Shown: positions 1 through 21,351 of the stretch, in pieces | Layout of the letters: each line of letters starts with the position of its first letter | Position numbering within the stretch: position 1 is the stretch's first letter | Virus record (IMG/VR): IMGVR_UViG_3300017814_000184 | Length of the DNA stretch: 21,351 nt | Reading direction: 5' to 3' (one strand) | DNA from: a virus | Notes under the pieces: model-generated | Database searches by the model: none | What the model saw: only the letters and a program-made list of their open reading frames with translations | What the model was told of the DNA's origin: nothing | Made by a program: the position numbers and the translations under genes

Positions 1-1073
1 GCGTTTTTGATGGAGTCCACCGTAGCCTTGAGGGCTTCGTCCATCGTGAGGCCGTCTGCCGTGGCGTTCTTCAGCGCCTTTTTCAGACCGGCCATAGCGG
101 TGGAGGCATCCACGCCGTTAGCTTCCAGTTGCGCCAGGAGGTTGACAGACTGCGCAGCGTTCAGCCCCATTTCCTTCAGCGTGGAGCCGTTTGTCATAAG
201 GCTGGTTTGCAGGGTGTCCACGCTGATTCCCGTGGCCTGTGCCTGTTTGGTCATAAGCCCCAGCAGCCCGGAGGCATCTTCAGTCTGCAAGCCAAATGCC
301 GCCATGATTTTGGCGGTGTTGTCGATGGAGGTGTTCAGATCGGTGCCGTTGATTTCGGCGAACTGGATGAACTCACGGGACATATCTTCCAGGGCTTGCC
401 CGGTCAGCGCAAACTTGGTGTTCACCTCACCAATGGCGGTGGAAACGGAATCCATGTCCGTGGGCATGGAGCCGAACACATTGTCGGCGCTGTCGCACAG
501 GCTTTTCAGAGCCTCTCCGGTGGCGCCTGTTTTCATGATGATGGTGTCGTAGCCGCTGTCCACCTCATTAAAGGCAGCTACAGAAGCGGCTCCCACCGCC
601 AAGATGGGAGCCGTTACATTGGTGCTGAGTGTGGTGCCGACACCGGAAATCTTGTCGCCGACCTCGGAAATCTTGGAGCCAGCTTCCTTGAGCGTTGCCT
701 GGATTGCACTGTCTGTATCCTTGGCGGCTTGCTCCAAATTTTTGAGTTCATTTTCGGTTTCGATGATCTCCCGCTGCCACGCATCATACTGCTCCTGGGT
801 GATGTCGCCGTTTTTGAGGGCTTTGTCCAAATCCTCCTGCGCGCCCTTGAGGGCGGTCAGCTTGTCCTTGGTTTCGGAGATGGACTGTGCCAGCAGCTTT
901 TGCTTTTGGGCGATGAGTTCTGTGTTAGTGGGGTCCAGCTTGAGGAGTTTTTCCACATCTTTCAGCTGGGCCTGCGTGGTTTTGATCTCCTTGTTTACAT
1001 CGTTGAGGGCTTTGGTAAGGCCGGTGGTATCGCCGCCGATCTCGACCGTGATGCCCTTGATTCTGTTCGCCAC
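1..1073 (-). CDS. Phage tail tape measure protein, N-terminal part (runs off window)
   Basis: Not in ORF track (no stop in window). GTG at 1073 after AAGGAGGT RBS; reads MANRIKGITVEIGGDTTGLTKALNDVNKEIKTTQAQLKDVEKLLKLDPTNTELIAQKQKLL, a typical Bacillota siphophage TMP N-terminus; follows tail chaperones. Confidence 0.9.
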   Translation of the reverse strand, partial: MANRIKGITVEIGGDTTGLTKALNDVNKEIKTTQAQLKDVEKLLKLDPTNTELIAQKQKLLAQSISETKDKLTALKGAQEDLDKALKNGDITQEQYDAWQREIIETENELKNLEQAAKDTDSAIQATLKEAGSKISEVGDKISGVGTTLSTNVTAPILAVGAASVAAFNEVDSGYDTIIMKTGATGEALKSLCDSADNVFGSMPTDMDSVSTAIGEVNTKFALTGQALEDMSREFIQFAEINGTDLNTSIDNTAKIMAAFGLQTEDASGLLGLMTKQAQATGISVDTLQTSLMTNGSTLKEMGLNAAQSVNLLAQLEANGVDASTAMAGLKKALKNATADGLTMDEALKATVDSIKN

Positions 1074-1088
1074 GCTTGCACCACCTCC

Positions 1089-1253
1089 TTAGAATCGGTC
1101 AAAATCGTCCTGCGTAGCCAGTTGCGGGTACTTGTAGCTGTCGTTGCTGCTTTCTGCGTACATATCATTCACAAGGCCGATGGAGAGCAAATCCAAATCA
1201 CGGATGGAGATGCCCAACTGCACACAGCGCAGCAAAAACAGCGGGGTCGTCAT
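1089..1253 (-). CDS. Tail assembly chaperone second ORF (gpT-like; probably expressed as a -1 frameshift fusion)
   Basis: 54-aa ORF MTTPLFLLRCVQLGISIRDLDLLSIGLVNDMYAESSNDSYKYPQLATQDDFDRF between chaperone and TMP; lies in the -1 frame of the upstream gene and is open back to the A8 run at 1275-1282. Confidence 0.8.
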   Translation of the reverse strand: MTTPLFLLRCVQLGISIRDLDLLSIGLVNDMYAESSNDSYKYPQLATQDDFDRF

Positions 1254-1630
1254 TTCCCGCTCACTCGTGCGAAGTTTTTTTTAGACTCAATATCCGACTG
1301 GATGTTAAGACCCCACAGCTTGATGATTTCCGGGAGGATTTGGTAGATGGAGAAGGTGGAGAACTCGTCCAGCCATTCCTCCGGGGAGTCCGGCACCTCA
1401 TCGGGCTTGGCGTGTTTCGCCATGATGAAGGCAATGTTCTCGAACATCTCCAAGGAGAACATATCGAGGTTGGACTCCTGCTCATCGGCGCTGCCTACGG
1501 TCTTTTCCAGGGCACGCAAATCCTTGTAGATGTCGCGCTGGAACTTCATGCGGTAGATACGGGGAATGGCGGCGCTCGCCTTGAACGCCACCTGTTTCCC
1601 GTCAATCTCCAGGGTTTTGGTCATGCTCAT
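1250..1630 (-). CDS. Tail assembly chaperone (gpG-like)
   Basis: 126 aa between major tail and TMP genes; ends ...ESKKNFARVSGK over a slippery A8 run. Confidence 0.8.
   Translation of the reverse strand: MSMTKTLEIDGKQVAFKASAAIPRIYRMKFQRDIYKDLRALEKTVGSADEQESNLDMFSLEMFENIAFIMAKHAKPDEVPDSPEEWLDEFSTFSIYQILPEIIKLWGLNIQSDIESKKNFARVSGK
1274..1283 (-). other. Programmed -1 ribosomal frameshift site (A AAA AAC)
   Basis: mRNA TCT AAA AAA AAC TTC contains an X XXY YYZ heptamer; the -1 frame continues KLRTSEREMTTPLF... to 1089. Confidence 0.75.
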
Positions 1631-1646
1631 AATCCTTTACCTCCGA

Positions 1647-2288
1647 TTAAGTCGTGGACTTCGTAGTGGTGGTCGCTGCCGCTTTGGCAGGAGCCGCCAC
1701 AGCCTGGGCGGCAGCTTCCTCAACAGCGGCCGGCAGATACACCGCCTTGTACCAGTTGGCGTAGGTGGCGGCATCCGTGGCATCGCCAGTCTTGGCCTTG
1801 ACCATACCGCTTGCCAGCGGGGTCGCCTTGATGGTGAGGGTTTCCGTCTGGACTTCCTTGCTGTCCTCGTTGGTCTTGCCCTCGATTTTGGGGCGAGAGG
1901 CAGAGCAGTTATAAAGGGCGTGACGGATATGCTTCTGGTCGCCATCGAACTCAAAGAGCAGGGCGAAAGAAGCCAGTTCCACATCGGCGTTTTCGATGAG
2001 GACACCCTTGGCATCCAGCGCCTCTTTCAGCACCTGGGTGCGGAAGGACTCCGGGATCATCGCCAGTTCCAGGTCACCGTTGTAGCCCATGTTGTTGTTG
2101 ATGACGTAGTAGGCCACGCCATCAGCATAGAAGTTTTCCGGCTCACCGTTGGCATCCAGGGAGATGGAAACGGAACCGGGCATCGGCGTGGGGGTGCCAA
2201 AAGACACCGTGCCATCCTCCGCAATGGTGAGGAGCGCATAGTGCGCGTTCTTCAGATTGAATTTGACCTTGTTGTTTTTATCAGCCAT
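1647..2288 (-). CDS. Major tail protein (phi13 family-like)
   Basis: N-terminal KVKFNLKNAHYA, FYADGVAYY and GYNGDLELA motifs; position after tail completion gene. Confidence 0.88.
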   Translation of the reverse strand: MADKNNKVKFNLKNAHYALLTIAEDGTVSFGTPTPMPGSVSISLDANGEPENFYADGVAYYVINNNMGYNGDLELAMIPESFRTQVLKEALDAKGVLIENADVELASFALLFEFDGDQKHIRHALYNCSASRPKIEGKTNEDSKEVQTETLTIKATPLASGMVKAKTGDATDAATYANWYKAVYLPAAVEEAAAQAVAAPAKAAATTTTKSTT

Positions 2289-2291
2289 GAT

Positions 2292-2609
2292 TCAGACCTC
2301 CAATTCATAAAGCACCTCGTACAGATGCTCACTGGCAATCCATACTTCGCTTTTGGTGTAGTAAAGTTCGTGTCGGGTAAGCACCGCTTCGATGCGGGCC
2401 TCCAAATCCAGGTCTTTGATATCCGTGTACAGTTCGATATTCAGCTGATTGGAACTGAAATAGACCAAACCGTCTGCGGCAAAATTATCGGTACCCGGAT
2501 AGAGAAAGCAAAGAAACGGAGGGTCTGGGGATTCGCCCTCCGCAAAATGGTCATAGGCAGATGGCAGACCCATTTCGGTCACCATTGCCAGCACTTCATC
2601 GTGGTTCAT
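2292..2609 (-). CDS. Tail completion/terminator protein
   Basis: 105 aa with PPFL..., NFAADG..Y and IELYT motifs; synteny between gp10-like gene and major tail gene. Confidence 0.7.
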   Translation of the reverse strand: MNHDEVLAMVTEMGLPSAYDHFAEGESPDPPFLCFLYPGTDNFAADGLVYFSSNQLNIELYTDIKDLDLEARIEAVLTRHELYYTKSEVWIASEHLYEVLYELEV

Positions 2610-2986
2610 CCGGACAGACCCTCCTCGATTTTCTTTTCCAGTTCACTCACGCCTTTCTCCTCGGCGGGAGCAATATGGGGAATCGCTGCCACTCTGCCGC
2701 CGCCCCGCTTGGCGTGACCGTGTTCCAGAAGGTGTGCGATTTGGTAGCGGGTTGCGGAGTGGACGACCATCGTCAGCTTGGTGGAGGTTTCCTCGGTCGC
2801 TTTGGCGCGCCAGCTTTTCTTGTACTTGCCAGTTGCCACAGGTGCGGTCGCCTCGATTTCTTTCTTGACGGTTTTGGCGGAGTCCTTCACGGCATCTTTG
2901 AGGGCATCGGTAGCCACGGAGGCGTACTTTTCCATCTCATCCATGATGGCATCTGCCATATCGCCAATCTGCACAACCTGTGCCAT
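2606..2986 (-). CDS. HK97 gp10-like neck/tail component
   Basis: APVATGKYKKSW and AHLLEHGH...GGRV...PHIAPA motifs; start at 2986 chosen from the GAGGTG RBS. Confidence 0.8.
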   Translation of the reverse strand: MAQVVQIGDMADAIMDEMEKYASVATDALKDAVKDSAKTVKKEIEATAPVATGKYKKSWRAKATEETSTKLTMVVHSATRYQIAHLLEHGHAKRGGGRVAAIPHIAPAEEKGVSELEKKIEEGLSG

Positions 2987-2991
2987 GCGCA

Positions 2992-3324
2992 TCACCTCTT
3001 TCGCAGGGTAGCTTTGAACTTCAAGCTGTTGTTCTTAAAGCCCATCGGGTCAACATAGGAAATATCGTAAATCCGGCCCCGGAACAGAATCCGGTAGCCG
3101 GAGGAGGAAACGACAGACAGTTCGCTGCAATAGCGCACTGTGAAGTCCAGGTTCTCGGTCTCGTTGACGGTTCCAGCTTCTTCACCCTCACCGCCGCTGG
3201 CGCCACTGACCGTGGCATAGCACGAAAAATAGTCCTCCCAGCGGTTGATGTGGTTGCCGACCTTATCGACCGTGACCGTGTTTTTCTGGACTGTGATACG
3301 GCTGTTCAGCGCGGCAATGTCCAT
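2992..3324 (-). CDS. Head closure / head-tail adaptor (SPP1 gp16-like)
   Basis: LNSRITVQ...FTVRY...RILFRGRIYDI pattern; synteny. Confidence 0.82.
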   Translation of the reverse strand: MDIAALNSRITVQKNTVTVDKVGNHINRWEDYFSCYATVSGASGGEGEEAGTVNETENLDFTVRYCSELSVVSSSGYRILFRGRIYDISYVDPMGFKNNSLKFKATLRKR

Positions 3325-3599
3325 CAGAACACCTCCCGGCGAACGCCAAAGAGCAAGGAGCGGAGCATGGTCACCAACTCGTGGTGGTCAGCTTCCTCCC
3401 GGTGTTCGTAAAGATACGCCACCGCATACAGCACAGCGATTCGGGTGGACGCGGCTTCCTCGGTCAGAACCTTGCTGTCCACACGCGCCACATCCATGCA
3501 GAGCCGTTCAGCCGTTTCAATCAGCCTGGTGATGAACGAGTCCTCATCGGCAGAATCCACGCGCAGATACAGCTTGGCTTCTTCCAGGGTAATCAGCAC
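3324..3599 (-). CDS. Head-tail connector (HK97 gp6-like)
   Basis: Likely start is GTG at 3599 after GAGGAGG; ITLEEAKLYLRVD...ED..I..LI..A and AVLYAVAYLYEHRE motifs. The 3324..4001 ORF is over-extended. Confidence 0.87.
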   Translation of the reverse strand: MLITLEEAKLYLRVDSADEDSFITRLIETAERLCMDVARVDSKVLTEEAASTRIAVLYAVAYLYEHREEADHHELVTMLRSLLFGVRREVF

Positions 3600-3614
3600 A
3601 AAGCCCACCTCCTC

Positions 3615-3655
3615 AAAAAAGATGGTGACCCACCAGCCAATGCCAGTGGGCCACC
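3615..3655 (-). terminator. Intrinsic terminator-like hairpin after capsid gene
   Basis: mRNA GGUGGCCCACUGGC-AUUG-GCUGGUGGGUCACC followed by AUCUUUUUU. Confidence 0.6.
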
Positions 3656-3661
3656 GCAGAA

Positions 3662-4849
3662 TTACGCCTTCAGAGTCATGGTCTTGACCGCTTCGGGCAG
3701 GATCAGCTTGCCATCCACACGCTGGGAAGCGAGGAAACCGACCTGGCCGTTGGGAGCGTACAGTTCGTTCAGGCGCTTGAAGCTGCGGCCCTGGCGGTCT
3801 GCGATCCAGTAGTAACTCATGTCGCCGAACGCCATGACCTTGTTGCCAGCGGTCATATCGGGAATGAAGTTGCTGGTGTAGTAGGGGCGGTTCAGAATCA
3901 TGTCCGGCTGACCGACCTGGACGGAGGGCTGCCAGATATAATTGCCGTTGCCGTCCTTCAGCTTGCGCAGAGCCTTGACGGTGGTGTCGTTCAGCAGCCA
4001 CACAGCCTTGTGGCGGTACGGAGAACGCAGGGAGTGGTACAGGTCCATGACATCATCGAAGGTGATGTTGGCGCCAGTGGTGACCAGACCCTCCTGGGCG
4101 CTGTTGAACAGGCCGGTGGGCTTGTTGGTGCCATCGCCCACAAAGAACGCTTCCTCTTCCTTGGTGCCAATGCGGCGCGCAAACTCGGAGGCGATGTAGC
4201 TTTCCACATCGAACACGCTGTCGTTGAGCAGCTCATCGGAAACCTTGATAGCGGTACCCAGCTTGTAGGCACCGATGGTAATCTGACCGAAGTTGTCATC
4301 GCTGTCGGGATACAGACCGCCCTCCTCCATCCAGGCAGCTTCACCGTGGCCGGTGACGATAGGGATTTTGCGCTCACCGCTGGCGGTCTGGATGACGGTA
4401 GCCAGGGAGCGGAAGAAGTTCTCCTCCTTCAGAGCATCCACCAGCTTGCGCTCGTACTCGTCCGGCACCAGGTAGCCACCCTCAGAGTCCGTGCCGATGC
4501 TCAGAGTGTTCTTCACATCAAAGAAGTTGCGGCGGCGAATGCTGTCCCAGAACGCCTGCTTGTAGGCATCGGAGGCGCGGCCAGTTTTCTGCGTATCCGC
4601 AGGGGTGATACCGGGCTGATTGGTGATGGGGTTAGAGGTCGGGCGAGCCAGTTCGGCATCCAGGGTGGCCTGCTTCTCCAGGCGGTCGATCTCCTTGCCG
4701 AGCGCCACGACCTCGGCTTCCATCTTGTCGTAGACGGCAGTATCTTCAGCGGAAACGATACCCTTGTCATCACGTTTGGTGTCCAGGAACTTCTTGGCGG
4801 CTTCCCAGGCGTTGGCGCGCTTCTCGCGCAGTTCCAAAATCTTGTTCAT
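3662..4849 (-). CDS. Major capsid protein, HK97 family
   Basis: N-terminal coiled-coil scaffold (delta) domain, GGYLVPDE, LKDGNGNYIWQP and FGDMSYY motifs; follows portal and protease. Confidence 0.95.
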   Translation of the reverse strand: MNKILELREKRANAWEAAKKFLDTKRDDKGIVSAEDTAVYDKMEAEVVALGKEIDRLEKQATLDAELARPTSNPITNQPGITPADTQKTGRASDAYKQAFWDSIRRRNFFDVKNTLSIGTDSEGGYLVPDEYERKLVDALKEENFFRSLATVIQTASGERKIPIVTGHGEAAWMEEGGLYPDSDDNFGQITIGAYKLGTAIKVSDELLNDSVFDVESYIASEFARRIGTKEEEAFFVGDGTNKPTGLFNSAQEGLVTTGANITFDDVMDLYHSLRSPYRHKAVWLLNDTTVKALRKLKDGNGNYIWQPSVQVGQPDMILNRPYYTSNFIPDMTAGNKVMAFGDMSYYWIADRQGRSFKRLNELYAPNGQVGFLASQRVDGKLILPEAVKTMTLKA

Positions 4850-4866
4850 AGTAAAATCCTCCTTGT

Positions 4867-5571
4867 TTAGTGAGCGATGATGCTCAGTCGTTTTTCGAGT
4901 TGGTCGGCGGGTGTACCGGGTGCGGCCGGTTTCGGGGGCATCAGTTTGGAGAGCAGCGAGTTCCTCACAGCTGCGCGGGAGAACATCATGGCGGGGAGAA
5001 CCTCCTCGTCCTGCTGTTCCGGGGTGGGGTCAGCGAAAAGGACTTTATCTGCAAAGCCCAGTTCCACCGCCTTGGTGGCGTTGAACCAGGACTCGGCATC
5101 CATGAGGTGAGAAATCTTCGAGCGGGACATCCCGGTCTTGATCTCGTAGGCGTTCATGATGGACTCCTTGACCTCGTCCAGCATAGAAATGGCTTTCTGC
5201 ATTTCCGCAGAATCACCGATTGCCACCGTGGCGGGGTTGTGGATCATCATCATGGCTACCGGGGACATCTGCACTTCCGTGCCAGCCATTGCGATGACCG
5301 AAGCGGCAGAAGCCGCAAGGCCGTCAATCTTGACCGTCACATTGTGCGGGTAATCCATCAGCATATTGTAGATTTGGGCAGCGGCGAAGCAGTCGCCGCC
5401 GGGGCTGTTGATCCACACGGAGATGTCGCCCTGGCACTGCTGCAGTTCTTTCTGAAACAGCTTCGGGGTCACTTCATCGCCGAACCAGGTCTCATCGGAA
5501 ATCTCGCCGTTGAGAACCAGGACGGACGGTTCACCTTCGTTGCGGACCCAATTCCAGAATTTTCGTTTCAT
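4867..5571 (-). CDS. ClpP-like prohead maturation protease
   Basis: INSPGGD, DGLAASAASVIAMAG and MMIHNP motifs of S14 peptidases. Confidence 0.93.
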   Translation of the reverse strand: MKRKFWNWVRNEGEPSVLVLNGEISDETWFGDEVTPKLFQKELQQCQGDISVWINSPGGDCFAAAQIYNMLMDYPHNVTVKIDGLAASAASVIAMAGTEVQMSPVAMMMIHNPATVAIGDSAEMQKAISMLDEVKESIMNAYEIKTGMSRSKISHLMDAESWFNATKAVELGFADKVLFADPTPEQQDEEVLPAMMFSRAAVRNSLLSKLMPPKPAAPGTPADQLEKRLSIIAH

Positions 5572-6848
5572 TGAGTACCTCCTGTGTCTGTGTTTTCTTC
5601 GGGTGCCGGAGCCTGTCCGGCGAAAATGCCAGCATCGGCCAGCTTGGTCATGTTGCCGTTGATGAGGTACAGGTCGCCGCCCTCCTCCGGGGGAATGGGG
5701 TTCAAATCTTCCATCTCACGGATGTCGTTGGCGCTCATCCAGCCGTTTTGTCTTGCGGTAGCGTAGCCCGTCATGCGGCTTTGGTAGTCGCCACGGAGCA
5801 GACCGTCCACATTCAGCTTGATGAAATACTGCTTTTTCTCGTCCGGCAGGAGCAGCGACCGGGACAAAGCCTGTTCCCAGCGGATGACCCAGGGGTCGAG
5901 GGTGTATTTCACGAACTCAAGGGACTGCTGCTCAATGTTGGAGAAGCTGGACTTTTCCAGGTCACCGACCATGTGCGGCGGGATGCGGTACAGCCGCGCA
6001 ATCTCGTTGATTTGGAATTTACGGGTTTCGAGGAACTGCGCCTCCTCCGGGGGAATACCGATCTGCTGGTACTTCATGCCTTCCTCAAGGACAGCGACCT
6101 TGTGGGCGTTGTTAGTGCCTTGGTAGATGCTGTTCCAGGAGTCGCGCACCTTGCCGGGGTCTTTCAAAACGCCAGGGTGTTCAAGCACACCGCCGGGGTT
6201 GGCGCCGTTGGCAAAGAAGCTGGCTCCGTACTCCTCACAGGCAATGGTCATGCCCACGGCGTTTCGTGCCATCGCAATGGGCGAGTAGCCCAGCAGGCCA
6301 TCAAAGCCAAGGCCGGGAATATGAAGCACATCTTCCCGGCGCAGTGTGACCGTGCCGTATTGCTTGAAGTTGGGGTTTTCATCCGAGGTGCGCGTGTAGG
6401 TGTAGTAGAGTTCGCCGCTGGTGTCCCGGTAGACGGTCATTTTATTGGGGAGCAGCGGGTAAAGCGCAACGACCCGCCCGGCTCCGTCACGAATGATCTG
6501 TGCATAGGCATTGCCCCAAATGAGCAAATGGCTCATGAGCGTTTCCCGGAACACAAAGGAAGTCATCTCGCTGTTCGGCTCGTCATGGAGGAGGTGGTAC
6601 AGCGGATGGTCAAACACCCGCTCCTTGCCAGCGCCCTTGTATCGGTAAATGTGAAGCGGCAAGGAAGCGATGGCTTCTGACAGGATGCGGACACAGCTAT
6701 AAACCGCTGTGGTCTGCATGGCAGTAAACTCATTCACGCTCTTGCCGCTTGTGGTTGGCCCGAATAAAAAGGTGTGGTCGGAGCCTGTGTAGTAGTTGGT
6801 GGGCTTATCCCGCGCTTTACCGAAGCGGGACAGAATGGGGATTTTCAT
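5568..6848 (-). CDS. Portal protein, HK97 family
   Basis: TAVYSCVRILSEAIASLP, LIWGNAYA and EIARLYRIPPHMVG motifs; start MKIP at 6848 after GGAGG. Confidence 0.95.
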   Translation of the reverse strand: MKIPILSRFGKARDKPTNYYTGSDHTFLFGPTTSGKSVNEFTAMQTTAVYSCVRILSEAIASLPLHIYRYKGAGKERVFDHPLYHLLHDEPNSEMTSFVFRETLMSHLLIWGNAYAQIIRDGAGRVVALYPLLPNKMTVYRDTSGELYYTYTRTSDENPNFKQYGTVTLRREDVLHIPGLGFDGLLGYSPIAMARNAVGMTIACEEYGASFFANGANPGGVLEHPGVLKDPGKVRDSWNSIYQGTNNAHKVAVLEEGMKYQQIGIPPEEAQFLETRKFQINEIARLYRIPPHMVGDLEKSSFSNIEQQSLEFVKYTLDPWVIRWEQALSRSLLLPDEKKQYFIKLNVDGLLRGDYQSRMTGYATARQNGWMSANDIREMEDLNPIPPEEGGDLYLINGNMTKLADAGIFAGQAPAPEENTDTGGTQ

Positions 6849-6874
6849 ATCGTTACCTCCTGCAAAATGGCATG

Positions 6875-6906
6875 AAAAAAGCACCCGCCCGAAAATAGGT
6901 GGATGC
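6875..6906 (-). terminator. Terminator-like hairpin between terL and portal
   Basis: mRNA GCAUCCACCU-AUUUUC-GGGCGGGUGC (one mismatch) followed by U6. Confidence 0.45.
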
Positions 6907-6910
6907 AGGA

Positions 6911-8503
6911 TCAGAAAACGAGGATGCCGCGCTCATCGTAAACGCTGGTGGTATCGCCGCCGTTGCGAATGCAGCGGTCAAGCCCCATGATGAGAGCCAC
7001 AATGCCATCAATCTTCTCCACGGATTTTGCCTTGGTGGGCTTGATGTTACCCGCCGGGTCTTGCTCCATGACGATGTTCTGCGCCATCCACTTGAGGACG
7101 GGGTTGCCACCGTGGTTGATGTTGCCCTCCATGAGCAGCTTGTACAATTCCTTGGACGGCGGGGACATATCCTTGAATCCCTGCCCGAAGGGAACCATCG
7201 TGAAGCCCATGTCCTCAAGGTTCTGCACCATCTGTGTGGCATTCCAGCGGTCATAGGCAATTTCTTTGATGTGGTAGGTTTCGCCGAGGTGTTCTATGAA
7301 CTTCTCAATGAAACCGTAGTGGATCACATTGCCCTCGGTGGTTTGGATGAAGCCCTGCTTCTCCCACACATCGTAAAGCACATGGTCGCGGCGGCACCGC
7401 AGCTCCAGCGTTTCCTCCGGGAGCCAAAAGAACGGAAGCACGATGTACTTCTCATCTTCTGCCCTGGGCGGGAACACCAGCACCAGCGCCGTAATATCGG
7501 AAGTGGAGGAAAGGTCGAGCCCTGCGTAACAGTCCCGACCTGCCAGCGAAGGAATATCAATGGGGAGATTGCCCCGCTCGTAGATATGCTCCGGTATCCA
7601 TACCACGGTAGAGTTCGTCCAAATATTCAAACGAAGCTGTTTGAACACATTTTCCTCTGCGGGGTTTTCCAGGGCATTCTTGTAGGCTTCTCGGACACGG
7701 TCAATGGCAATGGTGTGTCCCAGGGAGGGGTTGGCTTTGTACCAGTTGGCTTCGTCATTCCAGTCATCGGCATCGGTCAGCCCATAGACCACTGGGTAGA
7801 AAGACACATCCTTTTTTCGACCCGCCGTGATGTCCAGCGCCTTGGTGTGGAGTTCATAGCAGATGGACTGCTTATCCGTGCCAGCTGTGGTGATGATGAA
7901 AAACAGCGGTTGCTCACGGGCATCGCCAGAGCCTTTGGTAAGGACATCGTACAGCTTGCGGTTCGGCTGGGCGTGGATCTCATCAAACACCAAACCGGAC
8001 ACATTCAAGCCATGCTTGGTGCCTGTTTCGGCAGAAAGCACCTGGTAGAACCCGGCGTTGGAGTAGTTAACGATGCGCTTGGTGGCTGCGGTGATCTTCG
8101 ACCGCTTGCACAGTGCCGGGGACATCTGCACCATCTGCTTGGCAACATCGAAAACGATGGATGCCTGGTTCCGGTCGCAAGCTGCGCCGTAGACTTCGGC
8201 GCTGGCCTCGCCATCGGCGTACAGAAGATATAGCGCAATCGCCGCAGCCAATTCCGACTTGCCCTGTTTCTTGGGGATTTCCACATAGGCGGTGAGGAAC
8301 TGGCGCTTGCCATCGGCTTTTACGATGCCGAAGATGTCACGGATGATTTGCTCCTGCCAGGGCAAAAGCAAAAACCGCTTGCCAGCCCATTTGCCTTTGG
8401 TGTGGCAGAGGTTTTGGATAAAGGCGACCGCTCGGTCTGCCTTGGCTTTGTCGTAACGGGAGGTGGGCAGCATAAAGGGCGAAGGGGTGTACTGATATGC
8501 CAT
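6911..8503 (-). CDS. terL: Terminase large subunit
   Basis: LLPWQ adenine-binding motif, Walker A IPKKQGKS, Walker B VFDEIH, nuclease GLDLS and KIDG motifs. Confidence 0.96.
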   Translation of the reverse strand: MAYQYTPSPFMLPTSRYDKAKADRAVAFIQNLCHTKGKWAGKRFLLLPWQEQIIRDIFGIVKADGKRQFLTAYVEIPKKQGKSELAAAIALYLLYADGEASAEVYGAACDRNQASIVFDVAKQMVQMSPALCKRSKITAATKRIVNYSNAGFYQVLSAETGTKHGLNVSGLVFDEIHAQPNRKLYDVLTKGSGDAREQPLFFIITTAGTDKQSICYELHTKALDITAGRKKDVSFYPVVYGLTDADDWNDEANWYKANPSLGHTIAIDRVREAYKNALENPAEENVFKQLRLNIWTNSTVVWIPEHIYERGNLPIDIPSLAGRDCYAGLDLSSTSDITALVLVFPPRAEDEKYIVLPFFWLPEETLELRCRRDHVLYDVWEKQGFIQTTEGNVIHYGFIEKFIEHLGETYHIKEIAYDRWNATQMVQNLEDMGFTMVPFGQGFKDMSPPSKELYKLLMEGNINHGGNPVLKWMAQNIVMEQDPAGNIKPTKAKSVEKIDGIVALIMGLDRCIRNGGDTTSVYDERGILVF

Positions 8504-8979
8504 TATCCATCCTCACCACCCAGCAACCGCTCCATCTCATCTGTGGGGTCGGGCACACCATCACCTCCAATGATGCGGCTCCGGGCAGACGGGGTCAGAC
8601 CGAACTGCTCACAGAACTTCAGCATGATTTTCAGATTGGTCTGGGCGATGCTGACTTGCGGTACCTGTTGCAGATAGCCATTGGGCGTTCGCACCATCGT
8701 GCCGTGCTGGGTGATGAACTCCTCCGCTTCCTTCCACCGTGCGTAAGCCTGGCAGTACCCGGCGAAAGCAGCCATATCCATTTCGGTGAGAAGCCCCATC
8801 TGCTCCAACACCTTGCCCATGCGCTTCCACTCTTTCTTGGCTTCGTCCTCCAGCCACCCAGGGCAGCGGGGCGCTTTCTTTGCGGGTTGCGGCTCATTGG
8901 GATTCAGCGGCCGACCGCCGGGGTTGCCTTCCAGCACTTTGAGCGCGGTCGGCTTGGGTTTTCTTCCTCTCTGCGCCAT
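8503..8979 (-). CDS. terS: Terminase small subunit, P27 family
   Basis: RGRKPKPTALKVLEGNPG and FGLTPSARSRI motifs; ATG at 8979 after AGGAGG. Confidence 0.93.
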   Translation of the reverse strand: MAQRGRKPKPTALKVLEGNPGGRPLNPNEPQPAKKAPRCPGWLEDEAKKEWKRMGKVLEQMGLLTEMDMAAFAGYCQAYARWKEAEEFITQHGTMVRTPNGYLQQVPQVSIAQTNLKIMLKFCEQFGLTPSARSRIIGGDGVPDPTDEMERLLGGEDG

Positions 8980-9012
8980 ACATCCCACCTCCTCTCATCG
9001 AAAAATGGCAAC

Positions 9013-9035
9013 AAAAAAAGACCTCGAAAGGTCTT
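9013..9035 (-). terminator. Intrinsic terminator closing the cargo region upstream of terS
   Basis: mRNA AAGACCU-UUCG-AGGUCUU followed by a U-run. Confidence 0.7.
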
Positions 9036-9083
9036 GTGTACGAGAAACAGCCCCTTGCATGGGGCCGCTTCTGCGGTGTGTGT

Positions 9084-9308
9084 TTAGTTGTACTCGTGGA
9101 TCAGGATGTCCCGCGCCAGTTCGGTGTCCGGGTCGGAGGCTTCAATGTCCCAGCCTCTGTCGTAGTTGAGGACGATTTTGCCGTCCCGCTTGAGCATCAT
9201 CTTGGAAATGCGCCCTTCCTCGATGCCGAACTGTGAGCCTTCCTCGTAGTGCTTGATCCAATAATGAAAAATGCTGTTGTAAACCTTCAAGCTGCCTTCT
9301 GTCCACAT
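9084..9308 (-). CDS. Conserved small phage hypothetical protein (74 aa)
   Basis: GGAGG RBS; S.FGI..GRISK and YDRGWD motifs that I recognise from Bacillota prophage cargo; has its own copy of the repeated upstream element. Confidence 0.75.
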   Translation of the reverse strand: MWTEGSLKVYNSIFHYWIKHYEEGSQFGIEEGRISKMMLKRDGKIVLNYDRGWDIEASDPDTELARDILIHEYN

Positions 9309-9332
9309 AACCTTTTCCTCCGTTTGTTTGTT

Positions 9333-9409
9333 GTTTTCCCTTTCGGTAGGTACATATTCGCTCTAAAACGACTATTTATCCAGTCATTTCGGGGGAATAT
9401 AGTACACAA
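9333..9409 (-). repeat. Conserved promoter-like element, copy 1
   Basis: 65/77 nt identical without gaps to 11461-11537; directly upstream of 9084..9308. Confidence 0.85.
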
Positions 9410-9433
9410 ACATCAAGGGAAAAATCTGGTGGA

Positions 9434-9637
9434 TTATGTGTCCCGCATTTTGTCCTCAAGGATGAGGCGCTTGAGATAGGCACCCTTGTCTGGCTGCTGT
9501 TCAAACCATTCCAGGGCTTCGGTGTCGCGCAGGGAAAACTGGAATGTGAAACGCCGAACCCGGTGGCGGTAATCTTCCTGGGCGGCTTTCCGTGCAGCAA
9601 GGAGTTCCTCCGGGGTTTTGGTTTTCTTCTTCGGCAT
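9434..9637 (-). CDS. Small ribbon-helix-helix-like DNA-binding protein
   Basis: Alternating strand RFTFQF followed by two short helices (DTEALEWFEQQ, KGAYLKRLILED); GAGGAG RBS. Fold is inferred. Confidence 0.55.
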   Translation of the reverse strand: MPKKKTKTPEELLAARKAAQEDYRHRVRRFTFQFSLRDTEALEWFEQQPDKGAYLKRLILEDKMRDT

Positions 9638-9640
9638 AGG

Positions 9641-9907
9641 TCACTCCTCATCGAAGCCCGACAGCACTTTGCCGATGCGGTCAGCGCCGTAGGCAACATT
9701 CAAGCGAGAGCCGTTGTCCCAGCAGACCAGCACATTGGCGATATCGTCCACGCCGTAAACGGTGCCTTTGGTGCCAACGGGTGGCGCCTGGGGGTCATCC
9801 ATTTGGAGAAGAACGACCCTCGTGCCATTGGGATAACGCTTGCGGAGCCGCTCGACCGTGGTGTGCCGTGTGTATTCCTGCAACTGCTCCAGGGTAAAGT
9901 CAGCCAT
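9641..9907 (-). CDS. DUF4314-like protein
   Basis: YP.GTRV.L..MDDPQAPP.GTKGTV.GVDD....V.WDNGS.L pattern. Confidence 0.8.
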   Translation of the reverse strand: MADFTLEQLQEYTRHTTVERLRKRYPNGTRVVLLQMDDPQAPPVGTKGTVYGVDDIANVLVCWDNGSRLNVAYGADRIGKVLSGFDEE

Positions 9908-10403
9908 AGCAACGCACCTCCTTCAGCATCAGCCGTGCCTTTTTCCTGCCAACGCTGTCGATCAGCGCCTTTTCCAGAACCTTTGCATCGAAGCCGAACC
10001 GAAGGTAGCCCTCCAGGCAGACATCGAAGTAATGGAGCGTGGGACAACCCAGGTCTCGTTCCTCGTGCATGATGTACACCAGGGCTTCCAGGTCGCCGAG
10101 CAGTTCATCTGTGACCAGGGAGCAAAGCGAAACCGTCATGGCCTTTTTGTAGTAGAAGCAGGGGCAACCCTCGTAGCGGTCAAGGTACTGCTCATCCCGC
10201 TCACTGATTTTCCAAACCAGCACCGGGACACTGCATCCCGCTTTGGGTTCAATGGTGAGGTAGCTGCCGGACTGGCTTCCCTTGAACAGAAGCTGGTAGC
10301 CAGTGATTTCGGCTTTGCCGATGTAGATGGCATCGGGACACCGCTGTGCCATTTGGCCCATCGACAGGTTGCTGCCGTAGGCAAGGTAGTATTTTTCGTT
10401 CAT
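9900..10403 (-). CDS. Gamma-glutamylcyclotransferase (AIG2-like) family protein
   Basis: YLAYGSNL signature and LDRYEG.P..Y motif; ATG at 10403 after AAAGGA. Confidence 0.88.
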   Translation of the reverse strand: MNEKYYLAYGSNLSMGQMAQRCPDAIYIGKAEITGYQLLFKGSQSGSYLTIEPKAGCSVPVLVWKISERDEQYLDRYEGCPCFYYKKAMTVSLCSLVTDELLGDLEALVYIMHEERDLGCPTLHYFDVCLEGYLRFGFDAKVLEKALIDSVGRKKARLMLKEVRCYG

Positions 10404-10418
10404 TTGAACCATCCTTTC

Positions 10419-10490
10419 TGAAGGAAAGACCCTTCTACCACCTTAAGACCGCCGAAGCGGTCAGAAGGGGGCCTGCGGCTAATTCCTTCA
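10419..10490 (-). ncRNA. Putative structured intergenic RNA element
   Basis: Nested stems 10419-26/10483-90, 10430-36/10463-69 and 10447-52/10457-62 with a cUUCGg loop; no U-tract. Confidence 0.5.
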
Positions 10491-11435
10491 AGCGGCGCGC
10501 CCGTAGCGGAACGCTGTGTCGCCCTCAAGGTTGCGGGTCAAGATGTCCCTTGCCGTGGCAAATTCCTCGCCAATGAAGCCCAGCCGAAGGAGCCATGTGC
10601 GCATGGCGTACTTGGGGTTGTCGACCTGGGGCTGTTTCGGGCTGGCGCTTTTCGCATCCTTTGCCATTTGGCTCAAGGCGAGGCAAAGCTGGATGTAGCT
10701 TTTGAGTTCTCCTGCGTGAAGCCCACCCTTGCGGTCGCCCTTGGGGTTGGCGAACTGGAAGCAGCGGAACTCGATGGTGCCGTGGGTGAAGCAAGCGTGG
10801 TAGTTGAGCATATGGTAGCGGCTGTTGTTGTAGTGATGGCTGCGACCGTAGTCGGCGTTTTGGCTTTCGTACCAGACATCCGAAAGGGCGCTCATGGTGC
10901 TGGGCTTTCTGCGGTTGAGCGTTTCGAGGAACCGCTGGTCGACCGTTTTGCAGTAGCGGGAAATGCGGCCGCTGTCCAGGCGCATGGAGGAAATCAAAAG
11001 GCTCTCGTGGCCCGCCATGATGTTGGCAAGGTTCCGCAGGGTCTTGGGGGTGTGGTTGCCCAAGCCAATGTGAATGTGAACTCCGCACATATGCGCGGGG
11101 TCGCTTTTCGCTCCGGCGTGGCGAAGCTGGCGGACGATTTCCTGCAAGTCCTCAATGTCATCGTAGCGGAGGATCGGCGTTCCCATTTCGGTTTTCTCGG
11201 CATCGTTTGCGGACTGGATGCTGACATCCCGTGTGATTTTCCAGGTGCGACCCTGGCTGTCTTTGCAGGACCAGGAATCGTAGTTGCCGTAGTCGTGGCT
11301 GACGGTGTCTTCGGTGTGGTAGTAGGCGGCGATGGTCTTGCAAGCGTTCTGGCGGGTGATGTTGTACATCTCAATCTCGACCCCGATGGTCTGGTCTTTC
11401 ATTGCTGCGATTTGGTTCATGGTCTTTTCGTTCAT
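10488..11435 (-). CDS. Putative amidoligase (COOH-NH2 ligase, Amidoligase_2-like)
   Basis: IGVEIE, CGVHIH and TIEFR motifs; adjacent GGCT gene is the established partner. Confidence 0.88.
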   Translation of the reverse strand: MNEKTMNQIAAMKDQTIGVEIEMYNITRQNACKTIAAYYHTEDTVSHDYGNYDSWSCKDSQGRTWKITRDVSIQSANDAEKTEMGTPILRYDDIEDLQEIVRQLRHAGAKSDPAHMCGVHIHIGLGNHTPKTLRNLANIMAGHESLLISSMRLDSGRISRYCKTVDQRFLETLNRRKPSTMSALSDVWYESQNADYGRSHHYNNSRYHMLNYHACFTHGTIEFRCFQFANPKGDRKGGLHAGELKSYIQLCLALSQMAKDAKSASPKQPQVDNPKYAMRTWLLRLGFIGEEFATARDILTRNLEGDTAFRYGRAA

Positions 11436-11460
11436 AATATGTACTTCCTTTCGGCGTTTT

Positions 11461-11537
11461 GTTTTCCCTTTCGGTAGTCACATATTCGCTCTAAAAGCAC
11501 ATATTATCCAGTCAATTCGCAGACATATAGTACACAA
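11461..11537 (-). repeat. Conserved promoter-like element, copy 2
   Basis: Matches 9333-9409; upstream of the amidoligase gene. Confidence 0.85.
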
Positions 11538-11572
11538 TCATTTGGGGCAGAAATTGTGTGTATTACCGCACT

Positions 11573-12376
11573 TTATGCCTCGTTAGCATCTGCTTCGGAG
11601 ACCGCCCTGTCAGCCTTTCTGGCGGCGCGCTTGGCCTTCTGCTCGGCCTTGAACCTGTCTGCCTCCTCGGCGGTACGGAACGCCGTGTGGCCCTTCAACC
11701 CCGCCAGCAGGGCTTTGCGGGAATCCTTGCCCCCTTGCCCGGTCAGCCCAAGCTGAAGCAGCCAAATGCGGAGGTAGTATTTCTCGTTCTCCGGTTCGAC
11801 CTTGGCGGGGTTGATGCGGTGGGCTTCCTTGGCCCTGGCGACCATCATGGCAGAAATCTCGGCGTAGGCGCGGTTCTTGGTTCCGTCCTCGGATACGGGG
11901 AAGGTAAACTCAACCTCGCCAGGTGCGAAAGCAATACCTTTCCATTCGCCAGTGTCTGCGGAAAGGATGGAACTGAACACGCCAGGTTCATCGGTGGGGT
12001 TGGTTTCCAAGGCTTCCACCAGGGAGTCGCTGATGGCGAAGGTCTCACGGCCGGTGACCCGGTTCAGCAGATACTGCCGAGCGTGGATCGTGTAGACCAG
12101 GTTTCGCATGATCTGGACATTTTCGGTGTCCAGCGGAACTTTGATGCAGAGTTCCTGGACTTCGGGTTCCACGAAGCCCTGCTCGATGAGCTGCTCTTTC
12201 AATGTGTCACAACCTTCCTCAGTGTCGCTGCTGATCGTGCTGTTGCGGTCGATGGTAAATGCGCCGACCGTGTAGGCAAAGGACGGAGGGCCAGCGTAGT
12301 GGATCTCCTCACCTGTGATTGCGGCGATAGCTTTGACCAGGGTTTTCCGGTCAGTGGTGTTGGTTTCGATTTTCAT
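11573..12376 (-). CDS. Phage 'virulence-related' hypothetical protein with amidoligase-like C-terminal domain
   Basis: RK.LVKAI...Y.GPPSFAY.VG N-terminus; C-terminal NEKYYLRIWLLQLG...LKGHTAFR parallels the amidoligase C-terminus. Confidence 0.75.
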   Translation of the reverse strand: MKIETNTTDRKTLVKAIAAITGEEIHYAGPPSFAYTVGAFTIDRNSTISSDTEEGCDTLKEQLIEQGFVEPEVQELCIKVPLDTENVQIMRNLVYTIHARQYLLNRVTGRETFAISDSLVEALETNPTDEPGVFSSILSADTGEWKGIAFAPGEVEFTFPVSEDGTKNRAYAEISAMMVARAKEAHRINPAKVEPENEKYYLRIWLLQLGLTGQGGKDSRKALLAGLKGHTAFRTAEEADRFKAEQKAKRAARKADRAVSEADANEA

Positions 12377-12396
12377 GGTATGTGCCTCCTTTGTTT

Positions 12397-12439
12397 TTTC
12401 GGTAGTACATAAATCACTCTAAAAGGCACATAAGTCAAG
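12397..12439 (-). promoter_or_regulatory. Conserved promoter-like element, shorter divergent copy 3
   Basis: Minus strand CTTGACTTATGTGCCTTTTAGAGTGATTTATGTACTACCGAAA shares TTTTAGAG.GA, TATGT and CTACCGAAA with copies 1 and 2. Confidence 0.65.
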
Positions 12440-12441
12440 CG

Positions 12442-13761
12442 TTATTCTTGGGCTGCGGAAACTATTTTTTTGCCGATGGCATAGACCACATTTACCGTCA
12501 CGCCGTTGCCAGCCTGCTTGTAAAGCTGGGCATCGGAATTGACTGCTGCCGCATTGGCAAAGAGGGTGTCGGTAAAGCCTTGCAGCCGGAAGCACTCCTT
12601 GGGGGTGAGTCTGCGGATGCGGACCAGCTTGCCGTTCCACACCACGACACCGACAGCCCCGGAGCAGGAAAGCGCATGGGCAAAGCCCTGCCCGACTCTT
12701 GCCCGGCGGGTGGAGGAATTGGGATAGGCCAAATCTACGGAGTCGCCAGGTCGAGCGGTTTCGTACCCTTGCTTGGTTGCGGAGCGGAGATCGATGGCGG
12801 GGGTGTCCTCGCCGACCTCCAACATCACACCGTGCCGGTCCTGGCTGGTGAGGGTGAACATCGGCTCGTCTGCCTCTTTCATCCTGCGACCGTTCTGCCT
12901 TTTCTCAAGGCGGTCGGGGGTCAAGACCGGGTAGGCTTTGCGGTGCTGCTCCTGGGTTTCTTCGCCAACCTCCAACACACCACTGTTCTGCGCGGTATGC
13001 CGCACCACCCCGGCGTTGTACCGGGCAGTGAGGCAACGGGCGGTATCGGTGATTTTGGGAGCAACGGCGTTCTGGTCAATCAGATACAGCCCGGTCTTGG
13101 CGCCCATGCCACCGGCCTCGCTTGCCAGGGTGGCGGAGATGCCAGAGGGGTCGTAGACCCGGTAACCCTGGGAGCCGCCTATAATCTGCTTAAGATTTCC
13201 ACAGCTTTCTGGGCTGACAGGTAATACTTCTCGTCCACCTCGGCATCTAAGATGTCCGACAGTGTACACTCGCTCTCTGTTTTGGGGGACTCCGTAATCT
13301 TTAGAGTTGAAAATCTGCCACTGGACATCGTACCCAGCTTCGGCCAACTCACAGAGATAATCGAGGAAGTCCCATCCGGCATGGCTGCTGAGAAGTCCTT
13401 TAACATTTTCGAGGATAACCCATTCGGGTCGATCTTCTTCTTTTTTGCCTTTGAGGAGGTCAACGAAGTCAAAAAAGAGTCCACTTCGGTCTCCGTGTAT
13501 TCCGGCTCGTCCTCCCGCAATCGAGACATTCTGACAAGGCGACCCAGCAGTCCATACATCTGCGTGAGGAATGTCATCTGGTCGGATTGCTGTGATGTCA
13601 TCTCCATACCATTCTCCTTCCGTATCGTACATGGCACGGTACGACCGCGCCGCAAATTTATCCTTTTCGCAAAAGCCGACACACCTCATGCCAGCCAGTT
13701 CCAGCCCCTGGCGAAAGCCGCCAATGCCAGAGAAAAAATCAATGAAGGTCATCTGCGCCAT
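12442..13761 (-). CDS. DNA (cytosine-5)-methyltransferase
   Basis: Motifs I FSGIGG, IV GSPCQ, VI ENVKG, VIII QNRERVY, IX RRLTPKECFRLQGF and X YKQAGNGV; long variable region. Confidence 0.95.
   Translation of the reverse strand: MAQMTFIDFFSGIGGFRQGLELAGMRCVGFCEKDKFAARSYRAMYDTEGEWYGDDITAIRPDDIPHADVWTAGSPCQNVSIAGGRAGIHGDRSGLFFDFVDLLKGKKEEDRPEWVILENVKGLLSSHAGWDFLDYLCELAEAGYDVQWQIFNSKDYGVPQNRERVYTVGHLRCRGGREVLPVSPESCGNLKQIIGGSQGYRVYDPSGISATLASEAGGMGAKTGLYLIDQNAVAPKITDTARCLTARYNAGVVRHTAQNSGVLEVGEETQEQHRKAYPVLTPDRLEKRQNGRRMKEADEPMFTLTSQDRHGVMLEVGEDTPAIDLRSATKQGYETARPGDSVDLAYPNSSTRRARVGQGFAHALSCSGAVGVVVWNGKLVRIRRLTPKECFRLQGFTDTLFANAAAVNSDAQLYKQAGNGVTVNVVYAIGKKIVSAAQE
13179..13607 (-). CDS. Nested alternative-frame gene; candidate C5-MTase beta-subunit-like polypeptide (142 aa)
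   Basis: AAGGAG RBS (13614-13619) 6 nt before the ATG at 13607; ends in CTLSDILDAEVDEKYYLS, a segment normally found after motif VIII of C5-MTases. Confidence 0.65.
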   Translation of the reverse strand: MEMTSQQSDQMTFLTQMYGLLGRLVRMSRLREDEPEYTETEVDSFLTSLTSSKAKKKKIDPNGLSSKMLKDFSAAMPDGTSSIISVSWPKLGTMSSGRFSTLKITESPKTESECTLSDILDAEVDEKYYLSAQKAVEILSRL

Positions 13762-14995
13762 CAGTGGTCACCTCCGTGTACGGTTTCTGGATCCCGTCCC
13801 GCAGCACAAACACACCCTCGCTGGAACCGACCGACTCCACATACCGCTTGACGATGACATCCACAAACTTGGGGTCAAGTTCAATGCCATAGCAGATGCG
13901 GCCGGTTTCCTCACAGGCAATGAGCGTAGAGCCGGAGCCGAGGAACGGGTCCAGCACAATGCAGTTGCTCATGGAGGAGTTCTGAATGGGATAAGCCATC
14001 AGAGCCACGGGCTTCATGGTAGGGTGGTCTTTGGATGCCTTGGGGCGGTCATATTCCCAAATGGTGGTCTGCTTGCGGTCGGAGTACCACTGGTGCTTGC
14101 CGCCGATTTTCCACCCGAAAAGGCAAGGCTCATGCTGCCACTGATACGGAGAGCGCCCCAACACCAGCGCGTTCTTTTTCCAAATGCAGCACCCGGAAAG
14201 GTAGAATCCGGCATCGTGGAACGCCTGTCGGAAAATGAGGCCCTTGGTATCAGCATGGAACACATAAATGGAAGCATCCTGCTCCATCTGCTGCTCCACA
14301 TTCACGAACATGGCGAACAGGAACTTATAGAAGTCCTCGTCCGGCATATTGTCGTTTTGGATTTTTCCGGCGGTTTCCTGCACATTCACATTGTAGGGCG
14401 GGTCGGTCACCACCAGATTGGCGCGGTTGCCGTTCATCAGCGTGGCGTAGGTGTCGGGCAAGGTGGAGTCGCCGCAGATCAGCCGATGCCGACCAAGCAG
14501 CCACACATCACCGGAGCGGGACATGGTGGGCTTTTGCAGCTCGGCATCCACATCAAAGTCATCCTCCTGGATTTCCTTGTTGTGTACCTTGGAGAACAAC
14601 TGCTCAATCTCCGGTGCCTCGAAGCCCGTGAAATCGGTGTTGAACTGTGCGGTCTGCAAGTCCACGATGAGGTCAGCCAAAAGCTGCTCATTCCAGGCGC
14701 CCGTGATTTTGTTGAGGGCGATGTTCAAAGCCTTGACCTTGGTCTCATCCTCAATGTGTACGACAACGCACTGCACCTCGGTATAGCCCAGGTCTTTCAG
14801 AACCGTTAAACGCTGGTGACCGCCAATGACGGTCATGTCGTAGTTGACGATGATGGGCTCCACATAGCCAAACTCCTGGATGGAACTCTTGATTTTCTCG
14901 TATTCCTTATCTCCCGCCTTCAGCTTCTTGCGGGGGTTATAGGCAGCGGGGCGCAGCGTGTCTACCGACAGCGTTTGCCATTCCATTGCACTCAT
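13739..14995 (-). CDS. ParB-like N-terminal domain fused to N4/N6 DNA methyltransferase (beta class)
   Basis: PAAYNPRK...IGGHQRL ParB/Srx domain; DPPY (motif IV) precedes HPTMKP and DPFLGSGST (motif I); ATG at 14995 overlaps the upstream TGA, with AGGAGG RBS. Confidence 0.92.
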   Translation of the reverse strand: MSAMEWQTLSVDTLRPAAYNPRKKLKAGDKEYEKIKSSIQEFGYVEPIIVNYDMTVIGGHQRLTVLKDLGYTEVQCVVVHIEDETKVKALNIALNKITGAWNEQLLADLIVDLQTAQFNTDFTGFEAPEIEQLFSKVHNKEIQEDDFDVDAELQKPTMSRSGDVWLLGRHRLICGDSTLPDTYATLMNGNRANLVVTDPPYNVNVQETAGKIQNDNMPDEDFYKFLFAMFVNVEQQMEQDASIYVFHADTKGLIFRQAFHDAGFYLSGCCIWKKNALVLGRSPYQWQHEPCLFGWKIGGKHQWYSDRKQTTIWEYDRPKASKDHPTMKPVALMAYPIQNSSMSNCIVLDPFLGSGSTLIACEETGRICYGIELDPKFVDVIVKRYVESVGSSEGVFVLRDGIQKPYTEVTTDGADDLH

Positions 14996-15471
14996 GCATT
15001 TTCCTCCTTCAATTGGGCAGGGCCGACATAAGGCTCTCTGCCATCTTCCTCCCGCCAAAACCTGTCACGGATGTAGCACTCGTGGGAGCAGTATTTTCGG
15101 TTCCTGTTTCCATAGGACAAGAAGGTCTTGCCGCACTTGGCACAGGTCAATTCGTAGTAGGCAGAGGGCTTTCGCTGGATATCCTGCTGGTGGGCAGACC
15201 ACCAATCCCGTCTGCATTTATCTGAGCAGAACTTTCGCTTGCGGCCGGTCGGCTGCTGTTGGATCTCTTTCCCGCAGCAGACACAGGCATTGCCCATCTC
15301 CATCTGCTCTTTCATGTTGACGGTAAGGACGGCGGCAAAGCCGTCCAGCCCGTGGGTCTTGCAGTAGTTGCGGACAATATCACGGGACAGCCCAACGACC
15401 GAAGCAATGGCGCGGTAACCGCCGCCTTGCAGACGAAGGTCGCGTATCTGCTTTGCTTGGAACTCTGTCAT
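14992..15471 (-). CDS. HTH plus double zinc-ribbon protein, putative regulator
   Basis: N-terminal HTH (GYRAIASVVGLSRDIVRNYC); two CxxC...[FY]CSxxC motifs; start MTEF at 15471. Confidence 0.7.
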   Translation of the reverse strand: MTEFQAKQIRDLRLQGGGYRAIASVVGLSRDIVRNYCKTHGLDGFAAVLTVNMKEQMEMGNACVCCGKEIQQQPTGRKRKFCSDKCRRDWWSAHQQDIQRKPSAYYELTCAKCGKTFLSYGNRNRKYCSHECYIRDRFWREEDGREPYVGPAQLKEENA

Positions 15472-15502
15472 TGCTTCACACCCTTTCGCTGAAAAGTAGG
15501 AC

Positions 15503-15546
15503 AAAAAAGGCTGGAAACTTCACGGTTTTGGTGAAGTTTCTCAGCC
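15503..15546 (-). terminator. Intrinsic terminator-like hairpin
   Basis: mRNA GGCUGAGAAACUUCAC-loop-GUGAAGUUUCCAGCC followed by U6. Confidence 0.65.
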
Positions 15547-15664
15547 ATAAAATAAACTTTTACGCAAAAGAACAGCCCCGCTCCTGCGGGTGAAACCCGT
15601 GGAACGGTGGGTGCTTTTGCTGATTTTTATGAATTTCCTGGGCCGTGGCGGCGCTCGGCGGGTA

Positions 15665-15755
15665 TCCCCCCTGTGTAATTCTGCGAAAATTCACACGAAG
15701 GGGGGCGCCGGTCTTTCCACCCCACCACCACAGAGATTTGACCCGCCCCTGGGTG
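15665..15755 (-). other. Putative cos (cohesive end) region
   Basis: Immediately downstream of HNH; minus strand GGGGCGGGTCAAATCTCT...GACCGGCGCCCCCC...GAATTTTCGCAGAATT...GGGGGG resembles cos regions of HNH/P27-TerS phages. Exact cut site cannot be determined. Confidence 0.55.
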
Positions 15756-15763
15756 GGGTGAAA

Positions 15764-16126
15764 TCATTTGTAGTGCCACTGCTGGTATCTGTCCTCGGTC
15801 ATGGTTTTGGAGTCATGACATGGTTTGCAGAGTGCTTGCCAGTTGCTCTCGTCCCAGAAGAGATGCTGGTCGCCTCGATGCGGAACGATGTGGTCGACCA
15901 CGGTTGCCTTGACCAGCTTGCCCTCGGCGAAGCAACGAACGCACAGCGGGTGCGCCTTGAGGTACCTTGCTCTTGCTCTGCGCCAACGGCTGTCGTAACC
16001 TTTCTCCTTTGTGCCACGGACATCATGGGTGTGGAGCGGAGCGTGTTCCTCGCAGTACATCGTGCCGTGGGGAACCAGTCTGTTGCAGCCGGGGTGCTTG
16101 CACGGTGTGTTCGGACGATGCGGCAT
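15764..16126 (-). CDS. HNH endonuclease (terminase-associated)
   Basis: GYDSRW, HPLCVRC, VVDHIVPHRGD and NWQALCKPCHDSKT motifs. Confidence 0.93.
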   Translation of the reverse strand: MPHRPNTPCKHPGCNRLVPHGTMYCEEHAPLHTHDVRGTKEKGYDSRWRRARARYLKAHPLCVRCFAEGKLVKATVVDHIVPHRGDQHLFWDESNWQALCKPCHDSKTMTEDRYQQWHYK

Positions 16127-16129
16127 GGC

Positions 16130-17179
16130 TTACTCCTCCCAGGGGAGGCCAGTCTTTCCGAAATGTCCGTAGGAACTGACCTCGTTGTAATCCACATCCA
16201 GCAAGCCGAGTCTTTCAATGATACCTCTCGGTGTGAGGTCATACGAACCACGGATGTAGTCGATGATGGCACCAACAGGGATATGCTCTGTCTGGAAGCA
16301 GTCAACAGCCAGGGACACGGGAGCCGCAACGCCAATCGCATAGGCAAGCTGAACCTCGCACTTGTCGGCGTAACCCACAGCCACGACGTCCCGCGCAATC
16401 TTTCTCGCCATGTAGGCACCAGAGCGGTCAACCTTGGTGGGGTCTTTGCCGGAGAACGCACCGCCACCATGACGGCACATACCGCCGTAGGTGTCAGCTA
16501 TGATTTTCCTACCTGTCAGCCCAGTGTCCGCAAAGGAGGAACCGATGACAAAACGGCCAGTCGGGTTGACCAGCCGCTCGAAGTCGGTGTTCAAATCATA
16601 GTCCTGCGCGGAGGTTTCCATGACAGCTTCGACCAAGGGACGGATGTCCTCGACCATCGTGTCCTCACGGTGTTGTGTGCTTATGAGGAAGGTGGTAATC
16701 CGATGCTGGTCATAGTCAAAGGTAACCTGTGCCTTGGCATCGGGCAGAAGTCTTGGCTCGTTCAGTTCCCGCAGCAATCGCAGCGCATGGGTGGCGACCG
16801 CAAACGGGATAGGCAGCAGTTCGGGTGTTTCGTTGGAAGCATAGCCGAACATCATGCCCTGGTCACCAGCACCTTGATTGCCGTCCACACCAAGGGCAAT
16901 GTCGGCACTCTGCTTGCTTACAAGCACAGTCAGCCGATATTGCTCGGCGTTGGGGAGACCAATGCGGGAAAGCACATCCTTTACCAAGGCCGAATAGTCC
17001 GGCTCGTGATTGCTGGTGATTTCGCCCGCAATGGTGATGTCGTAATCCTTGATAAGGCACTCCGCAGCCACACGGCTGTTTTTATCATGACGGAGACAGT
17101 CTGTAACAATGGCATCGGAGATTTGGTCGCAGATTTTGTCGGGGTGTCCGCATGACACCTGTTCGCTTGTAAATATCAT
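16130..17179 (-). CDS. metK: S-adenosylmethionine synthetase
   Basis: FTSEQVSCGHPDKICDQISD, GAGDQG, GLTGRKII and GGGAFSGKDPTKVDRS signatures; ATG at 17179 after GAAAGGAG. Confidence 0.96.
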   Translation of the reverse strand: MIFTSEQVSCGHPDKICDQISDAIVTDCLRHDKNSRVAAECLIKDYDITIAGEITSNHEPDYSALVKDVLSRIGLPNAEQYRLTVLVSKQSADIALGVDGNQGAGDQGMMFGYASNETPELLPIPFAVATHALRLLRELNEPRLLPDAKAQVTFDYDQHRITTFLISTQHREDTMVEDIRPLVEAVMETSAQDYDLNTDFERLVNPTGRFVIGSSFADTGLTGRKIIADTYGGMCRHGGGAFSGKDPTKVDRSGAYMARKIARDVVAVGYADKCEVQLAYAIGVAAPVSLAVDCFQTEHIPVGAIIDYIRGSYDLTPRGIIERLGLLDVDYNEVSSYGHFGKTGLPWEE

Positions 17180-17186
17180 ATTCGCG

Positions 17187-17233
17187 CTCCTTTCGTATGT
17201 ACGAGCGGTGGAAAGGATGAAAGCACCGCCCGT
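17187..17233 (-). promoter_or_regulatory. Candidate RBS-sequestering pseudoknot in metK leader
   Basis: 10-bp stem 17233-24/17210-01; loop segment UCCUUUC (17217-11) is complementary to the RBS GAAAGGA (17194-88). Confidence 0.5.
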
Positions 17234-17235
17234 CC

Positions 17236-17271
17236 AAAAAGAAAAGAGCCGGAGGATTGCTCCTCGGCTCT
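17236..17271 (-). terminator. Terminator-like hairpin in the late leader
   Basis: mRNA AGAGCCGAGGA-GCAA-UCCUCCGGCUCU followed by UUUCUUUUU. Confidence 0.65.
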
Positions 17272-17285
17272 CGTTCCTATCTTGG

Positions 17286-17340
17286 CAAGTATAATAATAA
17301 CACACCCGAAAATAAAAAACAGTATCACCTTAGTACCATC
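17286..17340 (-). promoter_or_regulatory. Putative activator-dependent late promoter
   Basis: TATACT -10-like hexamer (17293-17288), no good -35, short imperfect direct repeat GGTACT..GATACT upstream; lies at the head of the metK-HNH-morphogenesis genes. Confidence 0.4.
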
Positions 17341-17357
17341 TTTTTTCAATTTACAAC

Positions 17358-17432
17358 ACTTTAGCGTTAGGTCTAATTCTTATGTGGCTGTTTGAATGAT
17401 TTCTCCTCGGATATACTAACTTTAGCGTTAGT
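17358..17432 (+). promoter_or_regulatory. Direct-repeat operator-like sites upstream of XRE gene
   Basis: ACTTTAGCGTTAG at 17358-17370 and 17419-17431; the second sits in palindrome ACTAAC-N6-GTTAGT overlapping TATACT (17412-17417). Confidence 0.55.
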
Positions 17433-17457
17433 TGTAATCTTAAAGGAGGTGTTGCGA

Positions 17458-17775
17458 ATGAATGCAAAAGCGTTTGGTGAACGGCTCAAGGCAGTCCGTG
17501 AGGCAAAAGGAATGACACAAGAACAGCTTTCTGCCCTGGTTGATATTGGCCCGAACCATCTCAGCGCACTGGAGCGTGGTGTAAAGCTGCCCAGGTTAGA
17601 AACTTTTGTTGCCATCGCAAATGCCCTCGGTGTTTCTGCGGATATGCTGCTTTTTGAAGCGGTCAGTGAATCATATCAAGGAAAGGCCTGCGAATTGTCG
17701 GATTCCATTGCGGGACTGCCACCTAAAGATAGAACCCGCATTTTGAAAACCATCGAGGCAATTATTAAGGCATAA
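17458..17775 (+). CDS. XRE-family HTH transcriptional regulator
   Basis: GERLKAVREAKGMTQEQLS...LSALERG...IANALGVSADMLL; AAGGAGGT RBS before the ATG at 17458. Confidence 0.92.
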   Translation: MNAKAFGERLKAVREAKGMTQEQLSALVDIGPNHLSALERGVKLPRLETFVAIANALGVSADMLLFEAVSESYQGKACELSDSIAGLPPKDRTRILKTIEAIIKA

Positions 17776-17782
17776 AGGAAAG

Positions 17783-17803
17783 AGAGCCACTCGGCTCTTT
17801 TTT
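17783..17803 (+). terminator. Intrinsic terminator after XRE gene
   Basis: AGAGCC-ACTC-GGCTCT followed by a T-run. Confidence 0.7.
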
Positions 17804-17808
17804 CATTT

Positions 17809-17854
17809 TTCGACAAAATACTGCTATCATTCGACACGATAACCGTGGTATAGT
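17809..17854 (+). promoter_or_regulatory. Two Spo0A (0A) boxes plus extended -10
   Basis: TTCGACA (reverse complement of TGTCGAA) at 17809-17815 and 17830-17836, 21 bp apart; TGgTATAGT at 17846-17854. Confidence 0.65.
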
Positions 17855-17896
17855 AATGCTAAAGAATTAGTTACAATGCTACGGAGGTATAAAATA

Positions 17897-18127
17897 ATGA
17901 AGGACTTCAAGACGATCCTACAGGCAGTCGCCCGGAAAAATGGTGTCAGCACCGATACTGTTCTAAAGGAAATGCAGGAGGCTATTGATATTGGCTTTAA
18001 TGACCCCGACCCAGAGGTACAGGCCAAATGGAGAGAAATCCCGCGCAAGGGGGATAAGCCGACCCCGGAAGATGTGATTATGTATTATGCCACTCTGCTG
18101 AAGCCGACCACGGGCATCTTGCAGTAA
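17897..18127 (+). CDS. Truncated Spo0A C-terminal-domain-like protein (76 aa)
   Basis: AVARKNGVSTDTVLKEMQEAIDIGF...KPTPEDVI parallels the Spo0A HTH and KPTNSEFI end; no receiver domain; GGAGG RBS. Confidence 0.7.
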   Translation: MKDFKTILQAVARKNGVSTDTVLKEMQEAIDIGFNDPDPEVQAKWREIPRKGDKPTPEDVIMYYATLLKPTTGILQ

Positions 18128-18130
18128 ACG

Positions 18131-18168
18131 AAAGGCAGTCGACCAACCTAATGGTCGACTGCCTTTTT
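18131..18168. terminator. Likely bidirectional terminator between convergent genes
   Basis: 15-bp perfect inverted repeat AAAGGCAGTCGACCA/TGGTCGACTGCCTTT. Confidence 0.8.
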
Positions 18169-18533
18169 CAGTTATATGCCTCCACGGCACCAATCTGTAT
18201 CTGTAATGCACGGGTAATCTGCTCCATGACATGGGTATCGCTGACGGTGCCTTTGTACTCCCGAAGCTGGCACTTGTCGATGGCTTCGACCTGTTCAGCG
18301 AGAGCAAGGCTGTTCTTGCTCAGCCCGCTTCCGCTGCTGCGAGGGACAAACACATGGGTGGGCATAAACCGCTTTTTGTATGTCCGACCAGTAAGCGGTA
18401 CAACGGTAATGACGGGAGAATGCTCATTCGCTCGGTTATTGCTGATGACCATAGCAGGACGGACACCGCTCTGTTTGCAGCTATCGGTATCGGCTCCAAA
18501 ATCAACATAGTAAATATCTCCACGCTTGCACAT
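18168..18533 (-). CDS. PemK/MazF-family endoribonuclease
   Basis: KRGDIYYVDF...Q.GVRPAMVISN...N..SPVITVVPLT and S.ALAEQV..IDK motifs. Confidence 0.9.
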   Translation of the reverse strand: MCKRGDIYYVDFGADTDSCKQSGVRPAMVISNNRANEHSPVITVVPLTGRTYKKRFMPTHVFVPRSSGSGLSKNSLALAEQVEAIDKCQLREYKGTVSDTHVMEQITRALQIQIGAVEAYN

Positions 18534-18548
18534 AAAGGAACTCCTTTC

Positions 18549-19040
18549 TCAACTCAATAAGTAAGCGACCATTTTGTTCTCATGGTCATCGTATAATTTG
18601 GACAGTTCCGCAATGGCGGCTCGGCGTTGGCGGCTGACCGTCATTCGGCCAATGTGGTGGTGGGCTTCAATCTCATCCCAGGTCAGACCGTCAAAAAGCA
18701 TCGACCTCAACACCCTGCCCGGTTCGCCCTCCAGGGAACGGACGGCACTCTCAAAGAAGCGTAGCTCCTCGGCCAGTTCGAGGTATCTGCGGGTAAGGTA
18801 TTCATACCAGTCCCGATTGGCTTCTTCCATTCGCTCGTGGTAACTGAGCGCGATAGATTCGGGCTTGTTGGAAATATTGCTGGTCTGGACACGCTCTCCA
18901 TCCGGCTGACTGAAGTTCATGGATTCAATCATCTCATCCTCGGCGATGCCCTTGAAGTCCTTGATTTGCAGTTCGAGGCAACGAGCCTCCACTTTCATTT
19001 TGGAATATTCCTTTATCAGTTTTTCGACCCTTTCGCTCAT
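18549..19040 (-). CDS. ArpU/RinA-like phage transcriptional activator
   Basis: C-terminal sigma-region-4-like HTH (LTWDEIEAHHHIGRMTVSRQRRAAIAEL); position at the end of the replication module. Confidence 0.6.
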   Translation of the reverse strand: MSERVEKLIKEYSKMKVEARCLELQIKDFKGIAEDEMIESMNFSQPDGERVQTSNISNKPESIALSYHERMEEANRDWYEYLTRRYLELAEELRFFESAVRSLEGEPGRVLRSMLFDGLTWDEIEAHHHIGRMTVSRQRRAAIAELSKLYDDHENKMVAYLLS

Positions 19041-20386
19041 GCGGCACCTCCGATTCTGGCTTTAACAGCGGCAATCAGAGCGGACTGCCGAGTGTCCTTT
19101 AATTCAAGCGCCCGCATGACATCCTCGTCATGGGTGCCTTTTGTAATGATGTGGTGGATGACCACCGTGTGCTGCTGACCTTGGCGCCAAAGCCGCGCGT
19201 TCAACTGCTGATACAGTTCCAGCGACCAAGTCAAGCCAAACCACACAATGGTGGAGCCTCCCGCCTGGAGGTTCAGACCGTGGCCGGCAGATGCGGGGTG
19301 GATAAAAGCAACCTGTATCTTTCCGGCATTCCAATCATCAATGTCCTTGCTGGTGTCAATGCAGCGACCCGACTTGAACCGCTCCTGCAAGCGGGACAGG
19401 TCGTGCTTATACCAGTAGGCCACTAAGAGCGGTTTGCCGTTTGCGGCTTCGACCAAATCTTCAAGGGCATCAAGCTTGCGGTCATGGATATGAAGCACTT
19501 TGCGATTTTCGCCGTATACAGCACCGTCAGCCATTTGGAGCAGTTTGCCGGAGAGCGCAGCGGCATTGACGGCATCCAGTTCCTCGCCTTTAATGCTCAC
19601 CACCATGTCGCGGCAGAAATCATCATAAAGCCGCCGCTCCTTATCGCTCATGTGCACCTCGATGGTGTTAGCGATGCGCTCCGACATATCGAGGTAATCA
19701 ACCGCTTTCATGGAAATGCAGATGTCGGAGATGAGGCTGTAAATCGCATCCTCGGCGCCGTCCCTCGGTTTGTAGCTGTAGATAATTTCCCGGTTGCGCT
19801 TGTCCGGCTTGAAGAACCTCTCACGGTACCCTGTGATGAACCGTCCCAGGCGTTTGCCCATATCCAGCAGATACATCTCCGGCCATAAATCCATGAGCGA
19901 GTTCGGGGCGGGTGTGCCTGTCAGCCCAATGATCCGCTCGATTTGCGGCCGCACCCGTTTGAGGGCTTTGAAGCGGTCGGCCTTGTTGGATTTGAAGCTG
20001 GACAGTTCATCGATGATGACGGTATCGAAATCCCAGCTATGATTTTCCACCAGCCACGCCACATTCTCACGGTTGATGATGTAGATGTTGGCTGGTCGCT
20101 GAAGTGCGGCATCCCGCTCGGCTCTGCTGCCGAGAACCAGCGAAGCAGTCAGCCCGGTGAGGTGTTCCCATTTCGCCAGTTCCTTGGGCCAGGTGTCCTC
20201 GGCCACACGCTTGGGAGCAATCACCAGTATCCGATAGGACAGGAAGCTGTCGAGTGCCATGTCCCAAAGGGCGGTCAGCGTGATGATTGTTTTGCCGAGA
20301 CCCATGTCCAACATGAGGCAGCAGACCGGGTGGTCGAGAATGAAGTCGGTAGCAAACTTCTGGTAATTATGCGGTTTGTATTTCAT
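19037..20386 (-). CDS. SNF2-family helicase
   Basis: PHNYQ, DMGLGKT, IIDELS, GLTGTP, SAGHGLNLQ and QLNARLWRQGQ motifs; start MKYK at 20386. Confidence 0.93.
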   Translation of the reverse strand: MKYKPHNYQKFATDFILDHPVCCLMLDMGLGKTIITLTALWDMALDSFLSYRILVIAPKRVAEDTWPKELAKWEHLTGLTASLVLGSRAERDAALQRPANIYIINRENVAWLVENHSWDFDTVIIDELSSFKSNKADRFKALKRVRPQIERIIGLTGTPAPNSLMDLWPEMYLLDMGKRLGRFITGYRERFFKPDKRNREIIYSYKPRDGAEDAIYSLISDICISMKAVDYLDMSERIANTIEVHMSDKERRLYDDFCRDMVVSIKGEELDAVNAAALSGKLLQMADGAVYGENRKVLHIHDRKLDALEDLVEAANGKPLLVAYWYKHDLSRLQERFKSGRCIDTSKDIDDWNAGKIQVAFIHPASAGHGLNLQAGGSTIVWFGLTWSLELYQQLNARLWRQGQQHTVVIHHIITKGTHDEDVMRALELKDTRQSALIAAVKARIGGAA

Positions 20387-20648
20387 CCAGGACCCCTCCA
20401 ATCATTTCTTTGTTGTCCACGCAGTAGACCCGAAAGCCCAATGCTCGTAATTGTTCGGCGCGCCTTACCTGTAGGGGACGCATCTTTTTGCCGGGTGCTT
20501 TCAGTTCCACAAAAGCCAACCTCCCACCAGGGAACAAGACCAAACGGTCCGGCACCCCATCTAATCCGGGTGACACGAATTTGAGAGCGAACCCACCACG
20601 CTTTTTTGCCTCGGTGACAAGTTTTCGCTCGACTGTACTTTCACGCAA
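20367..20648 (-). CDS. VRR-NUC domain nuclease
   Basis: ESTVE...KFVSPG..GVPDR...FVELKAPG...PLQ PD-(D/E)xK pattern; TTG start. Confidence 0.9.
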   Translation of the reverse strand: MRESTVERKLVTEAKKRGGFALKFVSPGLDGVPDRLVLFPGGRLAFVELKAPGKKMRPLQVRRAEQLRALGFRVYCVDNKEMIGGVLDEIQTA

Positions 20649-20670
20649 AAGACCATCTCCTTTTTCTCTG

Positions 20671-20909
20671 TGTTCCCAGTTCTGTTCCTATCTGCAAAAA
20701 TCCCTTATGCGCGTATATGCGTATTGCGTGTTCTGTTTCTTTCTATTTCTTATATCTGTAATCTTTAATAAGAAAAGATAGGAACATAGGAACAAAACGC
20801 TGATTTCGCTTGTGGCAACTGCCTTTGTGGATGTTCCCCACATTGTTCCTAACGGATGGAAAGAAACGCTGGGAACAATATGCGTGTTCCTATCTCCGTT
20901 TTTTGTTCC
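20671..20909. repeat. Iteron cluster, putative replication origin
   Basis: Nine TGTTCC/GGAACA hexamers in both orientations around an AT-rich tract, immediately downstream of the replication gene. Confidence 0.7.
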
Positions 20910-20913
20910 CAGC

Positions 20914-21351
20914 TTAAGAACGGACAAAGGTCTTTTGCGGCCCATAAAGGGGGTAACGGGTCTTGCCATATTTGTTTTCCGTAGTTAGCTTCCAGCCCCC
21001 GACCTTCATGAGAATGGCTTCAATCTCATAGGAGTCTGTGCGCTTCAGATTTTGACGGTCTTTGCCGAAGCACTCACACCAGATTTCCATGATGCAAACC
21101 TTCTGACGGCGCACGGTGCCGGAAGTGGGCGCACCCTCAAACTCGCTACCGCCGAGGAAACCACGGCGTTGGTACAAATCCATGCTGTCCCACCCAGCGG
21201 GGAGCAAACGCTCAAGGTAATCCTGCACTATGCCTTCACGGTCATCGGTTTCCATTGCATCCTGCTGGGCTTTGTATGCCTGGGTGGCTGCTTCGCCCTT
21301 GAGGTACAGTTCCTCTCCGGCGCGGTAACGCTCGATGGCTTCAGCCCACAC
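20914..21351 (-). CDS. VirE/VapE-like replication protein, C-terminal part (starts beyond window)
   Basis: WAEA...Y..GE.LYL, VCIMEIWCECF and YGPQK.F motifs; synteny with VRR-NUC and SNF2. Confidence 0.8.
   Translation of the reverse strand: MWAEAIERYRAGEELYLKGEAATQAYKAQQDAMETDDREGIVQDYLERLLPAGWDSMDLYQRRGFLGGSEFEGAPTSGTVRRQKVCIMEIWCECFGKDRQNLKRTDSYEIEAILMKVGGWKLTTENKYGKTRYPLYGPQKTFVRS

What the first reader, a model, noticed from the sequence alone, without database searches (positions are those of the whole stretch)
13179..13619. Hidden gene nested in an alternative frame of the C5-methyltransferase: possible two-subunit, one-locus MTase
Seen: a same-strand shifted frame is open across MTase motifs I-VIII and has a strong internal RBS (AAGGAG-6 nt-ATG at 13607). 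It encodes 142 aa ending ...SWPKLGTMSSGRFSTLKITESPKTESECTLSDILDAEVDEKYYLSAQKAVEILSRL. L.DIL...V.EKYYLS is a segment ordinary C5-MTases carry in their own frame after motif VIII; here the main frame reads GHLRCRGGREVLPV over the same bases. Known: M.EcoHK31I needs a beta polypeptide encoded in an alternative frame inside its alpha gene, and from memory this ORF resembles that beta chain (unverified). Inference: the phage enzyme is a heterodimer from overlapping frames even though the main ORF keeps motifs IX and X, so the beta chain may supply a missing structural element or regulate activity.
Basis: partly seen in the sequence, partly recalled or inferred. Interest (0 to 1): 0.85.

Follow-up and report, generated by a model that had tools for sequence, protein, structure and literature searches.

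The report
Hidden partner gene inside phage methyltransferase
A second, conserved 142-codon gene is read one base out of step inside this phage's DNA cytosine-methyltransferase gene. It encodes the enzyme segment that the main protein has lost, so it is most likely a small partner subunit. Relatives of it have been noticed in a few phage annotations but never explained.

Summary
Window 13179-13607 (minus strand) is a 142-codon ORF in the +1 frame of the C5-MTase gene (12442-13761), with AAGGAG six bases before its ATG.

It is not a chance open frame.
- In 72 distinct homologous genes (60-91% identical) the frame is open in 71. Synonymous shuffles predict 4.5 stops.
- The stop codon and an SD-plus-ATG are conserved.
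- Main-frame synonymous variation halves exactly between the nested start and stop (p = 8e-22).

Its last ~30 residues (segment S) are homologous to a segment that single-chain C5-MTases carry in their own frame after motif VIII. SPbeta-type enzymes and E. coli Dcm are examples. The main frame here has only a 23-residue linker at that place.

Across 182 related phage genes, S in the main frame and a nested ORF never occur together (151 nested, 27 with S in the main frame, 4 with neither, 0 with both).

A complex prediction supports binding: score 0.77, best control 0.00.

It is not an M.EcoHK31I-type beta chain, because motif IX stays in the main protein.

The same nested ORF is annotated in pneumococcal phage MM1 and remarked on for S. 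thermophilus phages. This scan has also met it on other DNA. This locus is therefore a new member of a known but uncharacterised kind.

The parts
12442..13761 (-). Main C5 cytosine DNA methyltransferase gene, 439 aa. It holds motifs I-X, but only a 23-residue linker between motif VIII and the GGxQGxRVY block.
   Evidence: PF00145 E 4e-66. Alignment to M.HhaI: query 4-168 = HhaI 12-169, 192-229 = 231-268, 381-434 = 270-319.
13179..13607 (-). Nested +1-frame gene, 142 codons plus a TAG stop. The start is ATG 13607 or the more widely conserved ATG 13601.
   Evidence: Open in 71 of 72 homologs with the stop at the same aligned place. 149 of 152 related loci have an SD-led ORF, 141 of them 139-149 aa long.
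13614..13619 (-). Shine-Dalgarno AAGGAG of the nested gene, encoded inside main-frame T-E-G-E-W.
   Evidence: AAGGAG or AAAGGAG, with an in-frame ATG 6-12 nt downstream, is present in nearly all of the distinct homolog sequences printed; two have GAGGGAG or GAAGGTG.
13182..13271 (-). Segment S (nested residues ~113-142, LSDIL..VDEKYYLS..IL). It is the part homologous to the post-motif-VIII segment of single-chain C5-MTases, and it has the strongest dual-coding constraint.
   Evidence: Synonymous entropy 0.11 at main codons 171-190. An S profile hits the main frame of an SPbeta-type MTase at iE 2e-9. hhalign places it at E. coli Dcm 294-332. It is the only confident part of the lone fold, pLDDT 72-92.
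13317..13367 (-). Predicted docking strands (nested residues 81-97, with near-invariant W88, G92, G97). In the model they pair with main-chain residues 124-150 (the motif VI-VII region).
   Evidence: The lowest-error contacts are main 146-150 with nested 90-94. Conserved columns are listed. A like W/F-P-x-SGM module opens the beta ORFs of split actinophage MTases.

Best explanation
The locus encodes a two-chain C5 DNA methyltransferase from one stretch of DNA. The 439-aa main chain carries all ten catalytic motifs. It lacks the segment (here called S, preceded by a short strand) that single-chain enzymes have between motif VIII and the target-recognition region. Ribosomes that start at the internal SD and ATG (13619/13607) read the +1 frame and make a 142-aa chain. 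Its middle (residues ~81-97) adds strands onto the motif VI-VII region of the catalytic domain. Its C-terminal ~30 residues (S) pack against the motif IX region and complete the small domain in trans. Shown: the ORF, SD, ATG and stop are conserved; selection acts on the second frame; S is homologous to the in-frame segment of other C5-MTases and is distributed either/or with it. Inferred: translation, binding, and need for activity. The nested gene probably arose after an ancestral split of the enzyme, its upstream part overprinted on the catalytic domain.
For: (1) The open frame is conserved. There are no +1 stops in 71 of 72 distinct homologs, against 4.5 expected from synonymous shuffles. 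The same frame has 3.1 stops in the first 51 codons and 5.0 per 100 codons downstream. (2) Main-frame synonymous codon entropy is 0.67 before the nested ORF, 0.36 inside it and 0.74 after it (Mann-Whitney p 8e-22). Third-position entropy is 1.16-1.37 outside and 0.68 inside, falling to 0.50 in the last third. (3) The SD and in-frame ATG are conserved. (4) For distant homologs (main-frame identity 51-56% in the region), nested-protein identity is 38-45%, against 18-25% expected from main-frame constraint alone (z 4-10). (5) S lies in the main frame of an SPbeta-type MTase (iE 2e-9) and aligns to E. coli Dcm 294-332 right after motif VIII. The window's main chain has 23 residues where M.HhaI has 61. 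(6) Distribution: 151 loci have the nested ORF and no S in the main frame. 27 loci have S in the main frame, no nested ORF and 2-17 +1 stops. None has both. (7) complex prediction scored 0.77 in three runs (0.77, 0.76, 0.77) with a best control of 0.00. That mark was reached by 58 of 80 solved complexes and 2 of 110 mismatched pairs. The runs share at least 65% of contacts and partner pLDDT is at least 74, against 59 for the lone fold. (8) Split actinophage MTases have a +1-frame beta ORF that begins with the same docking-like module.
Against: There is no evidence of translation or of a peptide. The metagenome runs gave no verdict on expression. The nested protein has no Pfam or PDB sequence match and folds poorly alone (pLDDT 59, pTM 0.26). 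The main chain keeps all ten motifs and might be active alone. The complex pass may lean on the model's memory of single-chain MTase structures in which S is in cis, and my own alignments were used, so the calibration holds only roughly. The either/or pattern counts related genes, not independent events. Four related MTases had neither S nor a nested ORF by my thresholds, so S is not universal. The N-terminal ~35 residues are weakly conserved and predicted disordered.
Confidence: 0.7

Rival explanations
1. The nested protein is real and binds the methyltransferase, but as a dispensable regulator rather than a structural subunit. It could tune activity, specificity or timing, or tether the enzyme to DNA through its basic KAKKKK patch.
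For: The main chain has all ten motifs. The N-terminal two thirds of the nested protein have no counterpart in single-chain enzymes and include a conserved basic stretch. Metagenome variants change the middle of the nested protein freely: 16 of 32 variants are silent in the main frame and non-silent in the nested frame.
Against: S is homologous to an integral segment of single-chain enzymes and is never present in both forms. That pattern fits replacement better than regulation.
Confidence: 0.15
2. The nested gene is real, but its function has nothing to do with methylation, for example anti-defence or host takeover. The C-terminal likeness to MTase sequence would then be a relic of how it arose.
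For: No family match. Overprinted viral genes often gain unrelated accessory roles (general knowledge; review PMC8227390 listed, not read).
Against: The relic-like S part is the most constrained stretch of the whole overlap. The complex prediction passes all controls. The either/or distribution with in-frame S also argues against it.
Confidence: 0.07
3. The frame is not translated from its own start. Either the constraint is at the RNA or DNA level, or S is reached by ribosomal frameshifting from the main frame after motif VIII.
For: No translation data. A related clade carries a poly-G tract that shifts both frames.
Against: The open frame extends ~110 codons upstream of S, with a conserved SD and ATG. 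The constraint has codon-position structure: main position 3, which is nested position 2, is the one suppressed. The window has no homopolymer at that site. A frameshift into S would end at the conserved stop and lose the target-recognition domain and motifs IX and X.
Confidence: 0.04

Closest known systems
ORF13/ORF14 of Streptococcus pneumoniae phage MM1 (NC_003050.2), and genes 42/43 of S. thermophilus 5093-group phages such as P0094
   Same: A C5-MTase gene with a ~141-codon ORF nested in the +1 frame at the same place, starting 151 nt after the main start (154 nt here). The nested-family profile hits MM1 ORF14 at iE 7e-43. McDonnell et al. 2017 (PMC5601072) remark on the 'apparent total overlap ... 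in different reading frames' and cite the same for MM1 and for Tn5252.
   Different: Those records only annotate or remark on the overlap. Both ORFs are simply labelled methyltransferase. I found no account of function, selection or partnership. The window's copy is about 40-50% identical over the part that aligned (residues 88-139 to MM1) and sits in a higher-GC phage.
M.EcoHK31I alpha/beta (as described in PMC2836561)
   Same: A C5-MTase whose small chain is encoded entirely in another frame inside the large chain's gene. Both chains are needed there.
   Different: There the beta chain carries motif IX and the alpha chain lacks it. Here motif IX (RRLTPKECFRLQGF) is in the main chain, and the nested chain carries the post-motif-VIII segment instead. 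Sequence likeness was not tested.
Single-chain C5-MTases with segment S in cis: SPbeta-type phage MTase (OQ921343.1) and E. coli Dcm
   Same: The same catalytic motifs. S (LREILEEYVDEKYYLSEEKT in SPbeta; TLAQLLDPMVEAKYILTP in Dcm) lies between motif VIII and the recognition region.
   Different: S is in the main frame and the +1 frame is full of stops.
Split actinophage C5-MTases (Mycobacterium phages PeterPeter gp79/gp78 and Vagabond gp6/gp5; Streptomyces phage Sebastisaurus gp34/gp35)
   Same: The second chain is read in the +1 frame, overlaps the end of the catalytic-domain gene, and begins with a W/F-P-x-SGM module like nested residues 84-97.
   Different: There the +1 frame runs on into the recognition domain and motifs IX-X, so the enzyme is truly split. 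Here the main frame continues and the nested frame stops after S.

Membership tests
Nested +1-frame ORF of phage and mobile-element C5-MTases (MM1 ORF14 type) | Same-strand ORF of ~140 codons in the +1 frame, from just before motif IV to just after motif VIII | tested here: met
   The MM1 and P0094 annotations show the same geometry.
Nested +1-frame ORF of phage and mobile-element C5-MTases (MM1 ORF14 type) | Sequence homology of the nested product to MM1 ORF14 | tested here: met
   tblastn of P0001 against MM1 gave E 5e-8. The family profile that includes the window's protein hits MM1 ORF14 at iE 7e-43.
Nested +1-frame ORF of phage and mobile-element C5-MTases (MM1 ORF14 type) | Own ribosome-binding site and start codon inside the main gene | tested here: met
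   AAGGAG, 6 nt, then ATG. An SD-led ATG was found in 149 of 152 related loci.
M.EcoHK31I-type alpha/beta C5-MTase | Small chain encoded wholly in another frame inside the large chain's gene | tested here: met
M.EcoHK31I-type alpha/beta C5-MTase | Small chain supplies motif IX, which the large chain lacks (PMC2836561) | tested here: not met
   Main residues 381-434 align to M.HhaI 270-319, which covers motifs IX-X. The nested protein has no motif IX.
M.EcoHK31I-type alpha/beta C5-MTase | Both chains required for methylation | not testable with these tools
   Only a complex prediction was possible: score 0.77 against a best control of 0.00.
M.EcoHK31I-type alpha/beta C5-MTase | Sequence homology to the EcoHK31I beta chain | not tested
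   No EcoHK31I sequence was available from any tool, and it is not among the PDB chains searched.
C-5 cytosine DNA methyltransferase (PF00145), main frame | Pfam match above threshold with catalytic PCQ, ENV, QxRxR and motifs IX-X | tested here: met
   E 4e-66, 224 bits against a cut-off of 22. Alignment to M.HhaI.
Truly split C5-MTase (motifs I-VIII and IX-X on separate chains) | Catalytic motifs divided between two polypeptides | tested here: not met
   The main frame is continuous through motif X.

The most novel reading that the evidence does not exclude
A large clade of phage and mobile-element C5-MTases are obligate heterodimers. Their small subunit was born by overprinting the catalytic domain after an ancestral split. 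The two surfaces predicted to touch (main residues 124-150 and nested residues 81-97) are largely encoded by the same DNA read in two frames. Single-chain, split and nested forms would be three states of one evolutionary series.
Probability: 0.45. Interest if true: 0.75.

Novelty: new member of a known kind. Interest (0 to 1): 0.6.

Why it matters
If the small chain is needed, the many phage, prophage and conjugative-element cytosine methyltransferases of this type are mis-annotated as single-gene enzymes. A single-query search found the nested ORF in 229 of 1315 phage records that carry a C5-MTase domain. Cloning only the annotated protein, or recoding the gene by codon optimisation, would silently destroy the partner. 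The locus is also a clear bacterial-virus case of long same-strand dual coding. It has a readable origin (an enzyme segment moved to another frame) and a directly testable function, both of which are rare for overlapping genes. Finally, it gives a natural two-part C5-MTase different from M.EcoHK31I, which is the kind of scaffold used for split-enzyme targeted methylation.

Tried and rejected
- **Family and structure searches of the nested protein.** Pfam, and PDB sequence searches with both the single protein and the family profile, gave nothing meaningful. The best hits were a dehydrogenase and TINF2 at E 0.3-1.4.
- **Word-based search for longer proteins with residues 98-142.** None found. 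This was weak evidence, and HMM searches on fetched DNA later found the segment in SPbeta-type enzymes.
- **Fold of the nested protein alone.** pLDDT 58.9 and pTM 0.26, too poor for a fold search, so none was run.
- **The look-up of encoding contigs.** The DNA behind the long 'fused' proteins (P0023, P0088, P0128 and others) could not be read directly. Relatives fetched instead suggest that such fusions come from 1-nt frame changes, many at a poly-G tract.
- **Whole-genome searches.** No genome is held for this window.
- **Sequencing runs.** The stretch is in wastewater, bioreactor and electrolysis-cell metagenomes. Only contigs could be laid, and RNA-labelled runs covered small parts, so there is no verdict on expression. 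None of 32 variants in the nested region makes a stop, which is a weak test.
- **Papers.** The MM1 paper (Obregon 2003, tried by DOI and by PMC151507) was not held, and I had no identifier to request the Tn5252 paper. I rely on PMC5601072 for what they report. Literature searches for a functional study of the nested gene found none.
- **Mosaic-gene idea.** I considered that the lower GC of 13180-13760 (~50% against ~62%) marks a mosaic junction. Frozen composition under dual coding explains it as well. This was not resolved.
- **An early bug.** A first version of the either/or script counted stops over the whole gene. It was corrected.

Full report
**What is there**

The minus strand of window 12442-13761 encodes a 439-aa C5 cytosine DNA methyltransferase (PF00145, E 4e-66). 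Inside it, one base out of step (+1), lies an ORF. From stop to stop it runs from main codon 26. From ATG 13607 it gives a 142-aa product that ends at TAG 13181-13179. AAGGAG sits at 13619-13614, six bases before that ATG, and a second in-frame ATG is at 13601. Only 'open across motifs I-VIII' is overstated. The frame covers motifs IV-VIII, not motif I.

**Is it more than chance?**

I fetched 80 viral contigs that encode relatives 60-91% identical to the main protein and threaded their codons onto a protein alignment.

- *Open frame.* The +1 frame is open over the 144 aligned codons in 71 of 72 distinct genes, and its stop falls at the same aligned place. The +2 frame has 8-18 stops.
- *Shuffle control.* Shuffling synonymous codons within each gene predicts 4.5 +1 stops in the region, and only 0.4% of shuffles give none. 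Outside the region the same frame has 3.1 stops in the first 51 codons and 5.0 per 100 codons downstream.
- *Synonymous variation.* Main-frame synonymous codon entropy is 0.67 before the nested ORF, 0.36 inside it and 0.74 after it (p 8e-22). The minima are at codons 91-110 and 171-190.
- *Codon positions.* The loss is at main-frame third positions, which are nested second positions: 1.16-1.37 bits outside, 0.68 inside and 0.50 in the last third.
- *Start signals.* An AAGGAG or AAAGGAG motif followed by an in-frame ATG 6-12 nt later is present in nearly all homologs (two have GAGGGAG or GAAGGTG), although the exact ATG slides by one to three codons.
- *More distant relatives.* In a second, more distant set (about 48% identical catalytic domains), 66 of 80 loci keep the same nested arrangement. 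Over both sets, 149 of 152 loci have an SD-led ORF, and 141 of them are 139-149 codons long.
- *Protein-level conservation.* For the most distant pairs the nested proteins are 38-45% identical. Main-frame constraint alone predicts 18-25%.

This is the standard signature of a second coding frame under purifying selection.

**What the product is**

It has no Pfam family and no PDB relative by sequence, alone or as a 92-member profile. Alone it folds poorly (pLDDT 58.9). Only the last ~30 residues are confident.

Those residues, called S here, are not new sequence.

- A profile of S hits the main frame of an SPbeta-type phage MTase (LREILEEYVDEKYYLSEEKT, iE 2e-9). There it lies between motif VIII and the GGxQGxRVY block.
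- hhalign places nested residues 99-138 on E. coli Dcm 294-332, directly after motif VIII (E 0.008).

The window's main chain has only 23 residues at that place, where M.HhaI has 61. So the main frame lacks S and the nested frame supplies it.

**Either/or test**

I classified 182 related phage genes with profiles of the catalytic domain, the nested protein and S (an earlier buggy run is).

| Class | Loci | +1-frame stops over motifs IV-VIII |
|---|---|---|
| Nested ORF with S in the +1 frame, no S in the main frame | 151 | at most one |
| S in the main frame, no nested ORF | 27 | 2-17 |
| Neither | 4 | 7-9 |
| Both | 0 | - |

E. coli dcm, with S in cis, also has a stop-filled +1 frame. These genes are related, so the counts are not independent events. 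Even so, the pattern is what replacement in trans predicts.

**Does it bind?**

Complex prediction, given the two family alignments, scored 0.77, 0.76 and 0.77 with a best control of 0.00. That mark was reached by 58 of 80 solved complexes and 2 of 110 mismatched pairs. The runs agree in at least 65% of their contacts and partner pLDDT is at least 74. The model supports binding; it does not show it.

- *Contacts.* Nested residues 81-97 (near-invariant W88, G92, G97) lie against main 124-150. The lowest errors are for main 146-150 with nested 90-94, which suggests added strands. Nested residues 112-142 (S) touch main 225-241 and 369-393, which is the motif IX region.
- *Caveats.* Single-chain MTases with S in cis are solved, so the pass may partly be memory of those folds. 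My own alignments were used, so the calibration holds only roughly. The segments that touch are encoded by nearby or the same nucleotides. The alignments had different numbers of rows (33 and 92), so row-paired covariation is unlikely, but I could not check it.

**Relatives in other states**

- *Split enzymes.* Actinophage MTases annotated as two 'DNA methylase' genes (PeterPeter gp79/78, Vagabond gp6/5, Sebastisaurus gp34/35) are truly split. The second gene is in the +1 frame and overlaps the end of the first. Read from its upstream stop, it begins with a W/F-P-x-SGM module like nested residues 84-97. It then runs into PTPxAxD repeats and motifs IX-X.
- *Series.* Single-chain, split and nested forms therefore look like three states of one series. 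My inference is that the nested gene descends from a split whose second chain extended upstream over the catalytic domain.

**Comparison with the known**

M.EcoHK31I works alike, with a small chain in another frame inside the large gene and both chains needed. However, its beta chain carries motif IX (PMC2836561). Here the main chain keeps motif IX, so this locus is not of that type.

The true relatives are already in the record.

- Phage MM1 ORF14 (7631-8056) is annotated nested in ORF13 (7480-8637) in the +1 frame.
- S. thermophilus phage P0094 has the same pair.
- McDonnell et al. 2017 call the overlap 'a striking feature' and cite MM1 and Tn5252 (PMC5601072).

I found no study of its function. 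In the other records listed, only the MTase is annotated over it: 229 phage records match the nested protein, out of 1315 with a C5-MTase domain. Earlier notes of this scan report the same nested gene on other DNA in at least 23 genomes. I tested their leads on MM1 and on the 'missing segment', but not the claim about phage P1 dmt.

**Verdict**

This is a real, conserved nested gene (about 93% in my estimate). It is most likely the small subunit of a two-chain methyltransferase (about 70%). It is a new member of a kind that has been noticed but never characterised.

Noticed in passing
L081-L160, e.g. L085:2262-2275: A clade of related viral MTase genes has a poly-G tract of 5-8 bases at the codons just before motif VII (main codon ~143). 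G7 copies are mostly in frame. G8 copies, and some G6 and G7 copies (L093, L111, L118), shift both the main and the nested frame at once (13 of 80 loci). This could be phase variation or homopolymer assembly error. The window has no such tract.
   Followed up: partly
L166:1485-2189 (Paenibacillus phage Pagassa, PAGASSA_60): A 234-codon +1-frame ORF nested in this C5-MTase gene carries PTPxAxD repeats and a motif-IX-like LNPDWVECLMGFP. It has no hit to the nested-protein profile used here. It looks like a genuinely EcoHK31I-like arrangement, with motif IX in the nested chain.
   Followed up: partly
L170:1295-2495 (Mycobacterium phage Lucky2013, gp113-gp114): The enzyme appears to be in three pieces. 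gp113 holds motifs I-VIII. A nested 159-codon +1 ORF holds S followed by GILRRAAKRGRKLP. Motifs IX-X lie in the next gene, gp114, which is annotated as hypothetical.
   Followed up: partly
window 13180-13760 versus 12475-13150: GC is ~50% over the dual-coded part of the gene but ~62% in the rest. Either composition is frozen because synonymous sites are constrained, or there is a recombination junction near 13180-13220.
   Followed up: no
window 13739-15058 (-): The upstream gene is a 439-aa ParB-like domain fused to an amino-MTase (DPPY motif). It overlaps the C5-MTase start by 23 nt, so the two methyltransferases are probably translationally coupled.
   Followed up: no
window 13190-13630, runs X2 and X8: In wastewater and bioreactor metagenomes the summed contig depth is several-fold higher over the dual-coded part than over the rest of the gene, with several variant contigs. 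The conserved overlap seems to be shared by many co-occurring phages and breaks assemblies there. One contig has a compensated +1/-1 indel pair at 13386/13392.
   Followed up: no
P0128, P0139 (443 aa): These high-GC proteins join MTase motifs I-III, or a low-complexity N-terminus, to a nested-like domain followed by GILRRA..RGRILP and then motif IX. PCQ and ENV are not in frame.
   Followed up: no

What the first reader, a model, noticed from the sequence alone, without database searches (positions are those of the whole stretch)
17180..17233. RBS-sequestering H-type pseudoknot directly upstream of phage metK: candidate SAM-responsive translational switch
Seen (mRNA): ACGGGCGGUG-CUUUCA-UCCUUUC-CACCGCUCGU-ACAUAC-GAAAGGAG-cgcgaau-AUG. 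Stem 1 is 10 bp (one G-U), the loop heptamer UCCUUUC pairs perfectly with the RBS GAAAGGA, and a UUU-containing L1 is placed to form U.A-U triples on stem 2. CGCUC/GAGCG offers a competing pairing. Known: SAM-II, SAM-V and SAM/SAH riboswitches are small pseudoknots that occlude the RBS, often upstream of metK. The sequence does not match those consensuses as I recall them. Inference: an undescribed feedback element tuning phage SAM supply, or a protein-controlled translational operator. The 6-nt L3 is short for a 10-bp stem, so stem 1 would need to fray.
Basis: partly seen in the sequence, partly recalled or inferred. Interest (0 to 1): 0.75.

Follow-up and report, generated by a model that had tools for sequence, protein, structure and literature searches.

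The report
Ribosome-site-hiding leader of phage late operon
The hairpin-plus-pseudoknot in front of the phage metK gene is a real, evolutionarily conserved RNA leader absent from Rfam, but related phages place the same leader before an HNH nuclease gene with no metK, so it is a general brake at the head of the late (packaging) operon rather than a SAM sensor.

Summary
Observation confirmed. On the minus strand, 17233-17180 holds a 9-10 bp hairpin whose 13-nt loop carries UCCUUUC, complementary to the metK ribosome-binding site GAAAGGA. Rfam has no match. The stem covaries strongly across 45 distinct relatives (92% paired, 8 of 9 pairs with double changes). Loop, U-rich L1 and linker GUACAUA are conserved.

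Among 57 distinct variants the leader precedes an HNH endonuclease gene directly in 27, metK in 17 and a small ORF in 8. One locus keeps a metK deletion scar. More distant phage metK genes lack the leader.

The element sits behind a conserved late promoter (tandem activator repeats, extended -10) and a promoter-proximal intrinsic terminator. It heads the HNH, methylase, terminase and head operon of Heliusvirales-like Clostridia prophages. Whatever the first cistron is, it is translationally coupled to HNH.

Best reading: a translational brake or lock on the first late cistron and so on the nuclease. What opens it, if anything, is unknown. I tested cleavage by the neighbouring MazF-like nuclease at the conserved UACAU and found no support. 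This scan has noted other ribosome-site-occluding leaders before phage nuclease genes on other DNA.

The parts
17320..17337 (-). Tandem direct repeats GGTACTAA / GGTGATACTG, the presumed binding sites of the late activator
   Evidence: every family member has 2-4 tandem copies of a phage-specific 7-9 nt unit (GTGTACT, GTAGACT, GGAACT and others) ending in ACTG, about 15 nt before the -10 region. Ltr-type activators of Gram-positive phages use such repeats (PMC3753634). Binding is inferred.
17281..17304 (-). Late promoter core: TGTGTTATTAT (extended -10), a second TATACT hexamer and the conserved TGCCAAG start region
   Evidence: Conserved block TGTGnTATnAT-TAWAMT-TGC(C)AAGAA in the alignment of 24 diverse loci. 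The consensus scan gives a promoter-like site nearby at 17349-17321, upstream of this block and sharing no bases with it. The transcription start site is not mapped.
17236..17270 (-). Promoter-proximal intrinsic terminator: stem GAGCCGAGGA / TCCTCCGGCTC followed by UUUUCUUUUU
   Evidence: A hairpin plus U-tract of variable sequence holds this position in every relative. The U-tract is also complementary to the SD.
17224..17233 (-). Stem 1, 5' arm (ACGGGCGGUG)
   Evidence: Covariation; 35 distinct arm pairs among 57 variants.
17211..17223 (-). Loop CUUUCAUCCUUUC: L1 (CUUUCA) plus the anti-SD UCCUUUC (17217-17211), which resembles the 3' end of 16S rRNA
   Evidence: Eleven of the 13 loop positions are invariant or nearly invariant while the stem varies (seed alignment A1). 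Variants are listed.
17201..17210 (-). Stem 1, 3' arm (CACCGCUCGU)
17195..17202 (-). Conserved linker GUACAUAC (L3), containing UACAU at 17201-17197
   Evidence: UACAU is present in the linker of 48 of 57 distinct variants. Its role is unknown.
17187..17194 (-). Shine-Dalgarno GAAAGGAG of the first late cistron; 3' strand of the proposed stem 2
16130..17179 (-). metK (SAM synthetase, 349 aa), an optional cargo gene behind the leader
   Evidence: It is absent from many relatives that keep the leader. L130 carries a deletion scar.
15764..16126 (-). HNH endonuclease (120 aa), the gene the leader most often governs; its start lies 3 nt after the metK stop
18549..19040 (-). Sigma-70 region-4-like late regulator (phrog_36; LtrA-like)
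   Evidence: All matches are weak; its role as activator of this promoter is inferred.

Best explanation
This is a cis-acting leader RNA at the head of the late operon of a temperate Clostridia phage of the Heliusvirales type. The operon runs HNH, DNA methylases, amidoligases, terminase, portal, head and tail. Transcription starts at an activator-dependent late promoter and meets an intrinsic terminator within about 50 nt. RNA that reads through then folds a GC-rich 8-10 bp hairpin. The hairpin loop presents a mimic of the 16S rRNA anti-Shine-Dalgarno sequence (AUCCUUUC). The Shine-Dalgarno sequence emerges 6-9 nt after the hairpin and is captured by that loop, giving an H-type pseudoknot. The U-rich L1 is in register for major-groove triples. 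The ribosome-binding site of the first cistron is thereby occluded, so translation of that cistron is held low. The HNH nuclease is either that cistron or is translationally coupled to it, so it is held low as well. metK is cargo inserted between the brake and HNH in some lineages, and the element does not sense SAM. Shown: conservation, stem covariation, strand, genomic position, and independence from metK. Inferred: stem 2 and the triplex, the braking effect, and whether the lock is constitutive or opened by a factor.
For: The structure is real and lies on the sense RNA: covariation and a G-U to A-C ratio of 22:5. The loop anti-SD is conserved while 35 different stem sequences occur. Full 7/7 pairing to a downstream SD is possible in 52 of 57 variants. 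Loci with an inserted linker (L136, L138) still keep a complementary SD. The element is single-copy per phage genome and always lies between the late promoter/terminator and the first late gene. The census of downstream genes is HNH 27, metK 17, small ORF 8. The first cistron is coupled to HNH: in the window metK TAA-GCC-ATG, and in L103 the small ORF overlaps the HNH start by 11 nt. Neighbouring lineages occlude the same initiation region by other means: a nested CUCCU/AGGAG hairpin in L135, a hairpin over the AUG in L141, and a stem arm CACCUCC next to AGGAGGU in L465. This points to selection for occlusion itself. The operon content is shown.
Against: Stem 2 cannot be proven by covariation, because the SD and a 16S-like anti-SD are each constrained independently. 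Shuffled pyrimidine-rich loops pair almost as well (mean -8.3 vs -10.9 kcal/mol), and the terminator U-tract pairs with the SD equally well (-11.3). Five of 18 other SDs in the window also pair 7/7 with the loop. L014 keeps the loop but has a poorly matching SD, and L179 has a central mismatch. L3 (6-8 nt) is tight for spanning a 9-bp stem. The strong conservation of L3 (GUACAUA) is not explained by a simple brake. There are no expression data.
Confidence: 0.6

Rival explanations
1. A conditional switch. The pseudoknot is a lock opened by a trans-acting factor: an unknown small ligand, an RNA-binding protein, or an endoribonuclease that cuts the conserved single-stranded linker. The nuclease could be a MazF/EndoA-type enzyme at UACAU, or RNase Y. 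A cut would separate the anti-SD hairpin from the SD.
For: L1 and L3 are conserved far beyond what base pairing needs. UACAU is present in 48 of 57 variants. The window encodes a PemK/MazF toxin at 18168-18533 (Pfam 8.6e-26). Its closest solved relatives are S. aureus MazF and B. subtilis EndoA, which cut U^ACAU (PMC7781912). In phages phi11 and 80alpha a late 5' end maps 23 nt before terS, just after a terminator (PMC3152322; layout).
Against: Phage MazF and the linker UACAU do not co-vary. The L131 and L133 contigs (85% and 79% complete) have UACAU but no PemK gene. L184, L179 and L168 have PemK but no UACAU. UACAU is not depleted in the window (12 observed against about 15 expected). No candidate ligand follows from the gene context.
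Confidence: 0.2
2. The hairpin has another RNA-level job and SD pairing is incidental. It could be a 5' stabiliser or processing signal for the roughly 17-kb late mRNA. It could also be a loading site for a processive antitermination factor, nut/put/EAR-like, that acts on downstream terminators.
For: It sits at the start of a long operon, right after a terminator. The loop is conserved even where SD pairing is weak, as in L014. Complementarity between a pyrimidine loop and a purine SD arises easily.
Against: The loop is specifically 16S-like (UCAUCCUUUC). SD proximity is kept in nearly all variants. Neighbouring lineages replace the element with other SD or AUG occluders. The hairpin lies downstream of the only conserved terminator, so it cannot act on that one.
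Confidence: 0.12
3. A SAM- or SAH-responsive riboswitch giving feedback on phage SAM supply.
For: The H-type pseudoknot with a U-rich L1 and SD occlusion resembles SAM-II, SAM-V and SAM/SAH architecture. It lies before metK in this window. The late operon also encodes two SAM-dependent DNA methylases.
Against: No match to any Rfam SAM class, even at permissive thresholds. About 70% of distinct variants precede non-metK genes. metK in other phage lineages lacks the element. Sensing SAM to gate a packaging nuclease has no rationale.
Confidence: 0.03
4. A DNA-level element: a late promoter embedded in the hairpin (CTTTCA-N15-18-TACATA), or a protein or packaging site.
For: The spacing of the two conserved blocks is promoter-like, at 15-18 nt. 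T4 nuclease and lysozyme genes have late promoters inside RBS hairpins (from memory).
Against: Compensatory stem changes and the G-U over A-C asymmetry indicate an RNA helix on one strand. TACATA lacks the key final T of a -10 element, and a start 7 nt downstream would fall inside the SD. A much better conserved extended -10 lies upstream of the terminator.
Confidence: 0.04

Closest known systems
RBS-sequestering leader hairpins of phage T4 genes (e/lysozyme, soc, 49) and of the homing endonuclease I-TevI
   Same: A local structure in a phage mRNA leader hides the Shine-Dalgarno sequence of a gene that must be made late or sparingly. The gene governed is often a nuclease.
   Different: Those are simple hairpins, opened by starting a shorter transcript from a late promoter inside the hairpin. 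Here the anti-SD is displayed in a hairpin loop (pseudoknot topology), no embedded promoter is evident, and there is no sequence relationship.
SAM-II (RF00521), SAM-V (RF01826) and SAM/SAH (RF01727) riboswitches
   Same: A small H-type pseudoknot, a U-rich L1 placed for major-groove triples, the SD within the 3' strand of stem 2, and (in this window) a position before metK.
   Different: No covariance-model match. No consistent association with methionine or SAM genes. No evidence for a ligand.
Lambdoid late control region PR'-tR' (the short terminated RNA gives sRNA StxS in Stx phages, PMC7547250)
   Same: A late promoter followed almost at once by an intrinsic terminator, ahead of the whole late operon of a temperate phage.
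   Different: No Q-like antiterminator has been identified. The regulator here is a sigma region-4-like protein with tandem repeat sites, and an extra SD-occluding module follows the terminator.
Ltr (RinA, ArpU, LtrA/B/C) late-activator systems of Gram-positive phages (PMC3753634, PMC3152322)
   Same: An activator gene lies just upstream, direct repeats follow it, and a terminator lies between the regulator and the first packaging gene. The 80alpha rinA-terS gap shows the same order of parts.
   Different: Those papers describe no structured leader and place the promoter after the terminator. The hairpin with the anti-SD loop is specific to the clade studied here.

Membership tests
SAM-II / SAM-V / SAM-SAH riboswitches | Match to the family covariance model (conserved binding-core nucleotides) | tested here: not met
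   cmscan at gathering score on the whole window gave 0 hits. At E<=10 on 16900-17700 the only hit was a spurious msr match elsewhere. Six relatives at E<=5 gave nothing at the element.
SAM-II / SAM-V / SAM-SAH riboswitches | Consistent location upstream of SAM or methionine metabolism genes | tested here: not met
   Of 57 distinct variants, 27 precede HNH, 17 metK and 8 a small ORF. Distant phage metK genes lack the element.
SAM-II / SAM-V / SAM-SAH riboswitches | H-type pseudoknot that occludes the SD | tested here: inconclusive
   Stem 1 is proven. Stem 2 is compatible in 52 of 57 variants but not separable from ribosome-binding constraints.
SAM-II / SAM-V / SAM-SAH riboswitches | Specific binding of SAM or SAH with a structural change | not testable with these tools
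   Needs in-line probing or ITC.
RBS-sequestering leaders of phage nuclease or late genes (T4 type) | A complementary segment pairs with the SD of the downstream gene | tested here: met
   UCCUUUC with GAAAGGA in the window; conserved across the family.
RBS-sequestering leaders of phage nuclease or late genes (T4 type) | An embedded late promoter gives a shorter, unlocked transcript | tested here: inconclusive
   Only a weak CTTTCA-N16-TACATA arrangement exists, and its start would fall inside the SD. No transcript data are available.
RBS-sequestering leaders of phage nuclease or late genes (T4 type) | The governed gene is a nuclease or late function | tested here: met
   HNH follows directly or is coupled. 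The operon continues into terminase and head genes.
Lambdoid PR'-tR'-type late leader | Promoter followed by an intrinsic terminator before the first late gene | tested here: met
   Conserved extended -10 block, then hairpin and U-tract, in all aligned loci. The transcription start is not mapped.
Lambdoid PR'-tR'-type late leader | A Q-type antiterminator loaded at the promoter | not tested
   The regulator at 18549-19040 only resembles sigma region 4. No Q-like fold was searched for beyond that.
LtrA (sigma70_r4) late-activator systems | A sigma region-4-like protein encoded upstream of the packaging operon, with direct repeats after its gene | tested here: met
   Weak sigma70 matches, source names, and fold matches to region 4 of sigma factors with TM about 0.3-0.8 on 55-66 residues but E>0.05. 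Repeats are shown. Binding was not tested.

The most novel reading that the evidence does not exclude
The pseudoknot is a nuclease-gated (or ligand-gated) lock. Late-gene translation is switched on when a sequence-specific endoribonuclease cuts the conserved single-stranded UACAU linker and detaches the anti-SD hairpin from the SD. The nuclease would be the phage's own MazF-like protein, encoded two genes upstream, or the host's EndoA. A toxin-type RNase would then be acting as a positive regulator of phage morphogenesis.
Probability: 0.08. Interest if true: 0.8.

Novelty: new variant of a known kind. Interest (0 to 1): 0.42.

Why it matters
Heliusvirales-type prophages are among the most widespread phages of the human gut (PMC11283538), yet how they gate their late genes is unstudied. 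This work defines a compact, conserved late control region: activator repeats, an extended -10 promoter, a promoter-proximal terminator and an SD-occluding pseudoknot. It also adds an uncatalogued structured RNA with strong covariation that could be entered in Rfam. It shows that the phage metK gene, present in about 59% of these genomes, is cargo dropped behind an existing brake and not a feedback-regulated gene. That corrects an attractive but wrong riboswitch call. The leader is small enough for direct reporter and probing tests.

Tried and rejected
- Rfam membership: no hit.
- Own-genome search: no genome is held for this window.
- MazF link. The phage PemK gene does not co-occur with the linker UACAU across contigs, and there is no UACAU depletion in the window. 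I kept it only as a low-probability rival.
- Promoter inside the hairpin: rejected on stem covariation, the G-U/A-C asymmetry, and a -10 that lacks its final T.
- N-terminally extended metK. The GTG-started 391-aa ORF 16130-17305 would run through the terminator and hairpin. I rejected it because homology starts at MIFTSEQ and the same leader precedes unrelated genes.
- Covariation proof of stem 2. MAFFT and model alignments misregister the SD because of a 1-nt indel. Register-free counting shows only pair-preserving A-to-G changes, which ribosome binding would also allow. Loops with CUCC (L023, L141, L465, L475) go with GGAG(G)-type SDs and are suggestive only.
- The weak retron msr hit at 17356-17400 (E 0.51) falls on the XRE operator repeat and is spurious.
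- Fold search of the regulator: only region-4-like partial matches, none with E<=0.001.

Full report
**What is there.** The feature lies on the minus strand. Reading 5' to 3' from 17337 down to 17177, the parts are:
- two tandem repeats, GGTACTAA and GGTGATACTG;
- a conserved TGTGTTATTAT-TATACT-TGCCAAG block;
- an intrinsic terminator (stem 17270-17246, U-tract to 17236);
- the hairpin ACGGGCGGUG / CACCGCUCGU with the 13-nt loop CUUUCAUCCUUUC;
- the linker ACAUAC;
- the Shine-Dalgarno sequence GAAAGGAG;
- seven more bases, then the AUG of a 349-aa MetK (TIGR01034, 2.8e-120).

**Context.** The window is a temperate-phage segment. On the minus strand the gene order is as follows:
- an SNF2 helicase;
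- a sigma region-4-like regulator (18549-19040);
- a PemK/MazF-like toxin (18168-18533);
- the leader, then metK;
- an HNH endonuclease (15764-16126);
- a ParB-fused amino-methylase and a C5-methylase;
- amidoligases and a gamma-glutamyl cyclotransferase;
- small and large terminase, portal, protease, major head and tail genes.

The leader therefore heads the late operon. The closest deposited phages belong to Candidatus Heliusvirales, from human faeces. The paper describing that order reports metK in 58.9% of genomes and mentions no riboswitch or leader (PMC11283538).

**Is the structure real?** Alone, the 71-nt stretch folds no better than shuffles (z -1.0). Comparison settles the question.
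- metK-anchored and HNH-anchored searches of viral contigs, plus pattern scans of viral and genome collections, gave 57 distinct variants.
- A covariance model built from 22 of them finds one copy per phage genome.
- On 45 distinct aligned sequences stem 1 is 92% paired.
- 8 of 9 pairs show double compensatory changes.
- The covariation score is 0.651, against 0.168 for shuffles (0 of 500 reach it) and 0.03-0.10 for slid registers.
- Thirty-five different arm pairs occur.
- G-U cells outnumber A-C cells 22 to 5, so selection acts on the metK-sense RNA and not on DNA.
- Rfam has nothing here, in the window or in six relatives.

**Stem 2.**
- The loop is nearly invariant while the stem changes. 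It reads like the 3' end of 16S rRNA.
- The heptamer can pair 7/7 with a downstream SD in 52 of 57 variants. This includes loci where 30-70 nt have been inserted between hairpin and SD.
- L1 begins CUUU, in the correct parallel register to lay C+.G-C and three U.A-U triples on GAAA (inference from the sequence).
- All SD changes seen are A to G opposite loop U.

Three things stop me treating this as proof:
- the ribosome would tolerate the same changes;
- shuffled pyrimidine loops pair nearly as well, and the terminator U-tract pairs equally well;
- five other SDs in the window also match the loop.

Stem 2 is therefore well motivated but not demonstrated.

**Not a SAM sensor.** The same module of promoter, terminator, hairpin, GUACAUA and SD directly precedes an HNH orthologue (56-75% identical) with no metK in many loci. 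In the L103 group it precedes a 60-codon ORF that overlaps the HNH start. Among distinct variants the count is HNH 27, metK 17, small ORF 8. L130 keeps the first codons of metK as a scar 60 nt before HNH. Phage metK genes of 65% identity or less have other leaders and no model hit.

**What it most likely does.** In the window the HNH start lies 3 nt after the metK stop. The first cistron, whatever it is, is therefore coupled to the nuclease. Sister lineages lack this hairpin but occlude the same initiation region in other ways:
- L135 has a nested CUCCU/AGGAG hairpin;
- L141 has an 11-bp hairpin over the AUG;
- L465 has a stem arm CACCUCC beside AGGAGGU.

More distant HNH phages have only promoter, terminator and SD. 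I read the element as a translational brake or lock on the first late cistron, and so on the packaging nuclease. It sits on top of a promoter-proximal terminator. Together these would keep late functions silent in the lysogen. Confidence is about 0.6 for this mechanism. It is about 0.9 for the narrower claim that this is a conserved late-operon leader RNA independent of metK.

**What might open it.** The linker carries UACAU in 48 of 57 variants. That is the cleavage site of B. subtilis and S. aureus MazF (PMC7781912). The phage MazF-like protein is closest to exactly those enzymes. The idea fails the tests available here:
- contigs with UACAU lack PemK (L131, L133);
- contigs with PemK lack UACAU (L168, L179, L184);
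- UACAU is not avoided in the window.

Host EndoA or RNase Y remain possible, but that is speculation.

**Upstream control region.** An alignment of 24 diverse loci shows the following, in order:
- phage-specific tandem repeats ending in ACTG;
- a roughly 15-nt spacer;
- TGTGnTATnAT plus a second -10-like hexamer;
- TGC(C)AAGAA;
- the terminator.

The regulator upstream resembles sigma region 4 only weakly. This fits the LtrA class of late activators, which use direct repeats (PMC3753634). The rinA-terS gap of phage 80alpha has the same order of parts. That may bear on the unexplained distance of more than 155 bp between RinA sites and the mapped 5' end (PMC3152322).

**Earlier notes of this scan.** These describe other, unrelated SD-occluding leaders before phage nuclease genes. 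They agree in kind with this reading but are not evidence for it.

Noticed in passing
window 18168-18533 (-): A PemK/MazF-type toxin gene (Pfam 8.6e-26) directly follows the sigma-like late regulator, with no recognisable antitoxin beside it. Its closest solved relatives are the UACAU-specific MazF of S. aureus and EndoA of B. subtilis. The gene is conserved at this position in most close relatives.
   Followed up: partly
window 17281-17337 (-); alignment: The late promoter region is conserved: 2-4 tandem, phage-specific direct repeats (GTGTACT, GTAGACT, GGAACT and others), an extended -10 (TGTGnTATnAT), a second -10-like hexamer, then a promoter-proximal terminator. This implies antitermination or a released short RNA, as at lambdoid PR'-tR'.
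   Followed up: partly
L382 1420-1610 (phage 80alpha rinA-terS gap): The order of parts is the same as in this family: repeats TGGCAGT x2, TATTATGAT, a strong terminator, then the SD. The published RinA-dependent 5' end lies about 15 nt after the terminator U-tract. Ltr-type activators may therefore work through promoter-proximal terminators more generally.
   Followed up: no
window 17358-17370 and 17419-17431 (-), with XRE gene 17458-17775 (+): Two perfect copies of CTAACGCTAAAGT flank the promoter region of a divergent RstR-like XRE repressor. This cassette is inserted between the MazF gene and the late promoter, and relatives such as L103 and L104 lack it. One copy abuts the late-activator repeats, so the repressor may also touch late-promoter control.
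   Followed up: partly
L130 2441-2500: The leader is followed by MIFEQASCVH..., a remnant of the metK N-terminus, only 60 nt before HNH. This is a deletion scar showing loss of metK with the leader retained.
   Followed up: partly
L116 619-693 and 2260-2334 (same contig as L222): The whole module of promoter, terminator, hairpin and small ORF is tandemly duplicated about 1.6 kb apart. Each copy lies before a paralogous small ORF (MDTAKM... and MDTEKM...).
   Followed up: no
window, whole (minus strand counts): Several 5-mers are completely absent although 17-30 copies of each are expected. All that contain ACGT or CTAG are missing, as are CGACG and GACGC. This suggests restriction-site avoidance alongside the two orphan methylases.
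   Followed up: no
L135 2450-2495; L141 80-113; L465 upstream of 401: Related HNH phages hide the same translation start in other ways. L135 has a nested anti-SD hairpin, L141 a hairpin over the AUG, and L465 a stem whose 3' arm is itself CACCUCC. This looks like convergent occlusion of the first late start site.
   Followed up: partly
window 16133-16150 (-): The metK C-terminal codons (..L P W E E stop) read CCUCCCCUGGGAGGAG. The HNH Shine-Dalgarno sequence therefore lies inside metK, next to its own complement. This would make HNH translation depend on ribosomes finishing metK.
   Followed up: no
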